Of a stretch of DNA of 64,000 bases, positions 1 to 64,000 are shown piece after piece. Made by a program: the position numbers and the translations under genes. The notes under the pieces were generated by a model that saw nothing but the letters and a program-made list of their open reading frames with translations, ran no database searches and was not told the origin of the DNA. Position 1 is the first letter of the stretch, and every line of letters starts with the position of its first letter. The stretch comes from an uncultured bacterium. Lineage in GTDB: Bacteria > Patescibacteriota > Minisyncoccia > Phycocordibacterales > CAIZLB01. The DNA lies in NCBI GenBank assembly GCA_903936565.1, contig CAIZVZ010000001.1, forward strand, positions 159,905 to 223,904, in the 5' to 3' direction.

Positions 1-903
1 CATAACCACCAGCGATTATAAATGGCATAGAAGCTTCTGTTCCAGTCTTCTCTTTAAATCTTTTAACTAGGTCTTTTGAATCACTTTCAAGCACGGGAAC
101 AACCACTGTTCTCATCCCCGCAAGGTGTGGGGATTTCAAAACATCCTCACTATTGTGATATGCGGTATATATTTGAGTTTCAATACCTGACTCTCTTAAT
201 TGCTTTGCTAGAACCAATAGAGTTCCAGGAGTTTGTGTATTAATGATTAAAGCATCAGCTTTGATGTCTCTAACTTTTGCCACAACACTTTTAAAGTCAG
301 TCTGGTCTTCTGTAAATTTCTCATACATTGCCACATTTCCAAATTCTTTTATAAACACATCACTAATTCCAAGCGCATAGGTTGTATTTGCAGAAAGCAC
401 AGCAACTGTCTTTGGACTATATTTCTTTACCATATCAGCCATTACCTTTCCTCCATAAGAATCTACTGGCCAAATTTGAAATACATAATTACTCTTTGTG
501 GCTATTTCTGGATTTGATCCAGCTGTGATAACAGGAATTTTATTCTGATTAACCAAGTCAATCATTGCCATAGTCTCTCCACTACACATTCCTCCAATAA
601 TCGCATCGACTTTATCCACGTTCATTAATTTTTGAGCAGCGCTCACTGCCGTTTTTGAATCACATCCACCATCCTCATATATTACTTGAAACTTCTTTCC
701 ATCCCTTTCTCCATCTTTAAGAAGGTCACTGTAGGCAAACTGAACACCAGCCTTGTACAAATCACCGTACGACGCAGCACCTCCAGTTAGGGGTCCGATA
801 AAGCCGATTTTTATCACCCCGTCGTCCTTCTTTCCACCTACACTGATAATAATCAAAATTACGATAATTACCGCCAGAATCGTGGTTATAATCTTTTTAT
901 TCA
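1..903 (-). CDS. ABC transporter substrate-binding protein, LivK/type-1 periplasmic binding protein family (3' end runs off the window)
   Basis: Minus-strand ORF from ATG at 903 to the window edge. Translation MNKKIITTILAVIIVILIII... has a signal/anchor followed by a Leu/Ile/Val-binding-protein-like fold similar to the two paralogs at 1810-2925 and 4813-5949. Confidence 0.65.
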
Positions 904-981
904 TGCCCCCATTCTACCCCTTGCGGTGTAGGCGAGTCAACAGACATTTGGGGGCGAATTTTAATTTTAAAACACTTTTAT

Positions 982-1015
982 ACAAAAAGACCCGCCACCC
1001 CGTGAAGGGTGGCGG
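982..1015 (-). terminator. Rho-independent terminator downstream of the NYN-domain gene
   Basis: Perfect 9-bp stem ccgccaccc/gggtggcgg with a 6-nt loop, followed on the minus strand by a U-run (plus-strand A-run at 982-990). Confidence 0.45.
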
Positions 1016-1087
1016 TAAGATCTAATACGTAATATATTATTCCTTTTTTATTTTTTGTCAAGCGTTTTTTGTATTTATTTAATAACA

Positions 1088-1632
1088 CTAGAATCTTTCA
1101 ATTTTACCCTTAATTTCATTTATTAATTTGTAATTACAACGAGGATGATTGATGGTAAAAGTCTTCAATTCCCAAGCTAACAAATCTTTAAAAGAAAATA
1201 TTCTTATATATTTTCCAGATTTCCAATAATATTCAACTACCGATAAATAATCACTGTCGCCTGTAAACAATATAATACAGTCAATATCGTCCTCATGTTT
1301 TCTTAAATCAATAGTAAGCTCAATATCCATATCACACTTAACGATACCGCAAGCCATATGCTTAAGGTCCTTTCTTATAACCTTATATCCAAAAGTTTCT
1401 AAATTATAATGAAATTTCTTCTGTTCTTTTGCGCTTTTTATATACTTTTCACCTTTTGGACTATTATCTTCGCAACCATAATAATTAAACAATATTGGTG
1501 CAAAATATTTATTAAGGTATTCTTTTAGCTTTTTGAAGTCTATTTTTTTCCCGACGCCTTACTTCCCCAAAGCATATTTGAGCCATCAATAAATACACCA
1601 ACTCTCAAATCTTTAATTTTAGGACTTGTCAT
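1088..1632 (-). pseudogene. NYN/LabA-like (PIN-fold) nuclease-domain protein, split by a 1-nt frameshift at an A7 homopolymer (coding strand)
   Basis: The N-terminal 30 codons MTSPKIKDLRVGVFIDGSNMLWGSKASGKK* start at ATG 1632 and carry the canonical NYN start motif VFIDGSN. The -1 frame continues as GKKIDFKKLKEYLNKYFAPILFNYYGCED... into the 134-aa ORF 1088-1492. One extra A in the T7 run at plus 1543-1549 would fuse the two parts. Confidence 0.5.
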
Positions 1633-1809
1633 CAGCTTAATAATTACATGAAAATGCTCATTTACAAATTATTATGAGGTCTGTTTATGGCCATCAAATA
1701 TAAAGTTTTTATTATAAAATAAGTGTGAAATGTGGATAAAGCTTAAAAACAAAAAACGAGCACTTTCATGCCCGTTTTTTGTTTTCAGTCAATCTATTCT
1801 TTGGAATTA

Positions 1810-2925
1810 TTATTCCCCTATTGTCACAGGCTTACCATCCTTAATCATTCTAACTACAGCACCTGAGATCAATTGTCCATTTGAATCAAACTTCAATCCC
1901 TTTCCTAGCGCTCCATCAAAACTCTTGATACCAGTAAGACCTTCTTTAATTTGATCTTTGGTTGGAACCATCTTTCCATCGCCAACACCCTCAACTGCTT
2001 TTGCTATCAAATTAAATCCATCGTATGCGTTACCTGCACCAAACTTTGGAGATTCATTGTATCTTGCTTTATAAGAATCAATAAACCAATTTTGTGCGTC
2101 TGCCGAATTGATATACCATGAACCATTGAATGGTGTTAAATCATCGGCAAATTCAAATGTTTCGACAGAGGTTACAGGCTCCTTCACACCCATTTCACGC
2201 AATTGCTTGTACACAGTTTCGATTTCTGGACTTGATGATTGCAGAACATAGATATCTGGGTGCATATCCTTAACCTCTGAAATTAGAGTTCTAAAGTCTC
2301 TTGTGCCTGCGCTAAACTTCTGATTTGCAAGAACCTTAATATCAGTTCCCTCAATCTCCTTTTCGAATGCCTTCATAATGGCAGTTGCACCAGCGTTTCC
2401 TTGTATCTCAAAGAAAACTAATTTCTTAATTCCCTTCTTATTTAATTCTTTAACGAATAGTTTCGCATCAATATAAGGGGGTGTATAGTGCAAGAAGTTG
2501 TAATCTCCATTTGCAACGTTTGAGTCAGATGCAAAGAAATTTACATGGGGTATTTTTTGAGATTCTGCAATTGGACTTACAGCATTTCCAACTGGAGATC
2601 CGAATGAGAACAGCGCGTCAACCTTGTCTACACTTATTAATTTATTAACATTCGTAGCAGCTACGGTCGGACTGAATTTATCATCTTCAAATATAACTTT
2701 GTAATTATATTTTGTATTTTCCTTGTTCAATTTCTCCATAGCAAGCTCAATTGCCTTTTGACTACTTTGTCCAAGAACTGCAACGGGACCAGTTAATGGA
2801 AGTGTTGCACCAATTAATATTGTTGGCTTTTCACCCACAATCTTATTATTGAATGTTCCTGAAGTTGCAAGGATTGCAAGGATTGCTATAACAATCACAC
2901 CCAATATAATAATTTTCTTTTTCAT
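1810..2925 (-). CDS. ABC transporter substrate-binding protein, LivK/LivJ family (branched-chain amino acid type PBP)
   Basis: 371-aa ORF with an N-terminal signal/anchor (MKKKIIILGVIVIAILAILA) and a type-1 PBP fold. It is divergent from the TrmB-like regulator at 3118. Confidence 0.75.
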   Translation of the reverse strand: MKKKIIILGVIVIAILAILATSGTFNNKIVGEKPTILIGATLPLTGPVAVLGQSSQKAIELAMEKLNKENTKYNYKVIFEDDKFSPTVAATNVNKLISVDKVDALFSFGSPVGNAVSPIAESQKIPHVNFFASDSNVANGDYNFLHYTPPYIDAKLFVKELNKKGIKKLVFFEIQGNAGATAIMKAFEKEIEGTDIKVLANQKFSAGTRDFRTLISEVKDMHPDIYVLQSSSPEIETVYKQLREMGVKEPVTSVETFEFADDLTPFNGSWYINSADAQNWFIDSYKARYNESPKFGAGNAYDGFNLIAKAVEGVGDGKMVPTKDQIKEGLTGIKSFDGALGKGLKFDSNGQLISGAVVRMIKDGKPVTIGE

Positions 2926-3083
2926 GTTTTAGTAAGTAATTTAATTTATAAATAACCCCCTTGAGTTATGTTAAGATTATGACACGTATATTAGTTTTGT
3001 GTAATCGCATTATCAACAGCCCTGTTAATTATCTATATTAATGGCCCCATTTTAGACCACAGTATATTTTTGTTCGTAAAAAT

Positions 3084-3112
3084 TGACAGAAATTAGCCAT
3101 CTTGCGATAATA
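3084..3112 (+). promoter_or_regulatory. Sigma70-like promoter (TTGACA-16/17-GATAAT) ending about 6 nt before the ATG, giving a leaderless or near-leaderless TrmB-like mRNA
   Basis: TTGACA at 3084-3089 and GATAAT at 3106-3111, with ATG at 3118. Confidence 0.5.
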
Positions 3113-3117
3113 CAATC

Positions 3118-3927
3118 ATGTTAGAAATAGACCAATTACAATCTCGCCTGGAAAAGACCGGGCTGACAGATAAAGAATCCATCGTCTACTCTGCCCTACT
3201 GGAGACTGGTGGCGCATATCCATCCAAGATTGCAGAGGAAACTAAGCTAAACAGAAGCACAGTTTACAAAATACTCCTAGACCTCTCTGTTAAGGGACTG
3301 ATAAGTGAAATTCAAAAGAAGGGGAAATTATTTTATCAAGTAGAAAATCCAGAGAAACTCACCAGATATCTTAAGGACAAAGTAACTATCGCCAATGATC
3401 ACTTGGAAAAGGCGAATAAATTGATTCCTGAAATTGAGGGGCTGTACAGTCTTTTTGCAGATAAACCAAAGATTTCATATTTTGAAGGACAAGAAAATGT
3501 TATGCAAATTTATGCAGACCATTTGAATGTTAAAAAGCCATATGAAATGCTTGCTTGGGCGAATACTACATATTTAAGCGATTTATTAAAATCTGACTTC
3601 TTTCTTAACTACAGGAAAACCAAAGAAAAGCTTGGCGTGACAACTAGGGGTATTATTCCAGACACAGAATACGATGTTGATTTTGTTAATAATACATATA
3701 CAAAAATTGGTATTGCAGAAAAATACTGGCCAGTCATGAAATATATTTCACAGAAAGATTTTTCATTTGAGGGCGAGATAACGATTTACGGGGACGATAA
3801 AGTTTCTATTGTTAATCTAAATAAAAACCACTTCACAGGAACAATAATACAAGACAAAACCATTCACAATATGATGCGGATGATTTTTGAACTGTCGTGG
3901 AAGGGTGCGGATTCTTATGATAAATAG
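3118..3927 (+). CDS. TrmB-family transcriptional regulator (N-terminal wHTH)
   Basis: N-terminus LTDKESIVYSALLETGGAYPSKIAEETKLNRSTVYKILLDLSVKGLI matches the TrmB HTH. It has a C-terminal effector-binding-like domain and is paralogous to 6012-6785. Confidence 0.65.
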   Translation: MLEIDQLQSRLEKTGLTDKESIVYSALLETGGAYPSKIAEETKLNRSTVYKILLDLSVKGLISEIQKKGKLFYQVENPEKLTRYLKDKVTIANDHLEKANKLIPEIEGLYSLFADKPKISYFEGQENVMQIYADHLNVKKPYEMLAWANTTYLSDLLKSDFFLNYRKTKEKLGVTTRGIIPDTEYDVDFVNNTYTKIGIAEKYWPVMKYISQKDFSFEGEITIYGDDKVSIVNLNKNHFTGTIIQDKTIHNMMRMIFELSWKGADSYDK

Positions 3928-4056
3928 TATACAAAATATTGCATAAATTTATATACCTATATTGACAATACCATTTAAGTATATTATAGTAATATTCAGC
4001 TCTTTCCAGTCACGGACAGACGCTCACCAACTACACACCCCAGAAACACAGAAATC

Positions 4057-4707
4057 GTGAAAAACAACATCGCGTCAGCAGTCATCGCCGCAACCACACT
4101 GACACAAGCCCAATTCGCCGCCGGCGCCACCACAAGCTTTTTCTACAAAGCAGGGTCAGCCGGAAGCTACATTGCCCAGGGATCAGCGGGTTATATATCA
4201 AACGGACAAGGAGGTTGGGTTTTATCCACACCCCTTGACCAACCATATGATAGCTCCATCTTTATAAGGATGGTCGAAGGTAATTACAACCAATACTGGT
4301 TTATTCACCTTGACGGTCCTGCGGGTCAGACCCTTACCGCTGGAGTCTATCAGGCTAACCGCTGGCCATTTCAAAGCGCAAGCAAGGCGGGTTTTGACTG
4401 CGCTAGCAGTGGTCGCGGACTTAACATGTCAACCACCTACCTGGAGATCATTGACTTCCAACAGGACCCGATCACCAAGATTGTGAAAACGTTAGTGTTC
4501 AACGCCCTTCAGTTTGAGGAAGTTGAGAGCAACACGAGTCTGAACCTCGACACAAACCGCTATGCATTCCTATCCTACAGCTTTGGCTCGGATGCTAAGA
4601 TCAACGTGTCACCGTCCGCGGCTTTACTGGCCATGACTGTGCCGGAGCCATCAGGGTGGCTACTTGCGGGACTCGGCGCATGCCTCATCATCAAACGTCG
4701 GCGGTAA
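4057..4707 (+). CDS. PEP-CTERM sorting-domain secreted protein
   Basis: GTG start and a signal-like N-terminus. The C-terminus VPEPSGWLLAGLGACLIIKRRR is a textbook PEP motif followed by a TM helix and an Arg cluster. It lies in a locally GC-rich stretch. Confidence 0.6.
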   Translation: MKNNIASAVIAATTLTQAQFAAGATTSFFYKAGSAGSYIAQGSAGYISNGQGGWVLSTPLDQPYDSSIFIRMVEGNYNQYWFIHLDGPAGQTLTAGVYQANRWPFQSASKAGFDCASSGRGLNMSTTYLEIIDFQQDPITKIVKTLVFNALQFEEVESNTSLNLDTNRYAFLSYSFGSDAKINVSPSAALLAMTVPEPSGWLLAGLGACLIIKRRR

Positions 4708-4746
4708 AACGCTAGACAACAAGTTACTCTTTCCAAGCAAAGAGAT

Positions 4747-4793
4747 GACCCCGAAGACGCAAGTCAACGGGGTCAAACTTTTGGTTATTTTTT
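4747..4793 (+). terminator. Rho-independent terminator after the PEP-CTERM gene
   Basis: Stem gaccccg/cggggtc followed by a T-rich run ttttggttatttttt. Confidence 0.45.
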
Positions 4794-4812
4794 AATTTCA
4801 ATCTCCATAAAA

Positions 4813-5949
4813 CTACCTCACTTCCTTAACTACCTCCATCTCCCCACCCTTAATCTTATAAATATTTATTGGCGTATCTTTTGCTGAATGTTTTGCAGTA
4901 AAGGATGTCTCTCCGTTTACAGTCTTGAATGTATTACTCTCTATATACTTTGGTATTTCTTCAACAGTTTTTGATTTTGCAATTGATTCCGCAAGAATAT
5001 AAATTGCATCATAACTCTTGTTAGCTCCCCTTCTTGGCTTTTCTCCATATTTTTTCTCAAATCTTTTTACAAACTCATCTGAAGGGACTTCCCAATCAAT
5101 CATTATTGCACCTTCTAACTTACGCTTATCTACCTTTTGATTATTGAACACATCCCTCATTGTAGTATAGGCAATTAATTGCGGTTTGAAATTTAGTCCC
5201 TCTGCAACGTCGAGATATTTTACAATATCAAAATCTAACATATCCAAGAAAACTGCCGCCGGTTTCTTATCAACCAACTTGAGAATATTTGTTCTAAAAT
5301 CACTCGATCCAATAGCCGTATAAGATTCAACATTAAAAGTACCTTTATCTTTCATGATGTTGGCAAGCGTATGTTCAATCGACTCACCAAAACCAGACTT
5401 ATACCTAATCATCGCAAGATTGCTAATTTTGTTATCTGCAATTACAGAGTCTAATTGAGAAATAACCTGATTGAAGTTAGGATATAAGACAAAGCTATAA
5501 TCATTTCCTTCAAACACTCCGTCTATTTGGAAATTCACAGGAGATATGAAAACCTTCTTATCCTTTTGTGCTAGAGCAAAAATTGGCTGTGCAGTAAAAT
5601 CAAAAATACCACCAATTACAGCATCAGCATTTTGAATTCCTACAAGTTTCTGATATGCGGAAACTGACCCTTGCGGTGTTGTTTGATCATCCTCAATATA
5701 GAGCTCCACAGGTCTACCTTCTATACCACCATTTTGATTTATTTCTTCAACCGCCAAATCCATCGCCTTTTTGGACATATCTCCAAAATCAGCCGCAACT
5801 CCAGTTAGAGAAATCATGGCTCCAATTTTTATAGGCTTATTATCACTAGACAGATTACCACCCTGCTTATTTGCACTAATCACAAATACCAGACCAGCAA
5901 TCACAGCTATAGTTATTGCCAAATACATTATTTTTTTCATGATGGACAA
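4813..5949 (-). CDS. ABC transporter substrate-binding protein, LivK/type-1 PBP family
   Basis: 378 aa with an N-terminal anchor, a type-1 PBP fold and a motif (DAVIGGIFDF) shared with the paralogs. Divergent from the second TrmB-like gene. Confidence 0.75.
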   Translation of the reverse strand: MSIMKKIMYLAITIAVIAGLVFVISANKQGGNLSSDNKPIKIGAMISLTGVAADFGDMSKKAMDLAVEEINQNGGIEGRPVELYIEDDQTTPQGSVSAYQKLVGIQNADAVIGGIFDFTAQPIFALAQKDKKVFISPVNFQIDGVFEGNDYSFVLYPNFNQVISQLDSVIADNKISNLAMIRYKSGFGESIEHTLANIMKDKGTFNVESYTAIGSSDFRTNILKLVDKKPAAVFLDMLDFDIVKYLDVAEGLNFKPQLIAYTTMRDVFNNQKVDKRKLEGAIMIDWEVPSDEFVKRFEKKYGEKPRRGANKSYDAIYILAESIAKSKTVEEIPKYIESNTFKTVNGETSFTAKHSAKDTPINIYKIKGGEMEVVKEVR

Positions 5950-6011
5950 TATTGTATATTATGTGTTATTATTGTTAAATAGTTCGGCGAATTACGAATA
6001 ACAACTAAAAT

Positions 6012-6785
6012 ATGACCCAAAAAACAACGACCGAGAATCTATTCAAAACACTACAAATTAAGCCTAATGCTCAGCTTGTTTTGGACTACCTAATTAAGCA
6101 TGGACTGTCCCCTGTTAAAGACATTGCTCATTCTTTGAATATGCCTAAATCAACAGTCTACGATTCCCTAGACGAGTTAGTCACCCAAAGTTTAGTCATA
6201 GAATACTCTGAAGAAAGAGGGCGGGTTTTTGGTATTGCAGACAAAGAACAGATTGCCAAAATTAGCGAACAGAAGATCAATGAACTCAGAGACAATCAAA
6301 GTAAATTAATTGAGTATATAAAAAATACAGAACGTGAAGACCCCTCCTCAAAACCAAAGATAAAATTTTATTTTGGTAAAGAAGGAATTAAACAAGCTTT
6401 TAGAGATACAATGTGGAATGAGAAATGTAAACAAACTTATCTAATGTGGTCCACAAAGTATATGTTAGACATGCTTGGACCAGAGTTTAGCGAATGGCAT
6501 AGTTCAATGCGCCTACGATACAAGATTGTATTAAATGTAATTAGAAAAAAGGAAGATAAAAAACTTGATAAGACCGAGGGTCTTAAAGAGGGTTGGAATA
6601 GTTTTAGAAATATTAGACAGGCTCCCAAAAATATTGATTGGAACATGAGCTATTGGATCTACGACAATAGGGTTTTATTTTCTGGCGGAGGAAGCGACAA
6701 ATTCGCTTTTATCGTGCACGACAAAGAATTTGCAAATCTAATGATAACTTTATGGAAGCAAGTATGGGAAATTAGTGAGAAATAA
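6012..6785 (+). CDS. TrmB-family transcriptional regulator (paralog of 3118-3927)
   Basis: N-terminus NAQLVLDYLIKHGLSPVKDIAHSLNMPKSTVYDSLDELVTQSLV is a wHTH of the TrmB type. The divergent arrangement with an SBP is the same as at 1810/3118. Confidence 0.6.
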   Translation: MTQKTTTENLFKTLQIKPNAQLVLDYLIKHGLSPVKDIAHSLNMPKSTVYDSLDELVTQSLVIEYSEERGRVFGIADKEQIAKISEQKINELRDNQSKLIEYIKNTEREDPSSKPKIKFYFGKEGIKQAFRDTMWNEKCKQTYLMWSTKYMLDMLGPEFSEWHSSMRLRYKIVLNVIRKKEDKKLDKTEGLKEGWNSFRNIRQAPKNIDWNMSYWIYDNRVLFSGGGSDKFAFIVHDKEFANLMITLWKQVWEISEK

Positions 6786-6819
6786 GGCCTATACCCGATA
6801 TGACTAATACAAGGCAAGC

Positions 6820-7686
6820 CTACAGCTTATACTCCCCCATGAATCCTTGTGGTCTATACATCATCAAGAACAATAGGAGTAAGCCATAAACAACCTGCCT
6901 CATTTGTGCGGCAACGTCTGTTGGAAAGCCAACGAAGCGCAGTGCTTCGGGTAGTAGCATCAAGAACACTGTTCCCCAGAACACTCCCTTGTTGCTAGCA
7001 AGCCCTCCTAATATTACAATCGATAAAATAAAGATTGATTCATTCAATGAAAAACTTGATGGATCAATGAATGTAATGTAAGAAGCAAAGAGCGCGCCAG
7101 CAATAGCTGCCATTCCTGCGGCCAACACAAAGACAATCATTTTATATATTTTTGTATTATATCCAAAGACAGAGATTGCTTGCTCATCTTCTCTAATTGC
7201 TTTTATTACCCTACCAAAGCTTGAACCAACAACATATTGTGACAACAGATATACAAGAAGTGCGAGAACGGCAGAGAGAATCAAAAAATGTAAATTTGAT
7301 TTAAAAATAAAATCAAATATTTGTGGGCGTCCGATTCCTGGAATTCCGAGAGGTCCTCTTGTTAGACTTTGCCAGTTCAGCATTATACTGAATGCAATAA
7401 TATTAAAACCAAAGGATGCTAGTGCATAATAATCCCCTTTAAATTTGCCGAGAATCGCTCCAAGGACAAGGGAGACAATCATTGCGATTATCGCTCCAAC
7501 AATCATCGCAAAGAAAAAGTTCCAACCATATGAAGTCATGAGTATTGCCGTGCCATATGCCCCTACCCCAAAGAACGTGGCGTGTGTAATTGAAAGCAGC
7601 CCCGTGTATCCCACTACAAGGTTGAGACTGATTCCAAGTATTGACCAAATTGAAATTAAAACCAAAAGGTGAATTATATATTCCAT
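6820..7686 (-). CDS. Branched-chain amino acid ABC transporter permease (LivM-like)
   Basis: 288-aa polytopic membrane protein with a LivM/LivH-type permease signature. No second permease or ATPase gene is adjacent. Confidence 0.7.
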   Translation of the reverse strand: MEYIIHLLVLISIWSILGISLNLVVGYTGLLSITHATFFGVGAYGTAILMTSYGWNFFFAMIVGAIIAMIVSLVLGAILGKFKGDYYALASFGFNIIAFSIMLNWQSLTRGPLGIPGIGRPQIFDFIFKSNLHFLILSAVLALLVYLLSQYVVGSSFGRVIKAIREDEQAISVFGYNTKIYKMIVFVLAAGMAAIAGALFASYITFIDPSSFSLNESIFILSIVILGGLASNKGVFWGTVFLMLLPEALRFVGFPTDVAAQMRQVVYGLLLLFLMMYRPQGFMGEYKL

Positions 7687-7700
7687 ACTTAAATAATATC

Positions 7701-7744
7701 AAAAAAGAAGAGGGGTGGCGAGTATTTCTCTCTCGCTCACCCCT
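7701..7744 (-). terminator. Rho-independent terminator of the 7832-8194 gene
   Basis: 13-bp near-perfect stem gaggggtggcgag/ctcgctcacccct with a 9-nt loop, followed on the minus strand by a U6 run. Confidence 0.6.
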
Positions 7745-7831
7745 ACTTTGGGTTCAAAGAAGGATAGTTTGATGTCTTAACAGCCTTGTCGACATAGGTC
7801 CGAACTTGAATAATCAATTCCTTACATGTCA

Positions 7832-8194
7832 TCAGATGTCATCTTCATGACCAGTAAGGACGAAGGATTCCTCGTATTCGCGTTGACGTATTTCAAGATC
7901 ACGTCTCCACTGTCTTTTGATGCACCTTGTTTTCTGACGCAATATGGCCATCTCAACTTCCATTCTCTCCTCTTGAACCAGTTGTTTCTTTAGTGCTTTT
8001 GCTTTAACTGCCCTTGCGGACAGCTCCTGTCCAATTGCTTTTCTGAGGGTTATGTCCCCTCCAGCAACAGTGCGAATGGCATCTCCAACCGTCATATCGA
8101 CGACTGTATTTGCCAACTCCATCACCCTCGCAGCCAAAACTGCAATAGGTGGATTGTTTGGTTCTGGTGGCATTTCATATTCCTCCGTTTCCAA
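7832..8194 (-). CDS. Hypothetical protein (GC-rich, charged C-terminal helix)
   Basis: 120-aa ORF with GC-rich codon usage unlike its neighbours. It has its own strong terminator and I recognise no domain. Confidence 0.35.
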   Translation of the reverse strand: METEEYEMPPEPNNPPIAVLAARVMELANTVVDMTVGDAIRTVAGGDITLRKAIGQELSARAVKAKALKKQLVQEERMEVEMAILRQKTRCIKRQWRRDLEIRQREYEESFVLTGHEDDI

Positions 8195-8312
8195 TATAAA
8201 TTATAACATAAAAAAAGCCGGCACCCAGATTGGGGCCGACGGCGGAAGGTAAAGTTTTATTACCTTGTGGTGAAAGTGGGCGTGGAAGCCTCTGTGGGAC
8301 TACCCGAGCGTT

Positions 8313-8338
8313 GGGAGGAAGTTCTCCTCCGTTTTTTT
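8313..8338 (+). terminator. Plus-strand intrinsic terminator with no upstream CDS (possible 3' end of a small RNA)
   Basis: Stem ggagga/tcctcc with loop agttc, followed by T7. No plus-strand ORF lies upstream in the 8195-8312 gap. Confidence 0.4.
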
Positions 8339-8910
8339 CAAGAGAAATAAGTGATTCTCTAGTGTAATTTACATCACAGCAACACGCGCCTGCCAGGGGC
8401 GCACAACCGTGGATATCAATTACATATCTCTAGGTCCAATTGTGTTTCAACGGATCGCACCCGCGAAGATTACGCGAATCCATCTAAGACAATTTCATAC
8501 AGAAGTGAAAACCAGCGGCCCCCACCCTAAGCACAAAGAACTTCCACGCCCGCAGAAAATATACCACACACCGCAAAAACTTTCAATTAGGAATAACCCC
8601 ACAAGTGTGTCATAGAACACAATTTGTCTTGACACATGTCAAGAGTAGGAACATACTTATTAAGTCGCAAGGATGTCTCATTACGAATACATACTAGAGC
8701 TTGGAATTTTCATTTAAAAATCGACTGCGGTAACTTCTCCCCTCCCGCATTGAAAAGCTCTCTATTAATGTATTCAATTAAAGTTTAATCACAAAGGGTC
8801 ACAAGCCTAACGTTTTTAACTTTTCTAGATGTTTTTACTTCTTAATAATATTAGATAAATAGCAGCAAATCTACATTAGTAGAAATGTACGCTAAATAAT
8901 AAATAAAATT

Positions 8911-9585
8911 ATGAATAAAATAATAAATTCAGCTAAAACTTCAAAAAGTTTTATAATCACATTAGGTTTAATCACAGCAGCATTGTTTGTTGTAATATTT
9001 CCAGCAGTTACAAATGCAGATACTCTTTATCGTCAATTACAATTAGGGTCACGTGGAGCTGATGTTTCATCACTTCAATCTTTCCTAGCTGAAGATCCTA
9101 CAATTTATCCTCAGGGATTAGTTACAGGATATTTCGGTTCCCTAACAAAGTCAGCTGTTTCAAATTTCCAATCACGTAACGGCATTGCAACAGTAGGACG
9201 TGTTGGACCATCAACTCTTCCCGTTATAAATGAGCAGATGTTAAATGGATCAGATGCTGGAGCAAACATTTCTGCACCAATAATCACAAGTGCTGGTGTT
9301 AGTAATGTTAGTAAGAGTACAGCTACAATAAACTGGTATACAAATGAAAACGCAAAGGGAATCGTATACTATAGTACAAGTCCACTTAGTCTAGGCGAAC
9401 ATCTAAACTCAGTTGATGTATCTGGAAACACCGCAATGTTTGACACAAACTATCGTACAAATCAAACTGTTACTTTACAAAACCTACAACCAAACACAAC
9501 ATACTACTACCTAGCATATGTTACTGGTATCTCAGGAAGAGTAAGTATCACATGGCCTGCAACATTCACAACTTCAAACTACTAG
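8911..9585 (+). CDS. Secreted protein with a peptidoglycan-binding domain (PG_binding_1-like) plus a fibronectin-III-like domain
   Basis: Signal/anchor, then LQLGSRGADVSSLQSFLAEDPTIYPQGLVTGYFGSLTKSAVSNFQSRNGIATVGRVGPSTL, which is the PG-binding repeat. The C-terminal domain is rich in T/N/Y. Confidence 0.6.
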   Translation: MNKIINSAKTSKSFIITLGLITAALFVVIFPAVTNADTLYRQLQLGSRGADVSSLQSFLAEDPTIYPQGLVTGYFGSLTKSAVSNFQSRNGIATVGRVGPSTLPVINEQMLNGSDAGANISAPIITSAGVSNVSKSTATINWYTNENAKGIVYYSTSPLSLGEHLNSVDVSGNTAMFDTNYRTNQTVTLQNLQPNTTYYYLAYVTGISGRVSITWPATFTTSNY

Positions 9586-9669
9586 TTAGTTAAATAAATT
9601 AGACCCGCAAAGGTTGAAGTAAAATATAAGGCACAACTATATAACATTTAGTCAAATCTAAATCTTAAC

Positions 9670-9704
9670 AAAAAAACCGTCATACATCGTTTGGCGGTTT
9701 TTTT
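9670..9704. terminator. Bidirectional intrinsic terminator
   Basis: A7 + stem aaccgtca/tggcggtt (one G-U pair) + T7. Confidence 0.45.
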
Positions 9705-9749
9705 GTGGTTGCCTTTGACACATTTAAGTACTCGTGTTAACATATTTAT

Positions 9750-9881
9750 ATGACTCAATGTTATCAACAAATGAATATGCACGCCGCTACCCTTCCTTCA
9801 AAGAATGGGGCGATTTTTGTCGTCACATCAGATTGGAACAAAGCGCTTATATTCAGCCGTGATAATTTTAACTCAAACTAA
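9750..9881 (+). CDS. Possible small ORF (43 aa) with its own promoter and terminator
   Basis: TTGACA (9715-9720)-17-TAACAT precedes the ATG at 9750 (leaderless). A stem-loop terminator follows at 9916-9945. Translation MTQCYQQMNMHAATLPSKNGAIFVVTSDWNKALIFSRDNFNSN. The ORF is below the track's size cut-off. Confidence 0.25.
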   Translation: MTQCYQQMNMHAATLPSKNGAIFVVTSDWNKALIFSRDNFNSN

Positions 9882-9915
9882 TAGATACAAAATAACCCAA
9901 TTATTTTAGAACTAT

Positions 9916-9945
9916 CTCGGCTGAGTAAAAGCCGAGATTTTTCTT
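9916..9945 (+). terminator. Rho-independent terminator
   Basis: Stem ctcggct/agccgag with loop gagtaaa, followed by atttttctt. Confidence 0.5.
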
Positions 9946-10116
9946 GGATTATATTCAGCAACACCAAATAGTACCCTTAATGGGTCAGATGAAGCTCTAC
10001 GACCATGTTGAAAGCCGGCGCAACAGCTCCGACATACTCGACAGAATCACACAAAACAAGCGTGCACAAGCACGAAAACAAAGCACAAAAAAACAAAACA
10101 AATAGAAAAGACGAAC

Positions 10117-11334
10117 ATGAGAACACAAAGCATCGTTGCCTCGGATGGCGACCAAAATACCATCACACAGTATTTGACACTGATGTCGCTCACAAGCTTC
10201 GCAAGGGGTGTAATTGCGACAATCTACGTTCCATTCCTGCTGTCACACGGACTCAATCTGTTTGACGTAGGGCTGGTGAATTTCATCTTCTACTCCACCC
10301 TTTTTATCTGCGAGATTCCAACCGGAGCCTTTGCCGATATTTTTGGGAGGAAGTCGTCGTTTGTACTGTCTAGCTTTATCGCTTCAATCGGGGCGTTCAT
10401 GTACGCTTCGTCAACAACCTTCTGGGGCTTCGCGGCTTCAGAGGCAGTTCTGGCGATTGGTTCGACGTTCTCAAGCGGCGCGTTCAAAGCTTGGCTTGTA
10501 GACAAACTTCAACACCATGGGTACACGGGATCCTTAAGCAAGATCTTTTCCAAGTCGCAGGCTTTCGGTTTAATCGCCGGAATTATCGCAGCACTCATCG
10601 GGGCCCAAATATCAGACATCGACATTACGTTACCATTCGTCTGGCTGGGAATTATGTCTTTCATAACCGGAACAATCACATTGTTTTGGATCAAGGAAGA
10701 ATACTTCGTCAGGAAGAAATTCTCATTCAAGCTTGGACTCTTGGCAATGAAGGAAACCACAATGCAAAGCATTGAGTTTGGACTGAAAAATAAGGTGGTT
10801 CGATTCCTCCTAATAATCGGTCTGATTCAAATCTTCGCTGTTCAAGCACTAAACATGCAATGGACACCGTATTTCCTTGAGTACTTTCAGGATAAAAAAT
10901 TCTTGGGGTATCTCTGGGCCGGTATGATGCTTGGCCTGACGGCGGGATCATTTCTCGCCAGCAAGTTCTTGGCGCTTGTCAAAGACGAAAAGAAAGCGTT
11001 GATTATTTGTCAGATGTTGATTGGTGTTGGGACGGTGGTGGTAACACTTCTGCCGTTTCCATTAGGGATTACTCTTTTTATTCTTCATGAAATTCCAAGG
11101 GGGATGTTCGCTCCTCTGAAGGACAAGTTCCTTCAAGACAATATTCCCTCACACGCGCGAGCAACAATCAGTTCCTTTGAATCCATATCGCCCCATCTCG
11201 GTGGAATGTTTGGACTCATTGCGAGCGGGTATATTGCAAACAAGTTTGGAATTCCAGCTTCGTGGATAATGTCGGGGTCTCTCATGATCCTCTTCTCATT
11301 ACTCGTTGCGAGGAACGATTCGAAAAAGCAGTAG
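10117..11334 (+). CDS. MFS transporter
   Basis: 405 aa, 12-TM-like topology, with the MFS motif GAFADIFGRK in the loop 2-3 position. Confidence 0.7.
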   Translation: MRTQSIVASDGDQNTITQYLTLMSLTSFARGVIATIYVPFLLSHGLNLFDVGLVNFIFYSTLFICEIPTGAFADIFGRKSSFVLSSFIASIGAFMYASSTTFWGFAASEAVLAIGSTFSSGAFKAWLVDKLQHHGYTGSLSKIFSKSQAFGLIAGIIAALIGAQISDIDITLPFVWLGIMSFITGTITLFWIKEEYFVRKKFSFKLGLLAMKETTMQSIEFGLKNKVVRFLLIIGLIQIFAVQALNMQWTPYFLEYFQDKKFLGYLWAGMMLGLTAGSFLASKFLALVKDEKKALIICQMLIGVGTVVVTLLPFPLGITLFILHEIPRGMFAPLKDKFLQDNIPSHARATISSFESISPHLGGMFGLIASGYIANKFGIPASWIMSGSLMILFSLLVARNDSKKQ

Positions 11335-11383
11335 TCAGATACAAAACAAAAATAGTCTAACTGGACGACGTTAAACTCCAGCC

Positions 11384-11416
11384 CCGCACAGCCACTTTGG
11401 TTGTGCGGTTTTATTT
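11384..11416 (+). terminator. Rho-independent terminator after the MFS gene
   Basis: Stem ccgcaca/tgtgcgg followed by ttttattt. Confidence 0.5.
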
Positions 11417-11422
11417 GGGACT

Positions 11423-12706
11423 ATGCTCAAAAAATGCTACTATACCCCAATGGAAACTAATACTACATGGGATGTAATTGTTGTTGGTGGTGGACCAGCT
11501 GGAATGATTGCAGCGGGAAAGGCGGCAGAGAATGGTGCCCACGTTCTTCTTGTTGAAAAAAATGAATCCCTAGGAAAAAAGCTTTTAATTACAGGTGGCG
11601 GAAGATGCAATGTCACTAACTCAGAATTCGATATTAGAAAGTTTTTGGAAAGATTCAAAGATGACGGTAAATTTCTATTTTCCACTTTTTCACAGCACAG
11701 CAATAAAGATTCCTTGGATTTCTTCCACAAAAGAGGAATGGAGACTAAAGTTGAGAATGAATTACGCACCTTCCCTGTCTCTAATAGATCTCAATCAGTT
11801 TTAGATGTTCTAGTTCAGTATATGAGAGAAGGAGGAGTTGAAGTTCTTTCCAATTCTCCAGTTACGGGCATTGCAGTGGAAGATAAACAAGTGATGGGTG
11901 TCACATTAAAAGGCAAGAAGGTGTTACATGCCAAGAAAGTAATTATCGCCACAGGTGGTGCATCTGCACCACATACGGGATCAACAGGAGACGGTTTCGC
12001 TTGGCTTAAGGAAATTGGTCATACTATAATCACCCCTACCCCATCACTTGTTCCTATTGCGATAAAGGACAAATGGATTGAAAGCCTTGCTGGTATTAGT
12101 TTAACTGATATTAAAATTTCAGTATTTCAAAATAGTAAAAAACAATTCTTTAAGAAAGGTAAAATCCTTTTCACGCACGTTGGAGTAAGCGGGCCTACAA
12201 TATTAAATATGAGTAGGGACATCGGAGATCTTTTAAAATATGGACCAGTTACAATCTATCTTGATATTCTTCCATCAGAGGATAATGGAACTCTGAACAC
12301 CAAACTTCAAGAACTCTTCAAAGAGCATGATAAAAAGAAATTTAGAAACGCCATCACGAACCTTGTCCCAACCAAACTCGCTCCAATAATTGTTGACCTA
12401 TCATTGATTGACCCAGAAAAGGAATGTAACAGCGTCACACGCGAAGAGCGCATCCGACTCATAAATCTACTCAAAGGTATTCCAATGGAGGCAGATTGTC
12501 TATTGGGAGCTGATAAGGCAATTATAACAAGTGGCGGAGTCTTACTTGATGAAGTTGATTTTAAAACAATGTCCTCTCGCCTATTCCCCAACTTATATCT
12601 CGTGGGTGACATTCTTAATATAGACAGACCATCAGGTGGATTCAGCCTTCAATTATGTTGGTCAACGGGTTACGTTGCTGGAAAATCTGCATCAGAGTCT
12701 TTATAA
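11423..12706 (+). CDS. NAD(P)/FAD-dependent oxidoreductase, HI0933/BaiN-like flavoprotein family
   Basis: N-terminal dinucleotide-binding motif DVIVVGGGPAGMIAAGKAAENG, a ~420-aa length and the C-terminal GD motif are typical of this family. The true start may be an internal Met. Confidence 0.6.
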   Translation: MLKKCYYTPMETNTTWDVIVVGGGPAGMIAAGKAAENGAHVLLVEKNESLGKKLLITGGGRCNVTNSEFDIRKFLERFKDDGKFLFSTFSQHSNKDSLDFFHKRGMETKVENELRTFPVSNRSQSVLDVLVQYMREGGVEVLSNSPVTGIAVEDKQVMGVTLKGKKVLHAKKVIIATGGASAPHTGSTGDGFAWLKEIGHTIITPTPSLVPIAIKDKWIESLAGISLTDIKISVFQNSKKQFFKKGKILFTHVGVSGPTILNMSRDIGDLLKYGPVTIYLDILPSEDNGTLNTKLQELFKEHDKKKFRNAITNLVPTKLAPIIVDLSLIDPEKECNSVTREERIRLINLLKGIPMEADCLLGADKAIITSGGVLLDEVDFKTMSSRLFPNLYLVGDILNIDRPSGGFSLQLCWSTGYVAGKSASESL

Positions 12707-12734
12707 AAGACACAATACCTATTTAGTATAAACT

Positions 12735-13817
12735 TTAAAAAATCTTTGCAAATATTTTAACTATAGGCGCTAACACATAGTCAAACAATCTCATCTTATA
12801 GGAGTGCACATCAAACAAAACAGAATCTCTTTTCCAACGGTCTATAATATTTGAAATTCTATTGATAGCAACTCTATTATTAAAGAAAATACCTATTTCG
12901 GAATTTAGTTCAAAAGATAAGAAGTCCAAATTGTTGGATCCGACAATCGCCTCCTTATAATCTATCATCATAATTTTTGCGTGATTCATTTGCGGTTCAA
13001 GGAAGAAATCAACTCCCAACCTAGAAAGCTTATTCATGAAGTGATAATTGACTCTGTCGACAAAATAATGATTTGTACACTCTGGTACTAGAATATGAAT
13101 ATGTACCCCTCGTAGCTGCGCTTGGTGCAATAATCCAATGAACCATCTTCTGGGCATAAAATACGGTGTAACAAGTGTGATGTTTTCTTTCGCCAAAAAG
13201 ATATGACTTGAATAAATCTTCTTGAATTTATAATTATTCTTCACTGGTGAATGCTCAATAAGCCAATCCCTTATCTTTCTCTTTTCTTTGCTATTTCTAT
13301 GTAATTTATTTTTTCTAATGCTTTTCAAAATAATTTCTGAATCTCTTCCCCCACATTCAATATAAGTTTTTGCAAAGGATCTTATTATTGAACCCACAAG
13401 CTTTCCACCCTTAACCCTAACCACCATATCATTCCAAAGGGATGAACTTTGATGAAAATTTACACCCCCAATGAATGCAATCTTACCGTCCACCACCAAT
13501 ATCTTTCGATGCGTCCTATGTAAAAAATAACTCAGGAATAATAATTCTGCGCCCGACTCTCTTATGTCAGCAATCGCCTTCTTACTTAAACCATAGCTGC
13601 CGAAGGAATCAAGAATAATCTTGACCTTAAGTCCCATTTGCGCCTTCTCTTTAATTAGACTCAGAAAATCAAACTCGAGCATATCATCTTGAAAAATATA
13701 GACCTCCAAATAGATAGATTCCTTTGCACCTGAAATCGCTTCATACATAGCCTGCCAAGTTTTTTGTGAATTAGCAAAGAATTTATAATGCATAATTATA
13801 TGTCTATTATACACCAA
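12735..13817 (-). CDS. Phospholipase D / cardiolipin synthase family protein (two HKD motifs)
   Basis: HKD-type motifs HRKILVVDGKIAFIGGVN and HAKIMMIDYKEAIVGSNNLD. Confidence 0.7.
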   Translation of the reverse strand: MVYNRHIIMHYKFFANSQKTWQAMYEAISGAKESIYLEVYIFQDDMLEFDFLSLIKEKAQMGLKVKIILDSFGSYGLSKKAIADIRESGAELLFLSYFLHRTHRKILVVDGKIAFIGGVNFHQSSSLWNDMVVRVKGGKLVGSIIRSFAKTYIECGGRDSEIILKSIRKNKLHRNSKEKRKIRDWLIEHSPVKNNYKFKKIYSSHIFLAKENITLVTPYFMPRRWFIGLLHQAQLRGVHIHILVPECTNHYFVDRVNYHFMNKLSRLGVDFFLEPQMNHAKIMMIDYKEAIVGSNNLDFLSFELNSEIGIFFNNRVAINRISNIIDRWKRDSVLFDVHSYKMRLFDYVLAPIVKIFAKIF

Positions 13818-13837
13818 ATTAATCTTATATAGTAAGT

Positions 13838-14257
13838 ATGGTACAATGTATTTATATGAAAAAAGGATTTAAACAAAATATTGAGAGCGAAACGTTGGCA
13901 AATAATAGTTTTAGAAAAGTGCTTTATACTGGAGCACACATGCAATTGGTCTTAATGTCACTTAAGCCGAGTGAAGACATTGGAATGGAAACTCACACTG
14001 AAAATGATCAGTTCTTTAGATTTGAAAAAGGTAACGGAAAAGTGATTATTGGAGAGACAGAGTACGAGGTTACTGATGGTGACGCTATTGTTATACCATC
14101 AGGAACACAGCACAACATCATAAACACCTCCACTACTGACGAATTAAAGATGTATACAATCTACTCCCCAGCACACCACAAAGATGGTATCGAAAGAGCC
14201 ACAAAAGAAGAAGCAGAAAAAGACGGTCCTGAATTTGATGGTATATTAACTGAATAA
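13838..14257 (+). CDS. Cupin-domain protein
   Basis: Cupin motifs HTHTENDQFFRFEKGNG and PSGTQHNIIN. Confidence 0.55.
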   Translation: MVQCIYMKKGFKQNIESETLANNSFRKVLYTGAHMQLVLMSLKPSEDIGMETHTENDQFFRFEKGNGKVIIGETEYEVTDGDAIVIPSGTQHNIINTSTTDELKMYTIYSPAHHKDGIERATKEEAEKDGPEFDGILTE

Positions 14258-14282
14258 ATATTCACGAAACAAACGGAAAAAG

Positions 14283-15476
14283 ATGACTAGCGATAAACCA
14301 GTATACTTTAAAAACCTTGACGGTCTCAGATTTTTTGCTTTTTTAGCTGTCTTTATTTCGCACGCCGCGCTTTTTATTGGATACAACAGTACTGCTCCAT
14401 TTTGGCTTTTCGTCAAAAGATATATTTTGGTTAATGGTGATGTGGGTGTGTCATTCTTCTTTGTATTATCAGGTTTCCTTATTACTTATTTGCTTTTCAA
14501 AGAAAAAGACAATCACGGTAGAATTTCACTAAAGAACTTCTACGCCCGTAGAATACTAAGAATTTGGCCAGTGTACTTCATCACACTTATTGTTGGATTC
14601 TTTTTATTACCAATCATAGTGGGCCTATTCTCAGCTTCAGCGAGCAACCCATCCCTACTTTATAATGCTCCACCTTTTTCCGTCTTGCCATTCTATCTAT
14701 TCTTCTTAGCCAACTTCAGTCTCGCATTTCACGGCGGCGCGAGCGTCCCAACAGATGTTTTATGGTCCATATCAGTTGAAGAGCAATTCTATCTTGTCTG
14801 GCCCTGGATCATTGCATTCTTCCCAAGAAGGCATTTATTAAAATTCATCGGCGGAATAATATTGATTTCAACAATCTATAGATACTTCAATGCATCTTCT
14901 CTAAATGTAATTGCCTATTCAACCTTCTCCGTGATGTCAGATTTGGCAATAGGTTCTGCGTTGGCAATCTTCACTTATACAAAAAGTCACACAACAGAGA
15001 AGGTTCGATCATTTATTAGGTCAATCTCCGGAGCAAAAATACTTTGTGTTTACATATTCATGTTTGCGCTAGTATTCACCCGACACTTAATATTGGATGC
15101 ATTTAATCAAAGCGGTACCACAACTAGTATTATCTTCTACAATATATTTACTGCAATTATCCCACTACTACTCGCACTTACCTATGCATTTATAATATTT
15201 GAACAAAATGAATCGACAAAATCTCTATTCAAAATTGGTAAATTAAAGACGGTAACATTTCTTGGAAAAATCTCTTATGGACTCTATTCATATCATGTAT
15301 TTGCGTTCATAATTGTATTACTGGTAGCCTCTACGCTTGGATTTAGCATAGAATACACATCTCCAGTACAATGGATAATATTCGCTATACTATCTCTGTT
15401 GTCTGTCTTCATACTCGCTGTCATATCATATTACGGAATAGAGAGATGGTTCTTAAAAGCAAAGCCAAAAGACTAA
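14283..15476 (+). CDS. Acyltransferase family 3 (OafA/YrhL-like) membrane protein
   Basis: N-terminus LDGLRFFAFLAVFISHA and about 10 TM segments. Confidence 0.65.
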   Translation: MTSDKPVYFKNLDGLRFFAFLAVFISHAALFIGYNSTAPFWLFVKRYILVNGDVGVSFFFVLSGFLITYLLFKEKDNHGRISLKNFYARRILRIWPVYFITLIVGFFLLPIIVGLFSASASNPSLLYNAPPFSVLPFYLFFLANFSLAFHGGASVPTDVLWSISVEEQFYLVWPWIIAFFPRRHLLKFIGGIILISTIYRYFNASSLNVIAYSTFSVMSDLAIGSALAIFTYTKSHTTEKVRSFIRSISGAKILCVYIFMFALVFTRHLILDAFNQSGTTTSIIFYNIFTAIIPLLLALTYAFIIFEQNESTKSLFKIGKLKTVTFLGKISYGLYSYHVFAFIIVLLVASTLGFSIEYTSPVQWIIFAILSLLSVFILAVISYYGIERWFLKAKPKD

Positions 15477-15512
15477 TAAGATAGTATAATAGTTAGGTAA
15501 CATATTTGAATT

Positions 15513-16199
15513 ATGAAAGTTTCAATAATCATCCCAGCGTTTAATGAAGAGTCCTCGATTATGGAGACTCTTGAAGCTGTATTTAAACAAGATTACTCTG
15601 ATTTTGAAGTGATTGTAGTGGATAACAATTGCACCGACAAAACAGCTGAAATAGCAAAGAACATGGGGGCAACAGTTGTATATGAGATGCGAAAAGGAAC
15701 TCAGTGGGCCCGAGAATGCGGTAGAAAGGTAGCAACTGGTGAAATCATAGCAAACCTCGATGCTGATTGCCTACCTACCCCAGACTGGCTAGAACGTGGT
15801 ATTAAACATTTTATAAATAAAAAAGTTGTTGCAGTTGGTGGACCTTATGATTATTATGATGGACGATGGACTTTTAGAATATTCTCACTATTATTCCAAA
15901 AGTACATCTATTCCCTATTCAATTTTTTAATGCAGAAATTAGATAAAGGAGCCGTACTTATTGGTGGAAATGTTTTACTGCGAGCAGAAACACTTTCCAA
16001 GATTGGCGGATACAATACAGACATAACTTTCTACGGAGACGATACAGACACAGCAAAACGAATGTCTAAGGAGGGATTGGTAGTATTTGATACAAAACTT
16101 ATTGTCAAAACTTCAGCAAGAAGACTCAAGTCTCAAGGTTCATTTAAAATATCAATAATTTATATATATCACTTTTTTAAAGTTATACTGTCGCGTTAA
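15513..16199 (+). CDS. Glycosyltransferase family 2
   Basis: SIIIPAFNEE ... VIVVDNNCTD ... DAD motifs. Confidence 0.7.
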   Translation: MKVSIIIPAFNEESSIMETLEAVFKQDYSDFEVIVVDNNCTDKTAEIAKNMGATVVYEMRKGTQWARECGRKVATGEIIANLDADCLPTPDWLERGIKHFINKKVVAVGGPYDYYDGRWTFRIFSLLFQKYIYSLFNFLMQKLDKGAVLIGGNVLLRAETLSKIGGYNTDITFYGDDTDTAKRMSKEGLVVFDTKLIVKTSARRLKSQGSFKISIIYIYHFFKVILSR

Positions 16200-16218
16200 A
16201 TCAATATTCGATAATTTT

Positions 16219-16833
16219 ATGATCAAAATACTTAAGTACAATCAAAATAAAAGCGCTTATTACTCGACAATCTGCAAAGTTCTTATTGGACTTATACTCA
16301 CAGCTTTTATTGTTGTCCTAGTCACTGCAGCAGCCATTGTGTTTGACGGCTTAAATGATGAGGTCCAGAAAAGTGACATGATAGTAATATTGGGAAACAG
16401 AGTAGAACCAGATGGGAACCCGTCAGCTAGGCTTAAAAGCAGGCTTGATAAGGGCATCGAACTTTATCAACAAAATACATCCCCACTTATTTTGGTAAGC
16501 GGAGGAATTGGAATCGAGGGATTTGATGAATCCATAGTGATGAAGGATTACTTAATTAAGCACGGAATTCCAAATGAAAATATAATACCTGATGGTAAGG
16601 GCATAGACAGCTTTAATACCGCTAGGAATTCAAAAATAATAATGGACCAGAAAAATATTTCGACAGTATTGGTAGTCAGTAATTATTATCACATCTCCAG
16701 AACACGATTGGCACTAAATAAATTTGGTGCTAAAAAAGTATATTCTGCACATGCTAATTATTTTGAATTGAGAGATATTTACTCAATCGCTAGAGAAGTT
16801 GTCGGATATTATTACTATTATTTTATTAAATAA
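16219..16833 (+). CDS. DUF218 (SanA/YdcF/ElyC-like) membrane-anchored protein
   Basis: N-terminal TM then DMIVILGNRVEPDGNPSARLKSRLDKGIELYQQNTSPLILVSGG, which is characteristic of DUF218. Confidence 0.6.
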   Translation: MIKILKYNQNKSAYYSTICKVLIGLILTAFIVVLVTAAAIVFDGLNDEVQKSDMIVILGNRVEPDGNPSARLKSRLDKGIELYQQNTSPLILVSGGIGIEGFDESIVMKDYLIKHGIPNENIIPDGKGIDSFNTARNSKIIMDQKNISTVLVVSNYYHISRTRLALNKFGAKKVYSAHANYFELRDIYSIAREVVGYYYYYFIK

Positions 16834-16898
16834 TAAGTTAGCATTACTTCAGTTTTTCAAAGTTGTTTTGTCGCGCTAGGGTGTGATAATATAAACAC

Positions 16899-17360
16899 AT
16901 GACAAAAATCCAAAAAATGCCATTTGCAGAATTCAAGAAAGTTTATACTAAGGTTCCCAAGTTATCAGTTGAAGTAATCATACTAGAAGGTGATAAAATA
17001 CTACTCACAAGAAGGGCTATAGCACCTGCTATCGGACTTTGGCACACACCAGGCGGTACCGTTTTGAAGGGTGAAAAGATACAGGATACAGCCAAGAGGG
17101 TTGCAAAAGAAGAGATTGGTTTGACAATAGATGTTATTAAATTACTAGGCTATATAGAATATAGTAATTACGAAAATGAATATGAAAAAGGTGTTGCTCT
17201 AGCTTTGCTTGTAGCACCCAAAGGTAACAAAAAGATTGTTTTGGATGCACAGTCAGATAAATACGATTACTTTTCTGAACTTCCAAAAAATACTCTCAGG
17301 GTACAGAGGGATTTTTTTGAACAAAACTTAGGATTAAAGGTTTCTGTTAAAAAGTATTAA
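16899..17360 (+). CDS. NUDIX hydrolase
   Basis: Nudix box GGTVLKGEKIQDTAKRVAKEEIGL. Confidence 0.7.
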   Translation: MTKIQKMPFAEFKKVYTKVPKLSVEVIILEGDKILLTRRAIAPAIGLWHTPGGTVLKGEKIQDTAKRVAKEEIGLTIDVIKLLGYIEYSNYENEYEKGVALALLVAPKGNKKIVLDAQSDKYDYFSELPKNTLRVQRDFFEQNLGLKVSVKKY

Positions 17361-17375
17361 AATATTAATAGAAAA

Positions 17376-17630
17376 TTACTGCTGTTCAATAGCCCTACGA
17401 TTATCCTGTTCAATTAAGTTTTTTGCTGCTTTTGCTTGATCAATCGCACTCTTGCTTGTATCAATGATATTTTGACCATTCTCTTTTCCAATGAACGCAC
17501 CAGTTTTCAGAATGAAAAAACCAATAATCAAGACCGTTAGCAACATTGCAACTATCCCAATAAAACCATCTTTGTATCGCGGCTTGTTTGTACCTTTATT
17601 TTTTAGCTGTTTTAATAGGTTTTGATTCAT
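17376..17630 (-). CDS. Small membrane protein (hypothetical)
   Basis: 84-aa ORF with one TM helix. It overlaps the upstream gene by 35 nt, so the true start may be an internal Met. Confidence 0.3.
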   Translation of the reverse strand: MNQNLLKQLKNKGTNKPRYKDGFIGIVAMLLTVLIIGFFILKTGAFIGKENGQNIIDTSKSAIDQAKAAKNLIEQDNRRAIEQQ

Positions 17631-17961
17631 GTTGTTTGTCTTTATATTTTGCTAATATTCTACCAGAGACAAGATTGAATGATTTGGTGACGTCCACTTC
17701 TAGCTGATTAGCCAACCGGCACAAACCAAAAAATAAATCACCAATTCCATCCTCGAAAGAATCCCTGTCTCCCTTAATAATCAACTTCATTTCTGAAGAG
17801 CTTTTATATCTAAGTAATCGGGACATCTCTGATAACTCCTCATGTAAGTGATCGAACTTATCAATATTTGGCTCATCTGACCATTTATTACCTTTAGCAA
17901 AGTTCTTAACAAGCGCTTGAGCTTCGGATATCTTTGTAACTTTTGAGGGTGTCTTTTTCAT
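17596..17961 (-). CDS. MazG-like nucleotide pyrophosphohydrolase domain protein
   Basis: HLHEELSE and EDGIGDLFFGLCRLANQLEVD match the paired acidic helices of the all-alpha NTP-PPase fold. Confidence 0.45.
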   Translation of the reverse strand: MKKTPSKVTKISEAQALVKNFAKGNKWSDEPNIDKFDHLHEELSEMSRLLRYKSSSEMKLIIKGDRDSFEDGIGDLFFGLCRLANQLEVDVTKSFNLVSGRILAKYKDKQHESKPIKTAKK

Positions 17962-17973
17962 ATTTGAATTTAT

Positions 17974-18399
17974 TTATTTTACTCTATCAAAATCTTCCGA
18001 AATTTGATCCATTTCTTCTTCAGTCATAACAGATCTTTCCTGACCGGCATGATCTAAATCTCCAATGACAACAGCTGGAACAATGTGATAATGAAGATGA
18101 GGTACACTTTTTCCAACTGCTTTTCCGTTTCTCAATACGATTGTGTAATCCGTATACCCCAGCTTTATAAGCATCTCGACACCCTTGTGGAGCAAAGTAT
18201 CAACTGACTTAGATTCTACTTCATTCAAATCTTTAAACACTTCGATGTGCCTTTTGGTCACCACCATTAAGTGATGCTTGTGATATGGAGCAATGGAGTA
18301 CGTTAATGATGCACTATCATCCTCAAGGATAATCCTATTTTTCGACATATCACAAAACGGACATGTGGTAACTGTCTTCAAAAAGTCTGTATATAGCAT
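17974..18399 (-). CDS. HIT-family (histidine triad) hydrolase
   Basis: HLHYHIVP histidine triad, with an N-terminal CxxC zinc-binding motif. Confidence 0.75.
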   Translation of the reverse strand: MLYTDFLKTVTTCPFCDMSKNRIILEDDSASLTYSIAPYHKHHLMVVTKRHIEVFKDLNEVESKSVDTLLHKGVEMLIKLGYTDYTIVLRNGKAVGKSVPHLHYHIVPAVVIGDLDHAGQERSVMTEEEMDQISEDFDRVK

Positions 18400-18465
18400 A
18401 TATTAGATTATATCAAAATATATTAATACCGTCGCCTAATACCTACGTCTCTAATCTTTATATTA

Positions 18466-18732
18466 CTACTTAACGTTTTCCAGGGTTTTGTACAGAGTAC
18501 CTGTAAACAATAGGGCGATAACCCCTATAAGGATTAAAACCGCAGGATGTTCTTCAAATAAACCGATTTGTTCTACCCACATATCAAAGCCCCGAAGAAT
18601 TGCCGCGAAGCTAAATACAGACAAAAAGGAAAACAACAGTGGGTAGCGTTTTAAAACAGGCTTTGTATATTTACCAGCTCCATCATGTACTCCCTTAACC
18701 ATATCCTCAGCCTTTTTGATTGGGTCTTTCAT
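18466..18732 (-). CDS. Small membrane protein (hypothetical)
   Basis: 88 aa with two predicted TM helices. Confidence 0.3.
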   Translation of the reverse strand: MKDPIKKAEDMVKGVHDGAGKYTKPVLKRYPLLFSFLSVFSFAAILRGFDMWVEQIGLFEEHPAVLILIGVIALLFTGTLYKTLENVK

Positions 18733-18747
18733 TTTAGTATTTTTGTT

Positions 18748-19353
18748 TTAATTAATTATATATTTATCAGAATCAAGTATAACAAGTGCCTGTTCATCTG
18801 TTAATTCTTGCACTGTGTAATTTACCTTTTTCTTAAATTCTTCAATTTCCTCTTTTTGGCTATAAATATCAAAATGAGGAGAAACCGCTATATTCGTAAA
18901 TCCAAAACCTATGAGATCTTCTAATCCTATTTCATTTTCGTCTCCACCAGTCCCCCAGCCCGCTATCTCAATGCTTGGCCCTGCAATTATACTACCAGCA
19001 GAAACTCCCACATAAATCGCACCTCGAGCTACTTCTGATTTTATAAATTCATCGATTCTTACTTCTCTCATCTTGTTCAGAATTGAAAAGGTATTTCCTC
19101 CGCAAACATACATGACATCAAAATTTGGTAATTCATTTATTTCAAATGAATCTTGCATATTGAGACTCGTGGTATTAATTCCCAAATTTTGAACCTGCTT
19201 TTTGGATTCTTCAATGTAGAATTCTTCTATTTCATTTTGACCATACGCAATTACAAGCGCACACGTTTTTTCAGGTACGCCATTCAGAATCTTTAAAAAT
19301 CCTTCGATGATTTTAGGACTTGATAGTCCGGTTGAGGTGAGGAATAATTTCAT
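18748..19353 (-). CDS. Peptidase S51 (PepE/dipeptidase E-like, class-I glutamine amidotransferase-like fold)
   Basis: MKLFLTS start, the GGNTF motif, and the Ser nucleophile context VGVSAGSII. Confidence 0.6.
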   Translation of the reverse strand: MKLFLTSTGLSSPKIIEGFLKILNGVPEKTCALVIAYGQNEIEEFYIEESKKQVQNLGINTTSLNMQDSFEINELPNFDVMYVCGGNTFSILNKMREVRIDEFIKSEVARGAIYVGVSAGSIIAGPSIEIAGWGTGGDENEIGLEDLIGFGFTNIAVSPHFDIYSQKEEIEEFKKKVNYTVQELTDEQALVILDSDKYIIN

Positions 19354-19359
19354 AAATAA

Positions 19360-19629
19360 TTATTTCCTCCACCTTGGAGCTAGTGCAATCATCTTAGTGA
19401 ATAACCAGGCCTTAAGTGGATTCATTCCACCCTTAATCATAGATTCCTTTGCTTTCTTTTGAAATTCCTTTAAATTATTTCCTTCATAACACAACTTACC
19501 ATCTTTAAAACATAGCGAACAATACTTTTCATTCTCCCTGATGCCGGTGTCTTTATCAAATGGCATCATGCAACTTTCACAATTTCCCTTACTAGAACAT
19601 CCGTCACACTTTTGATTATCAGAATTCAT
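19360..19629 (-). CDS. Cys-rich zinc-ribbon protein
   Basis: CDGCSSKGNCESC ... CSLC motifs. Confidence 0.4.
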   Translation of the reverse strand: MNSDNQKCDGCSSKGNCESCMMPFDKDTGIRENEKYCSLCFKDGKLCYEGNNLKEFQKKAKESMIKGGMNPLKAWLFTKMIALAPRWRK

Positions 19630-19952
19630 AATATTTATAATTTAATTATTTTAAAGAATTATTTACGACAATCTCCTATTGAGGTAGAAATGAACTAACA
19701 AGCACGCCGATAAAATATGGCCATAAAATTATAGCAACGACCCCTTTCCAAAAAGATAACTTAAGAAACCCTATTGTAAATAACCAGCCCACCATCCAAA
19801 TTCCTCCCAAAAAACTGTTTTGCTCAACTTTTACTATACTCATGTTTTTGTATTAGTTTGTTAATTATGTAATCCAATGCTTAGTCAATTATATCACGAC
19901 TGTTATGGGGTATAAAGTTATATTTCTATTCACCCACCCACACCATGGAGTC

Positions 19953-20672
19953 TTATTTCAACACTTCGACTAAGTACTCATAAGCCTTCGGTATCCAACT
20001 ATCTACATCAGGCTCATCGGACCAAAGCTTTCGAAGATACTCTTGATGCTTGGTGTGATCTGGATAACCAAAAACCTCCACCTCACCCTGCAATTCATTA
20101 AATTCAGGCAACGCTTGTACAACATCATTGAATAATTCTGCCAACGTCCAAAATATTCCATTATTAGTATTTAGCCCGTCAAAGATACTATTAAATCTCT
20201 TAACTGCATAATCATAAAAGAAAAAATGTAGTATCTCGTGAATAGCCACGCTATTTGATCCACTTCTATGCTTATAAAAAACTTGAAAAGTCTTATTGTT
20301 CAAGAATCTTGGATTACAATTAATTATTGATAAATATCCAGTCCACTTCCCTTCTGGTTTAATCGGATTTTTAAATATTTTGTTTATCTGAACTGCGAAT
20401 CCATCCTCAATTTTTTTCCAATCGTTTTTACATCTTAATAGGTCGCCCTCCAACTCCTTCATATTATCTTCATAATATTTATCAAAATACATATCAATAG
20501 CATTTCTCCTTTCAGAGTCATCTAGATCCTTGATTATTTCAAGCTCTGGATGCACAGCTGTAACACCTCTAGAAAAATCGACACCTCCAACCTTACCTGA
20601 TCTACTAGTGAAAACAAAAGCCATTTCCTTATCCAGATCCTTGTTTAATTCGAATTTTATGTCTAAATTCAT
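19953..20672 (-). CDS. Hypothetical protein with an HExxH motif
   Basis: AIHEILHFFFYDY is an HExxH motif, so a Zn-hydrolase-like protein is possible. I recognise no family. Confidence 0.3.
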   Translation of the reverse strand: MNLDIKFELNKDLDKEMAFVFTSRSGKVGGVDFSRGVTAVHPELEIIKDLDDSERRNAIDMYFDKYYEDNMKELEGDLLRCKNDWKKIEDGFAVQINKIFKNPIKPEGKWTGYLSIINCNPRFLNNKTFQVFYKHRSGSNSVAIHEILHFFFYDYAVKRFNSIFDGLNTNNGIFWTLAELFNDVVQALPEFNELQGEVEVFGYPDHTKHQEYLRKLWSDEPDVDSWIPKAYEYLVEVLK

Positions 20673-20726
20673 ATCTAGATTATACCACGGGAGATTTAAG
20701 TGCGAGAGGTATGATACAATATTCCT

Positions 20727-21953
20727 ATGTCAGACTATATATCACGTGTTAAGGCCGTTAATTTACCCGAGGGTGAATTCTTTGTTTGTGGCAGTGCGAT
20801 CATGGATGTACTTGGAATACGCAAAGCAGCGGACATGGATATACTAGTCTCCCCTCGCTTATATGAAAAATTAGAAAAAGAAGACGGTTGGAAAAAGCAT
20901 CCGAAATACAATATTCTTCAAGACAAAGATAAGATATGTGGAGCGAAGACCACGTTAGACTTTATGAAGGAAAACTATTCTCTTGAAGAAGTTTTACCTC
21001 TTGCTACTTATATTGAAGGTGTACCATTTATGAGTCTGGAAATGCTAATTAATGCAAAAGAACAAATGGGTAGAGAAAAGGATTTTGCAGATATAAAGTT
21101 AATAAAAGAATATCAATATTTTAATTCCATCAAAGGCAAAATTCTGGATTCTAAAGGCTATAGAGAAAGATTGAAAGGTATCTCAAATGACGATTTGTAT
21201 TGTTATGAATTGCACAATGACGAGCGAGCCCTGTATTATTTTGGAGTTCGACATTCATCTGATGTCGACAACCCAATGTTTCTAAATTTAAAACAGACAT
21301 TTATGGATTTTAAGCCTGATATGGTTCTAGTAGAGGGTAACCCAAGAATTAATGACGACAGTGAAAGTTACAGAGAGGAATTAAGAGCGATGAGCGAAGA
21401 TGAAGCTAAGACTAGAGGTGAATCAAGATACACCCTTAAACTATCGTCAGACAATAACATTGATGCCTACAGCCCAGATCCAGATGTTCCAGAGGTAATA
21501 GAGTACTTAGTTGATTTAGGATATACACAAAAAGATATATGTTATTTTTATTTATATTCTGAATTACACAGATACGCCAGAGGTCTGCGTGACGACTCGT
21601 TCATATCCTCTGACTTTGAGGAATACATTACTCCGCAAATTGAAGAATTGGCATTATACAAAGGTTGGACAACAGAGACATTGAATGAACTGGTTCACGA
21701 ATGCGTTTCCAATATTACATCAGAAAATATGGACTACTGTATTGATCAACTCTCCCCTATTCCAGAAGAAGGAGAAACTTATACCGTCATTAATGAGATA
21801 TCCCAGCAATCTAGTTATTTTAGAGATCTATATATTGTCAAAAAAATAATCAAATATGGCTTACAATATAAAAGATTATTTATTGTATTTGGTTCAGGGC
21901 ATGCAATAAAAGAAGAAACTGCCTTGAGAAGTTTTTTTGAGTTATTAAATTAG
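20727..21953 (+). CDS. Two-domain protein: N-terminal minimal nucleotidyltransferase-fold domain fused to a TraB/GumN/TIKI-like domain
   Basis: N-terminus CGSAIMDVLGIRKAADMDILV (hG[GS]...D.D.h NTase motif) is paralogous to the ORF at 28128-28532. The C-terminus has VLVEGNP ... FIVFGSGHAIKEE, reminiscent of the TraB/GumN GAGH motif. Confidence 0.4.
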   Translation: MSDYISRVKAVNLPEGEFFVCGSAIMDVLGIRKAADMDILVSPRLYEKLEKEDGWKKHPKYNILQDKDKICGAKTTLDFMKENYSLEEVLPLATYIEGVPFMSLEMLINAKEQMGREKDFADIKLIKEYQYFNSIKGKILDSKGYRERLKGISNDDLYCYELHNDERALYYFGVRHSSDVDNPMFLNLKQTFMDFKPDMVLVEGNPRINDDSESYREELRAMSEDEAKTRGESRYTLKLSSDNNIDAYSPDPDVPEVIEYLVDLGYTQKDICYFYLYSELHRYARGLRDDSFISSDFEEYITPQIEELALYKGWTTETLNELVHECVSNITSENMDYCIDQLSPIPEEGETYTVINEISQQSSYFRDLYIVKKIIKYGLQYKRLFIVFGSGHAIKEETALRSFFELLN

Positions 21954-21955
21954 TT

Positions 21956-22324
21956 TTATTTAATAAGGAAATCAGTTAGCTTCTTAACCATATCTTCAGA
22001 TGAAGAATATTCTATGACTTCGGTAGCGACACCTCTCACTGAATTAGAAACGATTGAATCACTTTTATGTAAAAGAATTACCGGAACATTATACATATCT
22101 GCCCAACCTATCTCGATACCTATTGCCACAGAAGGATACGATACTTCCGCAATCATATAATCAACAGACTTAAGCTCTTCTCTACTATCGAAGATATCGT
22201 CATCATTTTCATGAGGTAATATTATCTCAGCAACCTTATTTAATTCACTATCACGAATAGGCTTATACAGTTCATTTTTGTAATCATCTTTCCTAGAGTG
22301 GGCCACGTATATTTTCATAGGCAT
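21956..22324 (-). CDS. Nucleoside 2-deoxyribosyltransferase-like (NDT/LOG-SLOG Rossmannoid) protein
   Basis: KIYVAHS ... MIAEVSYPSVAIGIEIGWA ... PVILLH fits the NDT-like fold. The likely start is ATG 22324, which sits directly after a TATAAT box. Confidence 0.5.
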   Translation of the reverse strand: MPMKIYVAHSRKDDYKNELYKPIRDSELNKVAEIILPHENDDDIFDSREELKSVDYMIAEVSYPSVAIGIEIGWADMYNVPVILLHKSDSIVSNSVRGVATEVIEYSSSEDMVKKLTDFLIK

Positions 22325-22470
22325 ATTATACAGCAATAATGTTATTGCTGAAAAGCGCAGTTTTGTTGCGAGTAAAATGACCCATCATTAAGATATTAGT
22401 ATAAATGAAAAGACCATCAACCTATAACGGCGCCAGGGTTGATGGGCTTTCCGTGTTAAGATTGATGGAA

Positions 22471-23514
22471 TTATTTGGTTAACAGTGATCTTGGGAACTC
22501 TGTTACCAAACAGTGAATACCGGCATACATCCAAGCTGGATAGTATTGAATTGGAACGCTCGTCGTGACAATCTGCTGACCCGTGATGGAACGTAACATT
22601 TCTGTTACTTCCGTTGCACCACCAGTCATTAGAATTCTCCCGTCAAAAAACTGTTGCAAGTTAAGGGAGTATGGAACAGTAGAACGTGGCGCCCTATGGA
22701 CCGTGATACCCTTTGACTCACAAGCTCTATGTAACACAGACATCGTCTCATCCAACAGCATCGATCTCCAACTTTGAGCTGAATCATTAATTACACTGGC
22801 TGTGACAATATTATGATCCACCACAAGATGAAGCCCTCCACGCGTATCAGAGACTAGACAAGAAACCCGGTCACAATGACCAAAAAATGCCAGTTGACCA
22901 GTAAGACTTCCGTCCTTTAGGAAGCCCATAACAGGGGCTGGGAACATGACTGTTTTCATCCCAGCACTCACGAATGGCTCCAAATCACTTTCGCAAGCTT
23001 GGCGGTTCATAGGCACATTGTCACAGAAAGAAATAATACGATCGCAGACAACAGCCGCTCCACTAGCAAGAAGGACTGAACCCCCATCACCAATTGGAGA
23101 TGATGTAATCCTGCAACCATCTATGACCCTATCAATTGAGGCATAGACACAATTCAAGAGCACTCGACCGGGGATGGTCACCACCAAATCACGAGGACAC
23201 AGCGCTAAACCAGCAGGGAAATCAGAAGGAAACCTGATAAAACGATACCCTCTAGCTAAATAGTTACAGATAGCTGTTGAGTCCAATTTATCAGGGCGGG
23301 CATGCGCAATTTGGAAACGGTACCCCATCTCATTAAGAGCTGTGACTATGGAACCGTGTTCGTCCCGTAGCCGTCCCTCTATATGTGATGGCGTATTATC
23401 GTTTGCAAGAATGGAGGCAATAAGGCCCGCTTGATGTATAGGAACCGGAAACCGTCCGTCCTCCGGTACATCAGGCAGAAAAATTGGCGCTCCGACCAAG
23501 TATGAAGTTGTCAT
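22471..23514 (-). CDS. Guanidino-group-modifying enzyme superfamily protein (agmatine deiminase / amidinotransferase / PAD-like)
   Basis: The C-terminus AGIHCLVTE matches the conserved G-x-HC-x-T nucleophile motif of amidinotransferase-fold enzymes. The gene is GC-rich. Confidence 0.45.
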   Translation of the reverse strand: MTTSYLVGAPIFLPDVPEDGRFPVPIHQAGLIASILANDNTPSHIEGRLRDEHGSIVTALNEMGYRFQIAHARPDKLDSTAICNYLARGYRFIRFPSDFPAGLALCPRDLVVTIPGRVLLNCVYASIDRVIDGCRITSSPIGDGGSVLLASGAAVVCDRIISFCDNVPMNRQACESDLEPFVSAGMKTVMFPAPVMGFLKDGSLTGQLAFFGHCDRVSCLVSDTRGGLHLVVDHNIVTASVINDSAQSWRSMLLDETMSVLHRACESKGITVHRAPRSTVPYSLNLQQFFDGRILMTGGATEVTEMLRSITGQQIVTTSVPIQYYPAWMYAGIHCLVTEFPRSLLTK

Positions 23515-23641
23515 TTTGTTTTTATTCTATTGTTGAGGTTGGAAATTTAGAACCCAGTTCCTCGGGAACAGTTCAGACCGAACAATAACACTTAAATTAA
23601 TGCCGGTCAATGATGTCTGTAACATAATCTATCATTATATT

Positions 23642-23680
23642 AAAAGTCAAAACCGCGCTTGCCCAGGTGGGCAAGCGCGG
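23642..23680 (-). terminator. Strong intrinsic terminator between the 23699 gene and the GME gene
   Basis: Perfect 13-bp stem ccgcgcttgccca/tgggcaagcgcgg with loop gg, followed on the minus strand by a U-run. Confidence 0.65.
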
Positions 23681-23698
23681 CAATACGGGGCTTTTAGA

Positions 23699-24278
23699 TT
23701 ACCCGCCGTGTTCACTGAGCCATTTCTTAACCACAGCAGATCCCCAATCGTCATCGCTGACATCAAGGGTTGTGAACTTACCTGCCATAGCCGACTGTAC
23801 CTGATGTAAAACCGTCTCCGGCTGCAAATTGAGCAAGTCGATGATTCTTTCGATGTCGCTATCGCCAAGCTCTCCAACCATCCCAATTTCCTTGGCGCGA
23901 GACCGGATTCTTTCAAACCAGACCCCATGATCCGAAACAAAATGCAAAGTGTGGTCAAGTGGCAAACTGCTCGCTATAAACGGCAGGTACTCCCAACTCA
24001 AAACGAGTTTCCCCGCTGCACTCAAGCACTTGTCCCTTATCATGTAAGCCAAGATCGGGATATCCTCCTCCAGTCTCGCTACGTAGAACTCTCTGGTCAC
24101 ACTGGCATAGAAACGACCGGTTTTTCCACCATCATCCTTGAGACAGCCGGGGAAGCTCCGGTTAAAGAGCTCATACCGCTCCGTCCCCTTTTCTCGCAAC
24201 TCACATTGCAGATCATTGAGGTCGCAGAACTCCCAGCCGCAATCTTCGAACGTGCCGCGGAGTTGAACCTTGGCCATT
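23699..24278 (-). CDS. Hypothetical protein (GC-rich island)
   Basis: ORF 23699-24373. The probable start is MAKVQLRG at ~24278, which avoids overlap with the upstream gene. I recognise no domain. Confidence 0.3.
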
Positions 24279-24327
24279 TGAACGGGGGCCGTAATACCAA
24301 GGATTCTTAACGTTGACGATGACTCAC

Positions 24328-25395
24328 TCACGCTGCACCCTCCATCCTGCGCTCGAGTTTCATCGAACCACACAACTCCTCAACGATACTGGGATCATGC
24401 GGACCACGCTCTTCAGGAGGACCCAGGCGGGCCACCAACGCCAACAACGTATTGTTGACGTGGACATTCCACGCTCCCCTGACAGTCTCGTGTTCGCAAT
24501 TCAATACGCAGATATCACCCCAAGGCACAGGTTCGCCAATGACGAGAGATGCCGTTCCAGGACGAGAATTGACGAAGATTTCATTGTATTCGTTTATTCC
24601 CCGTACTGGATTCAGGATATTACTGGCGTCGCAGACATATGTCGGCAGGACCAACAACTCCGCTTTTGAAGCACTAGCCATAATCTTCGGGATACAGGAT
24701 GTTTTTGGCTCGCCCAACTTCATGCACCCATCACCGCGCCCACCCTCCGGATAGAAACCGACGAGTCGGCCCCCACCCTTAACGTGACGACGAAGTGACA
24801 TCATTGCACGCTGATTCTGCGCATTCATCGCTACTTCATCGACCCCGTTTAGCCCGGCGGACAGATACTTGGCAGAAAAAATCTGGAATCGATTCATCCC
24901 GCCACAAAACATCAGCGGAATTAGATAGAGGTTGACAGCATGGCCGGACATGTATGCCCAATCCTTACAGACATCCCTTCCTAGTGCGCGGCGAACGAGG
25001 GTTTCAAAGACCATCGTATCCGCACCTGAGCGATGGTTTTGAACCATGAGGACATTTCCTCCACGGCCCATGTGTTCCAGTGCCAGCTTCATGTTATCCA
25101 TCCCAACAACCCGGGACTCTTGATTGACCAACGTGTCGCCAGCCAAATTCCAAAAATCCCGAACTGCCGGAACGGCTTGCGTCATGCCAGCCTCGAGGTT
25201 GTCCTGTGTCATGAGAGGGATGCAGGCTTGTGCGCTCGCCATTCCAGTGCTCACAAACGCAGCCCGATCAGTTGCCTTCATGCCAGCCTGCCGACAAAAC
25301 TCCGGTAGTGCTGTTCTAAGGTATTCAATAACGGCGGCTGTTTCCCCGATGCCGAAGCTCGGTACGGTACTATCTTTACTATCGTTTGGTTTCAT
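24328..25395 (-). CDS. Glycerol-3-phosphate/lysophospholipid acyltransferase family protein (PlsB/GPAT-like LPLAT)
   Basis: HX4D motif VQNHRSGADTMV and the EGGR motif GFYPEGGRGDG. Confidence 0.6.
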   Translation of the reverse strand: MKPNDSKDSTVPSFGIGETAAVIEYLRTALPEFCRQAGMKATDRAAFVSTGMASAQACIPLMTQDNLEAGMTQAVPAVRDFWNLAGDTLVNQESRVVGMDNMKLALEHMGRGGNVLMVQNHRSGADTMVFETLVRRALGRDVCKDWAYMSGHAVNLYLIPLMFCGGMNRFQIFSAKYLSAGLNGVDEVAMNAQNQRAMMSLRRHVKGGGRLVGFYPEGGRGDGCMKLGEPKTSCIPKIMASASKAELLVLPTYVCDASNILNPVRGINEYNEIFVNSRPGTASLVIGEPVPWGDICVLNCEHETVRGAWNVHVNNTLLALVARLGPPEERGPHDPSIVEELCGSMKLERRMEGAA

Positions 25396-25552
25396 CTTGT
25401 CTTATAATCGGTGGTGTATAGTTGTGATTGCTCGATCGGAGTACTTACCCTAAGGTCCAATATTCCATTAAAAAGAGCGACTTGAAACAATATTCACATA
25501 TTTTCTGCATTTGTCAAGTCCGTTGTGCATACGCCTGTAATAATATCTCGTA

Positions 25553-26026
25553 TTATAAGGCCCTTTTGAAACTACTCTTAGTAACCACCGAACCATCTAA
25601 TTCTTTCTGTTCTGATGTCGATTCGACAATATAACCCTGTTTTAATAGGAAATTAAACATATTTGGATACTTACTTTTCACAGTATTAACGGTTACATAT
25701 TTATATCCCCTGCTTTGTAGTAGCTTTTCCTGAAAATGCAGAAGTTCTGTAGCAACCTTTTGTCCACGATATTCCTCAAGAACTCCACCCATCCAAGAGT
25801 GAAAAGTTTCCGAGTCTTCTCTATAACCAAACTTATATCCAATCAATACCCCATCCAAATATGCACCTAGCAAAATTCCGTCCCTATTCAGTTTTTCTTC
25901 CCACAGCGACTGGGTATGATATTTATCGTTATCATCAGTGGAGTTAAATATAATCCTGCTTATCTTAATAGCATCTGGTATTTCTACTTTTGATATTTCT
26001 CGTATCTTCAATCTATTATTTTCCAT
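25553..26026 (-). CDS. GNAT family N-acetyltransferase
   Basis: 157 aa with the acetyl-CoA-binding segment RGQKVATELL. Confidence 0.6.
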   Translation of the reverse strand: MENNRLKIREISKVEIPDAIKISRIIFNSTDDNDKYHTQSLWEEKLNRDGILLGAYLDGVLIGYKFGYREDSETFHSWMGGVLEEYRGQKVATELLHFQEKLLQSRGYKYVTVNTVKSKYPNMFNFLLKQGYIVESTSEQKELDGSVVTKSSFKRAL

Positions 26027-26066
26027 AAATTATAATGTTTTAAATAAACTCTTCAACATGAATCTG

Positions 26067-26513
26067 TTATATGGAGGACCCTCTCCCAATCCCCAGTGTC
26101 TCCAAATATAGAAGTGTTGAATCTGATAAATATTTTATATTTTTAATTTCTTCAATTGATAAGAATTTTTGTTGTTTATGTTTTTCAGGTTCGTTATTCC
26201 TAACCTCCCCCGTATATTTCAAAATATTAAATAAATGAAGAAGCACTTCAACTTCTTCGCCGTTTCTATTGTAATTATATTTTCTAACACTTATTTCTTC
26301 AAGTTTCTCCACGGCAATTCCACACTCTTCAAGAACTTCTTGCTTTAGTCCATCCTCTACAACCTGACCCGGCAAAACCTTTCCAACCGGAATAGTCCAG
26401 AAGCCATATTTAACATGCTCTTGCATTAATACTTCCCCACTCTCATTCTTTATAACAGCTGCAATACCATGGTGATTAGATACATCCTCTTCGTTGTATT
26501 TAACATTATTCAT
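26067..26513 (-). CDS. NUDIX hydrolase
   Basis: Nudix box GKVLPGQVVEDGLKQEVLEECGI. Confidence 0.65.
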   Translation of the reverse strand: MNNVKYNEEDVSNHHGIAAVIKNESGEVLMQEHVKYGFWTIPVGKVLPGQVVEDGLKQEVLEECGIAVEKLEEISVRKYNYNRNGEEVEVLLHLFNILKYTGEVRNNEPEKHKQQKFLSIEEIKNIKYLSDSTLLYLETLGIGRGSSI

Positions 26514-26548
26514 TATTAGATAGTACCACCGTCAGTCGTTTTTCCAAA

Positions 26549-27034
26549 GTGGTGTATAATACCTACATAGTCATGCATAGAAAAGGAGTTTCAGCCCTAA
26601 TAATCAATTCCAATCAAGAGTTTCTCTTGGTTAATTTAAATTCTTTTGAAGATAAATATTTTGCCATCCCGGGTGGCGGACAAGAAGATGGTGAGTCTCT
26701 GGACGATACTGTTTATCGAGAAATGTTGGAAGAGTTAAATATTAGAAATGAATCTGTAGAGTATGTGGGTGCCAGCCACGACCCTCTAATATTTACTTTC
26801 AAAACTCCAAAAATCAATAGCAGAGGTGAAGAATATATTGGTTCCGAGAGACACTTTTTTGGTTTTAAATTTATTGGCAGCGATAATGAAATAAAACTTC
26901 AGGAAAATGAAGTCAGGTCTTACAAATGGGTTCCATTTTCTGACCTAAAAGACTACCTACTTTTTGATAATCAATTAAACGAAACTTTACCGAAGATCTT
27001 GGAGATATTCCAAAAGCACAGCTTAATAATTTAA
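26549..27034 (+). CDS. NUDIX hydrolase
   Basis: Nudix box PGGGQEDGESLDDTVYREMLEELNI. Confidence 0.65.
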   Translation: MVYNTYIVMHRKGVSALIINSNQEFLLVNLNSFEDKYFAIPGGGQEDGESLDDTVYREMLEELNIRNESVEYVGASHDPLIFTFKTPKINSRGEEYIGSERHFFGFKFIGSDNEIKLQENEVRSYKWVPFSDLKDYLLFDNQLNETLPKILEIFQKHSLII

Positions 27035-27049
27035 TCCCGCATAAATTAA

Positions 27050-28093
27050 TTACGCGTTATGTTTTAGGAAAATAGAGTAAATATCAAGAAGTGCTAAAAA
27101 CAAACTCAAGGAAAGTGGACCAAGCAAGAACCCAATCGGGCCAAAAAATGTTGCCCCACCGAAGACTGCTAAAATGACAAGTAGCGGGTGTAGCTTCATT
27201 CCCTTTCCGACAAGCTTTGGACCCAAAAAATTATCTATCATTCCAACAGCAATTATTCCCCAGATAATCAGTCCTAACGCTGAGGTAAAAGCGTTTGTAA
27301 AAAATAAGTATATGATTGCAGGAATTATTACAATAGAAGTTCCAACACCCGGAATCAAAGCTGATACAGCGGCGAGCACTCCCCATATTACAGGATTTGG
27401 AACACCGAAGATTGATAATCCAATTGAAGTCAAAACACCCTGAACGAGCGCAATTATAATATTACCCTTAACAACAGAATTTATCGCAAGATCCAACTTA
27501 CTCAAAACCACCTCATTGTGTTCACTGTTTAGTGGGCTAAATTTAACTACATATGATTTAAAGTTCCTACCCTCCTTTAATAGATAATAGAAAGCTATCA
27601 AAAAAATGAATGCATTCACGAGAGTCTTAACAACATTCGAAAAGAATCCCGTTAAGTTTTGTAACACCCAAGAAATTCCTGTTTTAATATATTGATCTAA
27701 ATCTATAGAGATGTTTTCAACACCAGGCAAGAAACCATTTAGACTACCCTTGATGGACTCTAAGGAGCTATTAATTATTCCACTGCTACCATTTTCGGTA
27801 AGTGAGAAATATAGCTGTTGTCCCTCTTGAATAATTTGTTTTCCCAAAAAAGTTAAGGGGATGATAACAATCAATATAACAAGTAGGGTTACCAGAAAGG
27901 AGGCCAGCCCAGAATTTTGCTTAGTCAATTTTAAAGCTTTTTCATATGGACGTTGAAAAACAACTGCAAATATTACAGCTAATATCAATGTATATATGAA
28001 TGGCCGCAGAATCGAGAACACCAATAGAAATGAGCCGATTAGTGCTACAGAAATAAATATCAGTTGATTCTTTTTATTTTCGGTGAATGTCAT
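27050..28093 (-). CDS. AI-2E family transporter (PerM/YhhT, UPF0118)
   Basis: 347-aa polytopic membrane protein with the typical AI-2E architecture. Confidence 0.65.
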   Translation of the reverse strand: MTFTENKKNQLIFISVALIGSFLLVFSILRPFIYTLILAVIFAVVFQRPYEKALKLTKQNSGLASFLVTLLVILIVIIPLTFLGKQIIQEGQQLYFSLTENGSSGIINSSLESIKGSLNGFLPGVENISIDLDQYIKTGISWVLQNLTGFFSNVVKTLVNAFIFLIAFYYLLKEGRNFKSYVVKFSPLNSEHNEVVLSKLDLAINSVVKGNIIIALVQGVLTSIGLSIFGVPNPVIWGVLAAVSALIPGVGTSIVIIPAIIYLFFTNAFTSALGLIIWGIIAVGMIDNFLGPKLVGKGMKLHPLLVILAVFGGATFFGPIGFLLGPLSLSLFLALLDIYSIFLKHNA

Positions 28094-28127
28094 GATTATT
28101 GATTATAGCATAAATATTAACGCTAAT

Positions 28128-28532
28128 CTAAACGGCGTTATTTTCCTGGTATTTCCTAATCAGCTCTATATCCCTAAGATCTTTCTCCCTACCAAGCGCG
28201 GTCTTAAATTTACATAATTCATCTAAGTTCATAAAAGGAAAGCCCTCTATAATAACAGCACTTGCTATTGCCTCCTCAGTTGTCGTTGGATATTTATCCC
28301 AGTTTAAAGTTGGAATCACATCTACCCCTTCTTTCTTGAGGAAGATTTTTCCATACATCTCCACTTCTTGCCATTCCCCAGTTGACTGCAATTCATCAAA
28401 CAAATCTTTCGTAACAGCGATATCAATGTCATTACTGTCCCTAATTCCCAAGGCCTCCATAATTCCAGCCCCAGTAACTACGTATTCACCATTAGGTAAA
28501 TTAAGTTCTTTTAGTTTATTTATAATATTCAT
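28128..28532 (-). CDS. Minimal nucleotidyltransferase-fold protein (paralog of the N-terminal domain of 20727-21953)
   Basis: VVTGAGIMEALGIRDSNDIDIAV ... GFPFMNLDELCKFKTALGREKDLRDIELIRKYQ aligns with the N-terminus of the 408-aa protein. Confidence 0.4.
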   Translation of the reverse strand: MNIINKLKELNLPNGEYVVTGAGIMEALGIRDSNDIDIAVTKDLFDELQSTGEWQEVEMYGKIFLKKEGVDVIPTLNWDKYPTTTEEAIASAVIIEGFPFMNLDELCKFKTALGREKDLRDIELIRKYQENNAV

Positions 28533-28626
28533 ACTTAGATAATATCATAAAATTAAAAGCGGTAAACGGACACAATAAAACCCCCAAGATGGAAACATCA
28601 AGGGGGTTCTGTTTTCTGATTAAAAG

Positions 28627-30264
28627 CTAGTTTGCTGGATTAACCGTCGCGCTCACATTTAAGTTTAGGAAGTTGTTATCAAAACCAGTTTCGCTTCCTT
28701 GGAATATATGAATTGGCAAATACCCTGAATATGTTTTTGGCGATTTTCCATCTGCAGACAAAACAGAATCTTTAAAATGCAAATTCAAAGTGGTAGCACC
28801 ATTTACTCCACCACTTCCACCGCCCAGGATTCCATAAGTTGGGAAACCAACTCCGTAACCACGCGTACTATATCCAAATAAAGGACTTGCACCCACCGCG
28901 GTAATTGTCGTACTGAAGTTTTTATCCCCTTGCCCGTCTGTCATTGTCACATTGATACTACAAGGACTTATTGTATATGTTGTGCCATTAATAGTTAAAC
29001 TCTGTGGACATGTTGTATTTACAGTTGGAGTAGTTGGAGGCGTTACAGTTGTCGGAGGTAGAGGAGGATTTGGTGTTACCGTAGGTGGATTCTGAATTAC
29101 CGGAGTCGTTGGTGTTGTAGAGACTGGAACACCGTAAATATTACCAGTAGTTGGACCGGTAGAAACAGGAGTCTCACTTTTTGGAATGATGACTGAATTG
29201 TTATAATTCAAATCTAACTTTCCGTTTAATACTAGATTAGAATTAATAACTTGATACAATGAAGTACTATTTATAAACCTGATAGAAACTTCATGTGTTG
29301 CAAAGTTGCTGTGTTGTTTTACATTTAATGAATCAAACAACGGCACAATAGTATCACATCTATTTACCCCATCCGCCGTTGCATCAAGCGACGCTGTGAC
29401 ACCGGGTGGGCAAATTAACTTAATACCAATACTATATGGCTCCATTTTGTTATTATCATATTTTACTGTGTATGTTACTAATTCATATGTAAAGAAATGA
29501 CCAACAACTTTAGATGTGAAGCTGAGATCAGAATTGGCTGGACTAGTTGTAATACTTGAAATTAGAGTTGATATGTTTGACATTTCAGCGTTTAAGGAAG
29601 CTCTAGTCTCAGGACCCACAACCCCAGTCACACTACCAATACCCTTCGACTGTTGATATCCCGATACTGCATTTTTTGTATTTTGATCAAATGATCCATA
29701 GATTGTACCCGTTGTCATATTTAACCAACCTCTAGAAACAAGAAACATTTGCAATGCAGTAACGTCATTACCCGTAGATCCTATATCTAAAGTTCTAGAT
29801 ATAGTTGTGATGCCACCAGATGATACAGTGGGTAGCGTTGAGCCAACAGAGGGATTATTTACAGACGGTCTACCGATAATAGTTGAGGTTGTAGTTGTTG
29901 GACCGCCAACAGCTGTTTGTCCCGCACACGACTGTATCTTGATCTTCTCTCTTGTTATCGGCCCAACATAACCTGTTGCACTTATATTGTTTGCTAATTG
30001 GAACTTCTTAACAGCTGCCGTTGTCATAAGTCCAAAGTAGCCAACGGGGTTGGAATTAAGATACCCGCCAGCTTGTAAAAAATCTTGCAAAACAGATACC
30101 TCCCCATCTGTCTTTGCGTCATTCATCTTGTATCTTAGATTATTGACTATAGAAACACACGATGAATCACCTTGAGGATCAACATCGCCGCTAATCGCTG
30201 AAACAAAGTTTGGTGCTATAACCAAAGCAAGTACAGCAATTAACCCTAATAAATATTTATTCAT
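28627..30264 (-). CDS. Secreted protein with a PG-binding domain and a Pro/Thr-rich linker
   Basis: Signal peptide, then VSVLQDFLQAGGYLNSNPVGYFGLMTTAAVKKFQLANNISATGYVGPIT (PG_binding_1), then a PT-rich low-complexity linker. Confidence 0.55.
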   Translation of the reverse strand: MNKYLLGLIAVLALVIAPNFVSAISGDVDPQGDSSCVSIVNNLRYKMNDAKTDGEVSVLQDFLQAGGYLNSNPVGYFGLMTTAAVKKFQLANNISATGYVGPITREKIKIQSCAGQTAVGGPTTTTSTIIGRPSVNNPSVGSTLPTVSSGGITTISRTLDIGSTGNDVTALQMFLVSRGWLNMTTGTIYGSFDQNTKNAVSGYQQSKGIGSVTGVVGPETRASLNAEMSNISTLISSITTSPANSDLSFTSKVVGHFFTYELVTYTVKYDNNKMEPYSIGIKLICPPGVTASLDATADGVNRCDTIVPLFDSLNVKQHSNFATHEVSIRFINSTSLYQVINSNLVLNGKLDLNYNNSVIIPKSETPVSTGPTTGNIYGVPVSTTPTTPVIQNPPTVTPNPPLPPTTVTPPTTPTVNTTCPQSLTINGTTYTISPCSINVTMTDGQGDKNFSTTITAVGASPLFGYSTRGYGVGFPTYGILGGGSGGVNGATTLNLHFKDSVLSADGKSPKTYSGYLPIHIFQGSETGFDNNFLNLNVSATVNPAN

Positions 30265-30364
30265 GATAATTTTAATTTATTTTATATTTTTGTAAAAACC
30301 AATGTTACCTTACTAGTATAACATTAATATTATATCATGGGACCAGACAGTAAGATGGCAGTTG

Positions 30365-31021
30365 TTATTTAAAACCCTTCTCCGAAAGATACATCTCCAT
30401 TTGAATATCATAAGCTATCTTACCAATCACAAGTAGTATTAAAGACGGCATTGTTGAATGAGTCATTAGTGTTGGCAAAAAACCAACGAGGGCAAGTATT
30501 ACTAACGCAAAGACCCTACCAAAAGGACCGAACGTCGGATCATTCACCCGTTCATCGCCAACTGCTGTGGCGGGTAATTCATACCCCTCCTTGTATTCCC
30601 CCTCTCCAATAAATTTACTGAAAAATAAGTATATTTCGTTAATTACTAAAATTACAAAAATTGACGTATTTGTCGCAAAAATAGATGCAAAATCACTAAA
30701 TATTTTATAATCGCTCGGTAGGACAAAATTACCAATAAGATCTGGGTTCAGAAAGATATATGTAAACATATAAACTGCCGGTAGAAGAACCACAAAAGGA
30801 GCAATGAAAAGAAATAATGCGAATAACATATTCACAGGGTATCTCCTATAATAAACTATTATTTTAGGAACATTCAACATACCAGACGCCAATGTCTGAA
30901 GCCAGAAAATGAACAACATATTATATACCGACCAATCATAAAATATAACACCCAAAACTGGTATTAAATTAATTATAATTGCAATGAAAATATTTATATA
31001 TAATTTTTTACGTTTATTCAT
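30365..31021 (-). CDS. Polytopic membrane protein (hypothetical)
   Basis: 218 aa with 5-6 TM helices. Confidence 0.35.
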   Translation of the reverse strand: MNKRKKLYINIFIAIIINLIPVLGVIFYDWSVYNMLFIFWLQTLASGMLNVPKIIVYYRRYPVNMLFALFLFIAPFVVLLPAVYMFTYIFLNPDLIGNFVLPSDYKIFSDFASIFATNTSIFVILVINEIYLFFSKFIGEGEYKEGYELPATAVGDERVNDPTFGPFGRVFALVILALVGFLPTLMTHSTMPSLILLVIGKIAYDIQMEMYLSEKGFK

Positions 31022-31027
31022 ACATGC

Positions 31028-31384
31028 TTATTTTCCAGGAATAAACTCCATAGAAATTGAATTTACGCAGTAGCGAGCGTTTTTTGGAGTCAATCGTTCA
31101 CCTACAAACAAGTGCCCCAAGTGCCCACTACAATTTGCGCATGTAATTTCTGTTCTCTCACCATCGGCGTCAAGATGTTTATGAACCGCACCAGCTATCT
31201 CGTCATCAAAACTTGGCCAACCACAATCAGATTCAAATTTGTCTTTTGAATTGTATAAAGGTGCACCACATTGGCGACAAATATAAATACCCGTTTCTTT
31301 ACTGTTTACATATTTACCAACAAAAGGTGCTTCGGTGCCTTTGTCGATAATTACTCTTTTTTCTTCTGGTGTCAGTTCTGTCAT
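31028..31384 (-). CDS. msrB: Peptide-methionine (R)-S-oxide reductase MsrB
   Basis: CRQCGAPL ... CGWPSF ... [12 protein letters not shown] is the MsrB signature with two CxxC zinc sites. Confidence 0.85.
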
Positions 31385-31442
31385 TTTTTAATTATACCAA
31401 AAAACACGAATACAAACACTCTAATTTATAAGAGAAATTATA

Positions 31443-33614
31443 TTAGTTCGCTTTGATTGTAAACACATCGTCACTCGCGTCATAAGTGCTATGATCCGCA
31501 CTATCAACACCTATCTTATATTGTCCAGCAGGTATACTTGATGGAATAGTCCAGCTAAAACTACCTGAGCCGTCTGCACCAACGTAATTAATACCACTTC
31601 CACCACTATATATTACATACTGTTTCAAATAATCGGCTGAACCTACTGTACGATTAGTCAATATAATATTATCAACATTTTGTCCCATGTTAGTTGCTGT
31701 CCATCTTATTGTATTCGTTGATCCAACTTGCAATGTCTCTCCACCATTTGGAGACTGAACGGTTAATGTAGGAATAATATTTTGAGGAATAATTCTAAAT
31801 GGATTACTTTGAGTATACATGTCAGCTGTACTCATATATACAACGTAATCAGAACCAGATGGAGCTGTAGCTGGAATAGTCCAATTAAAACTACCTGTGT
31901 TACCAACTGTTTTTGATAATAACGCACGAGTTGAACCAAGTGAAGTTGCGTAGACTGCTAGACCAAGACTGTCATTGGATGTGTTTATTCCTGTAGCATT
32001 CCACTTAATGGTAATCGGAGTTCCCGCTTGATATATCCCACCGTTAGGTTCAGTAATATTGACCGTGGCTTTGTTGGATGCTGCCTTTATCGTAAAATAA
32101 CTATTACCAAATGCGAATAGGCCAACATTAGACACACCGGCCGACACACTTGTTGGAACTATGTATATAACATAATTTCCTGCGGACATTGTCGAAGGTA
32201 TTGTCCAATTAAATGTTGTATTAGCAGACCAATTCATAGCAATATTTTGCACACCTGAACCATAACTTCCAACATTTGTTGAATTTCCACCGTAATAGGC
32301 AAATATATTAAATCCGTTTGGCGCTTGTTGTGTGGTTAGATTTGTAGAAAATGATATCGGAACAGTTTGCCCATGAGTGTATTGCTCACCGCCGTTTGGT
32401 GAAATAACTTTTACATAAGGCTGGCCACTCGAAGGTAAGACCTGAACAGAACACATTGATCCAATCAGTGTCTGTCCGGCAGGACAAGTAGATACTGGTG
32501 AATAGGGATTCACAGTGGGCACAGTATTATTTACTATAGTAAATGTAGAATCGCTATTGTCTGCCTGCGCACTTCCGTATGTAGCGGGCGCATCAGCGTA
32601 AACCGTAACGTCAACCTTGTAATTACTTCCAGTCACAATATCTTCTGGTATTTTAACTGTAGCAGAACCAGAGTTAGTTAAGTTATCAAAAGTAGCTTTA
32701 ACTACATTACTCTGACCTGGAATACTCTCTTCTAAATAAATCTTTACTCTACTTGATGGCGAATAATTAAAACTACCACTTTCGGTTTTCCAAGTTATTA
32801 ACATAGATTGGCCGGCAATAAACGATCCTCCACCATTTGGACTAAGAACATAAACTTGAGACCATGTCTGTGATCCATTACTAGTTGGTGGTATTTGAAC
32901 ATTAACCTTCGAGGTTCCCAAGACACCTTTATTACTATCGAAACCAGTTAGAGTAAGGTTAACTGTTTGTCTAGATCCGCTATAGTTTTTAAACCAGAAT
33001 GCTTTATTAAGTACATTTCCATTATTGTTACCATTTGTTCCCATTTGGTATGATTCATTACATGAAGCTCCAGGAACTGTGTTTACATCTACCTTTAGAG
33101 GACATTTAACATAAAGATCCCATGAAGAAACTGGTTTCGATAAAGTTCCACCATTAAACGACAGGTTTACTTGATAAGTTCCAGCGACAGTACTACTAAG
33201 ACTTGTATCCTTTGTAAGAGTTATTAGACTAGTACCTGAAGGTGTAGATGAACCAACACTTATATAGGGTAGGTCAGAACATATTTGGCTTTTAATTTTT
33301 TCTCTAGTTATCGGACCAACATATCCAGTACTCAATATATTATTTGCTAATTGAAACTTTTTGACAGCAGCTTGAGTCATTAAACCAAAATATCCTGTTG
33401 GTTCAGACTTTAAAAATCCATTCATCTGTAAAAAATCTTGAAGGGTTGAAACATCCCCATCTGTTAGAGAATCCTTCATTCTATAAGATAGGTTGTGTGT
33501 GATTGAGGCACAAGAGGTGCTAGTATTTGGGTCTATATCCCCTGGTACTTGTGCAAAAGAAACTGCAGGAAGTAGCGTAAGGACCAAAGCCGATGTAAAT
33601 AAAAATCTGTTCAT
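31443..33614 (-). CDS. Large secreted protein (723 aa) with an N-terminal PG-binding domain and repeated Ig/FN3-like S/T/N-rich modules
   Basis: Signal peptide plus the same PG-binding domain as 28627 (DVSTLQDFLQMNGFLKSEPTGYFGLMTQAAVKKFQLANNILSTGYVGPITREKI). Confidence 0.55.
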   Translation of the reverse strand: MNRFLFTSALVLTLLPAVSFAQVPGDIDPNTSTSCASITHNLSYRMKDSLTDGDVSTLQDFLQMNGFLKSEPTGYFGLMTQAAVKKFQLANNILSTGYVGPITREKIKSQICSDLPYISVGSSTPSGTSLITLTKDTSLSSTVAGTYQVNLSFNGGTLSKPVSSWDLYVKCPLKVDVNTVPGASCNESYQMGTNGNNNGNVLNKAFWFKNYSGSRQTVNLTLTGFDSNKGVLGTSKVNVQIPPTSNGSQTWSQVYVLSPNGGGSFIAGQSMLITWKTESGSFNYSPSSRVKIYLEESIPGQSNVVKATFDNLTNSGSATVKIPEDIVTGSNYKVDVTVYADAPATYGSAQADNSDSTFTIVNNTVPTVNPYSPVSTCPAGQTLIGSMCSVQVLPSSGQPYVKVISPNGGEQYTHGQTVPISFSTNLTTQQAPNGFNIFAYYGGNSTNVGSYGSGVQNIAMNWSANTTFNWTIPSTMSAGNYVIYIVPTSVSAGVSNVGLFAFGNSYFTIKAASNKATVNITEPNGGIYQAGTPITIKWNATGINTSNDSLGLAVYATSLGSTRALLSKTVGNTGSFNWTIPATAPSGSDYVVYMSTADMYTQSNPFRIIPQNIIPTLTVQSPNGGETLQVGSTNTIRWTATNMGQNVDNIILTNRTVGSADYLKQYVIYSGGSGINYVGADGSGSFSWTIPSSIPAGQYKIGVDSADHSTYDASDDVFTIKAN

Positions 33615-33697
33615 ATTGTTATATATACTGTTAGACTAATATGAGCAGTATAGCAGATTTGGAAGGATAATTACAGCTACATGTTACTCCTGAACAA

Positions 33698-34843
33698 TTA
33701 CTTCCCTAACACACTCCACAGACTTGGATCACTCACTCCATCAACCTTATAAACTGCGACCCCCTTTAATTTGTAAGCCTTTGCAATCTTTATCTTATCA
33801 GCAACAGACACAGCGTCGCTTATGGTCACCATCCTAGTTGAAGTACCTTTTGAATAAATAAATCCGAGCTCCCCTGCCGAGTTTCTAGACATTATGCTAT
33901 TTGTTGATGAAGCCAAAGCTACCGCATCAGCAAAAGTTAAACTACCAATTCTATTGTAGGTAAAGGATGAGTCTACTGCAGAACTCTTTCTTGTTATTTC
34001 ATACTGTCTACCGTAAGTGGCAACAGCCAGAGAAATTTTACTTGGAGAAATTGTTTTTATAGTTTCGTTCAAAACTTTTCTAACCCAACTTGAATCTGAT
34101 ACCGGCATATAAGGCTGACCCCTACCGCTCAACTTATTCAATTGCAAATCAATATTTTCCTGATCGTATGCTAGTACCCTAACTTCATCGCAATATTTAT
34201 TTATCATTTTATAATCGTTAGCATACTCCATTTTCTTTGGAGGATTTACAAATCTTGCACCAACTGGAGTTCTAGCCTCTATTGTGCAAACAAGAATCTT
34301 TTTTGAAGAGTGAAGCTGTGTGGCAAGTTTTTTGAGAAAATCTGAGAAATACGGGGCTGTCTCTGCCAACTTACTTTCATAATCAATATCAAGACCATCG
34401 ACAGTGTTTGTTCCTGTTGCATTCGCAATCTTCATTAATTGATCAATGTGAAATTGCTTAGTTGTTGTTCCAGATAGAACTGTATGTATTGAATCTTCAT
34501 CAAACCACGCAATTGTTGGAATTATTTTTACTTCCTTTGATTTTGCCATAGCATAAAGGTCTGGCCACGGAGCCTGTGTTGATTTTATCTGATCCGTGAT
34601 TGTTCCATCATCTTTGACTTCGTATGAAAATGGGCTAAGTTCTTGAAATTGTGAAATATGAGCTATAGCATCCTGCACACCTAGAGTCTTGGACCAATAT
34701 GGAATCCAAGCAGAATATACAAGTGTAGTTTTTGAGGCGACTGTTTTAGACGCCGAGGCTGTAGCCGTCGCCGCAGAGGAAATCGTCGGTAGAATAAACA
34801 CGATGAGCAAAAGTGAAAATGCTATTTTTTTAAATGATTTCAT
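33698..34843 (-). CDS. Glycoside hydrolase family 18 (chitinase-like) secreted protein
   Basis: Signal peptide and the catalytic DxxDxDxE motif DGLDIDYE. Confidence 0.65.
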   Translation of the reverse strand: MKSFKKIAFSLLLIVFILPTISSAATATASASKTVASKTTLVYSAWIPYWSKTLGVQDAIAHISQFQELSPFSYEVKDDGTITDQIKSTQAPWPDLYAMAKSKEVKIIPTIAWFDEDSIHTVLSGTTTKQFHIDQLMKIANATGTNTVDGLDIDYESKLAETAPYFSDFLKKLATQLHSSKKILVCTIEARTPVGARFVNPPKKMEYANDYKMINKYCDEVRVLAYDQENIDLQLNKLSGRGQPYMPVSDSSWVRKVLNETIKTISPSKISLAVATYGRQYEITRKSSAVDSSFTYNRIGSLTFADAVALASSTNSIMSRNSAGELGFIYSKGTSTRMVTISDAVSVADKIKIAKAYKLKGVAVYKVDGVSDPSLWSVLGK

Positions 34844-34918
34844 ATAGTATTATCCTATCACAAAATCGAGATGGTGACCCAAGTTCAGTTTATGCTCTCA
34901 GGTCTGAAATATTATTTT

Positions 34919-36598
34919 CTAATTTTGAATCTCTTTTAATAGCCTCGAAATATCCAAAAGCGAGACCCCTAGCCAATCCTTATGCGATTCCATTTCTTCG
35001 GAGAACGAAATTGTTTTAACTATTGGTTCAAGAAGGGTAGAATATTTGGAGTCAACCACTTCTATTTTGACAAAATCATCTATAACACCACCAGAACCTC
35101 CACTACTAACTGGACCGTATGGTAATAAATATGATTTACCGCCATTGATTTTAAACATAGGAATCAAGGAATATGTCATAGTTTCATCTGGTTTTATCAC
35201 CACAGCACTACTCATCATCTTTTCCCTATTTGTATTATATGAATATTTATTTAGTATATCTTTCTTGATCTCATATAAATAATAAATATCCCCGTTTTTA
35301 AACTTACCCATTAAGTCATCATCCTGTATTTTGAAGACAAACTTAATTACTAATTTTCCAGCCTCATTATGTAAATTTAGAGTTCGAGTAGACGCATCTT
35401 GCTTAATTGTCCAAACCTTAGGAATATATACAGAAAATCCATCACCAGGTGAATACCTAATTACTGAATTCATGGCGTCACTTAGACTATCTGTGCTTGA
35501 GCTATTGGAATTGAAGCTGGATTCGGATTTAACAAATACCTCCTGCGGAACAACATCTAACATACTCCAGAAATCTCCGCCTATTTGATAATCGCCATTT
35601 CTAAAAGGTTGAATTTTAATACTAGATTTTACACTTGCGCTATTTTTAGAATCAATGAATTTCACATTCAAAACGCTTGCAGAAGAAGCAATGATACTTT
35701 CCTTGTTGCACACATCAACTTCTTTAGAATTTATAAAAGCTTGAGTGTTCCTTTTTTCATTTTCACATTCAATGTTTACTTTGTAATAAGAAACTTTTTT
35801 GGAAGGGTCGTTAAGATATACATTAACCTCGCCATCACTCACAATAACCCGACCTTCACCATTCATGTTTTTCTTATCAACCACGTAATACATATCAGGA
35901 TATTCTGGTATTTTTGCGACCTTATTAATTAATTTAAGAGAAGTTGCTACTTTCTCTAACGTACCATATTCAATAGCATAAGATATTGAATACAATCTAT
36001 CTCCATCCAGGTGATACATTATTTTTCTATCGATATTTTCAATTGATCCATCTTTATGACTAACTACAAGCCAATTAGTACAATTGTAACTCAGTGTTTC
36101 TGATGAAATATAAAGTTTACCAAAATATTTTCTGGCATAGTCAACAGGATTTGTACCTGGATCCACTTCGACAGAAGAGAACATCAATTGTTCATTGCTA
36201 TTTTTTTTAGCCACCTGAACAGTCGGCCCGTATTCCGATATCCAATATCCGTCTGAAGGAAATTTAAATTCAAATCCGTAATTAGGATTAGAATATGTTT
36301 TCCAGCCAGTTAGATCGTAAGTAGAAGTTGCGTTGCAAGCTATTTTAACTGGTGGTTTGTTTATAAAGTAAAAAATTAAGAGGCCCACTATTAGTATAAA
36401 AATTATACTAATAGTACCGACCATGATCTGCTTTTTTGAGTTCTCCACCTTTACCACACCATTATCTTGAACAGGCAACAAATGCCCTGGTTGAATTGGA
36501 TCTAAGATTTGGTCATCTGGCATGCTGGCATCAGATGAGACAATCTCTAGTGATGGATTAACATTGTGATCTTCTACCGTGCTATCTTCAGAATTCAT
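34919..36598 (-). CDS. Membrane-anchored extracellular protein (hypothetical)
   Basis: 559 aa with a single N-terminal TM (IMVGTISIIFILIVGLLIFYFI). No domain recognised. Confidence 0.35.
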   Translation of the reverse strand: MNSEDSTVEDHNVNPSLEIVSSDASMPDDQILDPIQPGHLLPVQDNGVVKVENSKKQIMVGTISIIFILIVGLLIFYFINKPPVKIACNATSTYDLTGWKTYSNPNYGFEFKFPSDGYWISEYGPTVQVAKKNSNEQLMFSSVEVDPGTNPVDYARKYFGKLYISSETLSYNCTNWLVVSHKDGSIENIDRKIMYHLDGDRLYSISYAIEYGTLEKVATSLKLINKVAKIPEYPDMYYVVDKKNMNGEGRVIVSDGEVNVYLNDPSKKVSYYKVNIECENEKRNTQAFINSKEVDVCNKESIIASSASVLNVKFIDSKNSASVKSSIKIQPFRNGDYQIGGDFWSMLDVVPQEVFVKSESSFNSNSSSTDSLSDAMNSVIRYSPGDGFSVYIPKVWTIKQDASTRTLNLHNEAGKLVIKFVFKIQDDDLMGKFKNGDIYYLYEIKKDILNKYSYNTNREKMMSSAVVIKPDETMTYSLIPMFKINGGKSYLLPYGPVSSGGSGGVIDDFVKIEVVDSKYSTLLEPIVKTISFSEEMESHKDWLGVSLLDISRLLKEIQN

Positions 36599-36703
36599 TT
36601 TTTATATAATTAGATTTAATATAAAAATTATACCACCCTTCTGGGATATTACTAAATCATAAATTAAGTTTAAATCCAGAAATTCTAGTAAATTATTATG
36701 AAA

Positions 36704-37975
36704 TCATAAAAACAAAAGATTCTTATCCAAATCTTCAGAATCGGTTCCGCCCTTATCAGCCTTGTGATCAATCGCGCTCTTGGTTGATCCAAGGTAAATA
36801 ACAATTTTACCAAACTTCTCTTCCAATGTATCGATTTGTTTATGTATTATTTCAAACTTAGATGCCCGAGTATTACTTCCAAACAAATCGTCCTGTGGAA
36901 CAAAGTCCGTCATCAAGTCTAGTAGCGTCACACCAGTTGTTCTATACAACACTCCCCTTTTATGAATATTTTCAAACTGAACATGAGCTAGCGAAAGCAA
37001 AATCTCTGGCGAGTTTGATGGTGAAGGTAATAAAATTAAAGCCGTTACAAATTCAAAATCCTTGGTTTTGAGAAAGATGGAGAACTTTTTTGGAACCAAA
37101 TTGAAATGCCTTGCCTTTCTGCAAGAGTCCTCAATATGCTTTGAAAGCTGTGACCATAAAAAAGTTTTATCATTTGTCGACGGGTGAAATGAACGAGTTT
37201 TCTGAATTGATGAATAGACAGTCTTCGATGCAGAGTCTATCTCCATAATAGAAACACCGTGAAGTTCCTGCCAGATTGTCTCGTAAGGTTTTGACAGAAT
37301 GAGCTTAATCCACGCAATATCTTTATCGTAAAAATCTTTTGCTGTCGTTATACCTTTCCTATTCAATTGCTCTGCTGTTCTTGGACCTATACCCCAGATT
37401 TTTTTTATGGGAACTTTTTGCAAAAAATCTGCAGCTGTTTTGTTTTCAATCACAGTTAAACCATTTGGCTTGACCCAATTCGATGCCACCTTTGCCAAAA
37501 CTTTTGTTGAAGCAAGACCAATTGAAACAGAAAGATTTAATTCTTCATTAACCTCCCTTTTAATTCTCTCCGCAATTTGCAGGTAAGACATACCGAGTGG
37601 TTTATCGAGACCAGTTAATTCACCAAAACACTCATCAATACTATACTCCTCCACATCATCAACGTATCTCCTAACTATATCAAACATTTTTGTAGAATAT
37701 TCCACGTATGCTCGATAATCTCCCGGAAGGATTACTACCATAGGAAATTCTCGCTTTACCCTAAATATCGGCATACCTCTAATTATCCCAAGTGCCTTAG
37801 CTTCATATGAAAGCGCAGAGACAATTCCACGTTCCTGCCCGGTAACAACAGGTAGCCCGCGAAGCTTTGGATTCTTTGCAATCTCCACACCAACAAAAAA
37901 CGCATCTCCATCTATATGAAGGATGACCTTTTCTCTTTTGACGATGGTACTAGTGTTGGATTCAGATGGACTCAC
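36704..37975 (-). CDS. dinB: Y-family DNA polymerase (DinB/Pol IV-like)
   Basis: ILHIDGDAFFVGVE matches the DxDxFFxxVE catalytic motif, and the palm/fingers layout is that of UmuC/DinB. Confidence 0.7.
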   Translation of the reverse strand: MSPSESNTSTIVKREKVILHIDGDAFFVGVEIAKNPKLRGLPVVTGQERGIVSALSYEAKALGIIRGMPIFRVKREFPMVVILPGDYRAYVEYSTKMFDIVRRYVDDVEEYSIDECFGELTGLDKPLGMSYLQIAERIKREVNEELNLSVSIGLASTKVLAKVASNWVKPNGLTVIENKTAADFLQKVPIKKIWGIGPRTAEQLNRKGITTAKDFYDKDIAWIKLILSKPYETIWQELHGVSIMEIDSASKTVYSSIQKTRSFHPSTNDKTFLWSQLSKHIEDSCRKARHFNLVPKKFSIFLKTKDFEFVTALILLPSPSNSPEILLSLAHVQFENIHKRGVLYRTTGVTLLDLMTDFVPQDDLFGSNTRASKFEIIHKQIDTLEEKFGKIVIYLGSTKSAIDHKADKGGTDSEDLDKNLLFL

Positions 37976-38017
37976 CTGATTATTCTAGCATGCCTTTAGG
38001 CTATTTATTTCTAGACA

Positions 38018-38054
38018 AAAGAATAGCCACCACATCCGCTGGACGTGGTGGCAC
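38018..38054 (-). terminator. Intrinsic terminator of the 38101-38871 gene
   Basis: 8-bp stem gccaccac/gtggtggc followed on the minus strand by a U-run. Confidence 0.5.
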
Positions 38055-38100
38055 TTGAAACTTTTTTACCCCTAGGTGTTTCTAACCCTTAATCACTTCC

Positions 38101-38871
38101 CTATGCGGCGGCAGTTGGCAGATAGACCGAGCGCATGGCTCTATATTCTGAATCGGCGAATCTGACCTCCTGATCCTCCGTTGTTTTGGAGTATCCGAGG
38201 CTCTTGGTTGGAACGATGTTCGGATCCCGAACCGCTACGACACGATAGAAGTCGTAGAGAGTTTCGTTTCGATTAAACGTCCCGCCGACACGGCGTTTTT
38301 TGGGCCCACTCCTGACGACGGGGCAGTCAATCATCCAAAAATACCGATCCCCCTCGTTACACCCGACACCTGCAATCGGGAACTTGGTCTGCAGATTGGG
38401 TTTCTGAGCGCTGAGAGCCAGGATTTCTTCGACCAAAACTGGCCGATATCCATATGCTGTCAGCTCTGCAAGAACCTCTTTGTGAGACATCTGACGACCC
38501 TTACCGAAGTGAAAGATGGTCAGGTTCACGTCCTCTTCATGGGCGCCCGTGAATGAGCGATCAGGGATGGACTCGGCAGGTTGTGTTTCGCAACCAGTCA
38601 AAGCCGCAGACTGCCGCAGGGTGAGCTGGCGATTCAGCCTTACCGTCACACTGAAGTGAGTAGGTTCGGGCCATTTTTCCAATCCGAGCGCTGGTCTGAC
38701 ATCACCCCGCACAAGATACCCGCGCCTGCGGATACTCTCGACGAGATCCGTCAGGATTCCAGACTCTAGGATTTGCTGCCATTCTCCCCGGGTAACACCC
38801 AGTGGGGCGAGCACATTTTGGTAGAGATGCTCGAGTTGTTCTTCTGTCAGTTGATTATTATTCGTTTTCAT
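38101..38871 (-). CDS. Hypothetical protein (GC-rich)
   Basis: 256-aa ORF whose composition differs clearly from the flanking genes. No recognisable domain. Confidence 0.35.
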   Translation of the reverse strand: MKTNNNQLTEEQLEHLYQNVLAPLGVTRGEWQQILESGILTDLVESIRRRGYLVRGDVRPALGLEKWPEPTHFSVTVRLNRQLTLRQSAALTGCETQPAESIPDRSFTGAHEEDVNLTIFHFGKGRQMSHKEVLAELTAYGYRPVLVEEILALSAQKPNLQTKFPIAGVGCNEGDRYFWMIDCPVVRSGPKKRRVGGTFNRNETLYDFYRVVAVRDPNIVPTKSLGYSKTTEDQEVRFADSEYRAMRSVYLPTAAA

Positions 38872-39133
38872 TGCTAACTTTCCGTATTATTGGAGGTTTG
38901 TGTTTTGTTGCAAAGTTTAGCCACATAGGTTTTTCACCGCAACATAAAATTGACAAGACATACTTATCATCTATATGTTGCAGTGAAGGGTAATTTCAAA
39001 AAACTAGGCTGGTATCATAGTATCACATATATACATTTATGTCAATACAGTCATAAATAAACCCATTTTGTAATAATTTTGAAACTGGTTAGATCAGGCA
39101 GATACCGGAAGAACGCTATCCAAATAGGTTTAT

Positions 39134-39240
39134 TTACATATTGATTGAACTTTTATTTTTTACAATCTTGTACATAACTACTATTGGTAAAATATACAAG
39201 ACAGCGATTACAACATAACCCCCAACGGCAATATTGTCAT
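39134..39240 (-). pseudogene. Gene fragment: C-terminal ~35 codons of a paralog of the membrane-protein gene 49560-49970
   Basis: Minus-strand translation DNIAVGGYVVIAVLYILPIVVMYKIVKNKSSINM* aligns with the C-terminus GDVSIGGPVLIALLYILPIVVMYRIIKNKDRSVGK of the 136-aa protein. No N-terminal part is present, and it ends just after the stop of the Fur-family gene. Confidence 0.45.
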
Positions 39241-39258
39241 TGAAGATAGATTTAAGAC

Positions 39259-39669
39259 TTAGGCTTCGCACTTCTTACAGACGCCAAAAAACTCAACAGA
39301 ATGACTTTCTATGAAATTAAATTTCTTTGATTGAGAGAGTGCATCCTTATCTAGTAATTTATTACAGATACTTATCTCCTCTATGACCCCACAATCCTTA
39401 CATATCAGATGATGGTGATGATGCTCTGCTAGCTCATAGTGGGCAGAATCAGTGTGTACATTTACGAATCTCAATATACCCTTTTCCTCAAAGGTTGACA
39501 GTGTCCTATATATTGTTACTAAGTTAATATTCTGACCTTGCAGTTTTTGGAAAATATATTCAGCGTTTATTGGTCTGCAGTCACTTGAAAAAACCTCTAG
39601 AATCGCCAAGCGATTTGGCGTTACCTTTAGACCCACACTCATGAGTTTTGCTGATGTATCTTTCTTCAT
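39259..39669 (-). CDS. Fur-family metalloregulator (likely Zur-type)
   Basis: DNA-binding helix NRLAILEVF, HHHHH ... CKDC ... C-x2-C metal sites, and a length of 136 aa. It is divergent from a COG0523 gene. Confidence 0.8.
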   Translation of the reverse strand: MKKDTSAKLMSVGLKVTPNRLAILEVFSSDCRPINAEYIFQKLQGQNINLVTIYRTLSTFEEKGILRFVNVHTDSAHYELAEHHHHHLICKDCGVIEEISICNKLLDKDALSQSKKFNFIESHSVEFFGVCKKCEA

Positions 39670-39678
39670 AATGGTCTC

Positions 39679-39755
39679 ATTATATCCTAAATGTTAATGA
39701 TTTGCAATTAGCGCTCTATTAGGATATATTACTATTCAGGTGCAAAACATTTGCA
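39679..39755. promoter_or_regulatory. Back-to-back divergent promoters sharing one palindromic -35 (TTGCAA at 39702-39707), plus a palindromic operator candidate TGCAAAacaTTTGCA (39741-39755)
   Basis: Plus strand: TTGCAA-17-TATATT (39725-39730) drives the COG0523 gene. Minus strand: TTGCAA-17-TATAAT (revcomp of 39679-39684), 10 nt before the Fur ATG. The 6-3-6 inverted repeat lies just downstream of the plus-strand -10. Confidence 0.45.
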
Positions 39756-39809
39756 TCTGAAGATAGATCTTTAAATCAACAACAACAACCCCAGAGAACC
39801 GTAAGTAAA

Positions 39810-41459
39810 ATGAATACAACCATGCAACTATTCGCCGCTGTTGGCCCACTTGGAGCCGGCAAGACGACGTTTGTCCTGAACGTGATTCAGGCGTTAGAAT
39901 CCAGCGGATTTCCAACTAGAGAGAAAGTCGCCTTTGTCGTCAACGACGAAGGTCACATGCTCGATGGTGAGCTCGCAGGTAATTTGGCAAAAGTGGTCGC
40001 CATGACCAATGGATGCTTCACATGCAGCGACACCGCGGGACTCAAGACTACCCTAGCGAAACTTGAGCAATCAGGCATCACTTGGGCATTTTTGGAAGGC
40101 TTCGGCATCACTGCAGGAAATGAAACAAAACAATTCCTCGAATCGTGTCCGTACCCATTCCATATCCTCTGTCTTTTTTCGGCAAGGCATCACACCCTCG
40201 ACCTCATCAGGTATGCGGGCGTAGTGAAAAGCCAAGTGAGAGCCGCAACCCTGGCGGTTGGCGTCACCAAGTTCGAGGGTGGCAACATCCTAAGCCTTGA
40301 TGATTCAGGTATTCCGGAATTCGTAGCAGAAGAAAAACCCGGGATACCGCTCGTCCTTATTCCAAACACTCCCAACATTCCAGATGTCATCCTAGACATT
40401 TTCACAAAAGATGACAAAGGGGCGATGAGGAGACTTGCATCAACGTCAAATAGTGTGATTTTCCGAGATTTTAGACGCAGGCACCACACAAGCTGCGATT
40501 GTTGCGGACATGACCACAACGACCACTCGCACGATCATTATGTTCACGGTATGCACCCGTACTCCTATGAACTCATAGATGGAGCAACTCTCGAAGATCT
40601 CCGTAGGGCGTTCGACGGGAAGGAATTCCTACTCAGAGTAAAGGGTGCGGTTGGCGGACATCTCTTCAATGCGGTGCACGACGAATGGCAAGAAACGATT
40701 AAGGATCAAAGAAGGTTCGTTACGTTCTACACTTCGAGAGAGGTGAATATCGAAAGCGACCTTCCAGGCCTGACAGAGATTGTTGTCACCCAAGAAGTAC
40801 CTGCTGGGATGGAACCGGGATACAAGCTTATCCGCATGGAGACAGCAAGCCGCGATGAGACTATCCGGGAAATCAATGACCTCCTTGATGGGTCACCTAC
40901 CGAGCCTGTTGTGATTAGTTCTGAAGCTGGACTCCGCCTCATCACTCATCCAGAAAAATTCCAGATCGCCAAGGAAATCTCCCGGAGACCGTACGTTATT
41001 GACGAATGGTTCCCCCGTGTTCTGAAGCGCTTCATGAAATACTGGATTCGATGTGCGGAAATAGTAAAAGATCGTGCAAGCGAAATCGTCCCCGATGACA
41101 TCGCAAAAAACAGACACGAGCTAGCTGTGTCGATGGTCTGGTGGGTTAATCGCCACGGCGAATTCTTCGGAGCCGAAATTGTACAAGCGGTTGAAAGACT
41201 GCATCCAGGAGAAATGGCTGCCCAGGGAATCCTTTCCCTCCAAAGTCTAATCTCGATCACGCATCCAGAAACGGTTTCGTGGCAGTGCCTGGAATTCACT
41301 GAGGCTTTAAGCTATGGCTTAACACACGGCGACAATTCAGAGAGTATGCTCAAGGCAGCTCGTCACTGCCTATCCCTTGCTACAACGCCCGATCTGATTA
41401 AAGCCTGGTCGGAAAGTGTCGGAATTCTTGAGGAAAAATCCCGCGCAATTATTGCGTGA
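39810..41459 (+). CDS. COG0523/CobW-family G3E GTPase (putative zinc metallochaperone) with a His-rich insert and a ~250-aa C-terminal extension of unknown function
   Basis: Walker A GPLGAGKTT, VVNDEG, a variant metal-binding motif NGCFTCS (canonical GCxCC) and the His-rich stretch HDHNDHSHDHYVHGMH. At 549 aa it is much longer than typical (320-400 aa). Confidence 0.65.
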   Translation: MNTTMQLFAAVGPLGAGKTTFVLNVIQALESSGFPTREKVAFVVNDEGHMLDGELAGNLAKVVAMTNGCFTCSDTAGLKTTLAKLEQSGITWAFLEGFGITAGNETKQFLESCPYPFHILCLFSARHHTLDLIRYAGVVKSQVRAATLAVGVTKFEGGNILSLDDSGIPEFVAEEKPGIPLVLIPNTPNIPDVILDIFTKDDKGAMRRLASTSNSVIFRDFRRRHHTSCDCCGHDHNDHSHDHYVHGMHPYSYELIDGATLEDLRRAFDGKEFLLRVKGAVGGHLFNAVHDEWQETIKDQRRFVTFYTSREVNIESDLPGLTEIVVTQEVPAGMEPGYKLIRMETASRDETIREINDLLDGSPTEPVVISSEAGLRLITHPEKFQIAKEISRRPYVIDEWFPRVLKRFMKYWIRCAEIVKDRASEIVPDDIAKNRHELAVSMVWWVNRHGEFFGAEIVQAVERLHPGEMAAQGILSLQSLISITHPETVSWQCLEFTEALSYGLTHGDNSESMLKAARHCLSLATTPDLIKAWSESVGILEEKSRAIIA

Positions 41460-41466
41460 AAACCCG

Positions 41467-41517
41467 CCGCGACGCTTCAAATAGCCCACGGGTGAAATGG
41501 GCGTCGCGGCTTTTTAT
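41467..41517 (+). terminator. Stem-loop followed by a T-run between the COG0523 and NAS-like genes (terminator or attenuator)
   Basis: 9-bp stem ccgcgacgc/gcgtcgcgg with a long structured loop, followed by ctttttata. Confidence 0.4.
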
Positions 41518-41524
41518 ACAACAG

Positions 41525-42340
41525 ATGATAAACATAATTTTACAAAGAAAAAAAGACGAAATCCTCAACATTTATGAGGAGCTTTTGTCTGCAAAGAATT
41601 TGAAGCCATCTAAAAATATTAACGCCACATTTTCCGAGCTTGTGGCGATAGTACAAGATACACCCATTGAGCATTCAAGAGACATTTTGGATAACATTGA
41701 GATTCGAAAGATTCAAGACGATCTCCGGAGGATGTCATCAAGAGCAGAATCAGAGCTTGAGCTATTTTGGGTTAAGAATGTCCTCAAATCCCAGAACGCA
41801 GAAAAAATACTTAAGTTTTTTCCATATTACTCGAACTATGAGAAGATGTCCGATCTGGAAATCAAGAGTATGCAACTCTGTGATGTTCATAAGGGTCACA
41901 AGGCTTTGTTCGTAGGCTCTGGACCATTACCACTTTCTTCTATTATGATGGCTCGCAAGTGTGGAATATCAATCGATAATTTAGACATGGATGACGAGTC
42001 CTGCAAGTTATCAAAAGAACTTATTAAAAAGATTGGTCTTTCAAACAAAATAAAGACCATCAAAGGGAATATTCTTGACATACAAGATCTCTCTAATTAC
42101 CAAACAATCTTCATTGCTGCACTTGCAGGAGAAAATGATGAAGAGAAGGTAAAAATAATCGACCACATTGTCGCAAGGAGCAAAACAGATACCCACATCG
42201 TTATGCGTAGCGTAAGTGGTCTCGGTGTACTACTCTATCCCGAGATATCATCGACGCATCTGAAGAACATCAAGGTCATTCGCAGAAGTAAAAGCCCTCG
42301 CGATATTATTAACAACATAATCATAGGAAAAATAAAATAA
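41525..42340 (+). CDS. Nicotianamine synthase-like protein (NAS/CntL family; SAM-dependent aminobutyryl transferase)
   Basis: ALFVGSGPLPLSSIMMA and TIFIAALAGENDEEKVKIIDHI match the conserved NAS motifs (VGSGPLPL; FLAALVGM..EEK.K). The likely start is ATG 41525 (MINIILQ), although the track ORF begins at 41456. Confidence 0.65.
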   Translation: MINIILQRKKDEILNIYEELLSAKNLKPSKNINATFSELVAIVQDTPIEHSRDILDNIEIRKIQDDLRRMSSRAESELELFWVKNVLKSQNAEKILKFFPYYSNYEKMSDLEIKSMQLCDVHKGHKALFVGSGPLPLSSIMMARKCGISIDNLDMDDESCKLSKELIKKIGLSNKIKTIKGNILDIQDLSNYQTIFIAALAGENDEEKVKIIDHIVARSKTDTHIVMRSVSGLGVLLYPEISSTHLKNIKVIRRSKSPRDIINNIIIGKIK

Positions 42341-42341
42341 C

Positions 42342-42800
42342 ATGAATCATTATCAATTATCACAAACAAAAGAAAAGCTGGATTTATTACTGCATCAGTA
42401 TGCCGAATATAATAAAGCTACGACAGAGGAAGAAAGAAGTCGTATTGGAGACAGTATGATGTATGACGATCCTGTCGTCTGGATGATGTACAAGCATAAA
42501 GCATATTTGGGTGGCAAACACGAAATCACGACTGTGGGCAAACTCCGAGAACACTGCGGTGAGCATGGTGGCATATGTGCCAAGCGATTTAAGTTTCTAT
42601 CAATATACATCATGGCGAAATACAGCAAGAACATTAAAGATCCGAGGGAATTTCCGGATGAAATGCCAATAGAAGACCTGTACGGGAGCGAAATTTTGGA
42701 TACACTTGTAACCGATGAAAACCTAATGCATGACTGGAAACAGTATGAATTTTATCGAATAGACAACAAGGTTGCGAAATGGCAAAATTACCTCAACTAA
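42342..42800 (+). CDS. Hypothetical His/Cys-containing protein, translationally coupled to the NAS-like gene
   Basis: Starts 2 nt after the NAS stop. Contains REHCGEHGGICAKRF. No family recognised. Confidence 0.4.
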   Translation: MNHYQLSQTKEKLDLLLHQYAEYNKATTEEERSRIGDSMMYDDPVVWMMYKHKAYLGGKHEITTVGKLREHCGEHGGICAKRFKFLSIYIMAKYSKNIKDPREFPDEMPIEDLYGSEILDTLVTDENLMHDWKQYEFYRIDNKVAKWQNYLN

Positions 42801-42826
42801 TTACAGGGTAATTTTAAGGGCCCACC

Positions 42827-43429
42827 CTAGCGGACGGCATTAGGAACACTGACTAAGTGTGTCTTATCATTTAAATATTCTATATGCCACTTTTGCTTTT
42901 CTTGATTGTAAGTAAATTTAGAAACAGAGGCGTTATCAATGACCAAAGTATTATCCATCTTAATCAACAGATCTTCTGTTAATGAATCCTCAAGCATAAT
43001 ATACGAAATCAAACCCTTAAGAAAAATTGCATGGCTAACCACAACCACATGTTTATGAGATAAATTTTCAAGGAATAGCTTTGCTTCTTTAAGACGTTCT
43101 TTAAAGTCTTCAAATGTCTCACTGTGAACATAGGTCAAATCCATAGAGTAGGAACCTTTTCTTTCTTTTAGATATTCAAGTTGAGTTGGTTCTATATCCA
43201 CAGCCCCCCCCCCTATTTTAGTACCCGTTATTTTTGCTCGAAGAACCTTACTTGTAAATATCTTTTCAATTTTAATATCCTTAAAAATCAAAGCCAAAGA
43301 TTCAGATTGTTTAAGACCCACTTCTGTTAGACAATCCTCCATTGCTTTTGTTAAAGGATCTTTGTTTGAATGTGATTCAGCATGCCTAATAAAATAGATA
43401 TTAGTTCTCATGAGTATAATTATATACAA
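42827..43429 (-). CDS. Histidine phosphatase family protein (phosphoglycerate-mutase-like) with an internal G10 homopolymer
   Basis: IYFIRHAESHSN is the RHG motif. The likely start is MRTN at 43408. A run of 10 G on the coding strand (plus C10 at 43204-43213) encodes GGG. Confidence 0.6.
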   Translation of the reverse strand: MYIIILMRTNIYFIRHAESHSNKDPLTKAMEDCLTEVGLKQSESLALIFKDIKIEKIFTSKVLRAKITGTKIGGGAVDIEPTQLEYLKERKGSYSMDLTYVHSETFEDFKERLKEAKLFLENLSHKHVVVVSHAIFLKGLISYIMLEDSLTEDLLIKMDNTLVIDNASVSKFTYNQEKQKWHIEYLNDKTHLVSVPNAVR

Positions 43430-43434
43430 CTTAA

Positions 43435-43860
43435 CTAGATACTACCTTCTATGAAGGACTTAAGCTTATCCAAATCTTTCGCCTGAGGATTGTATTGATA
43501 CGACTTTATACCAATCGATTCGGCACTTTTAACAGCCTCATTGTTATGTTCAAAATATATCACGTCTTCCCTATTTAATTTTAGACTCTCAAGCATTGTT
43601 TCAAAATATTTTGGATCTATCTTATCTGGGTTGTGTTTCAAGGTAAAAATCTCGTATGGCAAATTCACCAGACCAAACGTTATCAACTGCTCATCATTAG
43701 CGTTAGTTAGAATAATTTTCTTGTTAGGATAAATTTCCAGTAGTTTAAACATCTCTTGATTTACTTGACCATCTACTACAAACGTATTAGCCGCATCTAC
43801 TAGGATTGTTTTCATATAATAAGATACTAACAAAATATAGACTAAAATGAAAGTTGGCAC
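43435..43860 (-). CDS. HAD-like hydrolase fragment/domain protein (hypothetical)
   Basis: 141 aa with weak HAD-like C-terminal motifs. Uncertain. Confidence 0.3.
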   Translation of the reverse strand: MPTFILVYILLVSYYMKTILVDAANTFVVDGQVNQEMFKLLEIYPNKKIILTNANDEQLITFGLVNLPYEIFTLKHNPDKIDPKYFETMLESLKLNREDVIYFEHNNEAVKSAESIGIKSYQYNPQAKDLDKLKSFIEGSI

Positions 43861-43885
43861 AAATTAGCTCTATACCAACAAAGTA

Positions 43886-44587
43886 TTAATGAGAGACAAT
43901 GACAGCCGACACAGCTTCACTCAATATTTGATGCGACTCAACCAGAAGATGAACGCCATCAACACCAGTTGATAATTGATCTTGAACATCCACAAGTACA
44001 CAATTATTTTCCCTCGCAACTAACGACAATACTTCCTTGAGCTCAATCGACTTTTGCATTGCACCTACAAACTTCCCATCCTTTTTAGCATAATCAGTCA
44101 ATTCATTTATAATTGCAGGAACAATAATTATCACTTGAGGAACTATCGATCGAAATTGAGAAGGTCGAGTGGTGATTGTCTGAATCAGCTTTTCTAAATT
44201 TTTTCCAACTTCTTCTGCGGAAAGATTAAACTCTGCCTTCAATTCATTTGCCCCAAGACAAACGACAACAAAATCAAGCGGATCATGAGAATCAAGACAA
44301 GCTAATATATATTCCATAGCACTTCTCTGTTCCTTACCAGGACGACTATCACCCTTAACTATTCCTCGCGAGTTCAAGCCTTCTTCAATTACTTCAAAGT
44401 TATCTCCAAGCAATTTCTGAAGAACCCCCGTCCAACGAATATTGACGGGGTATCTTTCACTCTTTGTACCAGGGACATAGCCCCAGGTATTAGAGTCTCC
44501 AAAACAGAGAACTCGCCTTGCATTTGGGTTGATATTCATAATCAAAAGTATAACACAAAGACAATATGAGTGTTTTGGCCATATCAC
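43886..44587 (-). CDS. SGNH/GDSL hydrolase (lipase/esterase)
   Basis: Block I motif VLCFGDSNTWG, plus a C-terminal DxxH. Confidence 0.7.
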   Translation of the reverse strand: MIWPKHSYCLCVILLIMNINPNARRVLCFGDSNTWGYVPGTKSERYPVNIRWTGVLQKLLGDNFEVIEEGLNSRGIVKGDSRPGKEQRSAMEYILACLDSHDPLDFVVVCLGANELKAEFNLSAEEVGKNLEKLIQTITTRPSQFRSIVPQVIIIVPAIINELTDYAKKDGKFVGAMQKSIELKEVLSLVARENNCVLVDVQDQLSTGVDGVHLLVESHQILSEAVSAVIVSH

Positions 44588-44814
44588 CTACCGAGTGATA
44601 TAATGTTTTAAATAAAAAAATGCAAGATATTAGAGACAAAATAAACAAAATTTGCACAGAAAACCAGCTTGGTGATTTATTATCCTTTGAAGATACTGAT
44701 ACATCCACATCCATCGAAAAACCTCCATTAGTCCATCTCCAATTTAGATTCCCATGAATGAACCAGTAGATTTGGCTGATATTTTTATGGTTCGAATGTC
44801 AATTTTACATATAA

Positions 44815-45561
44815 CTATATAGGGCTGGCATTAAAAATTGCCCCCTGTGTTTGACCATGCATGGTATTATAATCATATTCTTGATTATCAGCTTCCATTT
44901 GTTCGGACAACTCTTTTAATTTATTATCTAAATATTTCGCAGATGGTAAGCATGTCTTATTCTCCTGTAGAGTTTGTAAATAAGAATATACTTTTTTAGC
45001 GTTTTTTTCAGCTATATCAACATGCTTATTTTCATGTATTTGTAATGCAACCATGTACTTATCCCATTTTTCATTCAGCTTTTGATCTGTGTTCCTTGAA
45101 TTATCCCATTTTGGATATAAAATTACTGAATTAACTCCTACAGCAAAATCCTGAATATTACATATCTTATCAGACATATCGTCATAGCTATATCTGTTAT
45201 TAATTACAGAATATGTTATTGCGTCATACAAATGGGGGCCACATTTCTTAAATTGATAAATTATTTCACTTTCATTTGTTCCTCGTATCTCATAGTAAAT
45301 TTTACTGTTTGTCATTTTTAAGCCTGTTTTTGATGACAAATCAATATTCTCAGCTTTTCCTTCTGGTGTTGGCTGTGAACAATCTTTAGCCCAGTCAGAT
45401 ATTATTTCCTCTTTTATGGAAACAGCTATAGGTTTTTCTACAAAATGATTAACTACACTATCGAGATTTATTAAGACATATATACATACAACGATAAAAA
45501 TCAAAAGGAAGGAAATCGCAGTAATTTCAATGACGAGATTTTTGCCTTTTTGCGTTTCCAT
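44815..45561 (-). CDS. Membrane-anchored protein with an HExxH motif (DUF922-like putative Zn protease)
   Basis: N-terminal TM, then LQIHENKHVDIAEKNAKK. Confidence 0.35.
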   Translation of the reverse strand: METQKGKNLVIEITAISFLLIFIVVCIYVLINLDSVVNHFVEKPIAVSIKEEIISDWAKDCSQPTPEGKAENIDLSSKTGLKMTNSKIYYEIRGTNESEIIYQFKKCGPHLYDAITYSVINNRYSYDDMSDKICNIQDFAVGVNSVILYPKWDNSRNTDQKLNEKWDKYMVALQIHENKHVDIAEKNAKKVYSYLQTLQENKTCLPSAKYLDNKLKELSEQMEADNQEYDYNTMHGQTQGAIFNASPI

Positions 45562-45718
45562 ACAATTAAAATAAGTATAGCAAAAGTTCGGGTTCTGTCC
45601 TAGGTGGTTAAATGATCATCAATAAAAACTCCCAAATTAACAGCGACAGGTATCAGAGTTGTCATGAAAAAAATATATCAATTATTAATCTTGGTAATAA
45701 TTGGTGTCCCTAATTAAT

Positions 45719-46054
45719 CTATACGCCATCCCTTGACTCTTTTATCTTTTCAATTTCAATCATTATTTCTCTAAGTTGATCCTCAAGACTCTTAATTTCA
45801 CCCCCTCTAGCCTCAATTTCTATATTTATTAGGTTTACAGCATCAACCGCTGGAGGTTCTGAAAACAATAATTCCCCCATTCTTAAACCTGCCTGAAATT
45901 GTTCATCTCTCAGCTTTTCCAGTTGTCCGATTATCGAAGATTGTCTTTCTGAAATCTCTTCTAATCTTTGCTTGAGTGCATTCATTTTTTCTACCTTATC
46001 CAATAAATCTTGGTTTGGGTCAGAAGCAAGCGGTAGTTCATTAATCATTATCAT
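45719..46054 (-). CDS. Coiled-coil protein (hypothetical)
   Basis: 111 aa with a heptad-repeat-rich sequence. Confidence 0.3.
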   Translation of the reverse strand: MIMINELPLASDPNQDLLDKVEKMNALKQRLEEISERQSSIIGQLEKLRDEQFQAGLRMGELLFSEPPAVDAVNLINIEIEARGGEIKSLEDQLREIMIEIEKIKESRDGV

Positions 46055-46179
46055 ATTTAATATTTTATCAAATAACTATGTAATTTCCTAGTATCATTTC
46101 CTCTCATATAATTCACAATGCAATAGCTTGGGCATTAAGGTCATAGATATCCTACAGGCAAACAATCTAATGCGTACAG

Positions 46180-46788
46180 TTATAATGCACCAAAGACACC
46201 AAATTGAAACAGAGCGCCTATTATGACAACAAAAGTCAAAACCAAAATTCCAAATTGTACCCTACTCACTTCTTGAATTTCTTCCTTAAATACCACTTCA
46301 CATACACTACCGGGACAAAGTTGTGGTTTCTTCTTTGTAATCCATTCATACATCTTGCATCCAATACAAATTCCAAATGCCGTCTCAGAAAAAAGCAGGA
46401 TTAGACAAATACTACACACAACAAGATTTACGATTCCACTTGCGTTAAAAACAAATAGTAAAATAGCCATGAACGTGGCCATACAAAGCCCAAGTACCCA
46501 TGCAAAATATTTTTGTGGTGCGCCTGTATATTCTGGCTTTTGATTTTGAACGATTATTCTTCCCAATATCATAGCAGGTGCATATTTTGGATTTACAAAT
46601 AATCTAACAATAAATTCAATAAAGAAAAACACGACGAACATTCTTAAGAATAGAAAGTTCTGATCAAGGAATGCATTATAAAACGATAATGTTGCAAAAA
46701 AGAAGAGTATCCCTGCTGACGCTCGTATTTCTCTTTCATTAAATACTGGTATTTTATAACCAGTTACTATTTCTCCAAATTTTTTCAT
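46180..46788 (-). CDS. Polytopic membrane protein (DUF4395-like)
   Basis: 202 aa with 4 TM helices and a CxxC pair near the C-terminus. Confidence 0.35.
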   Translation of the reverse strand: MKKFGEIVTGYKIPVFNEREIRASAGILFFFATLSFYNAFLDQNFLFLRMFVVFFFIEFIVRLFVNPKYAPAMILGRIIVQNQKPEYTGAPQKYFAWVLGLCMATFMAILLFVFNASGIVNLVVCSICLILLFSETAFGICIGCKMYEWITKKKPQLCPGSVCEVVFKEEIQEVSRVQFGILVLTFVVIIGALFQFGVFGAL

Positions 46789-46936
46789 ATTTATGTTATA
46801 TCATTAATTCTAATAAATCACCATCGAGAAATTTTTTTCGAAAAAACATCAGACCATTTTCACTCAAGCGTGATATACTTAACATGTTAAAAGTAATTTA
46901 TAGCAACTTGCTAGCATTAGACTAAACAATAAATTT

Positions 46937-47845
46937 ATGAAATCAAAGGTATACAAAAACGAGGGTTCTATGGATCGATTATTACGCTCGCTTGTGGCTG
47001 AAGTTCTTATTCTCGGAGCGTATTTCTGGTTAGGCGGAGTATGGCAGGTAATATTGTATATTCTTGGTGGAATTAGTTTATTCACTTCTCTTACTGGATT
47101 TTGTACACTATATAAAGTAGTTGGAATAAATACATTTAAAGCTGGATCGAAACCAACATCTATTTATATTAGGGTTATTTTTGCGATTCTATTTATAGCC
47201 ATAGCTGTAGCCGGAAGTTATTATAGTGCATTCTTCACAAAGAAATTCTTCTTAGATGATTACAGTCGAATGAATAATTATTACAAGCAAACTCTCTTTT
47301 ATACAGGACAAGACAAGAGAGCAGAATCTATAATAAATTATGATCGTCTTATCGCTGAGTATTCAGTATTCCTATCAAAATACACAACGTATCACCCTCA
47401 TGCTATTAAATCAGACCAGCAATTCAATTCCGATATAGAAAAGGTGTCAGGAATAATTAATTCATTAAAGGAGAATGTATATACGGGAGATTTGAAACAA
47501 TCACACACTAGTTTTGAAGAAGTACGACCAATATTTCAAGACATATTAAAGAGAAATAATTTCTCAATGCTTGCAGTTACTCTGGTTGACTTTCACGATG
47601 CTATGGAGAAGATAATTACAGCAGCAGATGAAAAGGACGCAACACAATTACTCGCTGTATACCCCGAAGTAGATACCAAACTAAAGGCTGTTGAGGAAAT
47701 TGCGAATGACTCAGAGATACAAGCTATTCGTACAAAATTAGAAGAAGTTGTTACGTCGGCAAGAAATGGACAAGCAGATTTATTATCCGCAAAAGCCGCT
47801 GAACTCAAGAGTACTTTTGTGAAAGTATATCTTAAAAGAGGATAA
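46937..47845 (+). CDS. DUF2892 (YgaP-like) membrane domain fused to a soluble helical domain
   Basis: N-terminus SMDRLLRSLVAEVLILGAYFWLGG ... SLTGFCTLYKVVGINT resembles the YgaP/DUF2892 hairpin. Confidence 0.45.
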   Translation: MKSKVYKNEGSMDRLLRSLVAEVLILGAYFWLGGVWQVILYILGGISLFTSLTGFCTLYKVVGINTFKAGSKPTSIYIRVIFAILFIAIAVAGSYYSAFFTKKFFLDDYSRMNNYYKQTLFYTGQDKRAESIINYDRLIAEYSVFLSKYTTYHPHAIKSDQQFNSDIEKVSGIINSLKENVYTGDLKQSHTSFEEVRPIFQDILKRNNFSMLAVTLVDFHDAMEKIITAADEKDATQLLAVYPEVDTKLKAVEEIANDSEIQAIRTKLEEVVTSARNGQADLLSAKAAELKSTFVKVYLKRG

Positions 47846-47939
47846 GGAAAGAAAAAAGGCTACTGTATTGTATTAGAGGTGAAGGGCTGAAGAATACATA
47901 AAATCAATCTTTCTTTATTAATTTTTAATTTAAAACAAT

Positions 47940-48320
47940 ATGAAAAAGACAACATTAAGTTTGGGAATTTTGGCACTTGTACTGGGCGTAACAGCTATTT
48001 CAGCAGGTTCAGCTCTAGCCTACAGAGGTGACCCAACAGTTCATGGTCAAAATTATTCAGCAGAACGTCATACAGCAATGCTAAAAGCATTTGAGAATAA
48101 AGACTACACTGCTTGGAAAAGCCTTATGCAAAATAGAGGTATGGCAACAAAAGTTATTACTGAGGCGAATTTCGCAAAATTTGTAGAAGCACATAATCTC
48201 GCTTTACAAGGCAAAACAGTCGAGGCTCAAAAGATTCGCCAAGAACTTGGACTAGGTCTACATAATGGTTCTGGTAGAAATGGTGGAGGTATGGGGATGG
48301 GTAAAAATTTCAATCATTAA
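47940..48320 (+). CDS. Small secreted protein (hypothetical)
   Basis: Signal peptide MKKTTLSLGILALVLGVTAISAGSALA and a Gly/Met-rich C-terminus. Confidence 0.35.
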   Translation: MKKTTLSLGILALVLGVTAISAGSALAYRGDPTVHGQNYSAERHTAMLKAFENKDYTAWKSLMQNRGMATKVITEANFAKFVEAHNLALQGKTVEAQKIRQELGLGLHNGSGRNGGGMGMGKNFNH

Positions 48321-48336
48321 GATAATATAGGCCCTA

Positions 48337-48368
48337 CATCAAACTCCGGCTTTTGTCGGAGTTTGATG
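48337..48368 (+). terminator. Stem-loop terminator candidate
   Basis: 12-bp perfect stem catcaaactccg/cggagtttgatg with an 8-nt loop. The U-tract is weak. Confidence 0.4.
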
Positions 48369-48401
48369 TATAAGTTTATGATAATAGGATAAAATACAAG
48401 C

Positions 48402-48944
48402 ATGAGTGATACTCTAAAATTAACTGATGAAGAAATAATAGAAAAAGTTCGATCAGACGATCGAGATCTTTATGCTGTCATAATTGAGAGATATAAAAGC
48501 AAACTCTTGAGATATGCTACCAATTTAATATATGATGAGGACAGAGCTAGTCATGTCGTTCAAGACTCACTAGTAAAAGCATATATAAACCTCAATGGTT
48601 TTAATACAAAAAAGAAATTTTCAAGCTGGATATATCGCATAGTACACAATGAAGCGATGAATTTAATAAAGAAATATCAAAAAGAAGTACCAATACTAGA
48701 TGACTTTGACTTTGAAAGCGATGAAGATATTACTAAGGATTTTGAACAGAAAGAAACAACCGAGCATGTAGAGAAATGTTTGAAATCAATACCACTTATA
48801 TATTCTGAACCTCTGAGTCTGTACTATTTGGACAAGAAGTCATATGATGAGATTAGTGATATTCTAAGAATTCCCATGGGTACGGTCGCAATACGAATTA
48901 GTCGAGCAAAGAAATTAATGAAACATATATGTCAAAAGAATTAA
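48402..48944 (+). CDS. ECF-type RNA polymerase sigma-70 factor
   Basis: Region 2 (DLYAVIIERYKSKLLRYA ... WIYRIVHNEAMN) and a region 4 HTH (YDEISDILRIPMGTVAIRISRAKKLM). Confidence 0.75.
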   Translation: MSDTLKLTDEEIIEKVRSDDRDLYAVIIERYKSKLLRYATNLIYDEDRASHVVQDSLVKAYINLNGFNTKKKFSSWIYRIVHNEAMNLIKKYQKEVPILDDFDFESDEDITKDFEQKETTEHVEKCLKSIPLIYSEPLSLYYLDKKSYDEISDILRIPMGTVAIRISRAKKLMKHICQKN

Positions 48945-49429
48945 AAAACATCACCGACAATATCATGGATCAAATCCATACGAAGAAGATAAAAATGAAA
49001 CCCAAAGCTTATTTTATAGCTGGTTCCATACTTACTTTCATAGGACTAGTTTCTTCAGTAGTTGTTTCTGTTTTCTTAGTTGGACTTATAAGATTTTCCA
49101 TGCGCTCACATGGCCCAATGGCGAGCTATAGACTAGATCAAATACTTTCTAGTTTCCCATGGTGGGCACCAATACTTGCTGTCATTGGATTGATAGCTGG
49201 TATCTGGCTACTTCGTAAATATGATTTCTCATTCAGGGTTAATTTAAAAATAGTTATTTTTGGATTCATACTGGCTATTATTGTCGGTGGTTGGGTTATT
49301 GATAGTATCGGATTAAATGATGCTCTCATTCGTCGTGGTCCAATGCAGGGTATAATGCGACAGTATATGCAGGATAATGGTATACAAGCAAGACAAGATG
49401 TCGGTGCTGGTTGGGGTAGAAATAAATAA
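48929..49429 (+). CDS. Membrane protein, putative anti-sigma factor
   Basis: Overlaps the sigma gene by 16 nt and has 4 TM helices. Confidence 0.4.
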   Translation: MSKELKNITDNIMDQIHTKKIKMKPKAYFIAGSILTFIGLVSSVVVSVFLVGLIRFSMRSHGPMASYRLDQILSSFPWWAPILAVIGLIAGIWLLRKYDFSFRVNLKIVIFGFILAIIVGGWVIDSIGLNDALIRRGPMQGIMRQYMQDNGIQARQDVGAGWGRNK

Positions 49430-49559
49430 GGCCTGTGATTAGGTTCAAACATCCCACGGGCCCTGTATTATTTAGGCTATTTTACGAGCCCCTCCCTATC
49501 TTGGATGAGCTCAGGAGTATGGATCGGAAACCACTAGAACGGCAATAACCAAACCAACC

Positions 49560-49970
49560 CTACTTGCCGACTGACCGATCTTTATTTTTGATAATTCTAT
49601 ACATAACCACAATTGGTAATATATACAGGAGAGCGATCAATACAGGCCCTCCAATGGATACATCTCCATTAAAAATAAACTTATTAGTCAGTGCTGAAAT
49701 TCCATCCACTACTTGTATTAGAGACAGAATAATCCCCAACCACAATAGGAACTTATTTTTATTATTTATCCCAATGATTGCACCTACGGCAACCAGGGCT
49801 GCAATTAGAAAAACGACACCCCAGAGATTTTGTAATGTTAATAACACAACCACCCCAGAAAAAGAGTAGAATAATGCTAATAAACCAAGTATCACTGATG
49901 ATATTATTTTTTGTGTTTTTGATGGCATGCTTAAATTATGGCATAAATTAAATCCACGGTAAATCCTCAT
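49560..49970 (-). CDS. Membrane protein (hypothetical); its C-terminus has a truncated paralog at 39134-39240
   Basis: 136 aa with 4 TM helices. Confidence 0.35.
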   Translation of the reverse strand: MRIYRGFNLCHNLSMPSKTQKIISSVILGLLALFYSFSGVVVLLTLQNLWGVVFLIAALVAVGAIIGINNKNKFLLWLGIILSLIQVVDGISALTNKFIFNGDVSIGGPVLIALLYILPIVVMYRIIKNKDRSVGK

Positions 49971-50275
49971 CTATCTTTCCTGTATTCATTGAATGATATG
50001 TATACTGCAAAAAACAATCCTGTTCCAGCTAAAATTGATACAAATATTTTCCAATATTCCATCTTAAATATAATACAAACAAAAATTACAACTAAACAGA
50101 TTAGAATTACAAACATGATTAATGAAAGCAGTATTAGAAAATTCTTAAGCCATTTTATTATATCTTTCATGTTAAATACGATTATATCAAAACCTGTTAC
50201 GATTAAATTTTGGCATACAATAATTATATCAAAAATGCAATTTAATACACCAATCTTAGCTTTGATGTACAGCAA
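49967..50275 (-). CDS. Small membrane protein (hypothetical)
   Basis: 102 aa with 3 TM helices, 4-nt overlap with downstream gene 49560-49970. Confidence 0.3.
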   Translation of the reverse strand: MLYIKAKIGVLNCIFDIIIVCQNLIVTGFDIIVFNMKDIIKWLKNFLILLSLIMFVILICLVVIFVCIIFKMEYWKIFVSILAGTGLFFAVYISFNEYRKDR

Positions 50276-50354
50276 CTCGCTCTAGCAGATAATTTCTGAA
50301 CTACAGAACAGATCATCAAGTATCCATATCAAGGTGTATATTTAAACGACCCGG

Positions 50355-50756
50355 CTACTCTTCTTCAACAGACGTATGCATTACCTCAACAACAAAATTT
50401 ACAAAAATATCTGGTAAGTCAAAATATCGCTCAAGTGAAGACCAGCCACCCTCTCTAAATTTTAACCCCTTCCCTTCCGCCCATCTTTTTATTTCATCGA
50501 TAATACCTTGTGGGTTATCGGAAAGAAAAGCAATGTGAGTTTGCCTTTTCATATTTATATCTTCAATAGGAGCATCATCCACTTGAATTATTTGAATTGC
50601 AAAACGGGGTTCATCTTGCCCTACCATTATCCAATCTTTAGCTGGAGGAGTATAAACAACCTTAAACTTTAGAAGTTTATACATTTCAATAACCGTATCG
50701 AGATTTCCTTTGGTTATATTTTGACAATAGTGGTGTAGCCTTGGATCGATTTTCAT
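50355..50756 (-). CDS. VOC/glyoxalase-family protein
   Basis: Glyoxalase-like beta-alpha-beta modules with HIAFLSD. Confidence 0.45.
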   Translation of the reverse strand: MKIDPRLHHYCQNITKGNLDTVIEMYKLLKFKVVYTPPAKDWIMVGQDEPRFAIQIIQVDDAPIEDINMKRQTHIAFLSDNPQGIIDEIKRWAEGKGLKFREGGWSSLERYFDLPDIFVNFVVEVMHTSVEEE

Positions 50757-50962
50757 ACACGTATTATAACAGAGTTTAAGAGCAATCGAGAATTGAGACT
50801 ACCAATACTCCAAACTTAAGACGACGTTCGAATAAACATTATGAAGAGTAGACAAATCAGTACCATTTCCTTGTAATATGAATTAATATTTGATAATATC
50901 ATATCAGGATAGTCAACCCAGACAACCCGACAACAACCCCACAACCAACAACTAGTAATACC

Positions 50963-51703
50963 ATGAAAAGAACCATCAGCTATGAATGGAGAGGCCCGGA
51001 AGAGCCCCTTGATTCACGCATTGTGACCGCCTGCCGTATGAGCATTTACGAGGTTGAAGACAACGGAGATCGGCTTACCGCCAGAGGAAGCTTTACTTTA
51101 CACGACCACGCCGAGGGATGCAAAGGTGAGGATCCTTGGATTGCCGTTGGAACGTGCTCGAACGACACATTCGAGTGGGTAGTCCAACGTGCTAAACCAA
51201 CCCCAGATGAGTTTGTCTTTACCAGCAGGAGCGGTGAACCACTCTTCTGCTTGAGTGATAAAACAAATGCTGCCATCAAAGCATTCATCGCAAGCAAACT
51301 CACGTTGATCACTCGAAGCGCCAGAGAGAATCCAAACACAAATCCCTTCCACATTGTACATCAACCGATGCGGTATGTCGGCCCGATAAGTAAATACAGA
51401 GGGGCATGCATCTGTCACGAGATTGCGCTGTCAAACAATGTTCAGCCATTTGATTGGGAGACCCTTACCGATGGCGGAAAGTACCCATCCAACTGCTTCG
51501 AATGCAGTTGTGGCACTGGATGGTTTCGTATCAATCCCTCAAACCAGTGGTGGGTTCAAGTTGTAGATCAAAATGCATGGCGGATGCTTACCATGTTTAA
51601 TGGAACAGCAGTAGAGCCGATCGATTTTGATCCACGGTCCCAAACCTCACTCGTCATGCTCGTCCGAACTATACGCGCGTTTGGCTTAATACCAATCGGC
51701 TGA
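50963..51703 (+). CDS. Cys-rich hypothetical protein (GC-rich islet)
   Basis: 246 aa with many Cys/His/Trp residues (CICHEIA, CFECSCGTGW). Its composition differs from its neighbours. Confidence 0.35.
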   Translation: MKRTISYEWRGPEEPLDSRIVTACRMSIYEVEDNGDRLTARGSFTLHDHAEGCKGEDPWIAVGTCSNDTFEWVVQRAKPTPDEFVFTSRSGEPLFCLSDKTNAAIKAFIASKLTLITRSARENPNTNPFHIVHQPMRYVGPISKYRGACICHEIALSNNVQPFDWETLTDGGKYPSNCFECSCGTGWFRINPSNQWWVQVVDQNAWRMLTMFNGTAVEPIDFDPRSQTSLVMLVRTIRAFGLIPIG

Positions 51704-51731
51704 TGTTTCTAAAGTCAGCCAAAAAAACAAC

Positions 51732-51764
51732 CCGCACCTGTCGAAAGACGGTGCGGATTTTTTA
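51732..51764. terminator. Bidirectional intrinsic terminator
   Basis: A7 + stem ccgcacc(t)gtc/gacggtgcgg around a GAAA loop + T7. Confidence 0.6.
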
Positions 51765-51841
51765 TATATAATAATATTTTACAATACTACCCTGGTTGGA
51801 TAAGTCCAGAACTCAAGATTGGAGAAAAATTAATAAATAGA

Positions 51842-52750
51842 TTATGTTGGAAATACTGTCTTCTTATATTCTTCAAATTCTTGAGCCTCCTGCTTAAAAT
51901 ATTCCGTCGAGTCATCGGCGTATGGTTTTTCAGCAGATAAACTCAAAGCTTTTCTTACTTCTCCAGAGAACGAGTGGTCATCAGCAACACGATGGTCAAA
52001 ACAAGTTACTGTTGCCCCTAAATAAGTAGGTTCTGTCTCCGCCAGTTCCAGATTACCGTTTCTCCTTTCATTTAGTGTTTTTACTTCATCAGCCGTTAAT
52101 AATTCTGCTAAACTCGGCATTATAGAATTTGTATGTAACACTATCTCACATCCATATTTAGCTTTCATTTCTTCTACTAATTTTAAAAACCTAGATGTTA
52201 CAAAAGGAATAGCTAGAACAAACTTAGGTCTTTGTTGAATATTCTCTGCCTCATAAAATTTTATAATTGGCTCAATTTGCTTATTAATAATCTGTTCCCC
52301 ACTATAGGCCGCATCATCACTGATTAAAAAAGTATTTACTCCGCCCTCTACAATTTTTCTCAATCTATTATTACCTGACATTTTCTCCCAAGCGGGTGTG
52401 AAGTGTCTGATTTCTGTTGGTGGATATTGTGAATAACATTTTTTGTTTATTTCATAGACCCAACGTTTGGAGGAGTGAGGCTTATAGTCAAAGAAAACAG
52501 CGTATTTTTGATTACTTTCACTTAATTCTTGCAGTGCTTGAGATATTACCCCTTCTGATTTTTCCTTAAATTCACTAAAGCTAATATGCTGAATATTATC
52601 AATAATTTTTCTTTTTATTGCCCTAATTTCAGGGTCGCTTTCAGCTTCTACCCATACTTCAGCTTTTTCTTTATCAAATTCTAGGCTTTGCTTTGGTGTA
52701 GGTAGTAATTCAGTTTGATCTTGTGGGATTGGAGATGATTCGTAATTCAC
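51842..52750 (-). CDS. Hypothetical protein (possible PRTase-like motif FLISDDAAYSGEQI)
   Basis: 302 aa. Only a weak resemblance to the type-I phosphoribosyltransferase PRPP loop. Confidence 0.3.
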   Translation of the reverse strand: MNYESSPIPQDQTELLPTPKQSLEFDKEKAEVWVEAESDPEIRAIKRKIIDNIQHISFSEFKEKSEGVISQALQELSESNQKYAVFFDYKPHSSKRWVYEINKKCYSQYPPTEIRHFTPAWEKMSGNNRLRKIVEGGVNTFLISDDAAYSGEQIINKQIEPIIKFYEAENIQQRPKFVLAIPFVTSRFLKLVEEMKAKYGCEIVLHTNSIMPSLAELLTADEVKTLNERRNGNLELAETEPTYLGATVTCFDHRVADDHSFSGEVRKALSLSAEKPYADDSTEYFKQEAQEFEEYKKTVFPT

Positions 52751-52894
52751 CTTTTAAGTATATCAAAAGTCTTGAACTCTACCAAGGTACCAAGAATAAT
52801 CCTCGCAAATTAAAGTGGACTTGATTGATCCAAACATGGGACAATGTTCGACTTGGGACATTAGAGATATAGTTAGAACCTACTATCTACGTTT

Positions 52895-53596
52895 CTAAAC
52901 ACACTTTTTGGTCCCTGAACCAATATGTTCGACACTATCTCCATCTACTACAATCGCCTGACCATCTTGAACTAGATATATTTTCCATGGAAACTCTGCT
53001 TCATAATTCTTTTTGAGTTCAGCAATCTTATCAATAGACTCTTCCAGTTTTTCTTCATCTTGATGAACCGAAAGACAGAAATTTATTATTCCAAATCCTA
53101 TATGATCTAACTTCCATCTTTTATTCCACCAACTTAAACCTATGTCTGGCATAAGTAATCCATTCCCAGCACTAGAAGCTGTATATATAACACCTCTATC
53201 AAGCAAGTCTTTTAGATAATCTCCAAGTTCGGCTTTTTTTGCCCAATCAAGTAGCCAGTTTGCATCACCTCCGGGAACATCGATTATATCTACGTTCTGA
53301 AGCTTCTCTCTAATAATCTTTGGGTCATCCTTCAGGTCTACCCAAATTGGATTATGGCCTTTATCTTTAAAATATTTGTAGTCTCCATCGTCTTCATTTA
53401 ATTCTCGTATTTTTGTCAACCTTGCAACGCTATCATATGGAGCAACATCACCTTCTTTTTCTAAGACCCATTCTATCGGATCACTGGCTGTAAGTATTAT
53501 AGCTACAGTGAGATTTTTTCTATTATCAATAAATTCATCTAAGGCTTCTTCGATTTCAGGACTTGTAAAACCGTTTGATGTAAGTAGTAATTTCAT
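52895..53596 (-). CDS. Peptidase S51 (PepE-like), second copy
   Basis: MKLLLTSNGFTS ... the same family as 18748-19353. Confidence 0.55.
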   Translation of the reverse strand: MKLLLTSNGFTSPEIEEALDEFIDNRKNLTVAIILTASDPIEWVLEKEGDVAPYDSVARLTKIRELNEDDGDYKYFKDKGHNPIWVDLKDDPKIIREKLQNVDIIDVPGGDANWLLDWAKKAELGDYLKDLLDRGVIYTASSAGNGLLMPDIGLSWWNKRWKLDHIGFGIINFCLSVHQDEEKLEESIDKIAELKKNYEAEFPWKIYLVQDGQAIVVDGDSVEHIGSGTKKCV

Positions 53597-53775
53597 AATT
53601 GAAATTATATCACAGGTTCAAACTTGATTTAAGGTAAACAAAAAATACACTTACAGAATAAGAATATTTTATAATGCTCGCTCTGGCAAACGATTTCCGA
53701 ACGAAAGATTGGGCTAAAGAATACCCGGTTCCTATAATTAGTCTGTGAACTAAAAATTCTTACAGCAAAATAGCC

Positions 53776-54552
53776 TCAGCTTAAGGACTCCAGATTAGTT
53801 AGGTACTCTTCCAGTTTTTTCATAAAATCAAGCTCTTCTTTCTTTGAGATCTCATCTTTGTTTCTATACTTAATCGCAAGACAAATAATATCATTTTCAT
53901 CCTTTGTCGAGTCCGCCAACCCCCTCCAGGAATAACCCGGCTTCAAACCCTTGAGTCGTTGTTCCCCTTCCACTAACCAAAAGACTTGCTTCACAATTTC
54001 CTTGAATTTAAATTTACCTTCTTTATATTCAGGGATAAATCTCTCTCTGAAGTTTCTAATGTTTATAGTAAGATCTTTTAAATCGGTGCGTGAAAATAAT
54101 TGACCTTCAGGTCTTATGCCATATATGAGAGGTAGGAAATTAAGATGCTTAACAAACCTACTAACAGCCGTAGTGTTTTTTATTCTATTCGAAGCTTTTT
54201 CACCAGTTTCTAATTCTTTCATTGTATAAGCCACAATTTGAAAGGGTGGATTTGCAGAACTCCCGTAATCTTCAGTAATTTTATAAATTGCAGGAAGATA
54301 TTCTTCACTTTTCAGTATAACAACCACATCGACATCACTATCTGGTCGCAGTTCATCTTGCACAAAACTACCCTTGATATAGATTGAAACAATCTCATTA
54401 TTTGGGATTATTTCTAAAATTAGATTCTTAGCTTTTTCAATAGAAAGTTTTGCTCTTTGTTTCAATATTAATGGATCTGTGCTCTGTACATCTTTATTCA
54501 TACTACTAAGTATATCAAAGTTCGAAACAATTTTAAGATAAACAAAAATCAC
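53776..54552 (-). CDS. Nucleotidyltransferase (Pol-beta/MNT superfamily) with a C-terminal helical domain
   Basis: IKGSFVQDELRPDSDVDVVVIL is the canonical GS...DxD NTase motif. Confidence 0.55.
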   Translation of the reverse strand: MIFVYLKIVSNFDILSSMNKDVQSTDPLILKQRAKLSIEKAKNLILEIIPNNEIVSIYIKGSFVQDELRPDSDVDVVVILKSEEYLPAIYKITEDYGSSANPPFQIVAYTMKELETGEKASNRIKNTTAVSRFVKHLNFLPLIYGIRPEGQLFSRTDLKDLTINIRNFRERFIPEYKEGKFKFKEIVKQVFWLVEGEQRLKGLKPGYSWRGLADSTKDENDIICLAIKYRNKDEISKKEELDFMKKLEEYLTNLESLS

Positions 54553-54670
54553 CCCATTTAATAAGGTGATTTTGCTTGCTCGCTATCTTGGACGAGTTCA
54601 GAACTTTGGATTGGGTAAGTATTAAAATGGAAGTGATTAAATTAGATGGAATGTTAAATTTTAATACTAC

Positions 54671-55318
54671 TTATTTTTGTAGTATCAAATCGTAATAAGT
54701 ACTTGGCTTTAGCCCAATCATTGCAATCCTTCTTTTTATCTTTTTATAAACAAATTTATATTTTTCAAAACAATCTTTAATTTCCTCATCTGTAAAGAAA
54801 TGATGTGGCAAATCATCATCTGGTAGATTATAACAATAAATTCTAGTATTTATATCTCCCTTAAACGGTTTTCCAGTTTTAACTCTAAAGTCCTTATCGG
54901 AAAGAATAGATAAAACTAAATATCCACCTGGCTTTAATACTCTATAAATTTCCTTACAATAACCTTCTATTTCATCATATGAGCCGTGGTGTAATGCCTT
55001 AGTACTTAAAATCACATCAAAGGTTTTATTATCGAAAGGTATTTTTTCAAAATTACCTTCTTGAACTGATATATTATTAAAACCCTTTTTAATAGACTTT
55101 TCTTTAATAAAATTAATAGCTGTTGGCGATAAATCAATCGATGTAATTTTCCAATTTTTATTTTTAGCTAAGTAGAATGTATGTCTACCTGTTCCACACC
55201 CCAAATCAAGAATTTTTAACTCTTTGCCTTTATTTAAATATTTGTACAAAAAACCAACAAATTTTAATGGTCTCTTTTGAACTTCTCCTTTTTTTGAGTA
55301 TATATTATTCCATTTCAT
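54671..55318 (-). CDS. Class I SAM-dependent methyltransferase
   Basis: Motif I ILDLGCGTGRHT, and motif II/post-I acidic D. Confidence 0.7.
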   Translation of the reverse strand: MKWNNIYSKKGEVQKRPLKFVGFLYKYLNKGKELKILDLGCGTGRHTFYLAKNKNWKITSIDLSPTAINFIKEKSIKKGFNNISVQEGNFEKIPFDNKTFDVILSTKALHHGSYDEIEGYCKEIYRVLKPGGYLVLSILSDKDFRVKTGKPFKGDINTRIYCYNLPDDDLPHHFFTDEEIKDCFEKYKFVYKKIKRRIAMIGLKPSTYYDLILQK

Positions 55319-56234
55319 TGATATCTTTTTTAGCTTGTAGATACATTTGCGGGGATATATATCTGTTACCCATCTTTGTTATTCCCCTATCTTTAATCCT
55401 ATCTTCATAACAATTTATAATTTCTTTAGCAAATACTAATTTCTCTTTATTATCTAACTCATCTTTATTATACAATATAACTTCATCGTTGGTTGGGCTA
55501 AAATTCAATATTGTTTCTATTTGTTTGGGGTGAATAGATAGTTTTCCTAAAGCTCTTGTTTTTTCAAGATTAAATAAGTACTGTAAACTGTCCTTTAAAC
55601 CTTTTGCATCATCCAGTAGTGGGTGTATTCCATCAATAAATTCTATATCTTTACCATTTAATTTTTGAGAGATTTCATTAACGACTTTTCTGTACAATTT
55701 AGAATCGATTATTGAATTTGGTATTGGAAAAACTTGTAAGTCATAAAAGTAATCGTGATGCCCAAAAATAATAGAAGAAATGTTTTTATGTTCCAAGATT
55801 TCTTCTAGATTAGCAATTCCTTTTTTGGTCTCTATCAATGGAATTATTTTGTGGTTTTCTTGTTTAATATAATCACTTACAATTTTTATATCTTCAAAAG
55901 AATTCGTTTTGGGAATCACTATCCCCTCTGGTTTATATTCAGAAGAAAACAAAAAATTAATTACTTTCTTATCTTCTTCATAATGAATTGAATTGGGATT
56001 ATTTATTCTAATAAAATATTCAAAACCCTTTAGTTGATCTATATTTTTTATTAAATTTTCTCGAGCTTCTGTCTTTATTTTTATAGCATTTCCTTCGTCA
56101 AACACATCAGTAATTGAGTCCTCTAAATCGATGATTATTTTAAAATTATTGTATTTGGAAAAGTCTCTAATTTTGTCTAAAAACCCGGTTCTATTAGCGG
56201 GTATAAAATGATAACAATTAAAGCCTTTTTGCAT
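55305..56234 (-). CDS. HpcH/HpaI aldolase / citrate lyase beta-subunit (CitE)-like protein
   Basis: IIIDLEDS and IPLIETKKGIANLEEI resemble the CitE-family motifs. Confidence 0.45.
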   Translation of the reverse strand: MQKGFNCYHFIPANRTGFLDKIRDFSKYNNFKIIIDLEDSITDVFDEGNAIKIKTEARENLIKNIDQLKGFEYFIRINNPNSIHYEEDKKVINFLFSSEYKPEGIVIPKTNSFEDIKIVSDYIKQENHKIIPLIETKKGIANLEEILEHKNISSIIFGHHDYFYDLQVFPIPNSIIDSKLYRKVVNEISQKLNGKDIEFIDGIHPLLDDAKGLKDSLQYLFNLEKTRALGKLSIHPKQIETILNFSPTNDEVILYNKDELDNKEKLVFAKEIINCYEDRIKDRGITKMGNRYISPQMYLQAKKDINEME

Positions 56235-56314
56235 ATCTGAAATATTATATCAAATAAGAAATGAAAACAACATCTTACTTCACCTTATAATTACTCACCT
56301 ATCTTGGAAAGAAA

Positions 56315-56494
56315 TTACTTAAAATAGGATTTATATGTAGTACTTTTATGACTACTTGAATATGAAGACTTCACAAATCTTCCTGATTTTGCGCTCTTAT
56401 AATAGCTTCCACCTTTAGCTTCTGCAGATAAAGGTGTTGCAACTGCGACTGTCACAAAACTAAATAAAACAATTAATGCAATTAAATACTTCAT
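56315..56494 (-). CDS. Small secreted Lys/Ser/Tyr-rich protein (59 aa)
   Basis: ATG at 56494 (minus). Sequence MKYLIALIVLFSFVTVAVATPLSAEAKGGSYYKSAKSGRFVKSSYSSSHKSTTYKSYFK has a clear signal peptide. Below the track's size cut-off. Confidence 0.35.
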   Translation of the reverse strand: MKYLIALIVLFSFVTVAVATPLSAEAKGGSYYKSAKSGRFVKSSYSSSHKSTTYKSYFK

Positions 56495-56514
56495 AATTAT
56501 ATTTTGTTATAATG

Positions 56515-56586
56515 CTCCGCGGGTAGGATTCGAACCTACGACCAATTCGTTAACAGCGAACTGCTCTACCACTGAGCTACCGCGGA
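56515..56586 (-). tRNA. tRNA-Asn (anticodon GUU)
   Basis: Reverse complement TCCGCGG-TA-GCTC-AGTGGTA-GAGC-A-GTTCG-CTGTTAA-CGAAT-TGGTC-GTAGG-TTCGAAT-CCTAC-CCGCGGA-G folds as a cloverleaf: 7-bp acceptor stem, D arm, anticodon loop CU-GUU-AA, T arm GGTTCGAAT, discriminator G. Confidence 0.85.
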
Positions 56587-56802
56587 ATGTTTCTTCAAGC
56601 TTACCCCTAAATGGGCGTAATTGCTTGATGTAAAGAATCATATCAAAAGGCTAGTGTTTTGTAAACTATACGAGTCCACATCAATCTGTTCTTAATTTTA
56701 GGCCCATATTCCATGCCCTTCTGTGCATCTATAGCACCACAAAGACCACGGAATTACTCCTGTGGTCATTAGGGCATTGGCTATACTATCTTGATTACAA
56801 AA

Positions 56803-57366
56803 CTACCTCGTCACCACAATCTCTCCCGTTGCAGTCGTCTCTGCAACATCTGATCTTACAGTAACCCTCCCCGATGCATCTTCTGATATTAAGTAACCTG
56901 TATCATAGTGATCTGCGGTCTCCCAATTTGACCCCTCTTTCTTTGGGTCGAAGGGTAAAGAAGAGATGTAAGTTGGAGTTAGACAATCTGCGATATCATA
57001 TCCATCTGCACCACTTCTCATAACGGTTGATGTCGCAGGTAGCAATTTAGCTTCTCCGTTACAACTAAACACACCAGCGTTGTCTGCAACATTTTGACTT
57101 ACTGCATTCAATATTGACGCTACGTTTGCAGTACGCTGTGAATCTCTCGCGGTTTTAAATTGCTTTGCTGGATTAACTGCAACGAGGACTATTGTCGCAA
57201 GTACAGCTAAGATTCCAATAACAACCAAGACTTCAATCAAAGTAAACCCCCTCTCTTTCTTTAATAATTTATATCTACCTAAAAAATTTGAAATGGCGGT
57301 CTTTTGTACCACATCTCTTGAATGCGTTACAGGATCAGCCCTTCCAATTAAATTAATTTTATTCAT
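56803..57366 (-). CDS. Type IV pilin / pseudopilin (N-terminal prepilin methylation domain)
   Basis: KKERGFTLIEVLVVIGILAVLATIV is the class-III signal peptide with the conserved G-F-T-L-I-E. With the annotated ATG the leader would be 38 aa, so the true start is probably further downstream. Confidence 0.7.
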   Translation of the reverse strand: MNKINLIGRADPVTHSRDVVQKTAISNFLGRYKLLKKERGFTLIEVLVVIGILAVLATIVLVAVNPAKQFKTARDSQRTANVASILNAVSQNVADNAGVFSCNGEAKLLPATSTVMRSGADGYDIADCLTPTYISSLPFDPKKEGSNWETADHYDTGYLISEDASGRVTVRSDVAETTATGEIVVTR

Positions 57367-57430
57367 GGCAACACTCTATCAGATTGACATAATGCCTCCA
57401 TAAAAATTTCTTAAAGAATTTTGGAAGATT

Positions 57431-57982
57431 TCATATAGACCGAATTACCCTTAATTTACTTATATAAAACCTATACTCTTCTAATTTCCATTCCACATAA
57501 ATCAAAGACGCGCCAGGCTCAACACCATCACTCCCCCAATCCCCCACCCCAAAATACCCTTCGATTTGAGACCTATAATCACAGCCGGCGTCTCCCACGC
57601 TTTTGTAATCACCAAAGCCTCCCACGCAATTATCAAAACTTAAAACTCGACAATTATAATATTCACCCACATGACTTCTATAGTTTGAAAAGCCCAAGCC
57701 CTTAATCCAATAATTTCTATCAATTAAGCTCCTACCTTCAAGTTTCCTAATGTTTGAAATTAACTCCACGCCAAGTAATGGATATCTTGTTAATTGACTT
57801 GAAATATAATCAACGCACAACAAGCCAGATTGTAAATTTTTCTCTGACTTTATTATCCCCCTCACATTATCGGCAATCTCCTTTTGACTCTCTGAATAGC
57901 TGACAATCATTAAAAGTAACGACATCGCCATGACCATGACAAATACCAAAAGTGCAAATCCCCCCAGATTTTTTTTATACAT
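57431..57982 (-). CDS. Hypothetical membrane-anchored protein, possibly a minor pilin-like protein
   Basis: N-terminus KKNLGGFALLVFVMVMAMSLLL is a hydrophobic pilin-like segment that lacks Glu5. Confidence 0.3.
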   Translation of the reverse strand: MYKKNLGGFALLVFVMVMAMSLLLMIVSYSESQKEIADNVRGIIKSEKNLQSGLLCVDYISSQLTRYPLLGVELISNIRKLEGRSLIDRNYWIKGLGFSNYRSHVGEYYNCRVLSFDNCVGGFGDYKSVGDAGCDYRSQIEGYFGVGDWGSDGVEPGASLIYVEWKLEEYRFYISKLRVIRSI

Positions 57983-58039
57983 TAGGGAAGCATATCAAAA
58001 TGAGATAATGCTTCTATAAAGAAATTCTAAAGCAACTTA

Positions 58040-58669
58040 TTACACCCCAAGAGTTTTCTTCCTTTCAGCCTTTAACCAGAGCAAGAATAGGGTCGCACCT
58101 AATACAGATAATATAAGACCAACCTCTGAAAAGTATTCTCCAAATATATGCCACTTCTTACCAACCAATACCCCAAGCATCAAATACGTAACGGACCAAA
58201 CTGTTGCTCCAACGACATTCCACATCGTGAACGCACCTAGATCCATGCGAGTTGTACCCGCAACTATCGGAACAACAGGTCTGATTGGACCAATAAATCT
58301 TGCTATCACGATACTCTTAGCTCCATATTTTTCGAAAAATGAATGACCTACATTTAAATTTTTTGTACTTAAATATTTATGATGGTCTTTAAAAAATCTC
58401 CTACCATACCTGCCTACATAATAGCTTACCGTATCACCTATTGTCGCTCCAATTATTGAAGCCATAACACATGGAAAAAAGTGCATATATCCTTGAGAAA
58501 TTACAGAGCCGAAATAAAGCATTATAATTACCCCTGGGAACACCGCTCCAACCGGACTTGATTCTAATCCAGAAATTATAAAAACGATTAAATAAACCAA
58601 CACGCCCATTGAGGCAAAGTATGGCATCGAATCGACAATCGGTTTAATTAAGAATTCCAGCATGTTCAT
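58040..58669 (-). CDS. DedA/VTT-domain (SNARE-associated) membrane protein
   Basis: DedA signature around GDTVSYYVGRYGRRFF and IVIARFIGPIRPVVPIVAG. Confidence 0.7.
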   Translation of the reverse strand: MNMLEFLIKPIVDSMPYFASMGVLVYLIVFIISGLESSPVGAVFPGVIIMLYFGSVISQGYMHFFPCVMASIIGATIGDTVSYYVGRYGRRFFKDHHKYLSTKNLNVGHSFFEKYGAKSIVIARFIGPIRPVVPIVAGTTRMDLGAFTMWNVVGATVWSVTYLMLGVLVGKKWHIFGEYFSEVGLILSVLGATLFLLWLKAERKKTLGV

Positions 58670-58734
58670 CTATTGTATCAACTAATACAAAGATTGTCAT
58701 TTATTCAAGCAGATTTATTAAATTAATTATGACC

Positions 58735-59376
58735 CTAGTTTGTTCTTATGAACTGACCACTACCGTATTGTCCACCATTTTGGTATGAATAATTATTACC
58801 ATAATTGTTTGATGGAGCATATCCTCCATATCCGTAATTTGTTTGACCTGAGCCTGCCTGATAGTAAAGACTCTGATTTGTCGCTGTTGTGTATGATGAT
58901 GTATTACCGTATTGATTATAATTTGTAGAAGCTGGTTGATTTGGAACGTAAACTATCTGAGGATAAACTTGGTATTGATATGGTTGAGTTAGGCTATTGT
59001 TATTTGTCTGATTCGGTACGTAAGTAATCGAGGGATATTGATAATATTGATACGGCTGAATATATTGTTGAGTGGTCGGATAATAGGAATAAGTATTACA
59101 GCTATACCCACAACCATAATTTGATGAGCCATAGTAGCTTCCACTGTAACCAGTATTATATCCTGAACCATATCCATACCCATAGCTACTGTCATAGCCA
59201 CCATAAGCCCCACCATAACCTAGTGATACGCTTAGTGAAGCACCGTATCCATAACTATCACAACCATTTCCATAGTAGTCACAGGCGCTTACCTGGTTTT
59301 TAGGAACCAACACGAATAGAGCGACAAAAATCGCAGATAATATAGTAATTCTCATTAAAATTTTATTCATACGCAA
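58735..59376 (-). CDS. Secreted low-complexity Tyr/Gly/Ser/Asn/Gln-rich protein (prion-like / amyloid-like composition)
   Basis: Signal peptide, then GYGGAYGGYDSSYGYGYGSGYNTGYSGSYYGSS ... with an internal direct repeat QPYQYYQYPSITYVPNQT / QPYQYQVYPQIVYVPNQP. Confidence 0.5.
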   Translation of the reverse strand: MRMNKILMRITILSAIFVALFVLVPKNQVSACDYYGNGCDSYGYGASLSVSLGYGGAYGGYDSSYGYGYGSGYNTGYSGSYYGSSNYGCGYSCNTYSYYPTTQQYIQPYQYYQYPSITYVPNQTNNNSLTQPYQYQVYPQIVYVPNQPASTNYNQYGNTSSYTTATNQSLYYQAGSGQTNYGYGGYAPSNNYGNNYSYQNGGQYGSGQFIRTN

Positions 59377-59433
59377 ATACTACCACGTAATAACGGCTTT
59401 GACAATAGCTCAAAACAGCATGACACACTATTT

Positions 59434-60960
59434 CTATTGAACCTTAAATGTACTCCAAATCTTATCGAAAATTGAAAAATATGGTATTTCATCCTCCTTT
59501 GTTGTGGAGTATAAGCTGAAAACCTTCTTATCACCACTCTTATCAGTCACACAAATATCTGCGTGATACTGCTTCCCCCTTTCTCCACCATCTATTGCGT
59601 ATTTCAGATATAAACCAACCCCAAACTGACCAAGATCAATGAACTGTGAACTTTTGATGTTTATATTTGCAACATCCTTTAGGTTAAATTCAAACTCGGC
59701 ACATGTCTCAACCATACTTGAAGTCTCCAGGGTTATTCCCCTACCTCCAAGCTCTGTAAAATTAATCTTTACTCCTTTATCAAAATTTTCAACTCTCTTC
59801 CAAGTCTCTGGTGTCTTGAATGAAAAACTTAAATTATCCGCTTCATAATTATGTAAATACCAATTTGCTGTATTTTCCTTTTGTTCACTAAAGAGCGTCG
59901 CTTCCCCAATTTTATTGACTGAATCATCTTCACCAACTTTATATCGTACAACCTTGTTTAAAGACGGACTACCCACGGCATCACTGTTAGAGTAGAAGTT
60001 CCCGAGCAAAATTATATTTCCGTCAATTATGTCGGCAGATAGAATGTTTGGTGGGTTAACTCCATAATTAAACGGCGTCACAACATACAGCACTTCAGGA
60101 GTAGAACTTGAAGCAGAGATAGTTGAAGATGCAAACAATACAGTAGAAGTTGACGCTGAGCTTGTTCCCTTGCTTGTCACATTCTTAACAGAAGTGTCTT
60201 TGCCAGCAGACTTTTTTACAGGAGCTGATGTGCTTGCTATAACTGGAACTTTGGAAATCAGAGCATAGAAATTACTAACCACAGGCTTCTTTTGCAAAAC
60301 ATTTTCTTCTGCAGAAACAGATACAACTGCGTCAGACGCTCCGTCGCTGTTTACATCCCCAATAGACCAAATCTTTTCCAATTTATATAGTGGAAAACAA
60401 ACCCTACCACCTTGAGCGGTATAACAATTATCACCTGTTGCCGTTCCGTTTATCAATTTTACATCTGTGCCTTTTTTATTATCACTAGATTTAACAAAAT
60501 ATTCTGCCTTCTTGGCACTATTTGAGATAGCGGGTAAATCAACTGAATTAACGTCCACGTTTGGACCGACAGCTGTACTTGTTCCATTTACGACAACTGA
60601 ACTATCTGTACTACTGTTGCCGATAGAACTGGCGCTTCTGCCTGACTGCAAGTTTCTTAAGACAACGTTTGGCGAATCAATTAAACTCTTTATGATGATA
60701 TTCTGTTCAATAGAAGTACTTAACGCACCAATCTCTCGCTCTACAGGATCGCCGTTCACATCCCTATCATAATCTTGCTGTTTTTTATCCGTGATTGATT
60801 TGAATAGCTTCTTTTGTTCATTTATACCGACATAATACGCAGCGAGAGCAAGAAGCGCTATAGCTATAATAAAATAGAATACAAAAGCAACAGATCCTTT
60901 GTTGGTAGTATAGTTTTTATTTGTAATACCAAAATTCATAGTAGTATTATACCACCTCAC
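59434..60960 (-). CDS. Membrane-anchored extracellular protein (hypothetical)
   Basis: 508 aa with an N-terminal TM (VAFVFYFIIAIALLALAAYYV) and S/T-rich segments. Confidence 0.35.
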   Translation of the reverse strand: MRWYNTTMNFGITNKNYTTNKGSVAFVFYFIIAIALLALAAYYVGINEQKKLFKSITDKKQQDYDRDVNGDPVEREIGALSTSIEQNIIIKSLIDSPNVVLRNLQSGRSASSIGNSSTDSSVVVNGTSTAVGPNVDVNSVDLPAISNSAKKAEYFVKSSDNKKGTDVKLINGTATGDNCYTAQGGRVCFPLYKLEKIWSIGDVNSDGASDAVVSVSAEENVLQKKPVVSNFYALISKVPVIASTSAPVKKSAGKDTSVKNVTSKGTSSASTSTVLFASSTISASSSTPEVLYVVTPFNYGVNPPNILSADIIDGNIILLGNFYSNSDAVGSPSLNKVVRYKVGEDDSVNKIGEATLFSEQKENTANWYLHNYEADNLSFSFKTPETWKRVENFDKGVKINFTELGGRGITLETSSMVETCAEFEFNLKDVANINIKSSQFIDLGQFGVGLYLKYAIDGGERGKQYHADICVTDKSGDKKVFSLYSTTKEDEIPYFSIFDKIWSTFKVQ

Positions 60961-60988
60961 ACATAAATATCACTGTTAGTAACTTTAT

Positions 60989-61429
60989 TTATACACGCAA
61001 AACTTCTTTCACTTTTTCAACAACCTGATCAAGTGTATAATTTGTCTTAACAATAAATATAGTACTACCCTCCTCCATTGCGTGAGCAACACTTTCTGGT
61101 TTATCTAGTGAAGTAAGCATTATAACCTTAGCTTTTTCTCCCCAAGGATCAACTCTAAGCTTCTCCAAAAGCTCCCAGCCACTCATATTTGGCATTTTAA
61201 CATCCAATAATATTGCATCTGGCTTAGTGTCTATTGCCTTCTTAAGTCCTAACGTACTGTCATTTGAAAAATCAGCTTCGAAGCCTGAAAAGTTTAGCTT
61301 ATCTACCAAGACTGAAGTCAGGTTTTCATCATCATCAATTATTAAAATCTTTTTCTTTGCAACTACATCATTTGCAACCTCTTCAACCTGTGTAACATCA
61401 CTATTATTTGTTGTATTTTGTATTTCCAT
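60989..61429 (-). CDS. Response regulator, receiver domain only (CheY-like)
   Basis: KKILIIDDDENL ... DAILLDVKMP ... LTSL ... K motifs of a REC domain. Confidence 0.75.
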   Translation of the reverse strand: MEIQNTTNNSDVTQVEEVANDVVAKKKILIIDDDENLTSVLVDKLNFSGFEADFSNDSTLGLKKAIDTKPDAILLDVKMPNMSGWELLEKLRVDPWGEKAKVIMLTSLDKPESVAHAMEEGSTIFIVKTNYTLDQVVEKVKEVLRV

Positions 61430-61436
61430 ATCTTCA

Positions 61437-62804
61437 TTATAACCTTAAAGTGAAAGTTGAGCCAACATTTTCTTCCGAGGTGAAGCTAATATTTCCACCG
61501 AGTGCCTTCACAACAGATTTCACTAAATACAGCCCTAATCCCGTACTTTGACTACTTCCCACATCCTTTACGTTTTTTGCTCTAAATAACTTTGAGAATA
61601 TCCTTTCTTGGTCTTCCTTGGGAATACCCAATCCTGTATCAGAAACTACTATAGAGCTTTGTCCGATACCAAAGCCTTTGCTTACACCAATAGTTACACT
61701 ACCTCCTTCTTTATTGTATTTAATGGCGTTTGTAATTAAGTTCTGAATTACTATTCGAAGTAGCTTTGGATCACTCTCGACAATAACTGGGTCGGCGCCC
61801 GTATTGACCCCCGCATCACTAACTGTGCCATACTTTTTATTAAATACGATTTTCTTTTTACTAATCTGTGACGCCAACTCAACCAAAATACTATCTATTA
61901 TTTCTGAGATATTTGTTGCTTGCTTTGAAATTGACAATGTTCCAATTTCAATTCTTGAAACATTCAGAAGTATTTCCACCAAATCAATCATCTCCGCATT
62001 TACAGAATACATCTTGGTCAGATACTCCTTCTGCTTATCATTCAAATCGCCCAGCTGATTTGAATTTAGCATCTCTGTATACCATTTCATTGTAGCGAGG
62101 GGCGTCCTCAATTGATGGGAAGCAAGGGAGACAAACTCTGTTTTAGCTTGATCTAATTGCTTTTGTTCGGTTATGTCAAAAACTGTTACAAGCCCATTTT
62201 TTTCCTTGGTAAATGAATCCTTTGTTAAAAAAATTGAAAGTGAGACCCATTTAATATCATCACTTTTCGTTCGCAGCCGAATCTCTTGTTTATTTATCGG
62301 AACATCAGCCTTATAAAAATCATTAAACTTTTTTGCTAGCTCTATATCCTCGTCCGATGCATAGGCAAATAGGTTCTTGGTTTGAATCTCTTCTGGCACA
62401 ACGCCAAAGAATCTGAGGGCCGACTTATTACATCCACGTATTTCAGCATTTTTGTTAATTGTTATATATGGAACGGGAGCATTTTCGTAAAGTTCCTGCA
62501 ATTCGAATTTGGACGCTATCAAATTCTGATTTTGAAATCTTGATACCAGCTCTGCTCTAGTTGAAGCGGTTGCAATCAGATATACCACGTACCCAATAAG
62601 CACCACGGATGTGTATGTCAAAATACTCAAAACTAAGACCTGAAAATCTGATACAGAATAGTTATTGAAAAAGTTACCGATTTTAATGTGTTGCTGTGGA
62701 TTCAAAAATAAATCAATTAGAAAAGGGGTGAAAAAATATAAGGGAATAGTAACAAAAGCTATGACCAATAGGCTTATTCCGAGATGTTTAATTTTGACAT
62801 TCAT
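61437..62804 (-). CDS. Sensor histidine kinase (TM + PAS-like + HisKA + HATPase_c)
   Basis: H-box FVSLASHQLRTPL, N-box NLITNAIKY, and G-boxes DTGLGI, GLGLYL. Confidence 0.8.
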   Translation of the reverse strand: MNVKIKHLGISLLVIAFVTIPLYFFTPFLIDLFLNPQQHIKIGNFFNNYSVSDFQVLVLSILTYTSVVLIGYVVYLIATASTRAELVSRFQNQNLIASKFELQELYENAPVPYITINKNAEIRGCNKSALRFFGVVPEEIQTKNLFAYASDEDIELAKKFNDFYKADVPINKQEIRLRTKSDDIKWVSLSIFLTKDSFTKEKNGLVTVFDITEQKQLDQAKTEFVSLASHQLRTPLATMKWYTEMLNSNQLGDLNDKQKEYLTKMYSVNAEMIDLVEILLNVSRIEIGTLSISKQATNISEIIDSILVELASQISKKKIVFNKKYGTVSDAGVNTGADPVIVESDPKLLRIVIQNLITNAIKYNKEGGSVTIGVSKGFGIGQSSIVVSDTGLGIPKEDQERIFSKLFRAKNVKDVGSSQSTGLGLYLVKSVVKALGGNISFTSEENVGSTFTLRL

Positions 62805-62948
62805 GGAAATATTATATCATCCAGTGTCCTATTTTGCTAAATCATTTGCCAAATCACCTAATACGATGCCCTATGTGTTTAAAAATCCATAGTATTTTCA
62901 AAAAAACAGTAGTATAATTATTTGTATAATAAATAATAATAAACAAAT

Positions 62949-63440
62949 ATGTCAAACGATGACCAAACGATTGAAGACCAAAGTTTAAAAAGGATTCAAG
63001 AAATGGGACTTTTGGATAACCTAGCACCAGAAGAGAGGTTTGATCAGTTTACCAAAGAGGCTGTTGAAAAATTACATGTTCCGATTTCAACCCTAACAAT
63101 ACTTGACAGTAAGAATGAACATTATAAGTCTTGCCAGGGTCTAAATGAGACTGAGGGCCCAAGAGCAATATCTTTTTGCGCACATGCTCTTTTGTCAAAA
63201 GACTTGTTTGTTATTTCTGATTGTCTAAAGGACCCTCGTTTCGCTGAGAATCCAATGGTTATTGGTAGTCCTTTCATAAGATTCTACGCTGGAATGGCAA
63301 TATATGATCACAAAACCAGTGTTCCAATTGCAGTTTTTTGCATTAAAGATCGCGAACCAAGAGAGCTTGACGCACTAGAAATATCAACCTTTCTAGATAT
63401 CTCAAATAGAATCGAAAAGGAAATCAATAAGGGGATATAA
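62949..63440 (+). CDS. GAF-domain protein
   Basis: 163 aa with a typical stand-alone GAF fold (SFCAHAL ... FYAGMAI). Confidence 0.55.
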   Translation: MSNDDQTIEDQSLKRIQEMGLLDNLAPEERFDQFTKEAVEKLHVPISTLTILDSKNEHYKSCQGLNETEGPRAISFCAHALLSKDLFVISDCLKDPRFAENPMVIGSPFIRFYAGMAIYDHKTSVPIAVFCIKDREPRELDALEISTFLDISNRIEKEINKGI

Positions 63441-63465
63441 ATTATTTTTAAGTTATTTATTTTAT

Positions 63466-64000
63466 TTAATAAGTAACCTCATCGGTTCTTTCTCTCAAAT
63501 CTATTGGGTACTTTCCTGTAAAGCAGGAGGTACAAAATAGTGACTCATCTAGTCCAGTTGATTGTATCATTCCATCGTAAGATAAAAAGTTTAGGGATGT
63601 AGATCCTAAATATTTATTCATTTCTGCTACATTCATTTTTGAAGCAATCAAATCACTTTGTTTTGGTAAGTCTATTCCATAAAAATCAGGGTACTTAACG
63701 GGTGGGCAACTAATCATAAAGTGCACCTCCTTTGCGCCTGTTTCAAAAAGCATTTTTACAATCTGCCTCGATGTCGTACCGCGGACGATTGAATCATCGA
63801 CAACAATCACCCTTTTATTTTCAATCATTTCTTTAAGTGGTGCAAGCTTCAGCTTCACCCCCTGCTCTCTTATATGTTGTTCTGGTTCAATAAAAGTTCT
63901 GTGAATATAACGGCTCTTTATCAATCCCATTTCAAAAGGGATTCCAGATGCTGCGGCATAACCAATAGCAACTGGAATTGAAGTTTCAGGAATCGGGATT
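63466..64000 (-). CDS. purF: Amidophosphoribosyltransferase (PurF), C-terminal PRTase part; the gene continues beyond the window
   Basis: VIVVDDSIVRGTTSRQIV is the PRPP-binding motif. The ORF stays open upstream of the annotated Met, through ...GIPFEMGLIKSRYIHRTF, to the window edge. Confidence 0.8.
   Translation of the reverse strand, partial: IPIPETSIPVAIGYAAASGIPFEMGLIKSRYIHRTFIEPEQHIREQGVKLKLAPLKEMIENKRVIVVDDSIVRGTTSRQIVKMLFETGAKEVHFMISCPPVKYPDFYGIDLPKQSDLIASKMNVAEMNKYLGSTSLNFLSYDGMIQSTGLDESLFCTSCFTGKYPIDLRERTDEVTY

Follow-up and report, generated by a model that had tools for sequence, protein, structure and literature searches.

Chlamydial PlsE is a characterized soluble glycerol-3-phosphate acyltransferase (GPAT) of the type exemplified by plastid ATS1 (PMC6167442). 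In dephospho-CoA kinase (CoaE), Asp32 is catalytic and Arg140 lies in the lid, and the Mycobacterium tuberculosis enzyme with the substitution D32N retains a kcat of ∼2 per min (PMC3019153). In one set of Patescibacteria (CPR) genomes, neither ACP-dependent enzymes nor a complete pathway for making lipids was found, yet the organisms have acyl-glycerol membranes (PMC7242380). An open question is how CPR acquire and put together membrane lipids in the absence of fatty acid synthesis and, apparently, of ACP (PMC7242380, PMC11665869). Horizontal transfer is frequent in groundwater Patescibacteria (PMC12455944).

Within the 64,000-nt stretch of DNA analyzed here (the window), positions 22440 to 25400 form an islet of three intact genes, g3, g2, and g1, all on the minus strand (Table 1). 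The islet has 49.4% GC versus 36.7% in the remainder of the window and is the maximum among all 2.96-kb intervals (mean, 37.4%; standard deviation, 3.5%), as expected from the initial annotation, which had described it as richer in GC than its surroundings. Several independent samples yielded contigs with the identical three genes and context, which recur on all contigs of the species, so the islet is not an assembly artifact. We conclude, with a probability of roughly 0.6, that it comprises two functionally independent, horizontally acquired units, g3-g2 (unit A) and g1 (unit B), with the functions proposed below.

Table 1. Genes and candidate regulatory signals of the islet (window positions)
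Feature	Position	Strand	Description
g3	24328..25395	-	355 aa; LPLAT/AGPAT superfamily acyltransferase
g2	23699..24331	-	210 aa; divergent dephospho-CoA-kinase-like P-loop protein
g1	22471..23514	-	347 aa; pentein/guanidino-group-modifying superfamily, undescribed family
Promoter-like site 5' of g3	25489..25517	-	TTGACA, 17-nt spacer, AATATT; 10/12 consensus matches only
Intrinsic terminator of g3-g2 operon	23642..23681	-	13-bp perfect stem, 4-nt loop, tail TTTGACTTTT
Two promoter-like sites between terminator and g1	23582..23650	-	9/12 each, consensus matches only
Terminator-like hairpin 3' of g1	22409..22450	-	14-nt arms, 93% complementary

The protein encoded by g3 carries an HX4D motif (NHRSGAD, residues 120 to 126) and the block FYPEGGRG at residues 214 to 221 (YPEGGRG, 215 to 221). 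It scores 24.5 bits against Pfam PF01553 (cut-off, 23), a model that matches all 32 members of its family, and H121, D126, K176, and the E217-G-G-R220 block are invariant across these 32 sequences. Searched against the PDB, the family profile (A1) retrieved no PlsC structure; its only matches were GPATs of plant plastids (8ia1, 1iuq, and 1k30), with E values of 6.5e-10 to 1.1e-9. The maximum 19-residue hydropathy (KD19) of g3 is 1.16, indicating that no hydrophobic or transmembrane segment is present. Judged from these profile matches, g3 is closest to the soluble acyltransferases of the plastid ATS1/chlamydial PlsE type and nearer the GPAT type than the PlsC type. The earlier placement of g3 nearer GPAT/PlsB than PlsC thus survives in its preference for GPAT, with the ATS1/PlsE type taking the place of PlsB. 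PlsB itself was ruled out given the length of 355 aa and the single match to the NCBIfam PlsB model TIGR03703 among the 32 family members (E = 0.26). Against this placement, default annotation labels g3-type proteins PlsC-like; we regard the current labels, generic PlsC or hypothetical protein, as misannotations.

The nature of the acceptor is where the g3 assignment meets a rival. In the alignment, K176 and R220 of g3, both invariant in the family, correspond to K193 and R235 of squash GPAT, and no conservation is seen at the positions of H194 and R237. We take these four squash residues to be those that bind the phosphate of glycerol-3-phosphate; with just two of the four kept, glycerol-3-phosphate is not assured as the acceptor of g3. 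The g3-g2 pair might instead be a lysophospholipid re-acylation module (Lands-cycle, PlsC-like) fed by lysolipids from host bacteria, and g3 no glycerol-3-phosphate acyltransferase. This would fit the partial conservation of the phosphate-binding residues, the weak matches to the PlsC domain model TIGR00530 in 26 of the 32 family members (best family E, 1.5e-5), and the abundance of lysolipids in CPR-rich cell fractions, CPR having been proposed to take up lipids of other community members (PMC7242380). However, g3 reaches only 21.7 bits against TIGR00530, far below the cut-off of 102.95, on which ground PlsC itself was rejected, and it lacks the N-terminal membrane anchor of PlsC; the retrieval of plastid GPATs to the exclusion of PlsC structures also speaks against re-acylation. 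We consider re-acylation a credible but unlikely role for the pair.

The GTG start of g2, which agrees with public gene calls and with the alignment of homologs, overlaps the stop codon of g3 (GTGA), so translation of g2 is probably coupled to that of g3. The same 4-nt start/stop overlap is found in at least five other loci. Among 14 other loci, 11 have a full-length g2 homolog directly 3' of the g3 homolog and a further one has a remnant; this pairing is the only conserved neighborhood, no other neighbor being common to the g3 loci.

The initial annotation recognized no domain in g2, and the window protein alone matches no Pfam or NCBIfam model. However, the profile of its family (A3) retrieved the dephospho-CoA kinases 2if2 and 2grj from the PDB (E = 2.4e-4), and 10 of 13 among the matches listed are annotated as CoaE. 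Among 12 family members, 5 are matched by the Pfam CoaE model (best E = 2.2e-6) and one by TIGR00152 (E = 0.084). On the strength of these profile matches, g2 appears to be a divergent CoaE-like P-loop protein and not domainless. Residues Q18, the P-loop Lys K21, N39, W113, W138, R141, and D195 are invariant in the family. The Walker A motif is degenerate: g2 has A-x4-A-K-V (within GITAPVQMAKV), with Ala for both Walker Gly residues, and A-P-V-Q-M-A-K-V does not satisfy G-x4-G-K-[ST]. Most relatives have G-x4-G-K followed by S, I, Q, N, T, or V rather than by a conserved Ser/Thr. Only one of the two CoaE residues Asp32 and Arg140 is kept, the invariant R141, whose counterpart in 2grj is an Arg that we take as the lid Arg. 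The position of Asp32 is occupied by the invariant N39, and for this reason g2 may not be a kinase at all, although the D32N enzyme of M. tuberculosis retains turnover.

Codon composition separates the pair from both its surroundings and g1. GC3 is 0.55 in g3 and 0.59 in g2 but only 0.40 in g1 (window median, 0.31; MAD, 0.04), suggesting different acquisition histories. The GC profile climbs and drops at the borders of the coding sequences and falls to ∼40% in the g1-g2 spacer. Together with the GC maximum, these values uphold the earlier suggestion of a foreign composition. Considered as a genomic island, the islet is clearly atypical in composition, and the mobility hallmarks sought in the window (integrase, tRNA, flanking repeats) were not found there.

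An opposing view ascribes the high GC to the genes themselves, as an intrinsic property under selection through amino acid content, synonymous sites, or mRNA, and not to recent transfer, inheritance having been largely vertical. Consistent with this, g3-g2 cassettes only 35 to 67% identical in protein stand out by their GC3 in almost all of their host genomes, a status that simple amelioration following old transfers does not predict, and the excess GC of g1 falls mainly on GC1 (0.54) and GC2 (0.46) rather than GC3. The distribution of the cassette argues otherwise: it is patchy, with 39 clusters among 5.8 billion proteins scattered over several classes of CPR and MAGs of Gammaproteobacteria, and identities do not track taxon labels, one Andersenbacteria copy (48%) falling between Saccharibacteria copies (53%, 47%, and 40%). 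Cassette neighborhoods are variable, decayed copies exist, and a scan of 14 related loci placed tRNA genes beside the cassette in 3 of them. Moreover, high GC3 is not unique to the islet, as five other, unrelated ORFs of the window have values of 0.51 to 0.58. Intrinsic GC with vertical descent therefore appears improbable to us.

Under the favored reading of two independent imports, units A and B would be adjacent by chance in an AT-rich genome that is probably that of a member of the Patescibacteria (CPR). Unit A would be an operon transcribed from a single promoter, with coupled translation and a terminator of its own. Its g3 product would most likely use the His and Asp of HX4D to transfer a fatty acyl group from a pantetheine thioester to a hydroxyl of an anionic acceptor. 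Acyl-CoA is the probable donor, since CPR genomes have yielded no ACP, and the acceptor is probably phosphorylated, either glycerol-3-phosphate or a lysophospholipid. The g2 product, probably made in step with g3 and a putative physical partner of it, would most likely serve the CoA side, either as a kinase that maintains the CoA supply by phosphorylating dephospho-CoA or as a protein that binds the nucleotide moiety of the donor. In this way, a cell incapable of de novo lipid synthesis could rebuild glycerolipids using scavenged parts.

A bolder proposal, to which we give only a slim chance, is that, in CPR lacking ACP, g2 is not a kinase but a dedicated acyl-CoA-presenting, ACP-substituting subunit of g3, a soluble acyltransferase of the PlsE type, and that the pair is a portable, horizontally spreading "membrane-building kit." If true, such a kit would be passing among ultra-small episymbionts and reduced Gammaproteobacteria and would explain how scavenged fatty acids or lysolipids are converted into the cells' own phospholipids. 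The lasting GC richness of the cassette would then reflect its repeated re-acquisition or selection on it.

Unit B is of a different kind. The g1 protein itself matches nothing in Pfam (E ≤ 1), NCBIfam, or the PDB, a profile of 71 family sequences found no guanidino-group-modifying enzyme (GME) chain in the PDB, and no Pfam GME model matches any of the 71 relatives, including PF02274, PF04371, and PF19420, the families against which the initial annotation had proposed to classify it. An AlphaFold2 model of g1 (pLDDT, 95.3; pTM, 0.93) nonetheless recovers GME enzymes as all of the top 40 Foldseek matches in the PDB (probability, 0.99 to 1.00; E = 1.5e-7 to 1.6e-4), each being PAD, AGAT, ADI, ArgZ/AgrE, DDAH, agmatine deiminase, StrB1, or HsvA. 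The sole significant viral match is an amidinotransferase. Based on the model, g1 is predicted to have the five-bladed beta/alpha propeller (pentein, GME) fold.

The motifs of g1 agree with this fold and comprise PRD (residues 107 to 109), S139, G142-x-GG145, H213-x-D215, and GIHC335, the last being part of GIHCLVT at residues 332 to 338, with 9 residues beyond it to the C terminus. Across 71 relatives, C335 is kept in 70, H213 in 68, D215 in 71, D109 in 68, and E52 in 71. From its motif and position, we infer that C335 is the equivalent of the catalytic Cys, and H213, D215, and D109 presumably fill roles of the ADI H278, D280, and D166 type. The suggestion that g1 is a GME-fold enzyme is thus strengthened, with the Cys/His/Asp triad present on alignment. 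We propose that unit B is a monocistronic, cytoplasmic Cys/His/Asp pentein enzyme that would most likely act on a small arginine- or agmatine-type guanidino compound, hydrolyzing or transferring its amidino group by way of a covalent S-alkylthiouronium intermediate on C335. Its family comprises ∼260 sequence clusters.

The initial annotation had suggested that the three genes might form a single acquired pathway: the pentein enzyme would supply or modify a guanidino or amino head group and the acyltransferase would acylate it, yielding an amino-lipid or an N-acyl amino acid. The genes are indeed adjacent on one strand within one GC-rich stretch, an arrangement common to all contigs of the species. 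However, the perfect 13-bp hairpin that had been noted between g1 and the other two genes is confirmed as a strong terminator: its 13-nt arms (23653-23665 and 23668-23680) are 100% complementary, its RNA folds at -30.7 kcal/mol (z = -5.65), and it is scored as a minus-strand terminator. Between it and g1 lie the promoter-like sites TTGACT-18-TATGTT and TTGACC-17-TATTGT, the latter with an upstream TG. The hairpin 3' of g1 has a U-rich tail, UCUUUUCAUUU in RNA, and folds at -20.7 kcal/mol (z = -3.9). The promoter-like site of g3 sits within AT-rich, host-like DNA.

Beyond the window, g1 occurs in none of the 14 other g3 loci, neither g3 nor g2 was found in the g1 loci fetched, and the 11 g1 loci with usable flanks have no neighbor in common; the co-conservation whose absence the initial annotation had named as refuting its reading was thus not seen in the loci compared. 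The closest relative of the cassette (L041; 67% and 74% amino acid identity) has a similar GC-rich hairpin and T-run 3' of g2 and, downstream, a membrane-protein ORF rather than g1. In addition, the GC3 values point to different acquisition histories, and the closest solved relatives of g3 acylate the hydroxyl of glycerol-3-phosphate, not an amine. A single pathway is thus very improbable. With its own promoter-like sites, terminator, and GC3, g1 is a transcription unit separate from g3-g2, and the islet is probably two separate imports side by side, although the adjacency of two foreign units could reflect a functional link specific to this species. Least likely of all is a nonmetabolic role of g3-g2 as a selfish or conflict module (toxin-antitoxin or anti-phage, built around a P-loop kinase), since its traits of a compact, mobile two-gene unit (overlapping genes, patchy distribution, atypical composition, occasional decay) are outweighed by the lack of PADLOC or PHROGs matches, the absence of g3 relatives from viral contigs, and the resemblance of both proteins to housekeeping metabolic enzymes.

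The pairing of g3 with a CoA-related P-loop partner, mobile between CPR lineages, makes the cassette a candidate for the missing acylation step in these organisms. The g1 family has a complete predicted guanidino-modifying active site that no domain database recognizes and would be a new branch of a well-studied superfamily. The locus also illustrates how, in such mosaic genomes, neighboring imports with no relation to each other can give the appearance of a "pathway islet."

Compared with known systems, g3 most resembles ATS1 (squash 1K30/1IUQ and 8IA1), of which Chlamydia trachomatis PlsE (CT807) is the counterpart in bacteria; these enzymes are of similar size (∼350 to 370 aa), lack a membrane segment, and have HX4D and GGR catalytic blocks. 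Lys K193 and Arg R235 of squash GPAT have aligned counterparts in g3, with the match to ATS1 confined to the core (profile positions 80 to 215). Unlike either enzyme, g3 is paired with a CoaE-like gene, an arrangement that, to our knowledge, is not known for ATS1 or PlsE, and its donor is likely acyl-CoA rather than acyl-ACP. PlsE shows that the type functions in a host-dependent bacterium (PMC6167442). Membership in the PF01553 superfamily is shared by g3 with PlsB and PlsC, but g3 does not have the N-terminal membrane anchor of PlsC. The EGGR form of block III also occurs in Escherichia coli PlsB; at ∼800 aa, PlsB is more than twice as long as g3.

Like CoaE (PF01121; 2IF2, 2GRJ, and 1JJV), g2 is a protein of ∼200 aa with an N-terminal P-loop, an invariant Lys, and an Arg aligned with lid Arg140; the alignment of its family with Thermotoga maritima CoaE spans 150 residues. 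It departs from CoaE in its invariant Asn in place of Asp32, in the lack of a conserved Ser/Thr after the Walker Lys, in the Ala that replaces both Walker Gly residues in the subclade of the window, in invariant Trp residues and a Gln within the P-loop that are the family's own, and in the constant coupling of the family to an acyltransferase gene. With the GME enzymes (ADI, agmatine deiminase, DDAH, PAD, ArgZ/AgrE, AstB, AGAT, StrB1, and HsvA), g1 shares the predicted five-fold propeller, the C-terminal G-I-[RH]-C with its Cys nucleophile, and an almost invariant H-x-D and upstream acidic residue (PRD). Solved members are each ∼10% identical to g1, with TM-scores of only 0.35 to 0.52, and no subfamily is clearly nearest; the g1 family is set apart by its invariant E52 and by motifs of its own, S139-P-x-G-E-G-G, VPYSLN, and DGRVLMT.

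The GC-rich islet at 22440-25400 is a two-gene operon, in which an acyltransferase gene (g3) is followed by a CoaE-like gene (g2), next to an unrelated single gene (g1) that encodes a pentein-fold protein. The initial annotation described a GC-rich islet of three genes, and this description was confirmed: all three minus-strand ORFs are intact, and the GC content is 49.4%, versus 36.7% in the rest of the window, the highest value among all 2.96-kb windows (mean, 37.4%; standard deviation, 3.5%). Based on a 150-nt profile, GC climbs at the 3' end of g1 (~22450), dips to ~40% in the spacer between g1 and g2, and drops at the start of g3 (~25400). The motifs named previously (NHRSGAD, FYPEGGRG, and GIHCLVT) were all found. 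The start codon of g2 overlaps the TGA stop of g3, as GTGA; a 224-aa version of the g2 ORF is the mechanical maximum, and public gene calls and the homolog alignment favor 210 aa. Because the same three-gene arrangement recurs on contigs of several independent samples, we conclude that the islet is not a chimeric assembly. Three genes of host-like composition (encoding 239, 408, and 126 aa) flank g1 downstream at 19953-22336. None of their products had a Pfam match among precomputed hits, and direct Pfam scans of the 408- and 126-aa proteins also returned no match.

Features of the islet and additional GC3-outlier genes (window positions; GC3, GC at third codon positions)
Feature	Position	Strand	Description
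g3	24328-25395	-	355 aa, intact ORF
g2	23699-24331	-	210 aa, intact ORF, GTG start
g1	22471-23514	-	347 aa, intact ORF
Second hairpin + U-run, 3' of g1	22409-22450		-20.7 kcal/mol, z = -3.9
216-aa protein	4057-4707	+	C-terminal PEP-CTERM motif; GC3 outlier
MFS transporter	10117-11334	+	GC3 outlier
256-aa protein	38101-38871	-	No Pfam match; GC3 outlier
CobW/HypB/UreG-domain protein (CobW-like GTPase)	39810-41459	+	GC3 outlier
246-aa protein	50963-51703	+	No Pfam match; GC3 outlier

We separated g1 from the g3-g2 cassette because of differences in synteny and GC3 and because of the terminator and two promoter-like sites that lie between g2 and g1. The terminator had been predicted as a 13-bp hairpin, and it was recovered as a perfect inverted repeat (arms at 23653-23665 and 23668-23680) that scores as a minus-strand intrinsic terminator with a T-rich tail and folds at -30.7 kcal/mol (z = -5.65 versus shuffles). 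GC3 is 0.40 for g1, 0.59 for g2, and 0.55 for g3, and the window median is 0.31 (median absolute deviation [MAD], 0.04). Searching all related loci fetched from other genomes with the three proteins (tblastn), we found a full-length g2 homolog directly downstream of the g3 homolog in 11 of 14 other distinct loci (L011, L014, L016, L017, L018, L020, L022, L023, L024, L025, and L041), and the 4-nt start/stop overlap of the window recurs in five or more of them. Locus L021 keeps a 67-aa g2 remnant (7450-7653), L019 has no g2, and L026 has neither g2 nor an intact g3, the match being limited to g3 residues 10-179 (6001-6504). The closest relative of the cassette, in L041 (67% and 74% amino-acid identity), ends in a hairpin and T-run of its own, and the next ORF encodes a membrane protein. 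Genomes carrying the cassette are labeled Saccharibacteria, Saccharimonadales, Andersenbacteria, Magasanikbacteria, Taylorbacteria, and unclassified Patescibacteria, along with three Gammaproteobacteria metagenome-assembled genomes (MAGs).

All-against-all comparison of the ORFs flanking the g3 loci revealed no common neighbor beyond the g3-g2 pair, and the immediate neighbors of the genes are heterogeneous and offer no functional clue. The g1 gene is absent from all of these g3 loci, none of the fetched g1-family loci contains g3 or g2, and the 11 g1 loci with usable flanks have no neighbor in common; g3-g2 beside g1 was seen in this species only. The three genes had been proposed to form one pathway acting on a guanidino- or amino-lipid, a proposal that this mutual absence does not support. 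Each of the proteins falls within a known superfamily but belongs to a family not represented in Pfam, NCBIfam, PDB, or the searched literature, where we found no prior description of these families in Saccharibacteria or other Patescibacteria (CPR). To our knowledge, the g3-g2 pairing is new.

Searched alone, g1 had no match in Pfam, NCBIfam, or PDB sequences, and a word-indexed search returned only four clusters. Exhaustive HMMER searching with a four-sequence profile yielded 259 clusters at E ≤ 0.001, 127 of these at E ≤ 1e-30. The structural model built from the four-sequence alignment was too poor (pLDDT, 54.5) and was replaced by an AlphaFold2 model based on a 71-sequence alignment from the exhaustive search (pLDDT, 95.3; pTM, 0.93). 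The first 40 Foldseek hits of this model in PDB all belong to the pentein (guanidino-group-modifying enzyme [GME]) superfamily, including PAD4, AGAT, arginine deiminase, ArgZ/AgrE, DDAH, agmatine deiminase, StrB1, and HsvA (E = 1.5e-7 to 1.6e-4; TM-score, 0.35 to 0.52; identity, ~10%). The residues expected to carry out the chemistry are conserved among the 71 relatives (D109 of a PRD motif in 68, H213 in 68, D215 in 71, and C335 in 70), and E52 (71/71) and an S139-P-x-G-E-G-G loop are also nearly invariant. Thus, the GME fold and nucleophile motif first assigned to g1 were borne out. Assignment to a named GME family was not: Pfam families matched none of the 71 members, a sequence search of PDB with the profile built from all 71 retrieved no related chain, and no one subfamily stands out as the closest. 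We conclude that g1 lies outside all named GME families, and it adds an unrecognized branch to the pentein superfamily. In the proposed mechanism, C335 would attack the guanidino carbon with the assistance of H213 while D109 and D215 hold the guanidinium, after which the enzyme would release ammonia or transfer the amidino group. Named relatives with retrievable records come from Paceibacteria-type CPR MAGs and one Verrucomicrobiae MAG and are annotated as hypothetical proteins; viruses yielded a single significant match, a phage glycine amidinotransferase. Apparent synteny between the window and g1-related locus L001 (NUDIX ... g1 ... 122-aa gene) was rejected, as the NUDIX match is only 29% identical and in the other orientation.

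Single-sequence searches of Pfam, NCBIfam, and PDB with g2 also matched nothing, and the protein had been described as lacking a recognizable domain. A family profile from twelve homologs (three from protein searches, the rest translated from the fetched loci) overturned this description, matching the dephospho-CoA kinases 2if2 and 2grj (E = 2.4e-4); 10 of the 13 listed PDB hits are annotated as CoaE. Pfam CoaE matches 5 of the 12 members (best E = 2.2e-6). The P-loop lysine (K21) and R141 are invariant, and R141, which aligns with an arginine in the 2grj match, is taken to be the lid arginine. The catalytic aspartate of CoaE (Asp32 in Mycobacterium tuberculosis [PMC3019153]) aligns with an invariant asparagine, N39, and the residue after the Walker lysine is variable. 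Both Walker glycines are replaced by alanine in the subclade of the window's g2 (GITAPVQMAKV), and its two closest relatives share these alanines; the L017 homolog is an example of a family member with a canonical P-loop. The asparagine does not exclude activity, since the D32N variant of M. tuberculosis CoaE keeps a kcat of ~2 per min (PMC3019153). Based on the profile matches and these substitutions, we regard g2 as a divergent member of the CoaE fold that may or may not be an active kinase.

Both cassette genes lie six to seven MADs over the window GC3 median, and five more ORFs in the window are GC3 outliers (0.51 to 0.58). Overall, ~10% of ORFs in the 64 kb look compositionally foreign, each inside host-like AT-rich DNA, and the GC3 outliers are in keeping with a report that groundwater Patescibacteria carry many transferred genes (PMC12455944). 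The GC-rich CobW-like gene shares 4 nt with a gene of the nicotianamine synthase family (41456-42340, plus strand; PF03059, E = 5e-50). The two (39810-42340) may form a metallophore/metal-chaperone pair, which, if true, would be a surprise for a genome that is small and AT-rich.

A defense-system or phage origin of the islet was rejected, since PADLOC and PHROGs returned no hits and no viral contigs turned up. We found no integrase, flanking repeat, or tRNA at the islet borders, where direct repeats are short and at chance level. In other genomes, tRNA genes lie ~0.2 to 0.9 kb from the cassette in L019 (7236-7309), L021 (7875-8129), and L024 (5042-5118), and the ORF directly after the cassette in L017 (5959-6927, minus strand) resembles a tyrosine recombinase, judged by eye; these neighbors are a hint that, in some genomes, the cassette sits at island-type insertion sites. 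The g3 homolog of L022 is split into two ORFs (6004-6912), and L021, L022, and L026 appear to be decaying copies. The MAGs labeled Gammaproteobacteria (L022, L024, and L026; labels as deposited) carry relatives of the CPR-type cassette on contigs of 345 to 710 kb with 42 to 51% GC, which suggests that CPR and other bacteria, possibly host-associated ones, have exchanged it.

In nearly every carrier genome, the cassette stands out as a GC3 outlier. In most of the loci compared, its genes hold the first or second GC3 rank among 6 to 18 local ORFs (in L041, GC3 is 0.51 to 0.53, versus flanks of 30 to 33% GC); L023 shows no such excess, and the cases of L011 and L016 are weaker. The g1 homologs follow a weaker form of the same trend. 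This pattern is not what simple amelioration following old transfers would produce, given that cassette copies share just 35 to 67% protein identity. Either the cassette has been repeatedly reacquired from poorly sampled, GC-richer donors or its composition is maintained in some way.

The g3 protein scores 24.5 bits against PF01553 (gathering cutoff, 23), which matches 32/32 aligned relatives in a family of 39 clusters among 5.8 billion proteins. Its invariant residues include H121, D126, K176, and E217-G-G-R220. In a search of every PDB chain, the g3 profile found, as acyltransferase matches, only soluble plastid glycerol-3-phosphate acyltransferases (GPATs) (8ia1, 1iuq, and 1k30; E = 6.5e-10 to 1.1e-9). 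K176 and R220 align with K193 and R235 of the squash enzyme, whose phosphate pocket presumably consists of K193, H194, R235, and R237; conservation in the g3 family does not extend to the positions of H194 and R237. On g3, the PlsC and PlsB models of NCBIfam score far under threshold, and the protein has no hydrophobic segment. The initial placement of g3 nearer to GPAT than to PlsC is therefore broadly right, with ATS1/PlsE rather than PlsB as the relative.

With the His/Asp pair of its HX4D motif, g3 would take the acyl chain of a pantetheine thioester and pass it to a hydroxyl of an anionic acceptor, which is probably phosphorylated (glycerol-3-phosphate or a lysophospholipid). Acyl-CoA is the more plausible donor because no ACP-dependent enzymes were found in the CPR genomes of PMC7242380. 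Nor was a complete lipid pathway found in these genomes, yet the membranes of the cells are of the acyl-glycerol type and rich in lysolipids (PMC7242380). Translational coupling would probably produce g2 in a fixed ratio to g3, and the role of g2 is probably on the CoA side, either phosphorylating dephospho-CoA or serving as a nucleotide/CoA-binding partner. The cassette may thus serve membrane assembly or remodeling from scavenged parts, and it is directly relevant to how CPR bacteria build their membranes, a question still open. The nearest characterized bacterial analog of g3 is chlamydial PlsE, a soluble acyl-ACP-dependent GPAT that is kin to the plastid enzyme (PMC6167442).

Follow-up and report, generated by a model that had tools for sequence, protein, structure and literature searches.

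Chelators made by nicotianamine synthase (NAS) are known from plants, fungi, one archaeon and the Cnt systems of pathogens. The COG0523 GTPases pose a major unsolved problem for metal biology, as few of their clients have been identified and those known are proteins. To our knowledge, the metal economy of CPR bacteria and DPANN archaea, which lead a host-dependent life, is essentially unstudied. A literature search found no link between COG0523 GTPases and a chelator synthase, and COG0523 has 0 occurrences in a survey of zincophore gene clusters (PMC7438024).

The window analysed here comprises 64,000 nt of contig CAIZVZ010000001.1 (GCA_903936565.1) from an uncultured Patescibacteriota bacterium, in which a module combining both protein families is located at 39259-42800. 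The four ORFs delineated by a previous, sequence-only reading are all present, and its family calls (Fur, NAS and CobW-like GTPase) are backed by Pfam profile matches. The fourth product is designated U. The features are as follows:

39259..39669, minus strand: Fur-family gene, 136 aa (PF01475)
39707-39679, minus strand: predicted sigma-70-like fur promoter, TTGCAA-17-TATAAT (consensus scan)
39692..39706, no strand: operator-like box 1, TGTTAATGATTTGCA, a degenerate copy of the palindrome with two mismatches to TGCAAANNNTTTGCA
39702-39730, plus strand: predicted sigma-70-like GTPase promoter, TTGCAA-17-TATATT (consensus scan)
39741..39755, no strand: operator-like box 2, TGCAAA-ACA-TTTGCA, a perfect palindrome
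39810..41459, plus strand: long G3E-family GTPase gene, 549 aa, divergent from fur (PF02492)
41466..41517, plus strand: GC-rich hairpin with T-run, resembling a terminator or attenuator, in the GTPase-NAS intergenic gap
41525..42340, plus strand: NAS gene, 271 aa from the ATG (PF03059)
42342..42800, plus strand: U gene, 152 aa, without match in Pfam or NCBIfam

As in the Cnt operons (cntKLM plus transporters, for staphylopine, pseudopaline and yersinopine), a NAS-family enzyme is found in a prokaryotic, putatively metal-repressed operon with a Fur-family repressor box in its promoter, the operator being a predicted one here. Unlike these operons, the module lacks the CntM opine dehydrogenase, the CntK racemase, CntA-F, CntO and CntI, and in their stead encodes U and a G3E GTPase. 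Both the ORF list and a profile search revealed no CntM, CntK or Cnt-type importer near the module, in line with what had been noted for the neighbouring ORFs. The 64-kb window is also devoid of YibE/F and ZIP genes, of short or canonical COG0523 genes beyond the long GTPase, and of any exporter, importer or other transporter for a chelator. A YibE/F membrane protein often accompanies the module in its relatives, but the term "metallophore" used earlier was considered an overstatement, as secretion would be conjectural.

The NAS product matches PF03059 over model positions 10-270 of 276 (E=5e-50, 170.8 bits for a cut-off of 27.1) and aligns over its full length with a plant NAS (BLASTP, 32% identity, 134 bits, E=3e-42). 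Against PDB sequences it scores 64.7 bits with the archaeal thermonicotianamine synthase MtNAS (PDB 3FPE) and only 33 bits with CntL, as opposed to the 134 bits of plant NAS. Its identity as a CntL was ruled out, since it reaches 42.1 bits with the CntL equivalog NF033601, whose cut-off is 350, and scores far higher with plant NAS. It belongs to the same fold family as MtNAS and the plant and fungal enzymes, with which it has in common the GxGPLP SAM motif and two catalytic residues, a Glu and a Tyr. These two residues (in SELELFW and YYSNY), together with VGSGPLPL, are invariant in 13 clade members and correspond by alignment to MtNAS E81/Y107 and AtNAS1 E77/Y106; these residues of AtNAS1 and MtNAS have been reported as essential (PMC10248798). 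The profile and SAM-binding-residue checks proposed with the earlier reading thus support a NAS, and the motifs that it quoted, VGSGPLPL, FIAALAGENDEEKVK and REHCGEHGGIC, are all present. The protein also has a counterpart of E73, another essential residue of AtNAS1, and a loop of four residues where VGMD is located; plant, fungal and other bacterial NAS generally share this E-x3-E motif and the loop behind AAL, which among the aligned sequences are missing only from MtNAS. The mechanically called ORF opens at GTG 41456, overlapping the GTPase stop, but homolog alignments and the conserved hairpin described below support ATG 41525, the start used previously. The product could still be other than nicotianamine, a compound made from SAM that consists of three aminobutyrate units and has an azetidine ring. 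While MtNAS and the plant and fungal enzymes stand alone, the NAS of the module belongs to a conserved operon with the GTPase and U, to which it is sometimes fused.

The GTPase (545 aa if the alternative start at 39822 is used) has a G3E P-loop fold with a Walker A motif and matches PF02492 cobW with E=1.1e-10, over residues 11-106 only. Its G domain displays the motifs GPLGAGKTT, NGCFTC, EGFG and TK, and is followed by a disordered Cys/His-rich linker (residues ca. 202-246), a beta domain (ca. 248-308) and, at the C-terminus, a conserved helical domain bearing THPE, RR, YW and WW motifs. As in the Zur-regulated COG0523 GTPases (ZigA, ZagA/YciC, YeiR, YjiA and the eukaryotic ZNG1), the G3E P-loop fold is thus associated with a Cys/His-rich segment and the gene lies behind a Fur-family operator, here a predicted one. 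Several hallmarks nevertheless differ. The CxCC metal motif is absent from the long GTPase, which has CFTC instead, and NGCFTC (C69, T71, C72) is invariant in 35 of the 35 aligned members of its family; the short, canonical COG0523 GTPases of type-B relatives of the module carry GCICC. The NKxD Asp is not conserved, T153-K154 alone being invariant and the Asp position being occupied by E, Q, H or Y. CobW_C (PF07683) gave no Pfam match in the long GTPase even at E<=1, although in the AF2 model the small beta domain sits at the place expected for CobW_C, behind the His-rich linker. YjiA aligns over 178 residues only, and the extra helical domain of ca. 200 aa is restricted to the 37-cluster long-GTPase family. 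The earlier assignment to COG0523 consequently holds for the G3E/CobW match and fails for CxCC and the NKxD Asp. Sequence comparison identifies the protein as a divergent G3E GTPase with a novel C-terminal domain; lacking CxCC and the NKxD Asp, it may behave unlike the characterised COG0523 proteins.

U starts at ATG 42342, a single base after the NAS stop codon (TAA 42338-42340), and from this spacing is predicted to be translationally coupled to NAS. Its structure was modelled with confidence as an all-alpha domain of ca. 150 aa that has no known fold, contains no Rossmann, nucleotide-binding or other cofactor fold and resembles no known enzyme. By this model, U represents an undescribed all-alpha domain family with a novel fold. 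Its description as His/Cys-rich was not sustained: it contains 7 His and 2 Cys overall, and in the REHCGEHGGIC cluster only H71 and C79 are invariant across the family. One invariant His and one invariant Cys alone are too few for a tetrahedral metal site, and neither structure nor sequence provided clues to a ligand of U.

As a partner of NAS, the 152-aa ORF proved real and conserved, the two genes being adjacent in 18 of the 18 related loci found through U in CPR bacteria and DPANN archaea, including Woesearchaeota and Nanohaloarchaea. In all type-A loci, U lies directly 3' of NAS with a 1-nt gap, and in most related loci a Fur-family gene adjoins the module. Its presence in each of the related loci inspected places this arrangement far beyond chance. 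In a reciprocal sample of 13 low- or mid-GC prokaryotic NAS loci with at least 2 kb of flank on both sides, retrieved independently of U, 10 carry U, 10 a G3E GTPase, 9 Fur and 5 YibE/F. Three NAS loci of the same clade (L034, L042 and L054) have neither U nor a G3E GTPase, and one (L047) combines NAS with the long GTPase but has no U within 5 kb; because some NAS loci do without U, NAS catalysis as such does not require it. Rosetta-stone fusions were found among the 38 long members of the U family, with 20 G3E-U, 5 NAS-U and 3 aminotransferase-U proteins, and U also associates with an MTase. Two of the G3E-U fusions (P0097 and P0136) directly follow NAS, and in the NAS-U fusions, which include P0025 and P0095, U occupies the C-terminal side. 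The aminotransferase-U fusions lie directly 3' of a G3E GTPase gene with no NAS nearby, so that G3E-U is the most constant link. The recurrence of the trio of GTPase, NAS and U, often as fusions, across ultra-small bacteria and archaea points to an unstudied handling of scarce metals.

The regulator matches PF01475 FUR (E=3.5e-25, 88.9 bits) and contains an HHHHH motif and two CxxC pairs (C90/C93 and C131/C134) that form the structural Cys4 site; a palindrome occurs in its own promoter. It had been described as Zur-like, which the present data do not support. With NCBIfam it scores 75 bits for Fur, 74 for PerR and 31 for Zur (NF008646, cut-off 167), every equivalog being under its cut-off, and its best PDB matches are VcFur (73.6 bits), EcFur (68), MtbZur (65.6) and BsPerR (60.6). 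The site-1 ligands D62 and C76 of Mtb Zur are replaced by Arg67 and Leu80, and these positions are not conserved among 25 module-linked Fur proteins. Because of these scores and the missing Asp and Cys of the Zur-type regulatory site (Asp, Cys and two His), the regulator could not be assigned to Zur.

In the divergent promoter region, TGCAAA-N3-TTTGCA has its single exact match of the 64 kb (box 2), for a chance expectation of ca. 0.007 by our own estimate from base frequencies. Both the predicted fur promoter and the predicted GTPase -35 overlap box 1, while box 2 lies 11 nt 3' of the predicted GTPase -10, both promoters (39679..39730) being pattern matches to the sigma-70-like consensus only. 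The palindrome recurs without mismatch at the corresponding intergenic site of L001, L002, L003, L006, L007 and L009, and a counterpart of box 1 is found at equal position in L001, L003, L006, L007 and L008; this position is kept across loci despite diverged intergenic surroundings. Related palindromes precede type-B operons in L013, L014 and L016. In L005 the exact palindrome is upstream of a canonical COG0523 gene with CobW_C, and in L013 a related one lies between the fur-NAS operon and a divergent ZIP transporter gene. COG0523 and ZIP genes are typical members of Zur regulons, and these two associations hint at zinc as the metal of the module. Downstream of the GTPase gene, the stem-loop reported earlier was recovered as a hairpin of -28 kcal/mol (41466-41510) followed by TTTTTAT. 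No Rfam family matches it, and an equivalent hairpin with T-run is kept in L001, L005, L006, L008, L009 and L012, where the stems are different but complementary.

Taken together, we consider it somewhat probable (ca. 55%) that this CPR locus is an operon for metal starvation, which would make a nicotianamine-type chelator and in which U would couple the chelator side to the GTPase. The metal-loaded Fur-family repressor would bind both TGCAAA-N3-TTTGCA boxes at the divergent promoters, and scarcity of the metal, most likely zinc, would derepress the operon. Its first product would be the divergent metallochaperone-type GTPase with its Cys/His-rich linker; read-through of the hairpin/T-run attenuator would then allow expression of NAS, which would assemble a nicotianamine-type polyamino-carboxylate from the aminobutyrate moieties of SAM. 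U, coupled to NAS, may physically bridge the GTPase and either NAS or the chelator, with its invariant residues (His, Cys, Lys, Arg, Tyr and Trp) supplying the binding site, and might either mediate metal transfer from the chelator complex to the GTPase or back, or let metal status gate NAS. In many relatives, YibE/F in the same regulon may transport the chelator, free or metal-bound, through the membrane. The narrower proposal that U is an adaptor through which the G3E metallochaperone swaps metal with nicotianamine, as a chelator-to-chaperone relay in CPR and DPANN organisms, is rather doubtful.

Other roles for U have to be weighed against this coupling. That it replaces CntM, or NAAT, as an enzyme modifying the NAS product into a new metallophore destined for secretion and re-import, for instance via YibE/F, seems unlikely: the 1-nt gap after NAS in type-A loci, the fusions P0025 and P0095, an invariant set (H, C, K, R, Y and E) that resembles catalytic or substrate-binding residues, and the often co-operonic YibE/F, whose gene overlaps the NAS start in L042, would all fit such an enzyme, but G3E fusions are four times commoner than NAS fusions, U occurs with a G3E GTPase and an aminotransferase without NAS, several NAS loci lack U, and the small all-alpha domain has no cofactor fold. 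Being all-alpha and fused more often to G3E proteins than to NAS, U is not best read as biosynthetic in the manner of CntM, whose position it had been said earlier to take. Plant class I NAS carry an autoinhibitory C-terminal extension (PMC10248798), and the U domains of P0025 and P0095 are likewise extra polypeptides at the C-terminal side of a NAS core. By comparison, U might sense metal and, once loaded, shut off NAS or another partner enzyme, the G3E GTPase loading or unloading it. The invariant His/Cys pair with a variable third ligand candidate nearby (C72 or H75) and the variety of partners (NAS, aminotransferase, MTase) would suit a regulatory module; U, a folded domain of 150 aa found also as a free protein and in fusions with GTPases or aminotransferases, is nonetheless related to the plant extension neither in sequence nor in fold, its metal binding is putative, and gating of NAS is already allowed for under the coupling role. 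We regard this sensor role as distinctly improbable.

The choice of metal is a separate matter. A response to iron, nickel/cobalt or peroxide through a Fur, Nur or PerR, with a chelator handling Fe or Ni, appears somewhat unlikely, even though profile and PDB scores favour Fur/PerR over Zur, E79 of the regulator aligns with Fur E81 and not with the Zur Cys, and the nickel chaperones UreG and HypB lead the structural neighbours of the G domain. Nicotianamine is also a good binder of Fe and Ni. On the other side, the regulator has Pro at the aligned position of the N-terminal-domain His ligand of Fur (H33) and PerR (H37), and the L005 and L013 arrangements favour zinc.

Whatever the metal, NAS and a G3E GTPase are joined, specifically in CPR and DPANN genomes, by gene order, shared regulation and repeated fusion via a domain of no known fold. 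If this link is functional, it would give a G3E GTPase a client or partner open to testing, add a new protein family (U) for characterisation and indicate a candidate path of zinc or iron acquisition or rationing in episymbionts. Were the adaptor role true, prokaryotes would be using nicotianamine to buffer metals inside the cell, and COG0523-type GTPases could have a metabolite-linked client. The conserved operator further offers a handle for defining the metal regulon of Patescibacteria.

Finally, the closest loci are those of CPR MAGs labelled Paceibacteria and Saccharibacteria, in agreement with the small-genome host proposed previously. The module is adjoined by ORFs for a histidine phosphatase, a HAD-like protein, a GDSL lipase, a Y-family polymerase and unknowns. 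The mosaic composition noticed earlier is also apparent, the GTPase gene having 49.9% GC (GC3 52%) versus 37% for NAS, with 39% for U and 37.3% for the whole window.

The best-supported interpretation of the module is that of a metal-starvation operon, probably for zinc. The four ORFs that the sequence-only reading had proposed are all present in the window as described, and its FUR and NAS family calls are upheld by Pfam profile matches:

39259-39669, minus strand: Fur-family regulator gene (fur), 136 aa; Pfam FUR, E=3.5e-25
39810-41459, plus strand, divergent from fur: long GTPase gene, 549 aa; Pfam CobW/HypB/UreG nucleotide-binding domain, residues 11-106 only
ending at 42340, plus strand: nicotianamine synthase family (NAS) ORF; Pfam NAS, E=5e-50, 170.8 bits, full length
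42342-42800, plus strand: U, 152 aa; no Pfam or NCBIfam match

The NAS ORF called mechanically is 294 aa long and includes an N-terminal extension; since a hairpin (see below) lies inside this extension and homologs align only from ca. residue 18-40, translation most likely begins with the ATG at 41525. The NAS stop and the U start are just one base apart. A mosaic composition was likewise found, with 49.9% GC in the GTPase gene (GC3 52%) versus 37% in NAS; U has 39% and the whole window 37.3%. Third codon positions show the same excess of the GTPase gene over the other genes of the operon (GC3 52 versus 41-43 in the window), and this excess is also seen in the related loci L001, L006 and L009 and is absent from L003 and L005. 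This bias is gene-specific and persists across lineages. The guess of a small-genome bacterium fits the CPR/Patescibacteria source. Overall, the observations of the sequence-only reading were confirmed, its interpretation in part only.

Identical U proteins occur on metagenome contigs with an unchanged gene order, and among genome-resolved sequences the nearest come from MAGs carrying the labels Candidatus Paceibacteria and Candidatus Saccharibacteria, with 69-78% amino-acid identity across the four proteins, which places the window in a CPR/Patescibacteria bacterium. Searching with U returned just 23 clusters among 5.8 billion proteins, a profile search 51 clusters, and 193 clusters at E<=0.001 were obtained when 1.84 billion representatives were searched exhaustively with a profile. 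U is encoded in 13 GTDB genomes that belong to Saccharibacteria, Paceibacteria, Parcubacteria, Woesearchaeota and Nanohaloarchaea or correspond to two MAGs labelled Gammaproteobacteria, one of which is an 810-kb complete chromosome (OZ246419, locus L013, with the short GTPase). Another module-bearing CPR genome is represented by an 876-kb contig that encodes P0058, a homolog of the long GTPase. In loci recovered via U, a NAS gene adjoins U in 18/18.

These loci fall into two architectures. In type A (the window and L001-L009), fur is followed by the divergent long GTPase gene (ca. 550 aa), NAS and U (152 aa), with a NAS-U gap of 1 nt in every case and often a YibE/F membrane protein, located after U or after fur. 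In type B (L010, L012-L016), the order is NAS, a short canonical COG0523 gene (ca. 300 aa) and a U of 175-200 aa, lengthened at its N terminus by a coiled coil, and the stops overlap the starts. The short COG0523 protein carries GCICC and matches PF02492 (E=1e-34), with a weak CobW_C match; in L012, long and short GTPases are both present. Nanohaloarchaea show type B inverted. There, two tandem U paralogs lie beside a convergent NAS with the short COG0523 gene upstream (L011 5109-6641; L017 405-1943; L058, L066, L075), and one of the two carries an insertion and no longer has the second residue of the HC pair.

A reciprocal test was based on 80 metagenome NAS loci picked without reference to U and profiled with HMMs built for this analysis. 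At least 31 of the 80 are plant NAS genes (LCGEAEGYLE, AALVGMDKEEK, 30% GC, no partners) and several others are short contigs with bacterial NAS of high GC; the plant genes (L048-L052, L057, L059-L065 and others), next to which no ORFs occur, represent plant DNA in environmental assemblies. Counts were limited to low/mid-GC prokaryotic NAS loci flanked by 2 kb or more on each side (n=13); of these, U was found in 10, a G3E GTPase in 10, Fur in 9 and YibE/F in 5. Exceptions were L034, L042 and L054, and at L047 the long GTPase accompanies NAS while U is lacking within 5 kb; because such loci exist, NAS is not strictly dependent on U. In L042 (1455-3415), a YibE/F gene overlaps the NAS start and both U and the GTPase are absent, which may represent a minimal chelator-plus-transporter pair.

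U defines a new protein family. Residues M39, P44, W47, Y50, K51, A54, Y55, H71, C79 and R82 are invariant family-wide, and W132, E136, K146 and W147 nearly so. Within REHCGEHGGIC, which had been singled out as a His/Cys-rich cluster, invariance is restricted to H71 and C79; C72 and H75 take turns from clade to clade, so the motif cannot be called a generic His/Cys-rich metal cluster. Fusions counted among 38 long U-family representatives comprise 20 G3E-GTPase-U, 5 NAS-U, 3 class I/II aminotransferase-U and 2-3 U-methyltransferase proteins. The G3E-U fusions examined are encoded directly after NAS, including P0097, which has fur upstream. Aminotransferase-U fusions directly follow a G3E GTPase of ca. 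510-520 aa (L019 4472-7755; L023 3476-6731), no NAS occurring within 5-6 kb at these two loci, and constitute with it a second U-domain system. U is therefore associated most constantly with the GTPase; the accompanying enzyme is usually NAS but can differ. SAM-lyase-like (AzeJ or ACC-synthase-like) fusion partners would have tied U to aminocarboxypropyl chemistry, an idea that was dropped because the methyltransferase partners are of the generic HemK/RsmC kind and the aminotransferase partners look like ordinary class-I enzymes.

Two roles can be weighed for U. As a CntM-like biosynthetic enzyme, it would act alongside NAS, a reading weakened by the dominance of GTPase fusions, by a predicted all-alpha fold without cofactor-binding features and by the NAS loci that lack U. 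Under the metal-starvation interpretation, the operon would produce a G3E metallochaperone-like GTPase as well as a chelator of nicotianamine type, and U would be a new domain coupling the two. The module would belong to NAS-based metal homeostasis, a known kind, to which it adds a new protein family and a divergent subfamily of GTPases. The chelator may be secreted, as a true metallophore, or serve inside the cell. No transporter for it is encoded in the window; in relatives, YibE/F is frequently within the regulon, and nothing useful was found in the literature on YibE/F function. The literature found describes Cnt systems, MtNAS and plant NAS but not the module of the window, and no earlier description was found in that on NAS with COG0523, CPR or DPANN.

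The long GTPase family comprises 37 clusters conserved over their whole length. The structural model (pLDDT 84) predicts four parts: the G domain is followed by a disordered linker (202-246) rich in Cys and His, then by a small beta domain and finally by a helical C-terminal domain. The COG0523 hallmark CxCC is an invariant CFTC here, and NKxD is reduced to just TK. Rather than a bona fide COG0523 member, as assigned earlier, a divergent G3E GTPase with a relationship to COG0523 is the most fitting description. Its C-terminal domain was also considered as a divergent U and rejected (profile-profile comparison probability 0.2%).

Among plant NAS, MtNAS and CntL, the NAS of the window matches the plant enzyme best (32% identity, 134 bits, E=3e-42, full length), with 64.7 bits for MtNAS and 33 bits for CntL, and its NCBIfam CntL score is 42 for a cut-off of 350. 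Residues E77/E81 and Y106/Y107 were shown to be essential in AtNAS1 (PMC10248798) and are proposed to be catalytic in MtNAS. Their equivalents and that of AtNAS1 E73 are invariant in the clade of the window NAS, which has a 4-residue loop at the VGMD position. Because high-GC bacterial NAS share the E73 equivalent and the loop, both speak only against an enzyme of the CntL or MtNAS type and are no proof of a nicotianamine product; the E-x3-E motif and extra loop are accordingly weakened as a "plant-like" mark of true nicotianamine synthesis.

Two palindromes occur in the 140-bp divergent intergenic region:

39741-39755: perfect palindrome, TGCAAAACATTTGCA
39692-39706: degenerate copy, TGTTAATGATTTGCA

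The degenerate box overlaps the predicted fur promoter and the predicted -35 of the GTPase promoter (both within 39679-39730), and the perfect one lies 11 nt downstream of the predicted -10 of the GTPase promoter. Exact TGCAAA-N3-TTTGCA occurs once in 64 kb, and exact palindromes are found at the equivalent position in L001, L002, L003, L006, L007 and L009 despite diverged surrounding intergenic sequence. Type B operons are preceded by related palindromes (ATGCAAC-N3-GTTGCAT). As an operator search allowing up to 2 mismatches was not enriched over shuffles (13 found versus 6.9 expected), weight rests only on the exact, positionally conserved copies. An exact box ahead of a separate canonical COG0523 + CobW_C gene in L005, and a ZIP transporter divergent from a fur-NAS operon with a palindrome in between in L013, hint at zinc. 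The regulator itself, which had been taken as Zur-like, scores nearer Fur and PerR than Zur and lacks D62 and C76 of Zur; the Fur H33 / PerR H37 ligand is also missing, and neither pattern fits cleanly when subtyping by ligand residues.

The stem-loop noted after the GTPase gene and ahead of NAS is a strong, GC-rich hairpin at 41466-41510 (-28 kcal/mol); TTTTTAT comes next, and the whole element spans 41466-41517. Hairpin and T-run are kept in six relatives (L001, L005, L006, L008, L009 and L012), in which stem sequences differ yet stay complementary. In five of them, the equivalent hairpins are located as follows:

L001, 7132-7180
L006, 7121-7175
L008, 7131-7180
L009, 3425-3470
L012, 5992-6024

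This conservation suggests partial termination that adjusts how much GTPase is made relative to NAS and U, and the hairpin may serve for attenuation instead of simple termination. A known riboswitch was rejected, no Rfam family matching the element; the only RNA gene detected by Rfam in the whole window is a tRNA-Asn(GTT) (56514-56586, minus strand).

Directly downstream of fur lies a 256-aa ORF (38101-38871, minus strand) whose GC content is 53% (GC3 57%), in a genome with 37%. It matches neither Pfam nor NCBIfam and may have been acquired recently; it was rejected as a module member because no homolog occurs in any related locus. Together with the GTPase gene, it forms a GC-rich patch around the AT-rich fur. 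A Y-family (DinB/IMS) DNA polymerase gene (36704-37975, minus strand) lies upstream of the module. Genes for a SMODS cyclase of CBASS type and for a SAVED effector lie a few kb from the module in L003 (15258-16462). Finally, the histidine-phosphatase gene at 42827-43429 (minus strand) is one 200-aa ORF in the window and is called as two genes (124 and 79 or 72 aa) on contigs with identical U, which may reflect a frameshift or a strain variant.
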